Source: Macrostomum hystrix (Eukaryota > Animalia > Platyhelminthes). Taken from it: 64,000 nucleotides of DNA. Shown in pieces: positions 1-64,000 of this stretch. The stretch spans positions 3,844,001 to 3,908,000 of the forward strand of contig CATNEN010000033.1 in assembly GCA_950097015.1 (NCBI GenBank). The letters are read 5' to 3'. Position 1 is the first letter of the stretch. Each line of letters opens with the position of its first letter. Under the pieces are notes generated by a model. It saw only the letters and a program-made list of their open reading frames with translations, did not search any database and had not been told where the DNA came from. The translations under genes and the position numbers were made by a program.

Positions 1-54
1 GGTTAGAGACACAACTGTCACTCTGACAGAAAAGGAACAGATGGTTAAGATGAG

Positions 55-293
55 CACAGGCTGTGAGATGAGCGCAGGCTGTGAGATGGGAGCAGGCTGT
101 GAGATGGGAGCAGGCTGTGAGATGGGAGCAGGCTGTGAGATGGGAGCAGGCTGTGAGATGGGAGCAGGCTGTGAGATGGGAGCAGGCTGTGAGATGGGAA
201 CAGGCTGTGAGATGGGAACAGGCTGTGAGATGGGAAGAGGCTGTGAGATGGGAGCAGGCTGTGAGATGGGAACAGGCTGTGAGATGGGAACCT
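55..293. repeat. 18-bp minisatellite (GCAGGCTGTGAGATGGGA)n, about 13 copies
   Basis: Direct tandem repeat; explains the MGAGCE/AVRWEQ ORFs. Confidence 0.95.
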
Positions 294-809
294 GCAGCGA
301 CTGAGCAGTGTGAATAAGGAGGAGAGACAGATGGCGAGTACATCTAAAGTGAGTTGCCTTGAGAACTTAGGATTCAATCTGGCGAAGCCGATTGAAATTC
401 AATCCACTTATTTCTAAAGATCCCATGGGAGATATGGTCGAGGGCCAAATTTTAGGGTGCCTCGGGAGAAATCGGGCTGTGCAAGTTGGGAAAAAATCCC
501 AAGCAGCCTACAAAGCAATAATGCATGCAGAAACTCATTACTGTCAAGCAATTTCTTCCCAGGACTTGGAAAACGAACTTGGCAGCCCACGACTGCCACC
601 TGTCACGTCAGAAACAATATTTTCAGGCAAGCTCAGCAGTCGCAGTTTGTATTGAAATCCATTCTGAAAGTCGGCACCTCCTCTTCAAATCCCTTGGCTA
701 CGTGGGCTCCTGCCCACAGAAATTTATACAGCATCTATTTGATAGCTGTGGCTGACTTCTAAGAAAACAACAATTATCAAATTAACTGGTTTTCAGCTTC
801 TAGCATTCA

Positions 810-2268
810 GAGATTGGGGTTAGGGGAGAGATTGGGGTAGGGGGGAGAAATTAGGGTAGGGAGAGAGATAAGGGTAGGGAGAGAGATTGGGGTAGGGAGA
901 GAGATCGGGGGTAGGGGGAGAAATTGAGGTAGGGAGAGAGATCGGGGGTAGGGGGAGAGATTGGGGGTAGGGAGAGATATTGGGGTAGGAAGAGAGATCG
1001 GGGGTAGGGGGAGAGATTGGGGGTAGGGGGAGAGATTGGGGTAGGGAGAGAGATCGGGGTAGGGAGAGAGATCGGGGTAAGGAGAGAGACTGAGGTAAGG
1101 AGAGAGATTGGGGTAGGGAGAGAGATTGGGGTAGGGGGAGAGATTGGGGGTAGGGAGAGAGATTGGGGTAGGGAGAGAGATTAGGGTAGGGAGAGATATT
1201 GGGGTAGGGAGAGAGATCGGGGGTAGGGGGAGAAATTGGGGTAGGGAGAGAGATCGGGGTAGGGAGAGAGATCGGGGTAGGGAGAGAGATTGGGGTAGGG
1301 GGAGAGATTGGGGGTAGGGAGAGAGATTGGGGTAGGGAGAGAGATTAGGGTAGGGAGAGAGATTGGGGTAGGGAGAGAGATTGGGGTAGGGAGAGAGATT
1401 GGGGTAGGGAGAGAGATTGGGGTAGGGAGAGAGATCGGGGTAGGGAGAGAGATCGGGGGTAGGGGGAGAGACTGAGGTAGGGAGAGAGATCGGGGGTAGG
1501 GGGAGAGATTGGGGGTAGGGAGAGATATTGGGGTAGGGAGAGAGATCGGGGGTAGGGGGAGAGATTGGGGGTCGGGAGAGAGATTGGGGTAGGGAGAGAG
1601 ATTAGGGTAGGGAGAGATATTGGGGTAAGGAGAGAGATCGGGGGTAGGGGGAGAAATTGGGGTAGGGAGAGAGATCGGGGTAGGGAGAGAGATCGGGGGT
1701 AGGGGAAGAGATTGGGGGTAGGGGGAGAGATTGGGGTAGGGAGAGAGATCGGGGTAGGGAGAGAGATCGGGGTAGGGAGAGAGATCGGGGGTAGGGGGAG
1801 AGACTGAGGTAGGGAGAGAGATCGGGGTAGGGAGAGAGACTAAGGTAAGGAGAGAGATTGGGGTAGGGAGAGAGACTGAGGTAAGGAGAGAGATTGGGGT
1901 AGGGAGAGAGACTGAGGTAAGGAGAGAGACTGGGGTAGGGAGAGAGATTGGGGTAGGGAGAGAGATTGGGGTAGGGAGAGAGACTGAGGTAAGGAGAGAG
2001 ATTGGGGTAGGGAGAGAGACTGACGTAAGGAGAGAGATTGGGGTAGGGAGAGAGACTGAGGTAAGGAGAGAGATTGGGGTAGGGAGAGAGACTGAGGTAA
2101 GGAGAGAGATTGGGGTAGGGAGAGAGACTGAGGTAGGGAGAGAGATCGGGGTAGGGAGAGAGACTGAGGTAAGGAGAGAGATTGGGGTAGGGAGAGAGAT
2201 TGGGGTAGGGAGAGAGAATGGGGTAGGGAGAGAGATTGGGGTAGGGAGAGAGATTGGGGTAGGGGGAG
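810..2268. repeat. G-rich ~18-bp minisatellite (GGGGTAGGGAGAGAGATT)n with variants
   Basis: About 1.45 kb tandem array visible in the sequence; minus-strand PTPISL ORFs are repeat translations. Confidence 0.95.
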
Positions 2269-2924
2269 AGCTGAAGGGCAGAGACACGAAGGCCTCAGTG
2301 AGCTGCATAGGCCAGCTGTCACCAATGCGCTTTGAGCAGACAATGGGCCAACTAAAATGGCCATTCCCCATCCCGCTACCCGCTGGGTTGCGTCACAAGC
2401 GGAGCCGCCATGGGGCAGATTGAGTAGGGAACAAAGACTGGGCCTCAATTGCGGCATTGCGTAGTGATGGGGTGACTCGGCGAGAGAGCGGGATGAGAAT
2501 GAGGTGGGAGCGATAAAAAGGCATTTAAAAGCATCCGTAATCCCTGGGAATATCCGGGAGGGAAGTCGCGACTGCTGAGTGTAAAATGGGATAGACAGAT
2601 TATTCGCTTCGCTAAAATCCCCTTTCTCACTTAGCCCCATTTACACCTCACTTCGTGCGCTGAGTGCAACTGCGCGAGTTGTTGCATCATAGCCCAGCCG
2701 ACCCCCTAATCCCACCCAAGGGAATTCCGCATTTTTTCGCCTGTCGCAGCCAGCATTAAAAAACACTGAAATTAAAGTGGGATGAAATTTTGTGGGAAAC
2801 TGCGGAAGCTGCTTGAGACTGCACACTCTGTGTGGAGTCAGGAAGCCATCTCTAATCTCATCTGACCTCACAAGCTCTTCCAGAAGCTCAGTGAGCAGTC
2901 TGGGAGCTCAGTGAGAACTCAGGA

Positions 2925-3578
2925 AGCTCATACTCTGGAACCTCTGTGAGCACTCTGGAACCTCAGTAGGCACTCTGGAACCTCTGTAAGCACTCTGGAA
3001 CCTCAGTAAGCACTCTGGAACCTCAGTAAGCACTCTGGAACCTCAGTGAGCACTCTGGAACCTCAGTAAGCACTCTGGAACCTCAGTAAGCACTCTGGAA
3101 CCTCTGTGAGCACTCTGGAACCTCTGTGAGCACTCTGGAACCTCTGTGAGCACTCTGGAACCTCAGGGAAGCTCAGTGAGGTCTCTGGAAGCTCAGTGAG
3201 GTCTCTGGAAGCTCAGTGAGGTCTCTGGAAGCTCAGTGAGGTCTCTGGAAGCTCAGTGAGGTCTCTGGAAGCTCAGTGAGGTCTCTGGAAGCTCAGTGAG
3301 GTCTCTGGAAGCTCAGTGAGGTCTCTGGAAGCTCAGTGAGGTCTCTGGAAGCTCAGTGAGGTCTCTGGAAGCTCAGTGAGGTCTCTGGAAGCTCAGTGAG
3401 GTCTCTGGAAGCTCAGTGAGGTCTCTGGAAGCTCAGTGAGGTCTCTGGAAGCTCAGTGAGGTCTCTGGAAGCTCAGTGAGGTCTCTGGAAGCTCAGTGAG
3501 GTCTCTGGAAGCTCAGTGAGGTCTCTGGAAGCTCAGTGAGGTCTCTGGAAGCTCAGTGAGGTCTCTGGAAGCTCAGTG
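2925..3578. repeat. 20-bp minisatellite (CTCTGGAACCTCAGTGAGCA grading into GTCTCTGGAAGCTCAGTGAG)
   Basis: Two related unit variants in consecutive blocks; the right block is perfectly homogeneous. Confidence 0.95.
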
Positions 3579-4677
3579 CGTTCCATCCAATGATGGGATG
3601 AAGGGATTTTCTGGGCAAGACTCGAATATCCCCATACTATGCTGTCTTCTCACTCCACCTTATCTCCCGCTCAACTCATTCTCACTCTCCCCATTTCAAT
3701 TCTGGCAGATCTAATCGCTGGGAGTTTTGCTTTTTTCCCCCTCGGGGTGAGGGTTTGGCGGCTTCCGAAGGAAAAGAGCAGTGCGATGGGGTCGGGAGAA
3801 ACTAAAAACTCACCGCTTCAGCAGCCCATGGGAGCAAAACTCGATATAGCCCTGTCCTGAGCAGCAGCAGCAGCAGCAGCATGCAATTCTTTGGAGCATT
3901 CGACCACTATCTCTCCTCTGTCAGTACAGCTGTGTCATCCGCGCCTTAATTCAGCATCCTTCAGTTACTGATAAGACATTCTCACTCGTTCCCTCCTATC
4001 ACTACTCTGAATTCTTCACTCCCAAGTGTGCTCAAAGAGTGCTCACGCAATCAGCTTTCATTGGTGCAAGGAAAATAAGAAATCAAGGAGACTCAGGACT
4101 GGCAAGTGTCAGTTTTTTTATTCCGGAGCACCCTGTTTATGTTTTCATAAATAGGTGGATTACGTCATTCTGGCCAAATGCCCAGCAATTTACTGAGCGG
4201 CAATGAATTTTCGCAGAGAATCCTGAGCCAAGCAATTAGGGCCAAGGACCTTTGGGGATCAACATTTCGGAGAGAAAAAAACTGAAATTTCCATAACACA
4301 ATGCTCTCCGCTCGACCAGCGTGCACAATTGGCCAAGACTCCCACCCCAGTGACTCGTGCGCGACCATAAACATTAATGGTTTGGGCCAGAGTCTAATAA
4401 AATCCAGCCGGCGTGCTGGTCTGCCAGTCATTATAAAATATTGCTCAGCCAAGACTTGCGTGCGAGAAAGCAAAACTGATGGCCAGTTCATGAGAGCCAG
4501 TCTCATATTTTAGCCTAATCGGTGCTGTTATGGAATTCGGAGTTGCCATGGTGTCTGGTTGGCGGGCACCAAAAGGTGACAGGAATGTCTGGATATTTTG
4601 CTTGTGGAATAATTGTTTTGCTTGGAAGTTAGAGAAAAAAATTGGTGAGCTAGAAGGGTGTCGAGAGAAGTACGTGG

Positions 4678-6062
4678 AGGGACAAGGGAAGGAGAGAAGG
4701 GAAGGAGAGAAGGGAAGGAGAGAAGGCAGGAGCGAAGGGAGGGAGAGAAGGGAAGGAGAGAATGGAAGGAGAGAAGGGAAGGAGAGAAGGAAGGAGAGTA
4801 GGGAAGGAGAGAAGGAAAGGAGAGAAGGGAGGAGAGACAAGTGAGGAGAGAAGGGATGGTGAGAAGGGAGGAGAGAAGGGAAGGAGAGAAGGCAGGAGCG
4901 AAGGGAGGGAGAGAAGGGAAGGAGAGAATGGATGGAGAGAAGGGAAGGAGAGAAGGAAGGAGAGTAGGGAAGGAGAAAAGGAAAGGAGAGAAGGGAGGAG
5001 AGACAAGTGAGGAGAGAAGGGAAGGTGAGAAGGGAGGAGAGTAGGGAAGGAGAAAAGGAAAGGAGAGAAGGGAGGAGAGACAAGTGAGGAGAGAAGGGAA
5101 GGTGAGAAGGGAGGAGAGAAGGGAAGGAGAGAAGGGAAGGAGAGAAGGGAAGGAGAAGGGAAGGAGAGAAGGGAAGGAGAGAAGGGAGGAGAGAAGGGAA
5201 GGAGAAAAGGAAAGAAGAGAAGGGAAGGAGAGAGGGGAAGGAGAGAAGGTTAGGAGAGAAGGGAGGAAGGAGAGAAGGGAAGGAGAGAAGGGAAGGAGAG
5301 AAGGGAAGGAGAGAAGGGAAGGAGAGAAGGGAAGGAGAGAAGGGAAGGAGAGAAGGGAAGGAGAGAAGGAAAGGAGAGAAGGGAGGAGAGACAAGTGAGG
5401 AGAGAAGGGAAGGTGAGAAGGGAGGAGAGAAGGGAAGGAGAGAAGGGAAGGAGAGAAGGGAAGGAGAGAAGGGAAGGAGAAGGGAAGGAGAGAAGGGAAG
5501 GAGAGAAGGGAGGAGAGAAGGGAAGGAGAAAAGGAAAGAAGAGAAGGGAAGGAGAGAAGGGAAGGAGAGAAGGAAAGGAGAGAAGGGAAGGAGAGAATGA
5601 AGGAGAGAAGGGAAGGAGAAAAGGAAAGGAGAGAAGGGAGGAGTGAAGGAAAGGAGAGAAGGGAGGAGTGAAGGAAAGGAGAGAAGGGAGGAGTGAAGGA
5701 AAGGAGAGAAGGGAGGAGTGAAGGAAAGGAGAGAAGGGGAGGAGAGAAGGTTAGGAGAGAAGGGAGGAAGGAGAGAAGGGAAGGAGAGAAGGGAAGGAGA
5801 GAAGGGAAGGAGAGAAGGGAAGGAGAAGGGAAGGAGAGAAGGGAAGGAGAGAAGGGAGGAGAGAAGGGAAGGAGAAAAGGAAAGAAGAGAAGGGAAGGAG
5901 AGAAGGGAAGAAGAGAAGGAAAGGAGAGAAGGGAAGGAGAGAATGAAGGAGAGAAGGGAAGGAGAAAAGGAAAGGAGAGAAGGGAGGAGTGAAGGAAAGG
6001 AGAGAAGGGAGGAGTGAAGGAAAGGAGAGAAGGGAAGGAGAGAAGGGAGGAGAGAAGGGAAG
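4678..6062. repeat. Polypurine ~13-bp minisatellite (GGAGAGAAGGGAA)n
   Basis: About 1.4 kb almost pure G/A tract on the + strand. Confidence 0.95.
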
Positions 6063-6992
6063 GCAGAAAATACCCAATATACAATTTTACAAACTCATAT
6101 TTACACTTCATAAATTAGTAGTTTGAGTAGTGATGGGGTCAGGGAACATTCAATTGACTGAAGCTCGTGCTCGCAGTGCCGCAGAGCCGCTAGCACTGAA
6201 TAAATTAAATTCGACTGTGCGCATTTCAATCCTTTGAATGTAGCAGCATTCGTCATCTTTAGGATGAGGATCAATATCCCCAAGGATGCGGTGATCCATT
6301 GAATTTATTATCTGTTGCCAAGCGCTCTCAGCCCCCTGTCACTCTTGTTGCTGGGGCTGGTCAGTGACTTTTGCGTTTTTGAATTAGAGGCTGTGCAATG
6401 GGATGATCGAGCCTGCTGATTTAGTTCCCACACAAGCCTCCCCGCTGCTGTGGGAAGGTAAACAAGGGTAGAGCTGGCATATTTATGAATTTATGCAGCT
6501 TTCCTTCGCACCTCTCAGGGTCCGACTATTGCGTCACACTGGAGGGCTAACCCAATCCCCTTGCGCGCACCTTCAGCCCTTTAATCTCCGACACCTCACC
6601 TCATTACAGCCTGTACTAGCCTCTCCACCCACCCTTGGCCTCTCATTGCTTTTTGTTCACTTTTTCCTGGGATTCAAGAGTTTTCATGTGCCCACAAAAA
6701 ATAATGGCATGTGAGAGAGGCTAGAAGGCGTGAGAGACAGAATGGGATTTAGGATCACACCTGGCCTACAACTAAATCCCGACTAAATAACTCGCGGCCA
6801 GGAGGTCGCATTGTTAAATCGCAAATTGCTTTCCTTAAGAGAGCGGGAGAGAAATAGAGGCTCCAGAGGGATATTTTAGAGAAATCCCAAACTTGCTAGC
6901 TCTCGCAGTGAGACATTAAGGAGCATCGCTTCGCTGTGAGTCAGCTCAGCAGCTTGAGTCAACTGCTGACCATCTACTGACTGCTGGCTGCA

Positions 6993-7295
<303 letters not shown>

Positions 7296-7744
7296 GATAC
7301 GGCTCGTAGATAGACAACTTCCCCTTATATATGGATACGCTCGAAGATAGTGGCAAGGAGCAGTGGGGAGCAAATCCCTTCTCAAACAGTCTCATCCCAC
7401 AGAATCCGATCCTCACAACTCGGTAACCAAGCGGAACGGATCTTCTAATCCTCGGAATCCCTCGCACTGTGCATTTCGCAACGGCCTCTTATTATCGCCT
7501 CCTTGCCAGCCCTCCCCACTGGGGGTGTTGCAACACATTTTGAGCAGCCCAGCACCCCCAAGCTCATCACTACCCGAGGCGGCGAAAGGGGATAAGGAGT
7601 GAGTCAGCCAGGCTTCAGTGTCATCTCATCATTAGCTGACTAAAACTGGCCCTCTAAAACTAGAAGAGACTTTTCAAAAGTGCATCAAGTGCATTCTCAC
7701 TAACTATGAACAGCAGGGAGGGTAGAATCTTGACCTCCGTTAGA

Positions 7745-8225
7745 AAGGGAGAGAGAAGGGAGGAGAGAGAAGGGAGGAGAGAGAAGGGAGGGGAGAGAAG
7801 GGGAGAGAGGGAGAGAGAGAAGAGAGAGAAGGGAGGAGAAAGAAGGGGGGAGAGAGAAGGGATAAGAGAGAAGGGGGAGAGAGAAGGGAGGAGAGAGAAG
7901 GGAGAGAGAGAAGAGGAGAGAGAAGGGAGGAGAGAGAATGAGGAGGAGAGAGAAAAGAAGAGAGAGAATGAGGAGGAGAGAGAAGGGAAGAGAGAGAAGG
8001 GAGGAGAGAGAAGGGAGGAGAGAGAAGGGATAAGAGAGAAGGGGGAGAGAGAAGGGAGGAGAGAGAAGGGAGGAGAGAGAAGGGAGGAGAGAGAAGGGAG
8101 GAGAGAGAAGGGAGGAGAGAGAAGGGGGAGAGAGAAGGGAGGAGAGAGAAGGGAGGAGAGAGAAGGGAGGAGAGAGAAGGGAGGACAGTGAATGAGGAGG
8201 AGAGATAGAAAGGGGGAGAGAGAGA
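7745..8225. repeat. Polypurine minisatellite (GGAGAGAGAAGGGA)n
   Basis: Direct observation; related to the 4.7-6.1 kb array. Confidence 0.93.
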
Positions 8226-8984
8226 ATAGATACGTCTTCCGTCTTCCGGTCGAGCAGGTTGCAAGATTTTCAGGCAGCTCAAAGCCTGCTCCATATATAC
8301 TCAGCGCAATATTCCAAGAAACACTGAACCACATGAGGCACATGTAGCGTGCAGCTCGGTTATCAAGTGGCAAGGAGGTCAGAGTTTTATGAGGATTTTA
8401 ATCCCAACAAAGCCACTCCAAATCTTGGGAGAACAGTTTTCAAGATCCCAATGACCCCAAAGCAAGGACAGTCGTAACTGAAAGCAGAAATTCTAACCGA
8501 CCGCCAGGCGTTTCTCGGTGCAAAAACAACTTCTGTTTCTTTCGGCAACTCAGCTTGGCTTCGAAAGCAGGGAAGCAGAGAAGGGAAGGAGACAAGCTTT
8601 CTTGTCTGCTTTCTCTGTTTTCGCCTCTGTCAAAACCGAGGTAAGATCTTTCGACCAAAGTCCCTCGCCGTGCACGAAGAGTTTGTTTATCTCCTAATCG
8701 CCTCGGGTCCATCCCTAGCGACTTTGTCGAAGAATTGGCTGTTTACACAGTTTACAAAACCTTTCTTCCCCTTAGCGTCCCGCCACCGCACTTTTTCTTA
8801 CATGCCGAGAAAACATAGATTTAGGGGCCGTTTTTTATCATTTTCGAATTAGCATCCGAGTGGATGCGATTGTACTTGGGCATCGAAGCTTATTTCATTG
8901 TGGGTTGTTTCAGAGAAGAGATGTGGGAGGAGAAAGAACATGGGAGAGCGTGTAGACGATGGGAAGAGAGTGAGAGAATTAGGG

Positions 8985-9310
8985 GAGAGGAGAGAAAGAG
9001 GATAGAGAGGGGAAGAAAGAGGATAGAGAGGGGAAGAAAGAGGATAGAGAGGGGAAGAAAGTGGATAGAGAGGGGAAGAAAGAGGATAGAGAGGGGAAGA
9101 AAGAGGATAGAGAGGGGGAGAAAGAGGATAGAGAGGGGAAGTAAGTGGATAGAGTGGGGAAGAAAGAGGATAGAGAGGGGAAGAAAGAGGATAGAGAGGG
9201 GAAGAAAGTGGATCGAGAGGGGAAGAAAGAGGATAGAGAGGGGAAGAAAGAGGATAGAGAGGGGAAGAAAGAGGATAGAGAGGGGAAGAAAGAGAATAGA
9301 GAGGGGAAGA
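8985..9310. repeat. 21-bp minisatellite (GAGGGGAAGAAAGAGGATAGA)n
   Basis: About 15 tandem units. Confidence 0.94.
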
Positions 9311-10600
9311 AGACAGGGAGAGATGGAAAGGAGAAGACACCCAAGGATAAGCAGGGTGAGACAAACATAAGAGAAAGTGAGAGTAAAGCTGAATGGAGAG
9401 GGAGGTGGCTAATGGTGAGAATCGTGTCGAGAGATCCCGCATGCCTTGCAGCAGATTTTTGCGGCTCAAGCCAGATGAAAAGGACCAAAGCAAAGAAGGG
9501 AAATCCATAGAAATCCTTGCGAAGCCAGGAAAGGATTTCATTCAGTCAGCTGATTGAAAAATAAGCCAACAGGCGAATCGACAGACAAAAAGCGATAAGC
9601 TTTTCTTCTTCAAAGAGAATGTCAGATGACGCATTCGATCACCAGCGGGTGAGCTGATGGGCGGCCTCACGCAGTCTCTCCCCACAGGGAACTCATCTGT
9701 CACGACAAGAAGGCAGACAACAGGCAAAAAAGACAACTGATTGGAAATTGGCCCGCCCCACACTTTCTCCTCCACCCGCCAAGGACCCGGTGGACCCGAA
9801 TTCTCGGAGGTCTTATCTGCGGCGGAATGGCCGGCAAAACCTCATTAACACAGCGGGATGTCCGGCCCATCTATCCATCTAACTGTCCCCTCAGTTGCCA
9901 GCTGCACAGCCGGCGGTCCCGCGGACATTGTCTGTTGTGCCTAAACGCAAGCTTCTAACGCTTTAGCCTGGAGGGGAAATGGGACATTGCGCAACAGCAT
10001 CTGGGCTAGCCAACTGGCAGCTGACACCCGTGCAGTCCCACTTTTGGGAGATTTTTGGGAGATTTTCCCTGCTCCACCCCTACACGGATACTGATCAGAA
10101 CTGTTGGCACCTTCTAGAAGATGTTTCAAATTCTGAATTCACGCTAAGCTGATGGAGAACTATGGCCATGACTAACAGATAGGGCGGACCGCCTTTGATG
10201 AGACACATCTGGCCCTTCTATGCCAGTGGCTGAGGCTGAGAAGGCAGATGGGAGTCGAGCGAGGGGATAGGGGGCTAGGCAAACTTTCTCCATCCCAACC
10301 CGGGAGGAGCTCAGCTATGGGATTAGGGCTTTGCCAAGGATAAACAAGACTTAGCTCCGGGAGCAGAGTTTTAGGGAGCGGATAGGATTAGTTTGAGAGC
10401 CACAAAATCTCCCTAAAAAGCGGCTATAGCCTACGCAATTCATTGATGTGGCTCCAAACGCGGGAACGGAGCTTTAAGGAGGGTGTTTGTCCGGATCAAA
10501 CTGTTTCGTGGAAAGAGAGATGCCTAAAATATACGAATATTTACAGCGATTCCGACTTTACTCACTTAGCTTGAGTGAGTGAGAAGTTCCTCTAACCCTC

Positions 10601-10748
10601 AGTGAGAGGGTGAGAGGAAGAGAGAGGGAGTGAGATTAAGAGAGAGGGAGTGAGAGGAAGAGAGAGGGAGTGAGAGGAAGAGAGAGGGAGTGAGAGGAAG
10701 AGAGAGGGAGTGAGAGGAAGAGAGAGGGAGTGAGAGGAAGAGAGGGGA
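10601..10748. repeat. 20-bp minisatellite (GTGAGAGGAAGAGAGAGGGA)n
   Basis: About 7 tandem units. Confidence 0.92.
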
Positions 10749-11798
10749 GATGAGGGCAGCGAGTGGGAGGAGGGGAGAGCAAGAGAAGGGCATCAGACGA
10801 AAAATGGTGAGAAAACGAATCTGTGGACCCGGGAGTTTCAAGACTGGGAGCAAGATGGCGTTAGATTCGTAAAGAGCTGGGAGCATTGTAGAGACGGTTC
10901 GCGAAAAGGCAGCTTTTGGCCAGTTGAAAGCTTTCGAACAGGAGGGGAAAGCCAGGGCGATGACTCGTCCTGGCACAGTCTGGCGGGGACCAGCGCGCCG
11001 TGGCACTGGACAATTCGGAGACCATTCGCAAAAATGGCAGGTCGAAGTGGCCCCCAGAAGAAGCAGAAGCGGGCGACCGATGGGAGGAGCCAAGCAAGGC
11101 AAGGAGAAATGGGGGAGGGAAGGAAAGCCGGCTGGTGTGAGGCCAGCTGGGCGCGGGCCAGCCAATGAGGACAGGCGGGCTATCCTTGGCCGCGCGCAGT
11201 ACAGCGCCTCGGGGAATCCCAAAGCAGTGATGGAGGATGGGGTGGGTGGTCGGCAAGGCCTGGGAGGGGGTGGGCAGTCAGCGCGAAGGCCAGAAAAAGG
11301 AATGGAGGGCGAGTCACCGAGGGCAGACTCACAGGCCGCGACACACGCATGCAAACTTCACGCTGCAGTTTTGTACCTGAACTCGCGAACTAAACAGCAG
11401 CAATTGCCAAAGTGATTAATTGCTCCACCTGACAGTCGGGTGACCTCGAGCTGAATTTCATCTGCCCCGATTACGTCACCGTCTCGTCGAGCGGCAATTA
11501 AAAAAGTTTTTAAGAGCAGCGCTAAAAGGAAATTGGCATCGAGCTCACAAGCCGACTGTTTTGAGAACAAATAAACAGACGACATAAGACTTGCCCGACT
11601 TCCCAGTCTCCGAGGCACAATGTGAGGTCCACCCGCTGCAAGCCAAATAGGATCCACGCTTCGTTGAGTCTATCTGCTCAAGAGAAGAAGTATTGAAGCC
11701 AGACAGAGACCAGCTCAGAGCAGAGACAGCGAGCTCCGAATGCGACACTGCGGAGTGAGGGACCAGCTCCCAGCCCTCCAAACTCGGCCAGCCACCTG

Positions 11799-12211
11799 AT
11801 GGGCGCCCACCTGTCCTGCCTGCACAAGCGGAGGACGGCAGCCGCCCGACTGGCTAAAAAGAACGGTCGAAATGGACGCGGTGTTGTTGGTTGTCATAGC
11901 AACCGACGTCACAGCGGATGCGACCAGCAGGAGGCCACGCCAAGCTTTGTGCTCGCTGAGTACCTGGTAGATTTCGGCGACTGCAAGATGCACCCGAACT
12001 GCTGCCTGCTGACCACTGCGGGACCGGCTGCACAGTCTGGCAAGCCTCAGCAGCGCAACCATAGCAACGGCAACGCTGTTCCGTTTAAACGGCGTCCCGA
12101 GCCGTCGCAGCAGCCGCAGAGTAAAACGACTCCAAGCAAGTGCGGCAACGGGGGCATCAGTAAGACACGGCCCAGCAGCAGCTGCTGCCCAGTTCACGGC
12201 TACAGACAAAT

Positions 12212-12286
<75 letters not shown>

Positions 12287-13490
12287 CTTGAACTTAAACG
12301 GCACAAAGCATGGAACCGGGCGCCCGCGCCTGGTATGCATCCCGGCTCCGACGTCGGCCACCCCGACGAAAGCCTTCGCCACCGTTGCCAACAGACTGTC
12401 GCTCAGCTTCGACGAGAAGCGCCTCCCGAAATTTGTGACGTCATCTCCGGCGGCGGCGGGCGCACCAGCTGTCCCCCAGCTGCGAAGGGAAAGCTCGAGA
12501 TACGACGCTGCTCCTCTGGAGTCGCCTCTGCCAACCCCGCCGCCGTCTCCTCCACCTGCCCCGTTGCGGGCTGCGTCGCGGGCAACCGCAGTAGCCACAG
12601 CAGCCGCCACCGGGCAGCGGGCAGCGGGCAGTCAGGCGTCTCTGGTGAACTTCCTGAAGCGGACGAACAGCACAGAGTCGCAGTTCAAGGTGACTGTCCG
12701 GCGCGGTCGCAGCAGTCGGGCAGGTCGCCAGCCGGTGGGCCCGCGCGTCAGTTTCAAGCCGGCCATCACTCGCGCCGCCGCCAAGACCATCGAGGTGATC
12801 GACACAAGGCCGACTGTAGAATATCGGCCGCGCTACGATAGCTTGCGCAAGTCGCTGGTTGAAGGCCTGGAACGGATGCACCTGCTGCTGCCGCGGGCGG
12901 AGCTTGCCCAGGACGAAGTTGAAGACGTTGACTGCGGCAGGCGGAGTCGGCAAGATTCGATTCGCGGCTCGGGCGTCGAGTCGGAACCGCGGGCGCACAG
13001 TGAACCGGGCGCGAGGGCAGCAGCAGCTGGAGCCGGTGGCGGAACTCCGTCGCGAAGGCGCTGCCAGACCGTGTCACGTGACCCACCGAGAAGCCCCTCA
13101 GCTGCCACCCTGGCTGCCGCAAGGAAGGACCCCAACCAGAGGACCTACTATTTGTTTCACATCCGGGCGGACTCGCTTGAGCAGAGCGAGGCCTTCCTGT
13201 TCGACAGTCTGGTGGTCTGCCTGGCCCGCAGGTACGGCTGCTGGCTGCGGCTTGTGCCGCTAGCGGAGTCGCTGGACCTGCCGGCCGGGCTGCGCCGGGT
13301 GGAGGTGGCTGGACCGGGCTTCAGGGAGATTCGGCGATTCCTGCACCAGCTGACGGCCAGCCCGGAGACGCGGGAGCTGCATCAGCGGGTTCAGGAGAGC
13401 TTCCAGCTGCCTGAGGAGCGGTGCAGCGGCTACCTACGCTCCTACTACCTGGCCACCTCCAATGCGGAGCTGCGGGCGAGTTTGGTCTGA
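11799..13490 (+). CDS. Intronless 563-aa hypothetical protein: MG...C N-terminus, ~24-residue polyQ, Pro/Ser-rich linker, compact C-terminal domain
   Basis: Long non-repetitive ATG-to-TGA ORF with GC-rich codon style like the hsp70 and paracaspase exons; no family recognised. Confidence 0.7.
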
Positions 13491-13645
13491 CTGAACTGGG
13501 AGAGCTGACCCCACTGTGGCCTGTGATCCCATCCAACTGCTCATTGGGTGCCAGTGAAGACGACTCACGAGATCAGGCGAGCCAAGCTAACTCATTTTTG
13601 GTGCACTTGTTATGATTAGATTGGTTGGGTCAGTCCAAAGCCAGA

Positions 13646-15317
13646 TAGGTCAGGCTGTAGATCAGATGGGTCAGGCTGTAGATCAGATGGGTCAGGCTGT
13701 AGATCAGATGGGTCAGGCTGTAGATCAGATGGGTCAGGCTGTAGATCAGATGGGTCAGGCTGTAGATCAGATGGGTCAGGCTGAAGATCAGTTGGGTCAG
13801 GCTGTAGATCAGATGGGTCAGGCTGTAGATCAGATGGGTCAGGCTGTAGATCAGATGGGTCAGGCTGTAGATCAGATGGGTCAGGCTGAAGATCAGTTGG
13901 GTCAGGCTAAAGATCAGATGGGTCAGGCTAAAGATCAGATGGGTCAGGTTGTAGATCAGATGGGTCAGGCTGTAGATCAGATGGGTCAGGCTGTAGATCA
14001 GATGGGTCAGGCTGAAGATCAGTTGGGTCAGGCTAAAGATCAGATGGGTCAGGCTGTAGATCAGATGGGTCAGGCTGTAGATCAGATGGGTCAGGCTGTA
14101 GATCAGATGGGTCAGGCTGAAGATCAGTTGGGTCAGGCTAAAGATCAGATGGGTCAGGCTGTAGATCAGATGGGTCAGGCTGAAGATCAGTTGGGTCAGG
14201 CTAAAGATCAGATAGGTCAGGCTGTAGATCAGATGGGTCAGGCTGTAGATCAGATGGGTCAGGCTGTAGATCAGATGGGTCAGGCTGAAGATCAGTTGGG
14301 TCAGGCTAAAGATCAGATGGGTCAGGCTGTAGATCAGATGGGTCAGGCTGTAGATCAGATGGGTCAGGCTGTAGATCAGATGGGTCAGGCTGTAGATCAG
14401 ATGGGTCAGGCTGTAGATCAGATGGGTCAGGCTGAAGATCAGTTGGGTCAGGCTAAAGATCAGATAGGTCAGGCTGTAGATCAGATGGGTCAGGCTGTAG
14501 ATCAGATGGGTCAGGCTGTAGATCAGATGGGTCAGGCTGAAGATCAGTTGGGTCAGGCTAAAGATCAGATGGGTCAGGCTGTAGATCAGATGGGTCAGGC
14601 TGTAGATCAGATGGGTCAGGCTGTAGATCAGATGGGTCAGGCTGTAGATCAGATGGGTCAGGCTGTAGATCAGATGGGTCAGGCTGTAGATCAGATGGGT
14701 CAGGCTGAAGATCAGTTGGGTCAGGCTAAAGATCAGATGGGTCAGGCTGTAGATCAGATGGGTCAGGCTGTAGATCAGATGGGTCAGGCTGTAGATCAGA
14801 TGGGTCAGGCTGAAGATCAGTTGGGTCAGGCTAAAGATCAGATGGGTCAGGCTGTAGATCAGATGGGTCAGGCTGAAGATCAGTTGGGTCAGGCTAAAGA
14901 TCAGATAGGTCAGGCTGTAGATCAGATGGGTCAGGCTGTAGATCAGATGGGTCAGGCTGTAGATCAGATGGGTCAGGCTGAAGATCAGTTGGGTCAGGCT
15001 AAAGATCAGATGGGTCAGGCTGTAGATCAGATGGGTCAGGCTGTAGATCAGATGGGTCAGGCTGTAGATCAGATGGGTCAGGCTGTAGATCAGATGGGTC
15101 AGGCTGTAGATCAGATGGGTCAGGCTGTAGATCAGATGGGTCAGGCTGAAGATCAGTTGGGTCAGGCTAAAGATCAGATAGGTCAGGCTGTAGATCAGAT
15201 GGGTCAGGCTGTAGATCAGATGGGTCAGGCTGTAGATCAGATGGGTCAGGCTGAAGATCAGATGGGTCAGGCTGTAGATCAGATGGGTCAGGCTGAAGAT
15301 CAGATGGGTCAGGCTGT
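13646..15317. repeat. 21-bp minisatellite (GATCAGATGGGTCAGGCTGTA)n with recurring variant blocks
   Basis: About 80 units; GAA/TTG and AAA variants recur as a linked pair. Confidence 0.95.
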
Positions 15318-17878
15318 TTATTAGACCAGGTAGACGCGCAGGTTTTTTGCATTCAGCCGTCCAACACCTGGCTGGCAGATTTTGGGGGGGAAATCCCAGA
15401 AATATTTCTCTGGGTCATTTCTGCGCATCCAGTTGCGACCGCTGTGTCACCTGTAGGCCACACCAGTCGATCCCCAGTCGCAAATCAGATCCCAAGTGCA
15501 GATTGATGTTCCAATTTTCTTTCTGGGTTTTTTCATTCAGATCTCTGCCTAAAAGATAGCCGAAAACTCGCGCTGGCTCTGAAGGGGCGACCCGGCCTTC
15601 GGTAAAAGTGCATACACATTTTTTTATTGCAAAAAGGAAAATTGTCTTATTCGATAAATTTCCTAGAAGCGCGAGAAAAGTACAGTCTGGGCTGCAGAGA
15701 CTGACTTAAGTAAACAAATATGGCTGAAAGGAATGTGAATTATGCAAGAAATGAGTTTTTATATCTGGTGGTTACAATCCGATTTTGTTTAAACGCGTCA
15801 CAATCGATTTTTTCCGGATTCTTTTACCTCAGCTCATTGCTTTGAATTGTCAAAGAAATTCCGCCTATTATAACGCACCGCAGGCCTCGTGTTGTATGTA
15901 AATATATTTTTTGTTTCCGTACCGTCATTGTCATTTTAGTTGTTTGTTTCACTAGACTCATGAAAAGGTTAATAGTATTTGATTTCTGAGCACATCTGAC
16001 ACTGTAAATAAAATGATCAGTTTAGAATGAGAATTATAATACTACATTAATTATCATATACAGAACTCCTGTGCTTGAAGAAGCAATGACCTCAGAAGTG
16101 TGACGTGAGAATTTATTTTTGCTTTCATTCTCTCGGATTTGCTGTAATTAGTTTATGCCGCACAATGCAGCTAATTATGATGGTGAGGAGTCTGGCCGAT
16201 GACAGTCGTTTCAACCCGCTCATGTCAGAGGCCTCCGCTATCAACTGCTGCCTGTCTGTGTACTGGACGTGCTCAAGCCAAAACTTTTTTGTCACACTGC
16301 AGCTCGCCATCGATTGAGACGCGAGTGTGATGGGGAACGGGGGTTTTGTTGGCACTGTACACACCATTCACTCCATCGCGCTGCCTTATTCACAGACACG
16401 TGCCTCTGAGGACAATTTTTTACCAAGCAAAATTTCTTTAATCCCAAATCCCAAAGCAGCAGACACCCCCAAGCTACTTCGCGGCAGCTTCCGCAAGAAC
16501 TTACCTTCGCATGGAATAGGTAAAAAATCTTGGAGGTGCGTATTAGACGAATGACTCATTCAGTGCTGTTCTGTGGGCCATGCGGCTAGTCAGGGAGCCC
16601 GGACCCGTGTCGACTTGTCCTCACAGTTTTATAAGCACAGACAGGGTCTATCCAGTCTCTCAGACATCTGAGCGGCCCGCAGCTTAGCGGCTACAAGCGG
16701 ACATGTTTATCTTTCCCTTTCAAATCATTCAGCCCGATGCAGACGCAGATGAGGGGGTGAAGGGTGGGTTGGGGAGATCATGGAGACGGTGATTAATGCT
16801 GGCTACATTGTGCAGTTGCCGAGGCCGGCAGTCTTGCAAGTCTACTAGAAGCTGCACCTTGCCTGGCTTCCGTTTGAACTATTTCTTCAAATCCGGGCAA
16901 GCATCTGGCATGACATCGGTGGGCGGGGGACCTCAGAAAGTGTGCTCAGAGCGGCTGATTGGCTACATCTGCCTGGGAGTAAACTGCAATATGGGGACGA
17001 TTTAACGAAATCCCGAACCGCCCCTCCTCTGTCTAATCCCTGACTGCCCGGCTGCCTTGGGAAGATTTGTCTAATTTCAGGAAAATTGCTCCCCTGCAGT
17101 TAGAAGCGATCAGATTTAAAAATATCCCTAAATTGTCCCCGTTACCCGGATCCAGGAGGGGATCTTACGAGCTCCTTGTCCTTGAACTGGGGAAGAGCTT
17201 GCAAGGGGGAGGTGGGGTACACCGAGTTCTGCTCAGTCTTTTGTAAGCCGTGCTCAAAATTCAAGCAGCAAAAAGTTTCAACTTTTCCCCCCAGAGCAGA
17301 AGAAAGTATAGCCGAGACATTTCTTGGCTGAATAATTCATATTTTAAATGCGAAGAAGCGGGCTTGTACAATAGAAAGCTATTTTCCGTTGCCGTTTCGT
17401 AAACAGCGAGACGGCACAGAGTTAGTCGGCTGGCAGTTATTAGCAGCTTAAATTGCTTACTGCATGCATGCATGTATCTATACACGCTAGCCGGGTGACA
17501 CAGGGCTGTTTCACGCGCTCTTAAATGTGCAAATAAGCCCACATGCTGAGAAGCCGATGTTGCTGTCTTTCAAAACAAAACACTGTCCCGAGGCCAAGGG
17601 CCGTATGTGCGTCTGTTGCGGTCTCTGGACAGCTTTTACACAGCATTGGGTGAATTCTGGGTACAAACTGATTGTTTCTTTCCTTTTTTCCACTAACTTT
17701 TGTAGGCACGACTAGCGACACACAAAAGTGCATTGCCGAAATATGAGACGGCGGAGTTGCAGTTCAAGCTACGAAATAATTGCATGTTATTTCCGTTTAA
17801 TAGGAGGGCCAGCCGCTTATGCGGCTTGGAGAGACCAGATTTAGACAAGAATCAGCGAATCAGAAGGTAGGCAATGCA

Positions 17879-19117
17879 GATTGATCAGAGGAGGGATGGA
17901 TTGGTCAGGGAAGGGATGGATTGGCCAGGGGAGGGATGGATTGGTCAGGGGAGAGATGGATTGGTCAGGGGAGAGATGGATTGGTCAGGGGAGGGATGGA
18001 TTGGTCAGGGGAGAGATGGATTGGTCAGGGGAGAGATGGATTGGTCATGGGAGAGATGGATTGGTCAGGGGAGGGATGGATTGGTCAGGGGAGGGATGGA
18101 TTGGTCAGGGGAGGGATGGATTGGTCAGGGGAGGGATGGATTCGTCAGGGGAGGGATGGATTGGTCAGGGAAGGGATGGATTGGTCAGGGGAGGGATGGA
18201 TTGGTCAGGGGAGAGATGGATTGGTCAGGGGAGGGATGGATTGGTCAGGGGAGAGATGGATTGGTCAGGGGAGAGATGGATTGGTCATGGGAGAGATGGA
18301 TTGGTCAGGGGAGGGATGGATTGGTCAGGGGAGGGATGGATTGGTCAGGGGAGGGATGGATTGGTCAGGGGAGGGATGGATTCGTCAGGGGAGGGATGGA
18401 TTGGTCAGGGAAGGGATGGATTGGTCAGGGGAGGGATGGATTGGTCAGGGGAGAGATGGATTGGTCAGGGGAGGGATGGATTGGTCAGGGAAGGGATGGA
18501 TTGGTCAGGGGAGGGATGGATTGGTCAGGGGAGAGATGGATTGCTCAGGGGAGGGGTGGATTGCTCAGGGGAGGGGTGGATTGGTCAGGGGAGGGATGGA
18601 TTGGTCAGGGAAGGGATGGATTGGTCAGGGGAGAGATGGATTGGTCAGGGGAGGGATGGATTGGTCAGGGGAGGGATGGATTGGTCAGGGGAGGGATGGA
18701 TTGCTCAGGGGAGGGGTGGATTGCTCAGGGGAGGGGTGGATTGGTCAGGGGAGGGATGGATTGGTCAGGGAAGGGATGGATTGGTCAGGGGAGGGATGGA
18801 TTGGTCAGGGGAGGGATGGATTGGTCAGGGGAGGGATGGATTGGTCAGAGGAGGGATGGATTGGTCAGGGGAGGGATGGATTGGTCAGGGGAGGGATGGA
18901 TTGGTCAGGGGAGGGATGGATTGGTCAGGGGAGGGATGGATTGGTCAGGGGAGGGATGGATTGGTCAGGGGAGGGATGGATTGGTCAGGGGAGGGATGGA
19001 TTGGTCAGGGGAGGGATGGATTGGTCAGGGGAGGGATGGATTGGTCAGGGGAGGGATGGATTGGTCAGGGGAGGGATGGATTGGTCAGGGCAGGGATGGA
19101 TTGGTCAGGGGAGGGAT
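17879..19117. repeat. 20-bp minisatellite (TTGGTCAGGGGAGGGATGGA)n
   Basis: About 62 units; open in three frames only because the unit lacks stop codons. Confidence 0.95.
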
Positions 19118-19465
19118 ATTCTAGGGTAAATTAGAAAAACCAACTTGCATGGATAGAAACTGTTGATAAAGCACAATGGCTAATAGTAGAGCAAAGACCG
19201 TTTAGAAGCGATTGGATAGGAAAAAAACGGTCTCAGGTGTGAAATCGCAGCGGAAACTGCTAGCGATTCAGCCTAGCAACACGCCCCTAATCCCCCTAGT
19301 CGCATCACTGGCGCATTTTTCGATCAGTCATGCGATCTCTGGCGCGAAGCCCCGCCCAAACTGCCAGACTCCGCTGCATTCAATGGAGATGAGGCGCAGA
19401 CTCGCTTGCATTATTTATTCCTAATGCGGGATTGCCAATGGACTGAGGGCAGCAAAAGCAAATGC

Positions 19466-19509
19466 TTGCACACACGCACACGCACACACACCCACCCACC
19501 CACACACGC

Positions 19510-19580
<71 letters not shown>
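19466..19580. repeat. (CA)n/(CACG) microsatellite
   Basis: Direct observation. Confidence 0.95.
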
Positions 19581-20802
19581 CAGAGCCTTGGCGACCGGCC
19601 ATGCAGAGCTCATGAAATTCAGAGCTTTTTTGAGGCTTCAACAGTTTAGAAGATTTCGGCCACCTGCCTCCGCAGTGCCAGCTCCCATCTAAATTTGGGA
19701 TTAATATAGATAAGCACCCCGCAATGGGAGGGGACATTCAAGGAGGGGGTGGTGGGGAAGCAGTCAAGATCAAACAGCTGCAGCCGTCTTCGACTAAATT
19801 GTCCCGACCAATTCTACTCTAGAGCGTGCGCCTGCCTGGGTCCTATAGCCTTTGCTTGGCTTCCACTCATTCCCCCTTCCCAATGCCTCTCACTGGCTGC
19901 CGCAGCCTGCCTGTCCACTTGCCGATCGAGTTCCGTATTGCGTCATCATCCACGGCTGATCACAGAGCGGCTTATGTCCCGGAAGGGTTCAGGAGGGAAG
20001 GACACGGGCTGCCGCAGCTATAGGAATGTCTTAGAACTGGGCTCCTCATTGCATATGGTGAAGACGCAACAAGCTTTCCGGGGCCAGCAGGTTCCTTGGT
20101 TTGTCAGCTGGGGCCGAGTCTGGGCTAAAAGGGATTCTGGCTGGCACGGAAACAAAGAATGGAGCTAATTAATTTCAGGACACACAGGTTGGGATTCGAG
20201 CTGATTAAGGACTGTGAGTCATTGGCAGGCACACGAGACAAGGCGATGTCAAACATCGCGAACCAGATAGTTTAGACCAATCGCATTGTATCGCAGCATT
20301 AGCCAAATGAAAACACATTTGGAATGTGTTTTCGCATTGTCAATCGTCATGCAAAGTTCAGACGAATCGCTGCTATTCCCAGCCCTTGTAAATGAGTGCC
20401 CATGGTTCGGTGTTGTCGTTAGTTAGAGGGGCCTGTCACTTACCGCTGTGTCACTCGTGCCACATTGCAGAGAGTTGCAAATGCTTAGGCATTATTCCGC
20501 TGCATTGCTGGTGTTCCGAATTACGCAACAAGCAGGCAGACAAATCTCAGCAGGAAAATTCCTAGAATATTTGGGCATAATTAATGAACGGTGTAGGAGT
20601 TTCATTCACTGTTTATAGACTTTGCGCTGTCAATATAGAATTTGGCATGCATGCATGCGAGGAATTGCTAACCAATATTTGCACAGAAATTTACAGAATC
20701 GGATAAGACTGATATTACTAGATTGAATACTTCAGTGTTCATTAGGACTGGGGTAGTTAAAAAACTGTTTCGGTGTGTGCACCTCATTTTAGGTGCGATG
20801 GT

Positions 20803-21222
20803 TGTGAAGACACTGTGAAGACGTGAGGGTGGTTGTGACGACAAGAGGGTGGTTGTGAAGACGTGAGGGTTGTCGTGAAGACGTTAGGGTGGTTGTGAAG
20901 ACGTGAGGGTGGTTGTGAAGACGTGAGGGTGGTTGTGAAGACGTGAGGGTGGTTGTGAAGACGTGAGGGTGGTTGTGAAGACACGAGGGTGGTTGTGAAG
21001 ACGTGAGGGTGGTTGTGACGACAAGAGGGTGGTTGTGAAGACGTGAGGGTGGTTGTGAAGACGTGAGGGCCGTTTTGAAGACGCGAAGGTGTTTGTGAAG
21101 ATGCGAAGGTGTTTGTGAAGATGCGAAGGTGTTTGTGAAGACGTGAGGGTGGTTGTGAAGACGTGAGGGTGGTTGTGAAGACGTGAGGGCCGTTTTGAAG
21201 ACGTGAGGGCTGTCGTGAAGAC
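20803..21222. repeat. 20-bp minisatellite (GTGAAGACGTGAGGGTGGTT)n
   Basis: About 21 units. Confidence 0.93.
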
Positions 21223-22454
21223 GAGAAAGACGTAGTAGTTTAAATGTGACTGAAAAGTGCCACATTCAAATGTCGAAAAACTGTAAAAGAAGCAGAACTT
21301 ATTTCCTCAAAATCGCGCTTTTGTACGAGTATATTTTCAAATATGTAGAAAATAAGGACTAGGGAAAGACGAAGCAGTTCTCAAACCAGATTGAAAACCG
21401 ACAGGTTTGGTCCCCTTCCTCATACGAGCATGTGGGTTCCCGATTTCCTATCCGATCGGAGTATAATCGGATGACAAACACACGATCGTACCGATTTCAC
21501 AGAGAGCTACATGCTAGCGTGGCAAACAAGGGCTGTCTGGCATGCCTGACGGGCCCAGCCAGCGGACCTTCATCAGTCAGCGAGTATGCTGGGCGGCAAT
21601 CGCTTGCAATTAGCATCTCGACCGCGCTGGCCTGCGCTCACAGTCGTGGAAAATCGAGTTTTTTGGTCGGCTAAATGTGCTCCAGCCACGAACAAGGCAG
21701 ACTAGCGGAGGCTGGGTATGGGCGGGCAATCACCAGAGGCAGCTCGGCCCGCGGACTCAGCATCGGAGTCCACTAGGCGCATTAAAGGGCCTACACTTCA
21801 GGCGAGCAAATAGGCTGACACAGCTGCCACCGCAGCTCAGGCAGACTCGGGCAAGCTCGTTAGAGAGAGGCAAGAGAAAGGGATGGAGAGATGTTACATC
21901 ACCGACCACTACTGCCACTCATCTAGTCTAGCAGAGTTCACTATGCGACGAATCAAACAATCGGGACGCTTCCACTCTCTGCCGGTTTGTTTTACTTGCC
22001 GATAGTTCCACAAATCGATTCTCGAACAGGCCTTGGCTTGTGATCCGACTGTGCTCATTGTGCTCAGTAGCTTCAAGGCTTGGCTTTTCCGCTTAGTTAG
22101 CTTGAATATAGTGAGTTTCATGGTCCTGTGAGTCCATGTTAGGGTGTTGACCACAGCGTGGGCAAACAGACACCCCGGCTCGATTCTGTCCCGACCTCAC
22201 CAAACAATTCCGGTTGATTGGGATCTGCAGTGTTGCAAGGATTGAAGCGGAATGGGCTTCTTCAGGTCACAATTGTATTACTTGACTCGAAACTAAATTG
22301 AATTCGTTGCTGGGACTGGAGGTAATAGGCAACCTGGAATAAAAGCGGCTAGATGAGCCGGATATGCGAGGGCCGAATAATGAATTTCGAAATTGGGAAT
22401 CTGTTGCAGTTGTCGTATAACCGCTTGCCTAAGTTGGCCGCTGTTGATGGGCGG

Positions 22455-22673
22455 CGCTTCTGAAGGCTGCGTACGGCTGTTCAGTCCATGGACTGGAGGG
22501 CGCCACACCCATACTCGTACACATATTGCTGGTACCTACTGAATTGCTGAGTGAAATGACACAATGCAGAGTTAAGTGTCTTGCTAATTGACACAAATTG
22601 TTACAGTAAAGTCGAGAATCGAACCCTCTGCCTTCAAGTCGTAAGTCCGACGCTCTAATCAACAGGCTACAAC
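22455..22673 (-). mobile_element. tRNA-derived SINE, family 2 (V-domain-like core)
   Basis: Minus strand has A-box-like TAGCCTGTTGATTAGAGCGTCGGACT, B box GGTTCGATTC, core TGTGTCAATTAGCAAGACACTTAAC and tail AGTCCATGGACTGAACAGCCGTACGCAGCC; homologues at 49134-49241, 63691-63942 and a tail fragment near 26690-26722. V-domain resemblance is from recall, not a search. Confidence 0.8.
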
Positions 22674-22770
22674 CAGTTTAATATTTAATACGACAGATCT
22701 TTGCCCCCCACACGTACTCCGCTCCAGTCTCTGAATCTCACAAGTCACTGAGAACATAACACTCGACGCA

Positions 22771-23046
22771 TGATAGCTGGGCTTGAGTGTGAATAGCTAG
22801 GCTTGAGTGTGAATAGCTAGGCTTGAGTGTGAATAGCTAGGCTTGAGTGTGAATAGCTAGGCTTGAGTGTGAATAGCTAGGCTTGAGTGTGAATAGCTAG
22901 GCTTGAGTGTGAATAGCTAGGCTTGAGTGTGAATAGCTAGGCTTGAGTGTGAATAGCTAGGCTTGAGTGTGAATAGCTAGGCTTGAGTGTGAATAGCTAG
23001 GCTTGAGTGTGAATAGCTAGGCTTGAGTGTGAATAGCTAGGCTTGA
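22771..23046. repeat. Near-perfect 20-bp minisatellite (GCTTGAGTGTGAATAGCTAG)n, about 13 copies
   Basis: Direct observation; no spacers between units. Confidence 0.96.
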
Positions 23047-23802
23047 CCTTTCATGCGGATAAGGCAGCCAACAGAGATCAGGTTCACGAGTTCAAGACGA
23101 AAATAGATGCGCAAAGTCAAGGCCAAGCTGGAGTGCGGAAGACCGTGTGTACTTTTGAAAAATGGGACGCAGGAGAAACACTACGAAAAACATAAACAGG
23201 CTGGCAGTTTTCGCCAGGGACTCGGGACCGCCTCAGCAGCGCTGCGAGCCTGCGACTCAAGATAATTGGATTTGGCTGCCCGCCTCGGTCTGTGTAAGTC
23301 GAGTAAGAACGGTCCTGCATCAGCGGCCGGCTTCTCAGACTCTGTTGATTTCAGTTTGACTACTCTAAATTAACTTAAAATCTCACTTATTTGTCAGCAT
23401 AATTAGATGGTACACTTAGTTACCCTTTTTCATAAAAAAACTAAGAAACTTCAGCACATTTATGAATGATTTCTATGAATGATTGCAAACATTTATGACT
23501 GCATTCAGCTCAAGTACATGCGCGGTATATTGTGTGATTCAATGATTAACTACACAGGCTAGATGAATAAGTACAAGACTACCAGAAAATTGTAAAAGTG
23601 CTCTGACAATGAGAACAGAATAGAAAGTCATACCACATCGCGTTAAAATATAACAGACACGACACAAGACACGACACGAACATATAACATCTGCAATGCG
23701 TATAAAAAGACTATAGTCATACAACTGGTCATTAAAATTTCAAAAAAAAAACTGTTCAGATGGTTGAGTTGTCAAGCAAGCTACTCGTAAAAGGACGCTC
23801 TC

Positions 23803-25725
23803 TTAGTCGACCTCCTCGACGGTTGGTCCCCCAGCGCGACCTGCTCGCTGCGGTCCGTGCTGCGGCGGCGGCTGCTGCTGCTGCTGCTGATGCAGCTTGG
23901 CCATGAGAGGTGAGCACAGGCTGCTCAGCTGGCGCTGCTGCTCGGCGATCTCGTCCTTGTCGGCGGTCTGGTTGTTCTCCAGCCAGGAGATTACGCGGTT
24001 GCACGCGGCGGTCACCTCGCCGGCCTCCTTCTCGCCCAGCCGATCCTTGCAGTCCTCGGCCGCCTGCTTGTACTGGAAGGCGAGCGACTCCAGCTGGTTG
24101 CGGGCTGTCAGACGCTCGCGGTGCCGCTCGTCCTCCGCGTGAAACTTCTCCGCGTCGCGCACCATGCGCTCGATCTCGTCCTTCGAGAGTCGGCCCTTGT
24201 CGTTCGTGATCGTGATCTTCTCCTCCCGGCTGGTGCTCTTGTCCTTCGCCGACACCACCAGGATTCCGTTGGCGTCGACGTCGAAGGTCACCTCGATCTG
24301 CGGCACTCCACGAGGCGCTGGCGGGATGCCGTCCAGGTTGAACTGGCCCAGCAGGTGGTTGTCCCTGGTGAGCGCCCGCTCGCCCTCAAACACCTGGATG
24401 GTGACGCCGCTCTGGTTGTCCGAGTACGTCGTGAACGTCTGTGTCGCCTTGGTCGGGATGCGGCTGTTCCTCTCCACGATCTTGGTCATCACGCCGCCGG
24501 CGGTCTCGATGCCCAGCGACAGCGGAGCCACGTCCAGCAGCAGCAGGTCCTCGATCTTCTCGTCCTTCACGCCGGTCAGCACGGCCGCCTGAACTGCCGC
24601 ACCGTAGGCGACCGCCTCGTCCGGGTTGATCGACTTGTTCAGCGACCGGCCGCCCATGAACTCCTGCAGCAGCTTCTGCACCTTCGGGATCCGCGTGGAT
24701 CCGCCCACCAGGACAATCTCGCTGATGCTGCTCTTGTCCATCTTGGCGTCCCTCAGCGCTCGCTCCACCGGCTCCATCGTCTGGCGGAAGAGGTCGACGC
24801 ACAGCTCCTCGAAGCGAGCCCTGGTCACGCTGGTGTAAAAGTCGACGCCCTCAAACAGCGAGTCAATCTCGATGCTCGCCTGCGCCGAGCTGCTCAGAGT
24901 TCGCTTCGCTCGCTCAGCCGCCGTGCGCAGCCGCCTCACTGCGCGAGCGTTGCCGCTCATGTCCTTGCGGTACTTGCGCTTGAACTCCTGCATCAGGTGC
25001 TCCACCAGCCGGTTGTCAAAGTCCTCGCCGCCCAGGTGAGTGTCGCCAGCCGTCGATCGCACCTCGAACATGCTGCCCTCCGACACCGTCAGGATGGACA
25101 CGTCGAACGTGCCGCCTCCCAGGTCGAAGATCAGAATGTTCTTCTCGCCCTCCAGGCTCTTGTCCAGCCCGTAGGCCAGAGCAGCTGCCGTCGGCTCGTT
25201 CACAATCCGCAGCACATTCAGCCCAGCGATCGCGCCCGCGTCCTTCGTCGCCTGCCGCTGGCTGTCGTTGAAGTAGGCCGGCACCGTGATCACAGCGTCC
25301 GTCACCTTCTCGCCAAGGTAGGCCTCCGCAGTCTCCTTCATCTTGGTCAGCACCATGGCCGAGATCTCCTCCGGGTAGAAGCTGCGCCTCTCGCCCATGT
25401 ACTGAACCTCAATCTTCGGCCGGCCTCCGTCACTCACCACCTTGAACGGCCACAGCTTCAGGTCCCGCTGCACCGTCTCGTCGCTGAACTTGCGACCAAT
25501 GAGCCGCTTGGCGTCAAACACCGTGTTCTCCGGGTTCATCGCCACCTGGTTCTTCGCCGCATCGCCCACCAGCCTCTCCGTGTCCGTGAAGGCCACGTAG
25601 CTCGGCGTGGTTCTGTTGCCCTGATCATTGGCGATGATCTCCACCTTGCCTGCCTGGAACACGCCCACGCATGAGTACGTGGTGCCCAGGTCGATGCCGA
25701 TTGCGGGTCCGTTCCTCTTGCCCAT
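23803..25725 (-). CDS. hsp70: Heat-inducible cytosolic Hsp70, 640 aa, intronless (copy 1)
   Basis: Signatures [36 protein letters not shown]; C-terminal GPTVEEVD; no introns; HSE promoter. Confidence 0.99.
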
Positions 25726-25892
25726 GTTGCTTGGAATTGCTTCTCAGAACTTGAGTCGCTTCTCTCTAGCTTCAATTGATAGCTTCGCAAAGCACTGACG
25801 CTTTGTGAGTCGCTTGTGAGATGCTTCTGGCTTTTGGTTTGCTTCGGTTGCGATCCGAATTCGCTGATGGAGGAGCCCGCAATATCGCCTTC

Positions 25893-26079
25893 TTTTATAG
25901 ACCGCAGCCCGTCTTCGCGAAACTTCCAGAACTCTCCACACAGCCCGTCACCCGCTTGCCCAAGTGTGCTATTTTTAGAACGTGGAAAGTTCTAGAAGAA
26001 ACGCAAACGAAATGTTTTCTCTTAGGCATCTTGATCGTCTACTTCAAGTAGAAATACAAACATTTTTCTAGAACTTTCT
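25893..26079 (-). promoter_or_regulatory. hsp70 copy 1 promoter: TATAAAA 25893-25899; HSEs at 25913-25932 (4 pentamers), 25984-25998 and 26065-26079 (3 each)
   Basis: Perfect alternating nGAAn/nTTCn pentamers, e.g. cTTCg cGAAa cTTCc aGAAc. Confidence 0.92.
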
Positions 26080-26264
26080 TTGCATATCTTGCAACGAACG
26101 TGAACAATTATCATTTTCGTTCAACGCAAAAATTTCACCATTTTTTCGAACTTTTTTAGGTTTTTTTAAATTTTGCATTCATAAATGACCACTATCTTAA
26201 TATATTAAGATATTAATATTAACTATCTACTAGTGGTCCTTGCTGCATAGCTTATTGATAAAGA

Positions 26265-26610
26265 TAGGAAGAATTGCCTCTCGCACTCGGCGGGTCCGCC
26301 CGCAACTATTGAATGGGGCGCCATGTAACAAACTAGCACAGCTTGTAAGCTGCAGATTCGAAGGAAAAACAAAAGACACCGACAATGCCTTGTGGAGGGG
26401 GTCGGTGGCAGAGCGATTATCGCGTCTGCCTCTCGCACCACGGTCCCTAAGTTCGATTCCACTGCGAGGCCACATTTATTTGGGGCGCAGCCGTGCAAAG
26501 AGGGCCTTGGGGGCTTGTCGTGCAATTTACGCCCTTGAGGGTCAATACCCAAGGCACAGTGAAATGTACACTGTCTGACGATGAGAAAGTCAGGGCAGAT
26601 GTACACACCT
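26265..26610 (+). mobile_element. tRNA-derived SINE, family 1 (partial), in the hsp70 spacer
   Basis: GGGTCGGTGGCAGAGCG (A box) ... GTTCGATTCC (B box); homologous to 46870-47458 (minus) and 63345-63605. Confidence 0.82.
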
Positions 26611-27073
26611 TAAATAAGAAATAAGTTATATAAGAATTAGCTGAGCTGGGGTAATTCAGAGTCGTTGTGCCGTCAACCGAAGTCCATGGACTGAAAAGCC
26701 GTACACAGCCTTCACATGCGCCGCGCAATAGCTGTGGCTGTGCTGTCGGCTGCCATCTGACCTATGCGGGAGGTGTGGTCATTTATTTTCAATTTTTATG
26801 CGCCTATGGATATAAATTTTCTCCCATGGAGTTTCATGTAGGCGAAAAACATACACTGCAAATTTACCAACGCTAAAAATAAAAATATATAAAATAAAAC
26901 AATTTCGATCACATTTCCGACGAAAAAAATTCGCGACTTGTCGGCTGTCAGTCTAAATGCTAATGTACGAGTCTTTTATGCCTTCCAATTCTTGTTTCCT
27001 CGAGCAAATCCATCATAAATTCCCCAATACTCCATGACGTGCTGTAAAAACCGAGAAAAAGCTTGAAATGCAA

Positions 27074-27260
27074 AGAAAGTTCTTGAAAAATGTTTGTATT
27101 TCTACTTGAAGTAGACGATCAAGATGCCTAAGAGAAAACATTTCGTTTGCGTTTCTTCTAGAACTTTCCACGTTCTAAAAATAGCACACTTGGGCAAGCG
27201 GGTGACGGGCTGTGTGGAGAGTTCTGGAAGTTTCGCGAAGACGGGCTGCGGTCTATAAAA
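27074..27260 (+). promoter_or_regulatory. hsp70 copy 2 promoter: HSEs at 27074-27088, 27155-27169 and 27221-27240; TATAAAA 27254-27260
   Basis: gTTCt gGAAg tTTCg cGAAg lies 13 nt upstream of the TATA box; mirror image of copy 1. Confidence 0.92.
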
Positions 27261-27427
27261 GAAGGCGATATTGCGGGCTCCTCCATCAGCGAATTCGGAT
27301 CGCAACCGAAGCAAACCAAAAGCCAGAAGCATCTCACAAGCGACTCACAAAGCGTCAGTGCTTTGCGAAGCTATCAATTGAAGCTAGAGAGAAGCGACTC
27401 AAGTTCTGAGAAGCAATTCCAAGCAAC

Positions 27428-29350
27428 ATGGGCAAGAGGAACGGACCCGCAATCGGCATCGACCTGGGCACCACGTACTCATGCGTGGGCGTGTTCCAGG
27501 CAGGCAAGGTGGAGATCATCGCCAATGATCAGGGCAACAGAACCACGCCGAGCTACGTGGCCTTCACGGACACGGAGAGGCTGGTGGGCGATGCGGCGAA
27601 GAACCAGGTGGCGATGAACCCGGAGAACACGGTGTTTGACGCCAAGCGGCTCATTGGTCGCAAGTTCAGCGACGAGACGGTGCAGCGGGACCTGAAGCTG
27701 TGGCCGTTCAAGGTGGTGAGTGACGGAGGCCGGCCGAAGATTGAGGTTCAGTACATGGGCGAGAGGCGCAGCTTCTACCCGGAGGAGATCTCGGCCATGG
27801 TGCTGACCAAGATGAAGGAGACTGCGGAGGCCTACCTTGGCGAGAAGGTGACGGACGCTGTGATCACGGTGCCGGCCTACTTCAACGACAGCCAGCGGCA
27901 GGCGACGAAGGACGCGGGCGCGATCGCTGGGCTGAATGTGCTGCGGATTGTGAACGAGCCGACGGCAGCTGCTCTGGCCTACGGGCTGGACAAGAGCCTG
28001 GAGGGCGAGAAGAACATTCTGATCTTCGACCTGGGAGGCGGCACGTTCGACGTGTCCATCCTGACGGTGTCGGAGGGCAGCATGTTCGAGGTGCGATCGA
28101 CGGCTGGCGACACTCACCTGGGCGGCGAGGACTTTGACAACCGGCTGGTGGAGCACCTGATGCAGGAGTTCAAGCGCAAGTACCGCAAGGACATGAGCGG
28201 CAACGCTCGCGCAGTGAGGCGGCTGCGCACGGCGGCTGAGCGAGCGAAGCGAACTCTGAGCAGCTCGGCGCAGGCGAGCATCGAGATTGACTCGCTGTTT
28301 GAGGGCGTCGACTTTTACACCAGCGTGACCAGGGCTCGCTTCGAGGAGCTGTGCGTCGACCTCTTCCGCCAGACGATGGAGCCGGTGGAGCGAGCGCTGA
28401 GGGACGCCAAGATGGACAAGAGCAGCATCAGCGAGATTGTCCTGGTGGGCGGATCCACGCGGATCCCGAAGGTGCAGAAGCTGCTGCAGGAGTTCATGGG
28501 CGGCCGGTCGCTGAACAAGTCGATCAACCCGGACGAGGCGGTCGCCTACGGTGCGGCAGTTCAGGCGGCCGTGCTGACCGGCGTGAAGGACGAGAAGATC
28601 GAGGACCTGCTGCTGCTGGACGTGGCTCCGCTGTCGCTGGGCATCGAGACCGCCGGCGGCGTGATGACCAAGATCGTGGAGAGGAACAGCCGCATCCCGA
28701 CCAAGGCGACACAGACGTTCACGACGTACTCGGACAACCAGAGCGGCGTCACCATCCAGGTGTTTGAGGGCGAGCGGGCGCTCACCAGGGACAACCACCT
28801 GCTGGGCCAGTTCAACCTGGACGGCATCCCGCCAGCGCCTCGTGGTGTGCCGCAGATCGAGGTGACCTTCGACGTCGACGCCAACGGAATCCTGGTGGTG
28901 TCGGCGAAGGACAAGAGCACCAGCCGGGAGGAGAAGATCACGATCACGAACGACAAGGGCCGACTCTCGAAGGACGAGATCGAGCGCATGGTGCGCGACG
29001 CGGAGAAGTTTCACGCGGAGGACGAGCGGCACCGCGAGCGTCTGACAGCCCGCAACCAGCTGGAGTCGCTCGCCTTCCAGTACAAGCAGGCGGCCGAGGA
29101 CTGCAAGGATCGGCTGGGCGAGAAGGAGGCCGGCGAGGTGACCGCCGCGTGCAACCGCGTAATCTCCTGGCTGGAGAACAACCAGACCGCCGACAAGGAC
29201 GAGATCGCCGAGCAGCAGCGCCAGCTGAGCAGCCTGTGCTCACCTCTCATGGCCAAGCTGCATCAGCAGCAGCAGCAGCAGCCGCCGCCGCAGCACGGAC
29301 CGCAGCGAGCAGGTCGCGCTGGGGGACCAACCGTCGAGGAGGTCGACTAA
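27428..29350 (+). CDS. hsp70: Heat-inducible cytosolic Hsp70, 640 aa, intronless (copy 2; protein identical to copy 1)
   Basis: Same signatures; identical translation in the ORF track. Confidence 0.99.
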
Positions 29351-30971
29351 GAGAGCGTCCTTTTACGAGTAGCTTGCTTGACAACTCAACCATCTGAACA
29401 GTTTTTTTTTGAAATTTTAATGACCAGTTGTATGACTATAGTCTTTTTATACGCATTGCAGATGTTATATGTTCGTGTCGTGTCTTGTGTCGTGTCTGTT
29501 ATATTTTAACGCGATGTGGTATGACTTTCTATTCTGTTCTCATTGTCAGAGCACTTTTACAATTTTCTGGTAGTCTTGTACTTATTCATCTAGCCTGTGT
29601 AGTTAATCATTGAATCACACAATATACCGCGCATGTACTTGAGCTGAATGCAGTCATAAATGTTTGCAATCATTCATAGAAATCATTCATAAATGTGCTG
29701 AAGTTTCTTAGTTTTTTTATGAAAAAGGGTAACTAAGTGTACCATCTAATTATGCTGACAAATAAGTGAGATTTTAAGTTAATTTAGAGTAGTCAAACTG
29801 AAATCAACAGAGTCTGAGAAGCCGGCCGCTGATGCAGGACCGTTCTCATGCCCTTAGTTGCGCGCACGCTTTGGTCAACACTCTACAGTCTACCGTATTG
29901 CAACTGGCAATCCGCCATATAAAATATGAGCAAAGAAGGCCAGCAAAGAAAGAATTTCTAAAGATAAGCCTTTGATCCACTTCTAGTCAAACCATCAAGC
30001 GTGCAGTGTGTCGTTCTTCAGCAAAGCCAACGGCCCTATAAACTCTCCAAAAACTTTGTTTCCCATCACTATACTCATTAATGATTTAACAGCTGAATCA
30101 GGACAGACGGTTGTGTTAGACGCACTCGCTGGTGGGCATCAGAATCGTCTCGCGTGGTTGGCCCGCAAGTTGGGTGCCGAGCGCACCTGGCTTCACCGAT
30201 CGCTGCTCCTTAAACGCTAAATCGTTTAGCGTTCAAAAATACAAAGCGGGCATTCATCACAAATCCCTCGAAATTGCGACCTGTCTATCTAGTTTTCTTT
30301 GGTATTCAGGGCGACAGAAATGACACTTCAATGTGTTTTAAACACCGAATACCCTTGTTGTAGAGTATTAGCTCTGGCCCTCCGAAGTAGTAACAGCGTC
30401 TGCAGTCAGTCATATAATATAGAAGGAGTCGTATTTACCTAGATTATACTATGATAGTTTTTATTTTAAAGGGGCAGTACAAGCAAATACAAGCATCTAA
30501 AAACATGCTGATATAACCACTGTTTTCTCATTAGTTTATGTTTTCTTCAGTAGTTAAAAACCAACAAACCTTAGTATAGTACGTGATTAAGCTCTACGGT
30601 AAGATAAAAATACATCTGACTAAACAAATGAACGGCATTAAACTACTATTAAATAGAAAACTGCTAACAGTTTAGATTATGGTGGCAATAAAATATTCTG
30701 AAGGTATTTTTTTGTACTTGAACCTGAAATCGTAGTCTGAAAGTAAATGCCTATTAAATTTCCTCTCATTTCACAATTTACTCATTTTTTGCGTTAGAGC
30801 AGGCCATTCCTACTAGGCCAACTGCGTCAAATCTCAGCTTAAAGCAAGTTATCATCAAGGTTCAGTGCTTGATACGATCTTTTCTGTTTCTATTTACCGT
30901 CTTGTGTAGTACAGTATTGTCGATAGCTAATATATCACCCAGTTTTATCATTGACCTTTGAGAACAATAAA

Positions 30972-31211
30972 ATGGGCAAAGGATATCAAAATTATATGAA
31001 CAAGAAGTTCTTCCATCCTGGAAGCTTCGATAACATAAAGCGCCTATGGATGGCGCAACAGAAAAAAGAATTTGAAGAGAAGAAAGAGGAGGAAAAAGTT
31101 TCTCTCTATCGCAGAGAACAAGAGCAACTGGAAGCTCGAGCGATGCTAGGAGATGAAAAGGCTAAGCTTGGAATTGCTTTCATGTATGACCGACCACCTG
31201 GTGCAGACAAG
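30972..31211 (+). CDS. CIR1: CIR1 (corepressor interacting with RBPJ) coding exon 1, Cir_N domain
   Basis: MGKGYQNYMNKKFFHPGSFDNIKRLWMAQQ...GIAFMYDRPPGADK resembles the CIR1 N-terminus; phase-0 donor AAG|GTAACT at 31211. Confidence 0.88.
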
Positions 31212-32328
31212 GTAACTTGAACTTGAAACTTTTTACACTAGGCTTACTAAATGTTTTCAAATACTTTTAATTTTTTTGCTTGAGCTATGTTTACACTCAT
31301 ATAAAGCCAAATGTGCTTAGAAAACTTAAGGCAGTTAAGTTATAACTAACTAAACTGTTGTTTAGTTATATCTAAACAACATTGAATTTTGTAATAATGT
31401 CATCAATAATTTGCTAATGCTTTTTTATTCATGAATTTTATTAGCTTAGTATTTTTAAAGCCAGCTAAAGACTAAAGCTAATAAGTTGGACAAGACTTTA
31501 TTTAGAGCAAAAAATCTTAGTAGCATAATAATCCAGGGCATTGCTTTTTTACATGTGGACAGTTTTTTGTTTTTAAAATTTGTGCTCTAAAAGAAATCAA
31601 ACTTTTCTTACATGCAAGATTTGATGTAAGGAAATATTTTTGCATATCATTTTTATAGTTGTGTAATAAAATATATGTCCTAGCTGGAGCATGGAGAATT
31701 TAAAGCTAGCAACAATTTACTATTCACTGGGGTCGGTGTCCAACTAATGATTTAGAAGCAGCAGGAGCAACCTGAAAATAAGGATTTAAGTAGCAAATAA
31801 AGCAGAATACATACATGTGCAACCTCCCAAATCTTAGCCGGCCGTGCAACTTAGTTTTTGCTCTCATTTGCAACTTAGTTCGTTTCATTGCTCTATTTAC
31901 GACTTGGTTTGCTCACATTTGCTCTCTTTTTCTCTCCCCTTTTTCCTTTTCTTCACGCCTTCCTTTTTTTTCCATTGGTCCCCCCTTTGATTTTTTTGCG
32001 CTTGGTCAATTGGTTTTTGCAACTTATCTTACTTGGCCCTCATTTCACCTGGCCGAACCGGCCGGGTTGGCCAGGTGTTGTGCATGTATGGCAGAATAGA
32101 TAAGCAATCAAAGGCCTACACATTATCCTTCTGCCTAGCAAAACTCCAAATAAAAAAGAAGAAACACAGAATAAACAAAATACTCATTAAGAATTTGATT
32201 AGTGAGTGATTTAATCATTTTTAGACTTTCTGACTGTAGGTAGCCTATAAGAAAAGGATTTGATTTAACTCTTTTACTCATTCTACTTTGTACAAAAGAT
32301 TATACATGACAAAAATGAGGAAACTTGC

Positions 32329-32931
32329 CAGTGGCGGATCCAGGATTTCTTAAGTGGGGTGGCGGATATGCGAGTACAGAAACTAGAAACTAAGTAATCC
32401 CAATCCATCTATCTTTCATCTATGCTCAATACAAGATCTTGAGAGGATATATCAATTTTTGCATACATTTTAATGCCTAGAGTGGTGCAAATGACTCTGA
32501 CACATGAGGGTAGTAGTAGAAGTTGGCTCGGGTCTCGGGAAGAACTAACCCGTTTTGGCCAATATTGACAATTATATTTAGTGAGTTATCAAGGCTTCAT
32601 TTAAAAGAAAGTCAATGACAATGTGAGAAGACCAACACTATAATATTTTAATTTGAAATTTGAATAGAATGTACGTGTTGCAGTGAGACGCGAATAAGCA
32701 ATCATTTGGTTTGGCTAGAAATAAATAAAACCGAACCGACAATGTTCCATGGGATGCAATTCCATTCCAAGGAAAAGCAGACAGACCATAGAAGCAATGG
32801 AAATATAATGAAGAACTTGGACTTTGTGGGTTGAGGAGCCCAAAATTAAAATATCTCCCTTCCATGCAAGTCCAGCCACGGCGAAAGTGGGGGGGCGGCC
32901 GCCCCCCCGCCCCCCCCTGGATCCGCCACTG
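32329..32931. mobile_element. hAT-type non-autonomous element (MITE), 603 bp
   Basis: 15-bp TIR CAGTGGCGGATCCAG / CTGGATCCGCCACTG; 8-bp TSD AAACTTGC at 32321-32328 and 32932-32939. Confidence 0.92.
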
Positions 32932-35072
32932 AAACTTGCATAGAAAATATTGCAAGCTCACAGCAAGAAGCAAAAATAGGTCCAGGGAAATCAGAAATAT
33001 GATTTTGTTTAAACTGGCCTAGTCATTGCTTTACTCTTCCCAAGAGGCTCCTACAGTCTCTGTTTTCAGTGCTGCCCCAACAGATTGTATTGGTTGGCAC
33101 TCTTTCTGCTTGACAGTGGAGTCTCCAAAAAGAGCACATACTGACTTTGTCTACAAGTGCCTATTTAAACCACCCTTGTCAGTGGTGCGCTCTCAGGATG
33201 GGTAGCAGTGAAAGCTACCTACTGAAAAAGCAGAGTGTGGTCAGGGTAGGGCAGGACAAAACTAAGTGGACTTGTTTGCATATGCTTCAGCTTCTTATGT
33301 AGTGAGACATTTACATAGAGAGTGATAAAAAGTATTTTATAGGGTTATTTTAACCCCAAATTAGATCAATCAGCAAGATGGATGCCCAGCTGTAGCTTGA
33401 GCCAAGGAGACAAATCACAGTAGACTTGCAGCTCCCATCCTGAGCCCTAAGGTGGCTTCTTGCCAAGGGTAGACATGTAGTGAGGCAAGGTTGCTCACTG
33501 ATTGGCAAAGCCCAGGGGTAGCACTTGTGGGGTGGTGGTGTCCACTCCCTGGCTGGTCTGGCCTAGCTTGGCATGAGTGACTCATAGCTAAAAAAAACTA
33601 TATAAAAATAATTTATATGACAACTGAGAAAATCTCTAAATAATAAATAACACAGGCAGACAGAAGGGCAAACAAGCTGACACTACACTTGTTTTAATTG
33701 ATAGTTCTGAATAGATATAAATCAATGCCACCTATAGCCAGTTGTGATTCAGTAGAGTTGTCATGACCTTATCTACTCTAGATTGGCTTTGGCAGAAATG
33801 ATAAGGGAACATGAAGAAGAAAGCCTATTTAATTCAAATCTATGCTTAATAAAACTTAATTTAAGACTTTGTCATATTTGCTGCCAGTTGCCAACATAGT
33901 TTCTGAACTTTAATTGCAACCACACTAAATAGTTTATTTTAGTATTTACCACACAAACAACCACAACCACACTAACATACAGAGACTGCAAACTAATAGC
34001 AAATTTTGAAATGAAGAGAATATATATTGTGATATGTTTCTTTTAGTGCTATGAAGTTAATACTTCAATTATGTTTTCAAAGAAACTACATTATAATATT
34101 AGTGCAAATGAACACCTAAGATTTATGTTAAGGTTTGGAATTTCTTAGCAAGTTTGATGCTATGGTACTCATATTACAATTACAATAGTCTCATACCTCT
34201 AAAATCATTGGCTTTTGTTTTAAATTGATTTATATTGATGATATGGCTGTTTTAATTCTAATTGTGTCCAAATACACTACAAATATATATTTGCAATGCC
34301 AATTAATGTATGGCATTGAAAAATTTGCTTGAGCATTGTAAGCATGTCAGGAATGGCAACAAGAACATTTACTCAATTAAGTAACGACACAATTTAGGGG
34401 TTTGTTGATCAAGTTGATCAAATTTAAAATATAATTTTTTAATGTTAGCCTATTTTAGCAACAATTCAATAAAATATTGATAATTACATGGGGCTATATG
34501 AAAGTTTAGTCCCATAAAATGAAAGGATGCTTCTAGATAATGCCTCAATGTAGAAAGATCAACACTAATTAGGACAGGGAAATGTGAGATTTTGGCCCAT
34601 TTAAGCAAGAAAATTTACCTTATAATAATATATATATTTTATATTTTTCTGTGGCATTGCGATGTATTTAAAATTAGTCATTTCTTATTTATCAGATAGT
34701 GCCTCTATTCAAACAATATGTATCTGAAAAGTCTTTTCTATTGGCGCATTTAAAAAGAGAACTTATTAAATTGCAATTTAAAACATTATAGCAAGTCTAA
34801 AGTCAATGAGATTTTAGATTCTTAACTGTATTTGAATGTTCCCGGAACAGGAAAATACCAGAGGTGGCAAACCCAAGCATCTTCTTGAAAGTGGTTTTAA
34901 GAAAGGATGGGTGATTAGAGCTTTATGTATCTTTTCCTGTTCCGGGACAAATACTTGACTTACTTGACTTAGCGGCAGGGGGCCTCCATGACGGACGCAG
35001 CGAGGAGGCGGCTGGTGCCGCCCATATCGCTAACCCCTGGCAGCCAGACGGCCTCCAGCGAGGTGGTGCCGC

Positions 35073-38000
35073 TCAGGGTGGTCCGTCAGTCGGTTCCGCC
35101 GCGCGATCTTCCTCGCCATAGGCTGGGAAGAAATCAGCTCGGCCGGTATCCCGGAGGAAGTGGGCGAGCTGTGGGATGTTCTCGGGCGAGCAGGCTTCGG
35201 CAAGAGTCGGTGCCGGCCCGAGGTGCTTTAGCCTAGCCCGGGTGAAAGCCGGGCAGTGGCAGATGAAATGCTCGGCGTTTTCACGGCCAGAGCAGCAGAA
35301 GGGACACGTTTCCTCAGGCACGTGGCCTTGGAGGTAGCGGTGTCTGGTGAAGCAGCCATGTCCCGAAAGGGCCATGGTGACTGCTCTCAGGTCTCTGCGG
35401 TTTAGCCTGAGTAAGGCCTTACGCAGGTTGCTAGAGGGGGTTGGCACCGCAGCCCTGGACTGGCGACAGTTCAGGGTGCTAGACCACCTCCTCCGGTGCT
35501 GGGTCTCCATCCAACTTGGTTGATGCTGGAGTTGACAACGGAGATGGGGATCGGGGATTCCGGGCCCAGGCCCATCAGGGAGCTGGCTGCTCCAGCCTTT
35601 GCAAGCTGGTCCGCCATCTCATTCCCTGTGAGCCCGGCGTGCCCAGGGATCCACATCAGCTCCACCTTGTTAGACTGCGCCAAACCGTTTAACTGGGTGT
35701 TGCAGTCCAAGGTGGTTCTGGAGCGAGAGGTGCAGCGACTGAGGGCCTTGAGGGCTGCTTGACTGTCGGAGTGAAAGAAGATCCTCCGACCAGACAGCTG
35801 CCTCTGGCGCAGCTCAGCCGCACAGAAACTGATGGCGAGCATTTCGTTTTGGAAAACGCTTGAGCTCTTGCCACAGTATTGGGAGTGGGTCCAGAGGACC
35901 TCGCCACCCGAGGCGACGCACACCCCAAATCCCGATTTACCGTTCATCAGGGAGCCGTCAGTGTAACAATGGACTGCGGGGTCATCCCAGCAGTCCTTTA
36001 CCTCATTGCGAGGGAAGATGCTGACTTTGTACCTGTGGCTCCGGAGTAAAGTAGCCGGGGCCCCGTCCGAAAGGACGGTGAGCCCTCCACACTCGCCCAG
36101 AGTTTTCAGGCAGAGGTCAGAGTGGGGCAGAAGGGAGCGCTTCGAGAAGGCTCGCGAATTCTGGAAGGATACACCCGCATCAAGGAGACGACGGGTGGAC
36201 TTTGCTGCTTCCCCCTTAACAAAAATGTCAATGGGTGTAGCGTTGAGGAAAGCGTTCATGCCTTCAAAGGGAGTGGAGGGTGGGGCGCCCAGCGTCATAC
36301 GACAGGCTCTGCCCTGCACCCTATATAGCGCCTCCAGGTTTTTCTGGATGCTCATGGCACTGGCCCAGATGAGGCCAGCGTAAGCGACTGACGGTCTAAT
36401 GATCGCCGTGTAAATCCACCAAAGGTTTTTGGGGGTTAGCCCCCAAGTGGTGCCCACGGCTCGCCTGACTTGCGCCAGAATGGCCAGGGCCCTCTTGGCC
36501 TTTGTGGTGATGTGCGGGGTCCAGTTAAGCCTATGGTCTAGCAGGAGACCAAGGCACCGGACCTGCTTTTCCATGGCAATATTCTTGCCATAGAGAGTCA
36601 GAGGCTCAATGGTCCAGCGCAGTCTGCTGGTAAACATAACCGCAACGGTCTTGGACTCAGAGAGTCGGAGCCCGCATTGGTCCGCCCAGCGCACCGCCCT
36701 GTTGATAAAGCCCTGAATGAGGTCCCTGGTGGTTTCCGCCGAGGGGCCCGCGCAGATGGCGGTCACATCGTCTGCATATCCTACCTTCAGGACTGGGTCA
36801 GGCCGAGTGCTTTTTAGCAGCTCATCCATGACGAGATTCCACAGCAGTGGGGTGAGGACGCCGCCTTGGGGCCCTCCTTTTAGGACAGGTGCCGAGAGCA
36901 CCCTGCCTTCGAGGTGGGCCACCACGTGGCGATTCCGGATCATGTACATGACCCAGCGGACGAGGTGGGGGTGAGTGGCCCTGGAAACCAGGGCCTTCTC
37001 AAAGGCTTCGAAAATAACGTTATCGAAGGCCCCCTCAATATCAAGGAAAACAGCCAGGGCAAAACCGCTGCCCAGCACTGCCTTCTCGAGAGTCTCCACA
37101 ATGCAGTGGAGGGCGCTCTCCGTGGACCGGCCCGCCCGAAAGGCGTGCTGGTTTGGTGAGAGCGGGGCCCGCCCTAGCTCTACAGTAAGAAGGCGCCAGA
37201 GCACCAGTCTTTCCATGAGCTTGAGGCAGGTGGAAGTCAAACTTATCGGGCGATAAGACTTGACCGAGCGATAGTCGCCTTTGGCGGGCTTCGGGATGAA
37301 GACGACCCGGGCTTCATGCCACCGCGCTGGTACGTAGCCCAACACGATGCAGGCCCGAAGAAGTCTGCAGAGGAGATGGAGGAAGCGGCCATTTTTTACC
37401 GCTTCATGCAGAAAGGCCGGATATATACCATCTGGCCCAGGTGCTTTAAAAGGATTGAATGACTTAGCCGCGCGAACGATGCGGTCATTTGTAACGAGTG
37501 ACTGAGCCAGGCCCTGACCTCCACGCGAGTGGTCGTCTGGGCCGAAGTGCGCCGGTACACTCGGGAAGAAGTGCTCTAGCATAAGCTCGAGCGTTTCCTC
37601 CGGGCGCTCCGTGATCGAGCCGTCCGGCTTTTTGATCGATGATAGCTTCGAGAAGCGGTCGTTGGTGAGCGCCTTTACCACGCGGGCCGTGGGCCGCGAG
37701 CCCTCAAGCCCTTCGCAGTATTGTCGCCACTTGTCCGCTTTTGCCCTTCTGACCCGGCCCTTAAACTCATGGATGGCGCGAGTATAGGTCTCTTTGTCAT
37801 CAGGGTCGTGCGAGGTTTTCAGCTTCCTCTGGAGAGCCTTAGCTCGGCGTCTTAGGACTCCGAGCTCGGGGTTCCACCAGGGGGCCGATTTTTTGCCTTT
37901 GTAGGCTTTGAGCGGGCAAGCCATTTCGTAGGCCTCTGTGATGGCGCCGCCCAGCAGGGCAGCCACTCCATCCAGGTCCTGCGTGGTTTCCATAGCCATG

Positions 38001-38779
38001 GAGGGGTCAGAATCCCGAAGGCCCTCATGCAGCTTTTGGCTGAACGCGGGCCAGTCGGTGTTTCTGACATTACGCCTCCAAATAGGCTTTTGCTTCTTAT
38101 CGGGGGTGCCGATGTTGAAGCGGATGAAACGGTGGTCCGAGAGCGAGCTTTCGGTCTCCCACACCTCCCACCCCAGCACCCTTGGGAGGATGCCGGGTGA
38201 GGCCAGGGTGACGTCAAGCACCTCAGCCCACCGCCCATTGTCGAAAGTGGGCGTGTTGCCCACATTGCAGAAGTTAAGAGGCGTGCCGCTGACGAAGGCC
38301 AGGAGCTCTTCGCCGCGGTCATTGATTTTTGAGCTACCCCAGTGGGTGTGATGCGAGTTAGCATCTCCCGCGAGGAGCAGCTCGAAGTTTCGTGCCCTGG
38401 CGAATTCACAGAGGGCGACGAGGGTATCGCCGACCACGGGGGCGTCGCCTGCCAGGTAGGCGGATGCCACGAGAGTCAACTTGTTAGGCACAATGTGTGC
38501 AGATTGGATGACGCAGATGTCCCCGTTAGAGAGATCGGGTCTCATCCACGCATTTAAGGCTTTTGCGGCATAGATCAGTGATCTAGGGCGGACAGAGTCT
38601 GCCATGCAGAAGCAGTCATAGCCAGCAGGAATGTTGCTTGGCTTGTTCTTTGATAACCAGGGCTCCTGCACAAGTACAAGGCCCGGCATCATGCGCTCTG
38701 TCGTGCGCATCAGATTGACTGATGCTGCCACGCAGTGCTGGGTGTTAACTTGCAGACATGAAATTCCGGGGATCATCAT
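35073..38779 (-). CDS. LINE ORF2: AP endonuclease, reverse transcriptase, RNase H and C-terminal CCHC, with one frameshift near 35510
   Basis: APE motifs VQEPW, GDANSHH, SDHRFI; RT motifs [13 protein letters not shown]; RNase H motifs [30 protein letters not shown]; [18 protein letters not shown] lies in the shifted frame 35073-35510. Confidence 0.95.
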
Positions 38780-38791
38780 GTAGGCAGAGGT

Positions 38792-40337
38792 CTACTTGGA
38801 GGGGGACCCAGCCAGAAGGCGGTCCTCCTCCTCCGGGTCGATGTCGGTAGCCATGGGCTCCTCCGTGCCCAGGCCCCGAGCCGGAGACGGGAACTCGACG
38901 GGGTCAGCCGCCCAGTCCCCACCCCCGGCCCCGAGCCCAGGCCCAGAGTCGCCCTCAACTGGAGCCGACACCGCTCCCTGGGCCGTGGGAGGGGCGCTCG
39001 AAGGGCCCTGCTCGATGGAGCTGGGCACCTCTGAGGCCTCCCCCGTAGCCCTTGGTTGCGGCGCCTGCCCCGGTGGGCCACCGCGCATCTCAGCGCGCAG
39101 CTGGGCCATCTTGGCGGTTCGCACCACCTCGGAGGCCCGCTGGAGAAGGCCCCGGCGCTTTGTGACACGCGCGGGGCGACGCTCAGAGCTGCCAGCGATG
39201 GCACGCTCTGGCCATTTTTGGCGGGACGACTGGGCCCTGTCCCCAGTCCCAGCCTTGGGGTCCGAGGACCCTTCATTGGCCGACACAGTGGTGGGCCCGG
39301 TCTGACCCCGGGTTTTGTCGGCATCGTAGGCGAAGATTTTGGTCTTCCACAGACCGATGCAGACGTTTGCGCCATCTGGGTAACGGCGTGTCCATTGGTC
39401 GGACAGGCCCAGAATGGCGGTGAAGCCGGTGCCGTCGGGGCGCAGGATCGTGCGGTGCACGATTAGGCCCGCTGTCGGAAGCTCCCGGTTCATCGCGATG
39501 AGGCCCATGCGGAGGTCCTCAGCGCTAGTGACGACGCTTTTCGCCGGGACGAAAATGCGATGTCTTTTGGTCTGCGGTGGCTCGTTCTCCCGGAGGAAGG
39601 CGAGGTCGGCCGCCCAGCTCTGCGTGGGCAACAGCTCTAGGAGCCGCCGCCCTGACTCCGCATCTCCGGGCCAGACAACAAAACACGAGTCCCTGGTAGC
39701 ACTCGCACCGACCGCCAAGGGCTCGCCTTTCAGTTGTAGTTGCCACAGCATAGCGTCTATGCTGCGGCAGATGTCGCTGAGCCGCTCGCCGCTCAGCCGT
39801 TTGCCATCCTTGCCGGTAACCACGATGGCAGGTTGCCTGCGTGCGATGTTGGTATAGGTGGCCCGTGGTCCCGGGCCCTTTCCTGCGGCGTCCCCACTCT
39901 CGGGATTTGCGTCGGCGGTGGGCACGGGGCCCTCCGCCTCCGCTCCTCCTTCGAGCCGAGCCGCCGGCCGGATGGGCGCTGGGACCTCCTTGACCCGCGA
40001 CCCTGGTCTCGGGGCGTCGTGGGCCCCGCCCTGGGCAGGGGCCTGGGCAGGAGGCACAGGGCCCCCCCACCCTAGCCCCCGCCCTAGGCAGAGCCCCTTC
40101 GGCCCCTTTGGCCTGGGCCCGGTCCACGGTCGACGAAGCTGGCTTGCCTTGGGCCAGCAGGCGCCTACGGCGTTTCGCCGCTCCAGAAGTCGCGGAGCGC
40201 GTTGCGCCCCGATCGCCGTGCGAGATGGGCAGCGCGGCATTTGTGGCGGTCGCAGGGGCAGGCCCGGGCGCCGCAGCGTTTGTGACCTTGGGCACCGTGG
40301 TGTCCTCGGCCGTGGTTGAAGATTGGCTGGAAGCCAT
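38792..40337 (-). CDS. LINE ORF1 (gag-like nucleic-acid-binding protein), probably frameshifted near 40060-40130
   Basis: ATG at 40337 opens MASSQSS...SGAAKRRRRLL in one frame; the globular part (AIVVTGKDG...FAYD) and the stop at 38792 are in another frame; ORF2 ATG follows 12 nt later. Confidence 0.75.
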
Positions 40338-40571
40338 TTGCAGCTGCAATGAAAAAAGAGGGGGCTTCCTGTAGACACAGGCAGAGATAACCCACTCAGC
40401 CGCGATCCCAAAGCTGAGCGGGGGCAGCCAAAAAAGACAAGTTACAACCCGGGGTGGGATGCCAGGACCACCGGGAGGAACCGTAGGAGACCAGACTACT
40501 CCCTGGCCAAGCGTCCATCAGCACGGTCAACACTGGGACATTGGAGGGCGCCATTGAGCCAGCGCCGAGGC

Positions 40572-41128
40572 CTGCGGACTGGCCGCATACCCTGTTAAGG
40601 TCGAAGGGTGACACCCTTTCCTCAGAGCCGTAGCCAGAGGTGCCTGATCACGCACAGGTGCACGAAACGCTGCGGACTGGCCGCATACCCTGTTAAGGTC
40701 AAAGGGTGACACCCTCTCCTCAGAGCCGTAGCCAGAGGTACCTGATCACGCACAGGTGCACGAGAAACTGCGGACTGGCCGCATACCCTGTTAAGGTCAA
40801 AGGGTGGCACCCTTTCCTCAGAGCCGTAGCCAGAGGTACCTGATCACGCACAGGTGCACGAAGCTGCGGACTGGCCGCATACCCTGTTAAGGTCAGAGGG
40901 TGGCACCTTTTCCTCAGAGCCGTAGCCAGAGGTACCTGATCAAGCACAGGTGCACGAAACTGCGGACTGGCCGCATACCCTGTTAAGGTCAAAGTGTGAC
41001 ACCTTTCCCTCAGAGCCGTAGCCAGAGGTACCTGATCACGCACAGGTGCACGAAAACTGCGGACTGGCCGCATACCCTGTTAAGGTCAGAGGGTGACACC
41101 TTTCCCTCCAGCCGGGGCTAGAGGTACC
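40572..41128 (-). repeat. Six tandem ~97-bp monomers in the LINE 5' UTR
   Basis: Unit starts (CTGCGGACTGGCCGCATACC on +) at 40572, 40670, 40768, 40864, 40960 and 41057. Confidence 0.95.
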
Positions 41129-41397
41129 CAGTTTGGCCGGAGGCCCTGGATGGGTCATCCAGCGCTGTTGCCCATTCTGTCCGGCTGCCCTAGGGTCAGC
41201 CTTGAACACTCGCGGGACGTGTACCCATGGGTCAGCTGACGGTACAGCGTGGAGGGATTCCTGCACCCGAAGGCACAGGTCTCCTTCCTGCCAAGCCTGC
41301 TCAAAAAACGGCTGCAGGTGTGAGGCATCGCAGACCATAGCCCGTGGGCCTGGACTGACTCATACCTCACAGGCACTGTGTCCCGCCGGTGCGAGCG

Positions 41398-42461
41398 GGG
41401 ACAAATACTACAGGCAGATTGATGGATGCGCTATGGGCAGTCCTCTGGCTCCTACTCTTGCCAATCTCTGCATGGCTTACTGGGAAAAAGAGTGGATGGC
41501 CCTCCCGTGTGCTCCACATTTTTACAAACGTTATGTGGATGATACTTTTGCCATTTTCGACAATGAGGCCAAAAAGGAATCTAGTTCTTCAATACTATCT
41601 ATCAATGCTACCCATAAGAACATCAAGTTTACTTCTGAGGGTGGAGAAAAAAGACTTCCCTTTCTGGACATTGACGTCGATACGAGTAAAGGCTTGATTC
41701 AAACTAGCGTGTTTAGAAAAGCTAGCTTCACTGGTCTCATGCTAAGGTTTGATGCCCTCTGCCCTAGGCAATGGAAAGACGGTTTGGTGCGGTGCTTTCT
41801 CCAAAGAGCTTTTCTGATTTGCAGTTCCTGGAAGCTTTTTCATGATGAGCTGGAGCAGCTTACTCGGTTGTTCATGATGAATGGATACCCTCGTGGTCAT
41901 ATTTCCAACATCATTAATAGGTTTCTCTGTAAGAAGTTTTGTGGTCAAAACCATACTCAGAAGAAAGATCCCAATAATGATCGTAGCCCCGTGATTGTGG
42001 TTCCTTTTTTGGGCCTCTGCTCCATGGAGTTTGGGAAGAAAGTGGAAAAATTATTTAGAAGTCACATTGATTCCCAGCTCCGGGTTTTGTTCCGCACGGA
42101 AAAGATTGCTCAGTTTGTCTGCAGGCTGAAGTCCCATGTTCCTAGACCACTTGTTGCAGGTGTCGTGTATAAATTTCATTGTTCTGTGGATCAGAACATC
42201 TCCTACATAGGTAAAACTAAGCGACACTTGTACACAAGGGTTAGGGAGCATTGGATTAGAAATTCTGCCATCAATGAGCACCTTCTCTCGTGTAACTCCT
42301 GTTGCAATGAGAACTGTTGTGATATGTTTAAAGTGATTGATTCCTGTAGCCAAGAAAACAAATTGAATATTCTCGAGGCTATGTACATTAAGGCTCAGAA
42401 ACCATATTTGAACAGTCAGTTAGCCATGGGGGGTGCAAGCCGCCAACTCCATGTGTTTTAG
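41398..42461 (+). mobile_element. 5'-truncated Penelope-like element: RT C-terminal half plus GIY-YIG endonuclease
   Basis: DKYYRQIDGCAMGSPLAP, RYVDD, LPFLD; SYIGKT...R...EH...LEAMYI (GIY-YIG). A few upstream codons (FLFR) lie left of the LINE at ~34935-34946. Confidence 0.92.
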
Positions 42462-42612
42462 CTATGGTAGAAGCGTCGTTGAACTTTATTTGGTTGTTGT
42501 TTTTTTCTCTTGTTAACCGGACTGGACCGAAATTGATTCGCACTTTGGAATGTACAGTTTTCATTTCTTAAAAAAATATATAACTTGGTTTTGTGTGTTT
42601 AATTGATGTGTC

Positions 42613-42652
42613 TGCCCTGAAGATGACCGATTGTGGTCGAAATGCATTGGCA
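42613..42652 (+). ncRNA. Minimal type I hammerhead ribozyme in the Penelope 3' region
   Basis: Stem I UGCC/GGCA; core CUGAAGA plus U insertion; stem II GACC/GGUC; GAAA; palindromic stem III AUGCAU; predicted cleavage after U42648 (AUU). Confidence 0.85.
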
Positions 42653-43142
42653 AAATTCTAAGAAAATTTAAATGTTGATTCTGAGTTTTCTCTATTTAAT
42701 TGTTGTCAAGCGAGCTACTCTACCTGGAAACTGTATAGCACTCCAATAAGTAACAATCAACCTGGAGGCATATTTGCCCATACCATTGACCCCTAAACAC
42801 ACATGCATGCATATGCTTCAGACAATGTACCAAATCACTGCCTTGATTTTGTACATTGTGCGCCAATGCCTTGCCGATTGGTGTTCAAAGACCTAAATTG
42901 TTTCACAAACCCCTAAGCTTTCCCACCATTGTCAAGCCCCAAACAAATATCGCCATGACCAGGATTCGAACTCATAGACTGTATTGCGAGAGTTGCAAGT
43001 ACAAGTTAACATAATTATTAACCATTTTACTTGTAAAGAATGGGCATGGCATATGGCTTATGAATGGCTACAGTACGATAATTAAAAGCCGAACCAATAA
43101 CTAACCATTTCGCCATTTTACTGCTACGAACACCCTCAACAG

Positions 43143-43688
43143 GAAGAGGCCGGACCCAGCGAGGCTCGCGAGGTTCGTTTCGAATGGCAGCGCAAGTTTC
43201 AGGCGCCCCGCGAGTCCTACTGCAAGGGCAGCGAGGAGGTGCGCGACCAGCCCTTCGGCATCGAGGTGCGCAACGTGCGCTGCGTCAAGTGCCACAGCTG
43301 GGGCCACGTGAACACTGACCGGCTCTGCCCGCTATACGGCAAGTCCATCACCATGGAGCCGCAGCTGCCCGACTCCTGCCTTGGCGACGCCGGGCGGCAT
43401 ATGCGCGACGAGCAGCATCTGCGCTTCACTAGGCGCGCCGAGACCTCCGGCTACAACGAAGTCGTGGCCGCCGGTAGCAGCCGTAGCGCCAGCTCAGCCA
43501 ACGATGCCGAGGCTGAAGCCTTCCTGCGTTCACTGACACCTAGCCAGCGCGAGAAGCTGATGAAGAAGCTCGAAAAGCTGGAGGCGGCCAAGGACGGCAG
43601 GTCAGATAAAAAGAAGCATAAGAAGCACAAAAAAGAGAAGAAAGAGAAGAAGGAAAAAGATGGACGGCATCATGGAAAGGAGCGCTAG
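43143..43688 (+). CDS. CIR1: CIR1 coding exon 2
   Basis: Acceptor CAACAG|GAA is phase 0 and matches exon 1; RFEWQ...APRE...RDQPFGIEVRNVRCVKCHSWGHVNTDRLCPLYG is the CIR1 zinc-knuckle block, followed by a Lys-rich tail. Confidence 0.9.
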   Translation, partial: EEAGPSEAREVRFEWQRKFQAPRESYCKGSEEVRDQPFGIEVRNVRCVKCHSWGHVNTDRLCPLYGKSITMEPQLPDSCLGDAGRHMRDEQHLRFTRRAETSGYNEVVAAGSSRSASSANDAEAEAFLRSLTPSQREKLMKKLEKLEAAKDGRSDKKKHKKHKKEKKEKKEKDGRHHGKER

Positions 43689-46432
43689 TTAATTGCTTTT
43701 CCGCAACGATCATTACTAATTATAATACGCTCGTAACTGATTGTATGTGATTATGAACCTTGTTTCCTTGTGTGTGTACAAATGACTATACAAGTTTTGT
43801 CTTCGGAGAGAGCACAGGTTTTAAGTTTTAAATCATTTTCATCTATGTCTGTCTATGCATGTTTCGTCTTTTTGTACTAGTGAGCTAAAATTGTTAATCA
43901 CTCGTAGTATAATACGAAAGCAGATTTTTAACTCAGTTTCGCTTTGCATCCTACATCACTCTTGCTTTAAGGCTAAAAGTGTGTATGCTTTATAATTTGT
44001 ACTGGACATCCCTCTACCTTATGCCTCTAATCTTATTCGTCAGGTTTCATTGTGTAAATACAGTTTTCGGGAATATTAAAAAAAGCACTAATGGCTGATA
44101 CGGTTCACATTTGATTGACTTGTGCTAATATATGTCGATATCGTTATTTCACTTTGCTGCAGGAAACAGACTATTTTCTATTTTGGTTTCAACTTGGGGC
44201 TATTTCCCTGAAAATAACAAGCTTTTATTAGCTCACAAAAAGGTTCGACTTGATGTGTAATTGATGTGTTATGCGTAAATGTAAATGATGTGTACAGTTT
44301 AAGGTAATTTTTAAGTTACTCTGATCTTGAAACACGGATAAGTAGATGCAATTATAGTGCAATTATGCCTAGTATTATTCATCGGATCAACAAAAATTGT
44401 TGCAATAATTATAATTTTACTTACAGTTGCATCTAGACTTCAGTAGTTGCTTCTAAAAAGGAAACTGACGTCACAGTTTATTGTTTTCTACGAAACTATA
44501 TTTCTAAAGATTTTAAGACATGTGTTTATGAAGTTAATAAAAAAATTTCAATATATAAAATGGTAACATAATATGACAATTGAATAAAAACTTTTATTTG
44601 TTTTTCTCCATGTATATTTTTCAAACCAGTGTCTTTCTTGGAAATCGCGTGGTTTCCAAGTCACTTTCTGTGACAATTGGCCCTGAACTTCATATATATT
44701 CGCCTAAGGATTCGCATCATAGCTTCACGTGTGAATTTGTGCAGTCATATGGTCTCTATCTACTGTATTAGAATACTAGGTGTGCATGTCAAATAGAACA
44801 TATTTATTTTGTTCTGTTTAACAATGTGCAATGCTTGATATTTTATTTTGACTGTTTATTTTTATTCACTGGGTCTGATTCTGATCAAATCTGGTATCAA
44901 AGCTATATCCGTCGAAATAAACTACACGAATCAATATTATAGAACTAAATGAGAAGGCTATTGCATGCTACTCTAGTTTATTTTAATAGTAATATGTCCT
45001 TAGAGAAATATTTTAGAATGGTGTCAAAATTTAGTTTAGACCTTAAGTTAGCTAACATGTTACTTTTAGTACATAGCTTTTCATATTATAAAAGTTTACA
45101 CAGTTTTATTTAAATAGATATTAAAATATCCATGATCAAATTCTTCCATGAGATTTAGCCAAAATGTTACACTTTTAATTAGTCTAATTATTTTTCTATG
45201 GTAACCAGTAGTCTTGGTCATAATCATTTTGGCCATTACCATTTTTGCCCAAAACCATATTGATTTTTAAATCGTTTGGCCCACTTTTTTAATAATTATA
45301 TAATATGTTATCTAAACTTAGGAGTTTTTTCTAGTTAATATTTATTTGTAAACTTGTCAAATATTTGTCAAAATGCAATGAATAATTGTTTTTTGATTAA
45401 TAGCCAATTGTGGACTTATATTGTATTCTAATGACCAACTTCTTTAAAATGTTGTTAAGCCTTGACAACTTAGAAATAACATTGTATACTGTGTATTGTA
45501 AACTATGTGCAGTCTTGAATGTTAAAAAAATTTATTTGGTGTTAATTGTATTAGTAATAAAATGAATGCACTGATTAATAATAATAATGTAATGAACGTT
45601 CTTAAATGTTATGAATATTATTTTTATGACTACAATAAAATGCTCTATAATTTTTTCAGTATTATCTAGCTTTTTGCTTTAAATTTAAGCATCAATAAGT
45701 TACTATTAACATTTTGATACAACTTTGTAAAGTTAACAAAGTTCTAGTTTTTTCATTTTTATTTACTATTGAAATATAACTTCATTAGCTAGCATATGTC
45801 CTAATAGGATTTAATATAGCAGAAATAGCTTTGTACATGTGTATGTGAAAACGTGCCACAATTTATTAAATTGTTGAGTCTTAGTTAATTAAGTCAAGCA
45901 CCAGCTTTGTGAGCTGCCTGAGTACACCCCTTAGGCTAGTGGGGTTTGGAAGCAACCACATTGGTGTTAGCTGGCTGCATCTAGATCTAGCTGTCTCACA
46001 GCTCCCTCCAGTTCCAAACTATGCACTAAAGCATGTTGGCTAGCACTGGCAATGCACCAGCAACTCAGCAGAGCACTGGGTTGCAGGCAAGGGTCGTTTC
46101 AGCAGGCAAAGTAGGAGTTCGATGAGAAACAGGTTTCTGTTGCCAGTCGGCACACTGGGCTGTGGGAACTCCAGGGATGCAGTGGGGCGTTTTCTATCGA
46201 CCAGCTCGGCCGCATGACAATTTGCAATAGAGAAGCCAGCTTAAACCTCAGTGTTTGATATTGTTTGATATGCTATGAGGGTCTGTCCCTTTATGTATTT
46301 TTGTTCTATTCACCAATCTGGCTTGAATGCCATGCCATCAAGAAAATGCATTGGTAATAAATTTAGTAATGACTTGCCTCAATGCCTATGAAATGCTTTA
46401 TTAAACTGCACATTCTAGGGGAAGCAGAATTC

Positions 46433-49400
46433 ATGAGAAAAAAATTGCACTTTCAGGCGCAAGAGGCCGATGTCAGGCTACAATTGGAGACAATTTTACT
46501 GCAGGGCACTTTAAGCCACCTTCGCTCATTGAAGAAAGGAAGCTCGACCTCACTAAGCGATCTCGAGTACCTTGTCTTGGAGCCACTTTATAGCGATGGT
46601 GGGTCAGTTATGTTCTCAGGTGTTAGTTTTCAATCCAGCCGACTCACCAGACTTCTTATCTGTACATTTACGTTTCATTCGCAGAGGCTAGCAATGCTTC
46701 AACGGGTCTGGTGAAGTCCAGAAAACGCAAAAGGGCCACTGCTACTTGTGGAGAGGAAGACAATGAAGACGTGAGCGCTGAGGTTAGTTGCACCTCTTCA
46801 GGCTCAATTATCGTGTAATATTCGATATTGCTGAATGTTTAAGAGTCCACAAGGCATAATAATAATAATAATTGCAGGAGGGCTGCGGGAAATGGCAATC
46901 ATTTAGTGACACTAGACCCGCAGCCAGCGAGGAGGCAATTCTACCCATTTCGCTGATTCCTGAGCACACACGCACTCAGATACTGTACGCAGGCACACGC
47001 CCTCACACAGGTGTGTACATCTGCCCCAACTTTCTCATCGTCAGACAGTGTACATTTCACTGTGCCTTGAGTATTGGCCCTCAAGGGCGTAAATTGCACG
47101 ACAAGACCCCAAGCCTTCTCTCCGCGGCTGCGCCCCAAATAAATGTGGCCTCGCCGTGGAATCGAACTTAGGGACAGTGGTGCGAGAGGCAAACGCGATA
47201 ATCGCTCTGCCACCGACTCCCTCCACAAGGCATTGTCGAAGTCCTTTGTTTATCCTTCGAATCTGTGCTGTGCTAGTCTGTTACATGGCGCCCAATTCAG
47301 TAGTTGCGGGCGGACCCGCCGAGTGCGAGAGGCAATTCTTCCTATTCCGCTGACTCCAGAACACAATGCACACGAAATCTGCTCTTGCTGCGGAATCGAA
47401 CTCGGGGACCTTAATCCGAGAGGCAGATTCGTTAGCCACTCTGCCACTCACTCGCCTTAGTGTCCCCATATAATTAATTGGGTAAACGACTGTGGTAACT
47501 ATAGCTGTTTTCTAGCTGAAAAGTACCATGTCATACACCTGCTGACATTCACAAAAGTTTAAATTGCTCGAGAATTCTAGCAGATATAAGAATTGGTGAA
47601 AAATTCTTCAATGTTCTCTTGCCTTAAGCACATTTGCTAAATCCAGAGAATCCCTATCAAAATTATTCCCCGCTGTCAGTCAGTCGATATCATCGAAAAC
47701 CTGCTAGCCGCCGCAGCGCGCCTCGTCGCCTTCCTGAATCCAGTCGAAGCGGAAACCATTCGCTCCGCCTGTGGCGTCAGCAGCCAGGCTGCCCTCCAGG
47801 AGCTGTTTAACGCCGGCGTCGACTGCGGCCCTGGCGCCGCTCTAGCCGAAGCTTGTCGACTTCGTCGAGTCCGTTTAGTGTCGCCCGGTGTCTCGCGGCA
47901 ACGCGCTGTCCGGTTGCTAGGCGGTTGCTACGCTGTCCCAGCCGGGAGTGGATTCGCCATGTCGCAATTGTGCTCAGCAGAACCACTGCTGCATCAGCTG
48001 TGCGCATCGGACGGGCCCTACGACGTCCTGGTGATTGACCCGCCCTGGCCGAATGCCTCAGCTCGTAGGCGAGGCGTCTACGCCTCATCCGAGTCCATTG
48101 GAGTAGAACTTCTGACCGGGCTCCCCGTGCCGCAGCTGTTGCGGCGTAGGACCGCCGAATCGGCTAGCCAGCCAGCCGGCTGCCCTCTAGTACTGGTCTG
48201 GTGCACCAATTCAACAAAACATCAGCGATGCGTTCTTGAGGACCTGACAGCCGCCTGGGGCCTGCGCTGCGTTGGTCGCTGGCTGTGGGTCAAGGTGGGT
48301 CATGGAACTCATTGTAGGTCAAGGTGGGTCATGAAATATATTGTGGGTCAAGGTGGGTCATGAAACTTGTTGTGGGTCAAGGTGGGCCACGAAATGTATT
48401 GTGGGTCAAGGTGGGTCATGAAACTTTTTTTGGGTCAAGGTGGGTCATTAAACTTATTGTAGGTCAAGGTGGCGCAATCCAGTCGATTGTAGTTCAAGGT
48501 GGGTCTTGGAATTATATACGAGGTCAAGCTCGTTGGTCAAGATGAGTCATGAGCTTTACAATTTTGTCTCCCAATATGGGTCATGAACTTTATTATGGGG
48601 TGCTTTGGATCAAGAGATTTGTTTAGGGCTAAAGTGCATAGAAAGGCTTATCACAGTAATAGAACAATTTTTTCCTGTTTACTTTTTTTAAACAGCTAGA
48701 TATGCCAGCGGAGCTTATTGCAGTGCGGATGTGTCACCGTTTACTTTAGATGTCAAAGTAGGCAATAGTTTAGCTAAGAGTGCAGATTGGAGTTACTTAC
48801 TGTACTGTGTAGTCGCTTGCCAGAAGGTCGCGCACTTTTTTCAACAGTAACTTAAGTCACTGCTTAGAAATTTGTATTCACTTTGGCTCTACTAAGTTGA
48901 TACGATCTACAATGCTGCTGGGCTAATTTGTTGCAGCTGACGGCCACTGGGCAACCCCTGGTGCCGTTGAGAAGCAGGTTTCGGCGGCCCTACGAGCCAC
49001 TCTACGTCCTGGCTCCGTGTGGCCATGCCGCTTCATCCCTGCCCGCTGAGCTCACCGTCATGTCCGTGCCTTCTTGTCTGCACTCAAAGAAGCCTTGCTT
49101 GAAGCGTGAGTACAAACTGAAACTGAAAAGCGTGAGTTAATTGTCTTGCTATAATGACACAGATTGTACCGGTACAGTCAGGAATCGAACCCCCGACCTT
49201 CAAGTCGTGAGTCCGACGCTCTAAGCACAAAGCAACAACCCCTAAATTTGCCGAATACCCTATAGGATAACGTTTTCCCCTATACAGCGATTCGAACTTC
49301 CGAGTGTTTATCAACAGGTAGGATTGTACACCTGATGGAATGGAATGGGAGTGTTTATCAACAGGTAGGATTGTACACCTGATGGAATGGAATGTGAGTG

Positions 49401-50068
49401 TTTATCAACAGGTAGGATTGTACACCTGATGGAATGGAATGTGAGTGTTTATCAACAGGTAGGATTGTACACCTGATGGAATGGAATGTGAGTGTTTATC
49501 AACAGGTAGGATTGTACACCTGATGGAATGGGGGTAATTATCAGCAGGTGAGCATTGTACACCTGATTGAATGGGGATAATTATCAGCAGGTGAGCATTG
49601 TACACCGGGTAGAAACTGAATGGAGGATTATTGGCTGCAATCGTGGGGATTTAGAAAAGCGTTCTATTTCGAACCTGAGTACGTTTCTTCGTACGTTCGA
49701 GACTGTACTATTGGATTAGCGGCAAAGCAGCGCAAACATGAACATTCCGCCCGCAGCCCTGCTGGAAGCAATTTTCCGCGCCGACAATTACCGCTGTCTG
49801 GAGCTATTTGCCAGAAACCTCACCCCCGGGTGGAGCAGCTGGGGAAACGAGGTGAATCAGTCGATATTTTATTTTTTTTCTTCGTCTAGAAATGCTTATT
49901 GAGCAGCATGATTGGAATAAGACTGTGTTTATTGGGCTCAGAAATAGCTTGTAACACCGGTCACTACTCTAGGTACTGAAGCACCAACATTTTGACTTTC
50001 AACCGGCCAGCCGTGTCTCTGATTTATCGAACCAGGAAGTTGAAAATCTGGACGAGCAGTTCACTTGA
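46433..50068 (+). CDS. METTL4: METTL4 (MT-A70 family m6A methyltransferase), multi-exon
   Basis: Confident exons: ~47680-48294 (DVLVIDPPW, LVLVWCTN, WLWVK), 48937-49105 (RRPYE, SVPSCLHSKKP), 49757-49851 (LELFARNLTPGWSSWGNE) and 49973-50068 (VLKHQHF...stop), all phase-compatible. Upstream exons 46433/46457-46619 and 46685-46782 are tentative. Confidence 0.88.
46870..47458 (-). mobile_element. Dimeric tRNA-derived SINE, family 1 (longest copy), in a putative METTL4 intron
   Basis: Two tRNA-like heads (~47455-47380 and ~47225-47145), each with TGGCAGAG and GTTCGATTCC; (ATT)n tail near 46860-46872. Confidence 0.8.
48283..48545 (+). repeat. 29-bp tandem repeat of the METTL4 exon/intron junction
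   Basis: CAAGGTGG recurs at 48291, 48320, 48349, 48378, 48407, 48436, 48465 and ~48495. Confidence 0.92.
49134..49241 (-). mobile_element. SINE family 2, 3'-truncated copy
   Basis: AGAGCGTCGGACT...GGTTCGATTCC...AGCAAGACAATTAACTC, homologous to 22455-22673. Confidence 0.78.
49303..49605. repeat. 47-bp minisatellite in a METTL4 intron
   Basis: TTTATCAACAGGTAGGATTGTACACCTGATGGAATGGAATGTGAGTG, about 6 copies. Confidence 0.92.
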
Positions 50069-50547
50069 AGCGGCTGCGTTAGCTTCTGTGACCTTGTTTC
50101 TGTTTGCTTATTGACAAAGCATTTCTGTTTATCTCTTCCTTCTAATGTTTATCTACTTAGCTTTTAAATTTGTATAAATAAAAAGTTGCACACTGTGTAT
50201 TTTTGCTCGCCGTTGGTTTTATAAAGCATTTCTTGTTAGTTTTTTTGCCCTCCTTATAATAAATATTTGATGTGAGCACTAGAGACTCGGCAATCTGAGT
50301 ATTGTACACAAGATAACAATATAATAAGGTAGATTTTGAACATTTGAGCAGGTAGGTGGCAGATACGGGGAATGTACACTTGGTAACATCAAATTAGATT
50401 TAAACAGGTGTACAATAGATAACACCAAGGTATATTTTGAGCAGGTCAGGTGGCCGATGAGGGAATGTACAATAGATAACATCAAGGTAGATGATGAGCA
50501 GGAGAGTTTCAAGACATCTTCCGTGTTTTATCTTCCATGCTGGACAG

Positions 50548-50805
50548 GAGCCACAGCAGCAGCAGCGGAAGCCTGGCGCAGGCCTCGCTGGTCTGAAGAC
50601 CTCGCCGATGTTCCGGGCGTTGAACTACGAGCTGTACGCCAAGCCCAACCGCACCGTGATGCTGATTGGAACGGCCACCCTGACCTGCTGTGCCGCATTC
50701 CTAGCCTACATGAATGTGCGCAATGAGAATGCCGCGGCCGCTGCCACCGAGTCCAACCACGGCCAGCTGGCGGCCCCAGCAAGGCCGCGGTCCAAGTGGG
50801 ACTGA
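50548..50805 (+). CDS. SMIM8: Small integral membrane protein 8 (start codon unresolved)
   Basis: GLAGLKTSPMFRALNYELYAKPNRTVMLIG...AFLAYM...RSKWD* matches the SMIM8 pattern (FRAVNPEL..KPN...SKWD); candidate acceptor GGACAG|GAG at 50547/50548. Confidence 0.85.
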   Translation, partial: EPQQQQRKPGAGLAGLKTSPMFRALNYELYAKPNRTVMLIGTATLTCCAAFLAYMNVRNENAAAAATESNHGQLAAPARPRSKWD

Positions 50806-51435
50806 TCCCTGCCAATCCCGGATCATTGTGCTAGATGTATTGTTTGAGGTTTTTTAGCACCGTGTAATAAAGTGAACTCTGTAAATAAACAGCTGAGGTT
50901 AGCAAAGCTTCTGCTGTAGGCCTTTTGCATCCTTGCTTTTTTTAATTACGCTTGTAGTTATTTTTGAAACTAGCTGTATACAGCGTTTTAGCTAAGTGAT
51001 AGCTAATTTAATTGGGGGTACGGTAATTTCGGCGCTTGCGTCCTTACCTAGGGTGCATTGTGTGTCTCATCCGTCTAATAGACTACAGAAATAGAATCAG
51101 GATAGACTCAGGCTAGCTTATAGCTTATATGATGTATGCTACTATTTTTGACAGTTTTCATTCCGGTCGGGCAGATTCCATCATCTACAAATTGGTAATT
51201 GTAAGACCTGTAGGACCCCACGGCTCAGTCGATGTGGCATTGCCAACAGTTTTGACGCTTCCGACTCCTTTGTGACTTTGCCATCACCCAGACTCCAAAA
51301 CTACTGATCCTCTCTACCTGTACTGAGAACCGCTCTTACGCTTCCTCCTTGCGAGTTGCGCCGTCTTTTTTAGTCTATTTTGGGGTCCCACTTTGTGCGG
51401 CCTGGTGTGTCCTTCACTTGCCGTCTGCAGTTTAA

Positions 51436-52015
51436 CAGTAGGACTACCAAGCCATTTTGCCGCCCGTTTTTATACCAAGGGGGGGTATTTCTCCCCCCTG
51501 AGAACATTTTTGGCAGCGCCTGAAAGCCTGGTGACTGATTGGTTGACAGACTAGGCGATGGTGTACCGTAGTTGAGCTGCGCCTAATATTTAGGCTTCAG
51601 CAGTGAAATTTTAGAAATTCGCGTCAGGGTGTCCAGAGTGGCCTATTTCCACAGTTTTTGCATTTGAAGGTCCCGCAGTCCGTCTAGATAAAGGTCGGTG
51701 ACCACCGAAGACGGAGATGATGCAGGCACATTCGGGTGACATGCTGATAAAGTTTGAAGGTCTGGAAAGGCCGCACTGAGGCGCAGTGCAAATTCGTGTA
51801 TAGGGGTGTATGAAATACACTAGCTCTTATGGGAAAAATCGGACCTTCGGCCAGAAACATTGAAAATCTCTGAAACAAGAGCTGGCGACTTGTTTCTTGT
51901 TTCAGAAGATGCGCAACAAAAAGTTGGCCCGTGTTCTTGAGTTTCGTGTGCTTGCATTGTTCCGTTCGGGTGCAGCAAAAAATGGTCAGAAATTCCCCCC
52001 TTGGTAGTTCTACTG
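51436..52015. mobile_element. TTAA-flanked non-autonomous DNA element (MITE)
   Basis: TIR CAGTAGGACTACCAAG / CTTGGTAGTTCTACTG (16 bp, 1 mismatch); TTAA at 51432-51435 and 52016-52019; related inverted copy at 59717-60182. Superfamily not assigned. Confidence 0.8.
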
Positions 52016-52948
52016 TTAATAATCTTTTATCGCGACTTTCATGTCTTTTCTCTCGTTCCTCTGCACTCGCGATTCCTCATTGTCAGTTCTCACCTCGCTA
52101 GATAATTCAGTCAGATTCTCTACATCTACCTTCGATCTCTTCCGCCGCCTTCTGGTTGGTCCGCTTCTCATCCTCAAGCCTTCTCGTACCCCATGCGCGC
52201 ATCCTAACCCCTTATCGTGCGGGGGTTCTGTTTGAAGTTCTGTTTATTTCTTTTGAATTTCAAGTTTGCGCGTGCGCGTCACTTGGGGACAATTTTGGCC
52301 ATAGACAGTCTGAATTGAATTTCTTCTGTTTCAATAGAAAGCGACTTCGTTTGAACTGAATTTCCGCAAGCGCTGATATTTCTTAAAGTGTTTTGAATTG
52401 AAGTTCTGTTTGTTTCTTTTGAACAAGACTTTGTTCAAAATAGGAGGTAAGATGGTGTAATAAAAATAGGTTGTCAAGGCCACAGGGCACTTGAAGTAAG
52501 ATGTGCTCAATATCAATAGTTTAGGCAGCATTAAAATGTCCCAAAGTTGCTTGTAAAGTCTTTCAAAATTTTCTCCATGTTGTATTCTTGAAGTAACAAA
52601 TACAGAGATTCCAATTGTAGTGTCGGTAAATGTAAGTATAGCGCCGAAAGGAGCACTCGGCAGTCGACTGGATAAGCGTATATTTGTAACAGCAGTATTA
52701 TTAAATACTGGAAAGGTTCTTGAGTGTGTGCACCGCGCGGGGGTTTCTATTTATAGCCTGGGGAGCGAGTGGGAGAACTTTCTAGAAAGTTCTCATAGAT
52801 AGCCCGCGGGGGAGGCGCAGAGAAGATTCTGGAAACAACAGAGTGTTATAACAAGTGGTAGAAAGTTCTAGAAAACTATTTACGGAATTATCGTAACGAA
52901 ACCCACAACACCTCCCCACCAAAACTGTGAGTACAGCTGATAGAAAGT

Positions 52949-55900
52949 CTATAAGTCCATTTGTAGCCGTGGCTTTCGCTGCCTAGCCGACCGTCGTGGA
53001 TTATCTGGTCCGTAGGGCGGCGGGTGTTGGACTTGGTCCGGCGCTCGCCATCCTGGAGGCCTGGGTCGAGATCCTGGATGTGCCACCGCTGGTGTGGCCG
53101 GCAGCATCAGGTGGCCGGCCGTTTCGTTTTGTTGAGTCGGCAGTGATCCTGGCTCGCTGTCTTCCGCGGACACGTGTCGCGGTTGAAGCTGGTCGAAGTG
53201 CCGTCGCCACACCGGGCCGCTTGGGACAACCTTGACGTTGACGCTGCGGCTGCCGTGCCGCTTGGTGACCACTGCCGGAACCCAGCGGCCTTCCTTCTCG
53301 CGGCGTGGTCCGTAGTAGCGAGCGTAGACCGGATCTCCGACGTTGTAGCCTTCTCGGACGCGAGACACCTTTTTCCGAGCTCTGGACTCTTCGGCCTGCT
53401 TGACTTGGCGATCCTGGGCGAGATGGGCTGGAGATGGCAGCAGAGTATCAATCTGCGTCCTGATCTGCCGGCCATTTAGGAGTTCGCTCGGAGAGTAGCC
53501 GTTGACCGCAGGAGTCCGTCGGTACTGCATCAGGAACTGCTGTAGCGCCCTGGCAGGTGGCAGGCTGGATTTCTTCAGGGCCTTCTTGAAGGTCTGAACC
53601 AGTCGTTCGGCCGCTCCGTTTGTTGCAGGATGATACGGAGCTCCTGTGAGGTGCGCGATGCCGTGTTCGCGACACCAAGCTTGAAACTCCTCAGCCATGA
53701 ATGCCGCTGCATTGTCTGTGACGATGGCGTGAGGGTAGCCGAAGTGGGCGAAGTCTTCTTCCAGAAGCTCGATCGTTGCCCGCGTTGACATGGATTGCGT
53801 CGGGTGTATGCACGGGTACTTCGAGTAGGCGTCCGTGAGCACTAGCCAGTTGTTGCCGAGGAAGTTGACTGCGTGATCCAGATGTAGGCGACTCCAAGGC
53901 TTCTCAGGCATCATCCACGGATGGACGGCGGCCTTTGGCGGATGATTTTGGTGCTCAGCACAGCTGTGGCAGCCGTGGCACAGGTGCTCGACGTCGTCGT
54001 CGATGTTCGGCCAGTAGACTGCCGATCGAGCCAGCTGCTTCATCCTCTGTATTCCAAAGTGTCCGAGGTGGAGGATATTCAGCACCTCATTCCGGAGGTT
54101 CCGAGGAATCACAAGACGACAGCCATGCAGAAGACACCCGTTGCCGCAGGAGAGCGAATCTTTGACCTTCCGTAAGCGGGCCACCTCGGCGTCTTCGTCT
54201 CGCCTGTCTGGTGGCCATCCTTCTCGACAGTAGCGCATGACGGTGGAGATCACCGGGTCCCTCGATGATTCTTTGGCCACGGCTGAGGCGTCAGCCGGCT
54301 GGATTTGCAAGCTTAGGACCTTGATCGCGCAGACCGTGTCGAAGTCGGCTGCGCTCTCCTCCCCGTCGAAATCTGGGTCGTCTCCCATTGGCAGGCGACT
54401 CAGGGCATCCGCGTTTCCGTGACTCTTGGTCTGGCGGTACTCGACTTCGTAGGTGAAGTTGTGGAGCAGGTTAGCCCACCGTGCCAGCCGGTTTGCCGCC
54501 ATCACTGGTGTCTCCTTCTCGGGCCCGAATAGAGAAATCAACGGCTTATGGTCCGTGACCAGGATGAACTTGCGGTTGAACAAGTATTGGAAAAACTTCT
54601 TTAGGCCGAAGATGATTGAAAGGGCTTCCTTCTGAATCTGAGGATAGCGGCGCTGAGCATCCGTCAGAGACTTTGAAGCGTTGGCGATCGGCCGCTCGCT
54701 ACCATCCGGGTAGCGGTGGAACAGGACGGCGCCGATCCCGACGTTGGATGCGTCGCAGGAGAGCCCGAGAGGGAGGTCGGCATTGTAGTGGACCAGCACG
54801 TTGTCCGACGAGAGCTCCTCCTTGATCTGGTCGAAGGCCCGCTGCTCTGCGTCTTTCCAGGTCCACGGTGTGTCCCTCCTGGTGAGCCGGTACAGCGGCT
54901 CGGAGATCGTGGCCATGCTTGGCGGCAGAAACTTCGCGTAGAACTGGACCGAGCCGAGGAATGACCGGAGGCTGGACACGTCCTTTGGTGGAGGCATTTC
55001 GCGGACAGCGTCCACCTTGGTTCCCTTGGCGATGCCTTCTTTCGACAGTACATAGCCAAGGTACTCGATGCTGGGCATGGCGAATTTGCACTTCTCCCGT
55101 CGGCAGCGAAGTCCCTTGTCAGAAAGGCGTTGGAAAAGCCGGCGTAGGTTTGCGAGATGCTCATCAGCGGTCGCGCCGCCGACCAGGTAGTCGTCCAAGT
55201 AGAAAACGACTCCGGGCAGATCACCGGCTACCATTTCCATGATGAACTGGAACTCACCCACTGCAGACTTCGGGCCGAAAGCGAGCCGCTTCTGAAGAAG
55301 CACACCCCGGTGGGTGCTCAGTGCCAGGCGCCTCTGACTCATCGGTCCCAACTCGATCTGGTTGTAGGCGTCGGCCAGATCTACCTTTGAGAAGCAGTAG
55401 CTGCCTCCCAGCTTCTGTAGCAGTTCCTCTGGGAGGGGCAGCGGGTGACGGTTGTCTTCCAGCTGCGGGTTGATAGTGCACGAGTAGTCTCCGCAGACTC
55501 GCAGTTTCGGCTGCTCTGAGCCGGTCGAGGGCTTTCGCACGGGGACCACGGGCGTCCCGTAGTCATTGAAGTCAGTAGGCTCCCAGATGCCTCTCCTGAT
55601 GCCCTCGTCGTAGGCGCGCTCGAGCTCCTCGCGGATGGCGAAGGGGACAGGCCTAGCCTTCCGGAACACCGGCTTTGCATCCGGGTTAAACTGCAACTCG
55701 AGCTTGAAGTCCTTGAGGCAACCCAGCTCGTCCTTCCACAGGTCCGGGAATTCGTCGCAAAGATTTCGGCAGGCCTTTTGAAGAGCCTCGTCCGGCGGCA
55801 GGTGGTCAAACACTGCGTTGACTTCTTGAATGGCGCTGGCAGCGCCGAGCAGTTTGTCGACGGAGATTCCCAACAGCTTCGTGGCGGTCCGGCCGAGTAG

Positions 55901-57211
55901 ATTCAAGCCGGGCACCTGTGTGACGATGTACTGGATGTCGTGCTCAGGAGCTGAGCCAGGCAATGTCGTTTTCCCGACGAAGGTACCTAGTACAGGTAAG
56001 TCGTGTCGGCTGGCGGACTCGTAGCGTGACTTCGCTACTTCGAGCGGCGGCGTCCCCAGCTTCTTCCAGAATGACTCTGTGATGAAGTTGCCGTTTGTCG
56101 CAGTGTCGACCTCGATGGCGAGAGCCTTGCCTTGGATGTGGATCGACACTTCCAGCTTAGGCAGGTCGTCCTCGGTTTGGGCTACAGCACGTACAAGCAC
56201 ATGCTCCTCGACCTGTTTCACTGGCTTCTTGAAGTTCGCCGCAGGGGCAGATCCTTTGGCGTTGGAACGGCAGACAGGTTCTAGGTGACCCACCTTTTTG
56301 CAGTGCCGGCAGGTCGCGTCTTTGAATCGGCAATCGTTTGCCCGATGGTTCTTCGCTCCGCAGCGGTAGCACGAACCAGACGCAGAGTCAGTAGTAGACC
56401 TGGAAGCAGTAGAATCTGTCGTAAATTTCGCCGAAGTGGCTCCGGGTCGCCGAACCTTCTGCTTAACCTTGTTAACGGGGCTGGATTTGTCGCCGTAAAC
56501 CGTCTCCTTGGCGACTCGGGCGGCTTCCTCTGTCTCGATGGCGATCTCGACAGCCCGGGCGAACGTGAGCTCTTCCACCTTTAATTTGAACAAAGCTTTG
56601 AGTACTGCTTCGTTCCTCACTGAGCAGATGAAACGCGTGCGCAGCGCCTCGTCCAGTGGATCTTTGATGGAAGAGAAATCGCAGGTGGTTGCATCCTGGC
56701 GGATTCTCGCAGCCAGTTCCTGGATCGTCTCACCCGGTTTCCGCCGCATGTCGCTCCAGAACCGGAAACGCTCCCGCACGATGAAGCGCTTGGTGTCATA
56801 CTGTTCTTCCATGAACTTCTCAATCTCGTCCATAGTGAGCTTGTTGATCTCCTTCCGCGGCGTCTGCTGCGCTGCCCAGTTTGAGAGAAGCTTGTAGACA
56901 GACGGAGACTGGTTCGTCAGGAACACCTGAGCCTTCTTGTCGTCGGGTATGGAGTTCGCGCCCGTGAAGGTGCAGAATCTGGCCAAGTAGTCGGGCCAGA
57001 GCTCGGACGTGGCGTCGAATGGCGAGAAACTCGGAGTCGACGTCGTCACATGCGTCGGCAAAGCTGCAGCCTGGGACTGGTCCGCTGCAGGCTTTAGAGA
57101 CCGAATGAGGTCGAGCATCATCTGCCGGTCAGCGTTCCGCTGTTGGCGCTCTTCTTCCATCTGCTGCCGTAGGAGGCTGATTATATCCTCGTCTTGCATC
57201 GTTTCGGGCAT
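52949..57211 (-). CDS. Gag-Pol polyprotein, 1420 aa, single uninterrupted ORF
   Basis: Two CX2CX4HX4C knuckles; protease EVDTA; RT YLDD; RNase H CDAS...TDHKPL; integrase HLGH..CHSC, LHLDH..TDN..NGAAER. Domain order PR-RT-RH-IN is that of Gypsy. Confidence 0.98.
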   Translation of the reverse strand: MPETMQDEDIISLLRQQMEEERQQRNADRQMMLDLIRSLKPAADQSQAAALPTHVTTSTPSFSPFDATSELWPDYLARFCTFTGANSIPDDKKAQVFLTNQSPSVYKLLSNWAAQQTPRKEINKLTMDEIEKFMEEQYDTKRFIVRERFRFWSDMRRKPGETIQELAARIRQDATTCDFSSIKDPLDEALRTRFICSVRNEAVLKALFKLKVEELTFARAVEIAIETEEAARVAKETVYGDKSSPVNKVKQKVRRPGATSAKFTTDSTASRSTTDSASGSCYRCGAKNHRANDCRFKDATCRHCKKVGHLEPVCRSNAKGSAPAANFKKPVKQVEEHVLVRAVAQTEDDLPKLEVSIHIQGKALAIEVDTATNGNFITESFWKKLGTPPLEVAKSRYESASRHDLPVLGTFVGKTTLPGSAPEHDIQYIVTQVPGLNLLGRTATKLLGISVDKLLGAASAIQEVNAVFDHLPPDEALQKACRNLCDEFPDLWKDELGCLKDFKLELQFNPDAKPVFRKARPVPFAIREELERAYDEGIRRGIWEPTDFNDYGTPVVPVRKPSTGSEQPKLRVCGDYSCTINPQLEDNRHPLPLPEELLQKLGGSYCFSKVDLADAYNQIELGPMSQRRLALSTHRGVLLQKRLAFGPKSAVGEFQFIMEMVAGDLPGVVFYLDDYLVGGATADEHLANLRRLFQRLSDKGLRCRREKCKFAMPSIEYLGYVLSKEGIAKGTKVDAVREMPPPKDVSSLRSFLGSVQFYAKFLPPSMATISEPLYRLTRRDTPWTWKDAEQRAFDQIKEELSSDNVLVHYNADLPLGLSCDASNVGIGAVLFHRYPDGSERPIANASKSLTDAQRRYPQIQKEALSIIFGLKKFFQYLFNRKFILVTDHKPLISLFGPEKETPVMAANRLARWANLLHNFTYEVEYRQTKSHGNADALSRLPMGDDPDFDGEESAADFDTVCAIKVLSLQIQPADASAVAKESSRDPVISTVMRYCREGWPPDRRDEDAEVARLRKVKDSLSCGNGCLLHGCRLVIPRNLRNEVLNILHLGHFGIQRMKQLARSAVYWPNIDDDVEHLCHGCHSCAEHQNHPPKAAVHPWMMPEKPWSRLHLDHAVNFLGNNWLVLTDAYSKYPCIHPTQSMSTRATIELLEEDFAHFGYPHAIVTDNAAAFMAEEFQAWCREHGIAHLTGAPYHPATNGAAERLVQTFKKALKKSSLPPARALQQFLMQYRRTPAVNGYSPSELLNGRQIRTQIDTLLPSPAHLAQDRQVKQAEESRARKKVSRVREGYNVGDPVYARYYGPRREKEGRWVPAVVTKRHGSRSVNVKVVPSGPVWRRHFDQLQPRHVSAEDSEPGSLPTQQNETAGHLMLPATPAVAHPGSRPRPPGWRAPDQVQHPPPYGPDNPRRSARQRKPRLQMDL

Positions 57212-57480
57212 GATTGTAGTAGCTTGATCCTTCGGTCAATAGTGACAGTCGTTGTAGATTAGACGTCCTCGAAGTTGATCAAGATCCTGCTTGCGACGCC
57301 AGAAAATTCCTGTTGTATTCTTGAAGTAACAAATACAGAGATTCCAATTGTAGTGTCGGTAAATGTAAGTATAGCGCCGAAAGGAGCACTCGGCAGTCGA
57401 CTGGATAAGCGTATATTTGTAACAGCAGTATTATTAAATACTGGAAAGGTTCTTGAGTGTGTGCACCGCGCGGGGGTTTC

Positions 57481-57607
57481 TATTTATAGCCTGGGGAGCG
57501 AGTGGGAGAACTTTCTAGAAAGTTCTCATAGATAGCCCGCGGGGGAGGCGCAGAGAAGATTCTGGAAACAACAGAGTGTTATAACAAGTGGTAGAAAGTT
57601 CTAGAAA
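57481..57607 (-). promoter_or_regulatory. 5' LTR promoter: TATAAATA (57488-57481) with HSEs at 57507-57526, 57554-57568 and 57593-57607 (duplicated at 52748-52874 in the 3' LTR)
   Basis: aGAAc tTTCt aGAAa gTTCt; aGAAg aTTCt gGAAa; aGAAa gTTCt aGAAa - all perfect alternating pentamers. Confidence 0.88.
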
Positions 57608-57716
57608 ACTATTTACGGAATTATCGTAACGAAACCCACAACACTCCACAAATAAGCTTGGCGTGCCAATAATAAGCATAACTACCTTGATGTAAGAAAG
57701 CGTAGGTAAATTCTGT

Positions 57717-58396
57717 GGAAGTGCTTATTCCCACGGTCCCGTGCCGATAATTTCAATTTTATCCACACGGATATGTGCCGATAATTTTCTGCTTATCTAC
57801 ACGGCAGCTTGTATGAATAGGTCTACTTTCAAGTCCCTACCTATTCTTCTCTGAGCATAAGGCTTATGCTTCCGAGTATAGTGTATAGTGTACACTATCA
57901 ATGCATAGTGTAAAAGAATAGCAATGATTTATAATGTGTGTGACGAGTTTGGTGCTGACTAGAATTCTACTGGTTGACTCGTATGATTTTCTTAGATAGA
58001 CTTCTTACTTTTTTAAGTCAATACTTTTCGAATGAAAACACGTAACGATGACAAAAGATTTAGTAAGTTGTTATTACAATAATTAAAAAGGATGACACTA
58101 ATGTCGGTTAATGAATGTGTATGTCGAATGTAGAACACTGTCGTAACACACTGTCAACTTTGTCAATCTATTGGCTTGAGGGTTCAACAAAACGTTCAAA
58201 CCCGAAAGGGCCTTGTTTTAAAGAACAGAACCTTGTGGATAAAATTGAAATTAACGGCACGGCATATTTATGTAAAGAGTTTTAGACTTAGCCTATTCAT
58301 ACAAGCTGCCGTGTGGATAAGCAGAAAATTATCGGCACGGATCCGTGTGGATAAAATTGAAATTATCGGCACGGGACCGTGGGAATAAGCTCTGCC
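57717..58396. mobile_element. Mutator-type MITE, 680 bp
   Basis: About 105-bp TIRs (57717-57821 and 58292-58396) with GG...CC termini; 9-bp TSD AAATTCTGT (57708-57716 and 58397-58405). Confidence 0.9.
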
Positions 58397-59043
58397 AAAT
58401 TCTGTTGCCGTTATAATTTACCTTCAGGATTTTCACAGCTGTCGAGTGTGATATTTTAGTGCCCGTACATTTTTCGCTCTCAGAATGTCTCCGTCTTTTC
58501 TCGGCGCGCGTCCGTCAGGGGTGAAGTTCACTTTTTGCTCTCTATTCAACTTGGCTTGTTTTCAGCTTGGGGCCTGTACGGCCCCTCGTGCGGCGGACTG
58601 GCAATGTACATTGAGGGCATCGTGTCTTATCTTTTTCTCCCCCAGACCTCAGGTATCTTAAAATAGAATTCAGTGTAACCGTTTCTTAGGCTCTGTCGCG
58701 GTTGAAGGCAGTCAATCTACTATATAACATCTCACAAGGATGGGGTTATGCGGGGTGTGGGGTGGGTGGCTCCACGCACCGATTACCTACCGGTGCGAGC
58801 AGAATTTAGCCCACGCGGAAGGCTATAAATACACACAGCTGGTATTTTTTTCTCATGGGGACATCCGCATGCGCTGTCCCTTTCCTGTTTGCTCTCAGCG
58901 CCCGGCCGAAGCCCCACCTCGCGTCGACCTACATATATAAGCGCTTTCTAGTTGTAGGTGTTCATGTTTGCAATCGTGTACACAGTACAGAATTAGATTT
59001 TATTTGTGTGTAACTATCTACTGCAAATTACCTGACCAAATTC

Positions 59044-62000
59044 ATGCTTTGCGTGATCCCTCAGCAGCAGCAGCGGCAGCAACAGAGACCCATCAGCATT
59101 GACAAGCCTTCAATGTTGAATCTAGCGCCTGTCGTGGCGGCTGCGGCAGCTCAGGAGCGTGTCCACAGTCTAACTGCGGCCCAGTTTCAAATTCTCTACA
59201 CGAACCTGGCCTTGCCTCCGGGCGATCCTCTCATTCGTCGGGTGATGCCATCCTTCTTGCAGCTGGACGAGATTCTACAGCTGGAGGCCAAGGCTGGCAA
59301 CAATTTGATCAGTCTGGCTCGCGACGGCCTGCAGAGAATGGGCCAGAGATACGGCACAACCCTGGCTCAGTTGGTTCGCGTGCTGCGCCAGATGCCGGAC
59401 TCAGCCCAGCTGCTTAACAACCTGGGCTTCGCTGCTGATGCCACTGCGGCTGCCGCAGCTGGCGTTCTGCCAGTGCAAGCACCCATTCAGCAGCCGCAGC
59501 CAATGTCAAACAGAGTGTTTCAAAGCCTGACTCCCCCGAGCCGAAATCTTCAGGTTAGCGAAGGCGACACTGCGCTGTTCAAGGTCACCCTTCGGGAGCC
59601 GTTTGCCATCAACGCCAGCGTTAGCTGGCACCGAGACAACAACAATGCCGTGCTGTGCAGGGGAACCGAGTTCAGTATAAAGAATGTGGGAAGAAACGAC
59701 CAGGTGAGTTCATTAACATGAGAACTACCAAGGGGGAATTCCCCCATTCCTGACAATTATTTGTGCTGCACCCGAACGAAGCAAAACAAGCACACGAAAT
59801 TCAAGATCACGGGCCAACTTTTTGTTGCGCATCTTCTGAAACAAAAATCAAGTCACCAGACCTTCAGACCGTCGAGATATTCAAGGGTTCTGACCGAAGG
59901 TATGATTTTTCTCATAAGAGCTAGTGAATTTCATACCCCTATACACGAACTCGCACTGCGCCTTAGTGCGGCCTTGTCAGGCCTTCAAACTTTATCAACA
60001 TGTCACCCGAATGTGCCATCTCAGACTTCGGTAGTCACCGACCTTTATCTAGACGAAACTGTTGAGGTCATTATTGTTTCAGAAGATGCGCAACAAAAAG
60101 TTGGCCCGTGATCTTGAATTTCGTGTGCTTTTTTTGCTCCGTTCGGGTGCAGCAAAAGTGTCAGTGGGGGGAAGTCCTACTGTTCAACAAGTGCCGTACT
60201 TATAATGCGATATGTATCGAAAAGAGCAAATTTCGCTCCGCCAGGGCCTGTACCGGTGCGCCGTGCGGCTAGCCGACCAGCCGCCCAGCAGACCGTGCCC
60301 CACAGTCATGTTCAGTTTGAAGGTGCGCGCCTCCCATTCATCCCAGCAGCAGTCGGTGGAGCCCAAGTGCCCGCTGCCAAACGATATGCGTCGAACGCAC
60401 AAGTACGCGCTCATTGTGAGCTGTCAGGCCTATCAGCACATGCAGAAGCTCGGCGTTACGGGCCTCAATAAAGATCTGGACGAGCTCGAGGACCATTTAG
60501 ACAAACTGGGCTATCGGAACCTGCGCCTGTTGGACCCGACGGCCGTCCAGCTGCGCGACGCGATTTACAGGCTGTGCTGCGCCATGTCGCTCTGCCGCAG
60601 CACGGCTCCGCATCTCTTCCTGCTGCTCGACGGTCATGGAGTTGTTGTCAATGTGAGTTCATCCGCTCAGTCTTGCACTTTAAGCCTTGTACCCTGCCCT
60701 CTTCTGTCCAATGCTATTATGGACTCCGTCTGACCGATATGTATCGAAATATTTATTCAGGATTCTTTCTGCCCGATATGTATCGTAACATTCAATTAGG
60801 ATTTCATTCTAACGAAATGAAGCGAAATATTTATTTTGGATTCCGTCTGACTGATCTGTACCGTAAAATTAATCTTGGATTCCGTCAAGCCGATATGTAT
60901 CGAAAAAGTTAATCGGTACCATTAATGTGAAACGAAAATTTTATCCCGTTCTGTCTGACCAATATGCATGTATTAAATATCCCTGAAACCAACAGACTAA
61001 TAACTTCGGCGGTGCCACCACCAGCGCCTGCTTCCTGCCTGTCGACGCCAGGCTGGATCGCACGAGCACATTCCTCCGCGTCGAGGAGGACATCATTCAG
61101 CCTCTGGCCCGCTGCCTGCCGTGTCATCAGGAGACTCCGGGTCGGCCCGGCTTTGCGGCCGACAGCGATAGCGGCCTGCTGGTGGCGGTGTTGGACATGT
61201 GCCGCAGCGCCGTCTCCGACAATGTCCGCCTGGGCGGTGATCTCAGCCTGAGCGTGCGCGGCCGCCACATCCACCGACTGCACGTAACCAGCTACGGCCA
61301 GGTGGCAGCGGCTCTGCTGGGTGGGGAAAAGTCCTGCCGACAGTCGTTCGGCATCTCGGCGTTGAATGCCCAGCTGCGCGCCTGCCTGTGCGACGAGAAG
61401 CAGCTGCAGATCGATGAATTCCTCAGGGCGGTTTCTCAGACAATAAAGAGCTCTTCCGAGCGGCACTTTGAGCAGGCGCCTGAGCTGCAGGTTAGCGGGG
61501 CCGAGGGCCAAGAAAATGGGAAACAAACTTCTGCTCATAGAGTAGCAACAAAGTAGCAACAGGCTGCACATAGAGTAGCAACAAAGTAGCAACAGGCTGC
61601 TCATAGAGTAGCAACAAAGTAGCAGCAGGCTGCTCATAGAGTAGCAACAAAGTAGCAACAGGCTGCTCATAGAGTAGCAACAAAGTAGCAACAGGCTGCA
61701 CATAGAGTAGCAACAAAGTAGCAACAGGCTGCTCATAGAGTAGCAACAAAGTAGCAACAGGCTGCTCATAGAGTAGCAGCAGACTGCTCATAGAGTAGCA
61801 GCAGACTGCTCATAGAGTAGCAACAAAGTAGCAACAGGCTGCTCATAGAGTAGCAGCAGACTGCTCATAGAGTAGCAACAGACTGCTCATAGAGTAGCAA
61901 CAAAGTAGCAACAGACTGCTCATAGAGTAGCAACAAAGTAGCAACAGGCTGCTCATAGAGTAGCAGCAGACTGCTCATAGAGTAGCAGCAGACTGCTCAT

Positions 62001-63345
62001 AGAGTAGCCACAAAGTAGCAACAGACTGCTCATAGAGTAGCAACAAAGTAGCAGCAGACTGCTCATAGAGTAGCAACAAAGTAGCAACAGACTGCTCATA
62101 GAGTAGCAACAAAGTAGCAGCAGACTGCTCATAGAGTAGCAACAAAGTAGCAACAGACTGCTCATAGAGTAGCAACAAAGTAGCAACAGGCTGCTCATAG
62201 AGTAGCAGCAGACTGCTCATAGAGTAGCAACAGACTGCTCATAGAGTAGCAACAAAGTAGCAACAGACTGCTCATAGAGTAGCAACAAAGTAGCAGCAGA
62301 CTGCTCATAGAGTAGCAACAAAGTAGCAACAGACTGCTCATAGAGTAGAAACAAAGTAGCAGCAGACTGCTCATAGAGTAGCAACAAAGTAGCAGCAGAC
62401 TGCTCATAGAGTAGCAACAAAGTAGCAACAGACTGCTCATAGAGTAGCAACAAAGTAGCAACAGACTGCTCATAGAGTAGCAACAAAGTAGCAGCAGACT
62501 GCTCATAGAGTAGCAACAAAGTAGCAACAGACTGCTCATAGAGTAGAAACAAAGTAGCAACAGGCTGCTCATAGAGTAGCAGCAGACTGCTCATAGAGTA
62601 GCAACAGACTGCTCATAGAGTAGCAGCAGACTGCTCATAGAGTAGCAGCAGACTGCTCATAGAGTAGCAGCAGACTGCTCATAGAGTAGCAACAGGCTGC
62701 TCATATAGTAGCAACAGACTGCTCATAGAGTAGCAACAGGCTGCTCATAGAGTAGCAACAGGCTGCTCATAGAGTAGCAACAGGCTGCTCATAAAGTAGC
62801 AACAGACTGCTCATAGAGTAGCAACAGACTGCTCACAAAAGAGTACTTACGCGTCGTAGCAGAGGGTGAATTGAAGTTTGTTGAAGAAAGCAGCTTTCAA
62901 GTCACGGAAGGGTGATAGTCGCAAGTCCAATGTCGGCTCCAATGATCTGCAGGTGTCTTCAACAAAAGCGAAGCTGTCGGACCTGGTGCTGCTGACGGAT
63001 GCCTACTCGATGTTCGTAGCCAACCATCTGGCGAAGGTGCTGCGGCCGGCTTGGCGCAAATTCGCCCTGCTGATCGGCGCCAGCCGCTACGGTGGCGTTG
63101 GCGGCTGCGACGACCTTCCCTGCGTGCCGGGCGAACTGCAACGCGCCGCAGCCACTCTGCAGCTGCTGGGCTACCAGACTGTGGTCTGCTGCGACTGGGG
63201 CCGCAACGGCTCCAAGTCCGAGCTTGAAGCCGTGGTGACCGACTTCTGCGACCTGCTGCGAGCAGCCAGCTGGACTGAAGGTGAATTGACACCTGCGTTG
63301 CTTCTGTTCTATTATGCGGCTGCTTGGCGAGGCCACTTTAATTGA
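59044..63345 (+). CDS. MALT1: MALT1-like paracaspase: death-like domain, Ig domain, caspase domain and start of a second caspase-like domain
   Basis: Phase-0 exons 59044-59703, 60245-60652, 60996-61490 and 62953 onward; Ig W...D-x-G-x-Y-x-C spans the first junction; KYALIV...LDGHG (His 60635-60637); FLPVDA; LDMCR (Cys 61200-61202). Orthology versus paralogy to MALT1 is unresolved and the 3' end is uncertain. Confidence 0.85.
59717..60182. mobile_element. Rearranged (foldback) copy of the TTAA-flanked MITE in paracaspase intron 1
   Basis: Inverted homologue of 51436-52015; ~59765-59843 and ~60074-60157 are inverted repeats of each other. Confidence 0.8.
60730..60905. repeat. Degenerate ~43-bp tandem repeat (CCGATATGTATCGAAA...GGATTCCGTCTGA) in paracaspase intron 2
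   Basis: About 4-5 imperfect units. Confidence 0.7.
61528..62835. repeat. 33/21-bp composite minisatellite (GCTCATAGAGTAGCAACAAAGTAGCAACAGACT) in paracaspase intron 3
   Basis: About 1.3 kb array; source of the LLLCCYSMSS ORFs. Confidence 0.95.
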
Positions 63346-63605
63346 GATGCAGCCGCGGAGAGAAGGCTTGGGTGCTTGTGGTGAAATTTACGCCCTTATC
63401 GGCCAACCTCCAAGGCACAGTGGCAGTGTACACTGCCTGACAATCAAAAGGTCAGGTCAGATGTACACACCTGTGTGAGCGTGTGCCTGCGTACAGTATC
63501 TATGTGCGTGTGTACTCAGGAGTCAGCGGAATGGGCAGAATTGCCTCCTCGCTGGCTGCGGGTCTAGTGTCACCAAATGATGTGCCAGTTCCCACAGCCC
63601 GCCTG
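63345..63605 (+). mobile_element. SINE family 1, 3' body only
   Basis: Reverse-complement homologue of 46870-47130 (AATTTACGCCCTT...GATGTACACACCTGTGTGAG...GAATTGCCTCCTCGCTGGCTGCGGGTCTAGTGTCAC). Confidence 0.8.
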
Positions 63606-63690
63606 CAGTTATTTTTTAAAATTTATAATCTGTTCCTCACAGAATAATGATAATCATAACGAATAACTGATACACCAGCCCCGATTGTGT

Positions 63691-63942
63691 AGAAGGCTGC
63701 GTACGGCTGTTCAGTCCATGGACTGGGGGACGCCACACCCACCCTGAAATGCCCCAGATAATGCTGATAGTCTGGTTCCATTTAACAGCTGGGTGAACTA
63801 AAGCGATCACGAGTTAAGTGTCTTGCTAACGGACACAAATTGTTACGGTAATGTGCCAGTAACAGCAGACAGAATAGTCGGGAATCGAACCCCCGACCTT
63901 CAATTCTTGAGTACGACGCTCTAACCGCTAGGCTACTGCTAC
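63691..63942 (-). mobile_element. SINE family 2 copy
   Basis: TAGCCTAGCGGTTAGAGCGTCG (A box), GGTTCGATTCCC (B box), TGTGTCCGTTAGCAAGACACTTAACTC core and the shared tail. Confidence 0.82.
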
Positions 63943-64000
63943 AAGCCCTCCAGAACTCGCAGAGCTAATATGATTAAACAACTCAGGAAGCCTATCTGTC

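What the first reader, a model, noticed from the sequence alone, without database searches (positions are those of the whole stretch)
52578..57643. Intact, newly inserted Gypsy element whose LTR is built like an hsp70 heat-shock promoter
Seen: each LTR has TATAAATA and, upstream on the transcribed strand, three perfect HSEs: a 20-bp palindromic 4-pentamer site 18 nt from the TATA box plus two 3-pentamer sites. The hsp70 genes in this window have the same layout (4-pentamer site 13 nt from TATA plus two 3-pentamer sites). The 16-mer AGAAAGTTCTAGAAAA is identical between the LTR (52860-52875) and the hsp70 copy 1 distal HSE (reverse complement of 26064-26079). Identical LTRs, a clean TSD and an open 1420-aa ORF indicate a very recent, probably active element. 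Established: HSF binds three or more alternating nGAAn pentamers; heat-activated retrotransposons with LTR HSEs are known in plants (ONSEN, a Copia element). Inference: this is an HSF-driven, stress-mobilised animal Gypsy element; the shared 16-mer may be convergence on an optimal HSE rather than capture.
Basis: partly seen in the sequence, partly recalled or inferred. Interest (0 to 1): 0.85.

Follow-up and report, generated by a model that had tools for sequence, protein, structure and literature searches.

The report
Flatworm jumping gene with heat-shock promoter
This is a young, complete Gypsy-type jumping gene in the flatworm Macrostomum hystrix whose promoter carries three perfect heat-shock switches, a design already published and tested in the sister species M. 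lignano, so it is a new example rather than a new kind.

Summary
The stretch is a complete Ty3/Gypsy LTR retrotransposon on the minus strand. It has identical 333-bp LTRs, a 5-bp target duplication and one open 1420-aa gag-pol frame. Each LTR carries three perfect heat-shock elements (HSEs) upstream of TATAAATA. Every perfect HSE in the 64-kb window lies in an LTR or in the two hsp70 promoters.

The host is not an insect. The genome's size and contig count match the Macrostomum hystrix assembly exactly, and its hsp70 is 95% identical to that of M. lignano. In M. lignano, Gypsy families with canonical LTR HSEs are published, induced more than 250-fold by heat and dependent on their HSEs (PMC12801592). 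This is therefore a new member of a known kind.

New here:
- The family has about 49 LTRs, mostly in pairs that are identical or nearly so.
- A diverged sister family keeps all three HSEs and the TATA box.
- Two unrelated Gypsy families in the same genome have the same HSE-TATA layout.
- About a quarter of independent relatives from marine metagenomes carry LTR HSEs.

Similarity to the hsp70 promoter stops at the HSE cores, which points to convergence rather than capture. Heat induction could not be tested, because no heat-shock RNA data could be identified. Other first-stage notes of this scan flagged similar HSE promoters elsewhere in this genome.

The parts
52573..52577 (.). Target-site duplication CTCCA, left copy
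   Evidence: Same pentamer at 57644-57648. 5-bp TSDs also flank 10 other paired copies and at least 6 solo LTRs.
52578..52910 (-). 3' LTR, 333 bp, TG..CA
   Evidence: 100% identical to 57311-57643. Preceded on the transcribed strand by the polypurine tract.
52748..52755 (-). TATAAATA box of the 3' LTR (LTR positions 156-163)
   Evidence: Present in 30 of 30 LTR copies checked.
52775..52792 (-). HSE1 of the 3' LTR: four perfect pentamers (GAACTTTCTAGAAAGTTC) inside a 22-bp palindrome, 18 nt upstream of the TATA box
   Evidence: The 46-nt HSE1-TATA module is perfect in 49 LTRs genome-wide.
52822..52834 (-). HSE2 of the 3' LTR (TTCCAGAATCTTC on the transcribed strand)
   Evidence: Invariant in all copies and in the sister family A'.
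52861..52873 (-). HSE3 of the 3' LTR (TTCTAGAACTTTC on the transcribed strand); holds the 16-mer shared with hsp70 copy 1
   Evidence: The common variant among copies changes only an unconstrained 'n' position.
52911..52920 (-). Polypurine tract GGTGGGGAGG abutting the 3' LTR
   Evidence: The same tract abuts the LTR in other copies and in several distant relatives (L032, L035/L036, L053, L078).
52949..57211 (-). Single gag-pol ORF, 1420 aa: two CCHC knuckles, aspartic protease (weak match), RT, RNase H, integrase (H2C2 plus core)
   Evidence: There is no room for an env gene: 99 nt of 5' leader and 28 nt after the stop codon.
57283..57301 (-). Primer-binding-site-like 19-mer TGGCGTCGCAAGCAGGATC, 9 nt downstream of the 5' LTR
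   Evidence: Its complement plus CCA sits at the 3' end of a tRNA-like sequence elsewhere in the genome. The primer tRNA is not identified.
57311..57643 (-). 5' LTR, 333 bp. HSE1 at 57508-57525, HSE2 at 57555-57567, HSE3 at 57594-57606, TATAAATA at 57481-57488. This is the presumed working promoter.
57644..57648 (.). Target-site duplication CTCCA, right copy
25726..27427 (.). Comparison locus, not part of the element: the shared upstream region of the divergent hsp70 pair (genes at 23803-25725 minus and 27428-29350 plus). Each promoter has a four-pentamer HSE 13 nt from the TATA box plus two distal HSEs.

Best explanation
The stretch is one young copy of a recently amplified Ty3/Gypsy (Ty3/Mdg4) LTR retrotransposon family of the free-living flatworm Macrostomum hystrix. 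It has no env gene.

Shown: the U3 part of the LTR is a compact heat-shock promoter, with three canonical HSEs in the 120 nt upstream of TATAAATA.

Inferred: in unstressed cells the promoter is off. On heat or proteotoxic stress, trimeric HSF binds the HSEs of the 5' LTR and drives transcription from about 30 nt downstream of the TATA box. The resulting gag-pol genomic RNA is reverse-transcribed and integrated with a 5-bp duplication.

The HSE array is kept by selection acting on the element. It arose within the retrotransposon lineage by convergence on the optimal TTCTAGAA-type HSE, not by capture of the hsp70 promoter. The identical 3' LTR and the solo LTRs scatter the same heat-shock promoter around the genome.
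For: Anatomy: LTRs, TSD, PBS-like site, PPT and the PR-RT-RH-IN domain order are all present.

HSEs beyond chance: 16 perfect HSEs in the window against 0.86 expected, all in the LTRs or hsp70 promoters.

Family size and age:
- 49 LTRs genome-wide carry the perfect 46-nt HSE1-TATA module, against 0 for the control.
- 8 of 12 LTR pairs are identical; the others differ at 1-3 sites.
- 5-bp TSDs flank the paired copies and the solo LTRs.

Constraint on the HSEs:
- 30 of 30 LTRs keep all three HSEs and the TATA box.
- Variants shared by several copies lie in R/U5 or at an HSE 'n' position.
- The sister family A' is 86% identical in pol DNA but only about 68% in U3. It keeps HSEs at all three positions plus the TATA box, despite indels between them.
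- HSE core triplets are invariant at 26 of 30 positions, against 66 of 111 other U3 positions, p=0.005.

Same design evolved repeatedly:
- Two Gypsy families only 27-28% identical in pol also have two or three HSEs just upstream of TATAAATA.
- 6 of 26 independent relatives from metagenomes carry LTR HSEs. That is 14 sites, against 1 for the reversed-pattern control and 0.37 in shuffles.

Trans-factor: HSF DNA-binding-domain genes are present in the genome.

Precedent: the host is M. hystrix. In M. lignano, every LTR family with two or more canonical HSEs was induced more than 250-fold by heat, and mutating the HSEs abolished induction of an LTR reporter (PMC12801592).
Against: There is no direct expression evidence. 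More than 16 presumed RNA runs with the same species label hold essentially none of the element's words. Laid contigs give only 150-250-nt scraps at low depth. That fits a tightly shut promoter but equally fits permanent silencing.

No heat-shock data set could be identified. The transcription start, HSF binding and transposition after heat are all inferred.

In M. lignano, two single-HSE Copia families did not respond, so HSEs alone do not guarantee induction.

The nearest relative found (L031, 77-79% in pol) has no perfect HSE, so the array is not essential to the lineage.
Confidence: 0.7

Rival explanations
1. The HSEs are real motifs, but the family is held silent by small-RNA or chromatin defence and is not heat-inducible in vivo. 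The recent burst had another cause, such as germline or stem-cell expression or a lapse in silencing.
For: Presumed RNA runs of the species hold almost none of the element. In M. lignano the LTR reporter seemed unexpressed in gonads, and two HSE-bearing Copia families did not respond to heat.
Against: The HSE cores are conserved between families A and A' while the rest of U3 diverged. Unrelated families acquired the same design repeatedly. Both argue that the motifs are used. All M. lignano families with two or more HSEs responded strongly.
Confidence: 0.15
2. The HSEs recruit HSF mainly for developmental or germline and stem-cell expression, where HSF has non-stress roles. Heat responsiveness is a side effect, not the selected trait.
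For: HSF has developmental and oogenesis roles in Drosophila (cited in PMC10745035). The M. lignano LTR reporter can be activated in embryos. The genome has four to five HSF-domain loci, which would allow specialisation.
Against: In M. lignano, embryonic reporter activity was seen only after heat treatment. Unstressed RNA runs show no expression here.
Confidence: 0.1
3. The LTR promoter was captured from a host hsp70 promoter by recombination or template switching. This would explain the shared 16-mer and the matching layout.
For: The 16-mer AGAAAGTTCTAGAAAA is identical in the LTR and the hsp70 copy 1 distal HSE. Both have a four-pentamer proximal site plus two distal sites.
Against: - No alignment extends beyond the 13-16-nt HSE cores. 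The best local score is 27, against a shuffle maximum of 26.
- The 16-mer lies in the opposite orientation, and hsp70 copy 2 already differs by one base.
- The same TTCTAGAACTTTC core occurs in the unrelated families B and D.
- HSE spacings and the TATA context differ from those of hsp70.
- HSE presence is patchy among relatives.
Confidence: 0.03

Closest known systems
HSE-containing Ty3/Mdg4 families of Macrostomum lignano: Mlig-id115|Mag, Mlig-id36/55|CsRN1, Mlig-id38|Gmr1/Osvaldo (Ustyantsev et al. 2025, PMC12801592; first noted computationally by Biryukov et al. 2020)
   Same: Same host genus and same superfamily. Canonical nGAAnnTTCnnGAAn elements (one to four) lie in the LTR upstream of a TATA box and start site. 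Copy numbers are low, in the tens. Several unrelated families in one genome share the trait. Mlig-id115 also has three HSEs and about 19 copies.
   Different: A different species, M. hystrix, which that paper does not mention. Orthology to any Mlig family could not be tested, because the paper's supplementary files are not held. No M. lignano-named protein is among the top 120 hits for pol or gag. Heat induction is shown there and only inferred here.
ONSEN / ATCOPIA78 of Arabidopsis and Brassicaceae (PMC3907296, PMC5059998)
   Same: An LTR retrotransposon whose LTR carries HSEs bound by heat-shock factor. Brassicaceae Copia elements evolved heat responsiveness repeatedly.
   Different: Ty1/Copia, not Ty3/Gypsy. 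Plant host and plant HsfA2. The similarity is convergent, not homologous.
Helitron1_CE and other HSE-bearing Helitrons of Caenorhabditis (PMC6927752)
   Same: An animal transposon family that carries and disperses canonical HSEs and adds HSF-1-responsive sites near host genes.
   Different: A rolling-circle DNA transposon. Its HSEs are not an LTR promoter driving a retrotransposon RNA.
Mag-lineage single-ORF Gypsy elements of aquatic invertebrates (Steamer-like elements; proteins named 'K02A2.6-like')
   Same: A single gag-pol ORF of about 1400 aa, a 5-bp TSD and an element of about 5 kb. The closest proteins, 57-64% identical over the full length, come from a snail (Batillaria), sponges (Ephydatia, Corticium) and many 5-kb metagenome contigs.
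   Different: Clade placement against GyDB reference sequences was not done. The link to Steamer rests on my own knowledge, not on a test here. I know of no report of HSEs in Steamer-type LTRs.
Drosophila-type hsp70 promoter, and the M. hystrix hsp70 promoters in this window
   Same: A multi-HSE array with a four-pentamer proximal site 13-18 nt from a TATA box.
   Different: No sequence homology beyond the HSE cores. The LTR array is more compact, about 120 nt against about 180 nt.

Membership tests
Ty3/Gypsy (Ty3/Mdg4, Metaviridae-type) LTR retrotransposon | Direct LTRs ending TG..CA, flanked by a short target-site duplication | tested here: met
   333-bp identical LTRs and the 5-bp TSD CTCCA. 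5-bp TSDs at 10 other paired copies and at least 6 solo LTRs.
Ty3/Gypsy (Ty3/Mdg4, Metaviridae-type) LTR retrotransposon | Pol domain order protease - RT - RNase H - integrase (integrase after RT) | tested here: met
   Pfam matches: Asp_protease_2 (weak) at 355-448, RVT_1 at 596-721, RT_RNaseH at 785-919, Integrase_H2C2 at 1035-1089, rve at 1123-1195.
Ty3/Gypsy (Ty3/Mdg4, Metaviridae-type) LTR retrotransposon | Gag with CCHC zinc knuckle(s); a primer-binding site after the 5' LTR; a polypurine tract before the 3' LTR | tested here: met
   Two CX2CX4HX4C motifs at about aa 281-314. A TGG-initiated 19-mer lies 9 nt after the LTR, and GGTGGGGAGG abuts the 3' LTR. The primer tRNA is not identified.
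Errantivirus-like (env-bearing) Gypsy | A third ORF (env) between pol and the 3' LTR | tested here: not met
   Only 28 nt lie between the gag-pol stop and the PPT. There is no other sense ORF outside gag-pol.
Mag clade of Ty3/Gypsy | Phylogenetic placement of the RT with GyDB Mag references | not tested
The only support is the single gag-pol ORF and relatives named 'K02A2.6-like'.
HSE-driven heat-responsive LTR retrotransposons (ONSEN; Mlig-id115 type) | Canonical HSE(s) of at least three alternating perfect pentamers in U3, upstream of the TATA box and start site | tested here: met
   Three HSEs, one of them with four pentamers, within 120 nt upstream of TATAAATA.
HSE-driven heat-responsive LTR retrotransposons (ONSEN; Mlig-id115 type) | HSEs conserved across family copies and related families | tested here: met
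   30 of 30 LTRs keep all three HSEs and 49 modules are perfect. The sister family A' keeps all three sites. Core positions are invariant at 26 of 30, against 66 of 111 elsewhere in U3, p=0.005.
HSE-driven heat-responsive LTR retrotransposons (ONSEN; Mlig-id115 type) | Strong transcriptional induction by heat | tested here: inconclusive
   Only unlabelled public runs were available. Presumed RNA runs hold about none of the element, and no heat-shock run could be identified.
HSE-driven heat-responsive LTR retrotransposons (ONSEN; Mlig-id115 type) | Induction depends on the HSEs and on HSF binding | not testable with these tools
   Needs a reporter with mutated HSEs, HSF RNAi, or ChIP/EMSA. HSF genes are present.
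Host hsp70-promoter-derived (captured) LTR | Sequence homology to a host heat-shock promoter extending beyond the HSE cores | tested here: not met
   Only 13-16-nt matches at the HSE cores. Local alignment is no better than shuffles.

The most novel reading that the evidence does not exclude
HSE-TATA promoters may be a recurrent, lineage-wide adaptation of single-ORF (Mag-like) Gypsy elements in aquatic invertebrates, not a curiosity of M. lignano.

In M. hystrix, at least three unrelated Gypsy families, a sister family, solo LTRs and a 35-bp HSE satellite supply most of the genome's HSE-plus-TATA modules. They could therefore have rewired which host genes answer to heat.

About a quarter of independent relatives from marine metagenomes carry the same design.
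Probability: 0.4. Interest if true: 0.6.

Novelty: new member of a known kind. Interest (0 to 1): 0.4.

Why it matters
It extends a mechanism just validated in one flatworm to a second Macrostomum species, one with a far cleaner, near-haploid genome. There, new insertions after heat could be mapped unambiguously.

The sister-family comparison gives sequence-level evidence that the HSEs are under selection within the element lineage.

The survey of relatives suggests that heat-shock promoters arise again and again in this group of retrotransposons. If so, temperature stress, including warming and intertidal heat spikes, may be a general trigger of retrotransposition and of new heat-responsive host regulation in aquatic invertebrates.

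Tried and rejected
- Expression. The single run search and the single read-laying run gave only contig-level data from coded runs. There was no heat-shock condition and no start-site information. Presumed RNA runs hold about 0 of the element's words. This is not evidence of silence under heat.
- The contig in run X3 that joins 57449 to 52720. I first considered it a one-LTR circle or a transcript end. It breaks exactly at the indel hot-spot at LTR positions 192-195. It is equally explained by assembly collapse of a multi-copy element, so it says nothing either way.
- Exact look-up of the hsp70 and gag-pol proteins: not in the collection.
- Orthology to the published M. lignano families. The paper's supplementary files are not held, and no M. 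lignano-named relative is in the top 120 hits for pol or gag. Left untested.
- P0057, a relative on a 137-kb contig: no DNA was served.
I did not work around it. Intactness of other copies is therefore not assessed.
- Primer tRNA. The PBS complement ends a tRNA-like sequence that ARAGORN calls a 94-nt tRNA-Gln, but Rfam finds no tRNA there. Unresolved.
- An insect or mosquito host was my first guess. It is rejected.
- hsp70 promoter capture is rejected.
Full report
**Observation.** Window 52578-52910 and 57311-57643 are 333-bp direct repeats, 100% identical. They run TG..CA and are flanked by the 5-bp duplication CTCCA. Between them lies one open frame on the minus strand, 52949-57211, 1420 aa.

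In the transcribed orientation each LTR carries the following:
- HSE3, TTCTAGAACTTTC, at positions 38-50.
- HSE2, TTCCAGAATCTTC, at positions 77-89.
- HSE1, the four-pentamer site AGAACTTTCTAGAAAGTTCT, at positions 118-137, inside a 22-bp palindrome.
- An 18-nt gap, then TATAAATA at positions 156-163.

A perfect three-pentamer HSE occurs 16 times in the 64-kb window against 0.86 expected, and no shuffle out of 100 reaches that number. Every match lies in one of the two LTRs or in the two hsp70 promoters.

**Anatomy.** Pfam places the domains in the order zf-CCHC, aspartic protease (weak), RVT_1, RT_RNaseH, Integrase_H2C2 and rve. This is the Ty3/Gypsy order. A TGG-initiated 19-mer lies 9 nt after the 5' LTR, and the tract GGTGGGGAGG abuts the 3' LTR. 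Only 28 nt separate the stop codon from the polypurine tract, so there is no env gene. It is a plain retrotransposon, not an infectious Gypsy-type virus.

**Host.** I first took the host for an insect. That is wrong.
- The window's Hsp70 is 95% identical to Macrostomum lignano Hsp70. Every other hit is at most 84%.
- The genome, 220,453,370 bases in 42 contigs, matches Table 1 of the M. hystrix assembly paper to the base (PMC10468722).

The host is therefore the free-living flatworm M. hystrix.

**The family in this genome.**
- The 46-nt HSE1-to-TATA module occurs perfectly 49 times. The control pattern occurs 0 times.
- Most copies come in pairs about 4.73 kb apart, giving roughly 22 paired copies.
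- At least six LTRs are solo, with their own 5-bp TSDs.
- Two small contigs repeat the flanks of other copies and are probably leftover haplotigs.
- Of 12 LTR pairs, 8 are identical and 4 differ at 1-3 sites. Mean difference between any two LTRs is 4.9 of 333.

This is a recent burst, and the window copy is one of several with identical LTRs.

**Are the HSEs kept by selection?**
- All 30 LTRs first fetched keep three HSEs and the TATA box.
- Among 34 aligned LTRs, the variants shared by several copies lie in R/U5 or at position 41, an unconstrained 'n' of HSE3. Changes in core triplets are singletons.
- A sister family, A', gives a stronger test. Its pol DNA is 86% identical, but its U3 is only about 68% identical and has 8-9-nt indels between the sites.
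- Family A' still has an HSE at each of the three positions and the same TATAAATAGAAAC. Pentamer number has turned over: HSE1 has three pentamers in A' and four in A, while HSE3 has four in A' and three in A.
- HSE core triplets are invariant at 26 of 30 positions, against 66 of 111 other U3 positions (Fisher p=0.005).

**The design is not unique to this family.** A genome-wide scan for TTCnnGAAnnTTC followed within 5-30 nt by TATAAA gives 204 matches against 51 for the reversed control. At least 73 of the first 100 listed belong to repeated families. Two of these families are complete Gypsy elements only 27-28% identical to family A in pol:
- Family B (L116): 257-bp LTRs, 99.6% identical, with three HSE sites in 65 bp ahead of TATAAATA.
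- Family C (L117): 374-bp LTRs, 99.7% identical, with two HSE sites ahead of TATAAATA.

There is also a 35-bp satellite with a perfect HSE in its repeat unit. Other first-stage notes of this scan flagged 'orphan heat-shock promoters', and an hsp70-style promoter in front of a GTPase, in this genome. These fit solo LTRs of such families, but I did not check those loci.

**Relatives elsewhere.** The gag-pol protein is unusually conserved. It is 57-64% identical over its full length to proteins of a snail (Batillaria), of sponges (Ephydatia, Corticium) and of many 5-kb metagenome contigs. Even Gag is 45-60% identical.

In 80 related loci from metagenomes, perfect HSEs are about 15 times denser in the LTR-bearing flanks than in the coding sequence. 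In 30 kb of flanks there are 14 sites, against 1 for the reversed pattern and 0.37 in shuffles. Six of 26 independent flank groups are positive.

Several relatives repeat the full design. L053 has three HSEs, one of them with four pentamers, the last about 10 nt from TATATATA. L032, L035/36, L045 and L078 have an HSE within 45 nt of a TATA box.

On a tree of the integrase region the trait is patchy: at least 6 changes are needed, of which well-supported branches force 2. The nearest relative, L031, has no HSE. So gains, or gains and losses, recur within this lineage.

**Capture or convergence.** The LTR and the hsp70 promoters share nothing beyond the 13-16-nt HSE cores. The best local alignment is no better than shuffles. 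The 16-mer is in the opposite orientation and already differs in hsp70 copy 2. The same TTCTAGAACTTTC core turns up in unrelated TE families. This is convergence on a preferred HSE.

**Expression.** More than 16 presumed RNA runs with the same species label hold essentially none of the element. Laying four runs gave only short, low-depth scraps. This fits a promoter that is shut without stress. It is not a test of heat induction. HSF DNA-binding-domain genes are present at four to five loci.

**Comparison with what is known.** Ustyantsev et al. 2025 (PMC12801592) report that M. lignano Gypsy families of the Mag, CsRN1 and Gmr1/Osvaldo clades independently acquired canonical HSEs in their LTRs. 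Their main results:
- Four families rise more than 250-fold within minutes at 37 °C.
- Mutating the HSEs abolishes heat activation of the Mlig-id115 LTR reporter.
- All their families with two or more HSEs responded.

They do not mention M. hystrix. ONSEN in plants and HSE-bearing Helitrons in Caenorhabditis are the other validated cases. Drosophila LTRs have only weak HSE-like matches.

**Verdict.** The heat-shock-promoter reading is well supported by sequence, by conservation and by close precedent, but it is not shown by expression. My confidence is about 0.7 for HSF-driven heat induction, and lower for actual heat-triggered transposition.

It is a new member of a known kind. The added value lies in four things: the second species, the selection signal from the sister family, the several convergent families in one clean genome, and the hint that this promoter design recurs widely among related elements of aquatic invertebrates.

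Noticed in passing
L121:3443-5257 (G000:C1, about 21763442-21765256): A 35-bp satellite of 52 copies whose unit (ATCCTGAAGTGTGTCTGAAGTTTCTAGAATCCTAC) contains a perfect three-pentamer HSE. About 18 perfect HSEs fall within 1.4 kb. It recalls HSF1-bound satellite III of human cells.
   Followed up: partly
L116:1342-5351 (G000:C1:11588841-11592850) and L117:1223-6304 (G000:C2:3576722-3581803): Two further complete Gypsy elements of unrelated families, 27-28% identical to this one in pol, with near-identical LTRs. Each carries two or three perfect HSEs just upstream of TATAAATA.
   Followed up: partly
L118-L120 (G000:C1:14880000-14888000; C1:7449600-7459500; C7:3222700-3232600): Other repeated HSE-cluster-plus-TATA modules (families D, E, F). 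They have no long ORF nearby and sit next to long tandem arrays of roughly 30-60-bp register. Their element type is unknown.
   Followed up: no
window 23803-29350: A divergent pair of intronless hsp70 genes encoding identical 640-aa proteins with mirrored promoters, like the Drosophila 87A arrangement. The roughly 1-kb spacer holds a tRNA-like stretch (about 26390-26475) that ARAGORN does not call as a tRNA, so it may be a SINE.
   Followed up: no
gag-pol protein, window 52949-57211: Full-length identity of 57-64%, with Gag at 45-60%, to elements of a snail, sponges and many marine metagenome contigs. This is unusually high across phyla and suggests horizontal spread, as reported for Steamer-like elements.
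   Followed up: partly
run X3, contig laid at window 56661-57449 joined to 52720-53305: A contig reads internal 5' end, one LTR, internal 3' end. This could be a one-LTR circle, tandem copies, or assembly collapse of a multi-copy element. The break falls at the indel hot-spot at LTR positions 192-195.
   Followed up: partly
G000:C36:1-5557 against C35:1580484-1586253; C16:11709-17476 against C31:2883654-2889432: Element copies on two small contigs have the same flanking sequence as copies on larger contigs. They are probably residual haplotigs, so raw copy counts are slightly inflated.
   Followed up: no
G000:C24:1302878; C39:7463611; C38:14190380; C39:10698374; C39:10679952: Four to five loci encode an HSF DNA-binding domain, more than the single HSF typical of many invertebrates.
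   Followed up: no
L133 (G000:C1:10205250-10205380): A tRNA-like sequence with an encoded CCA end that exactly complements the element's primer-binding site. ARAGORN calls it a 94-nt tRNA-Gln, but Rfam finds no tRNA.
   Followed up: partly
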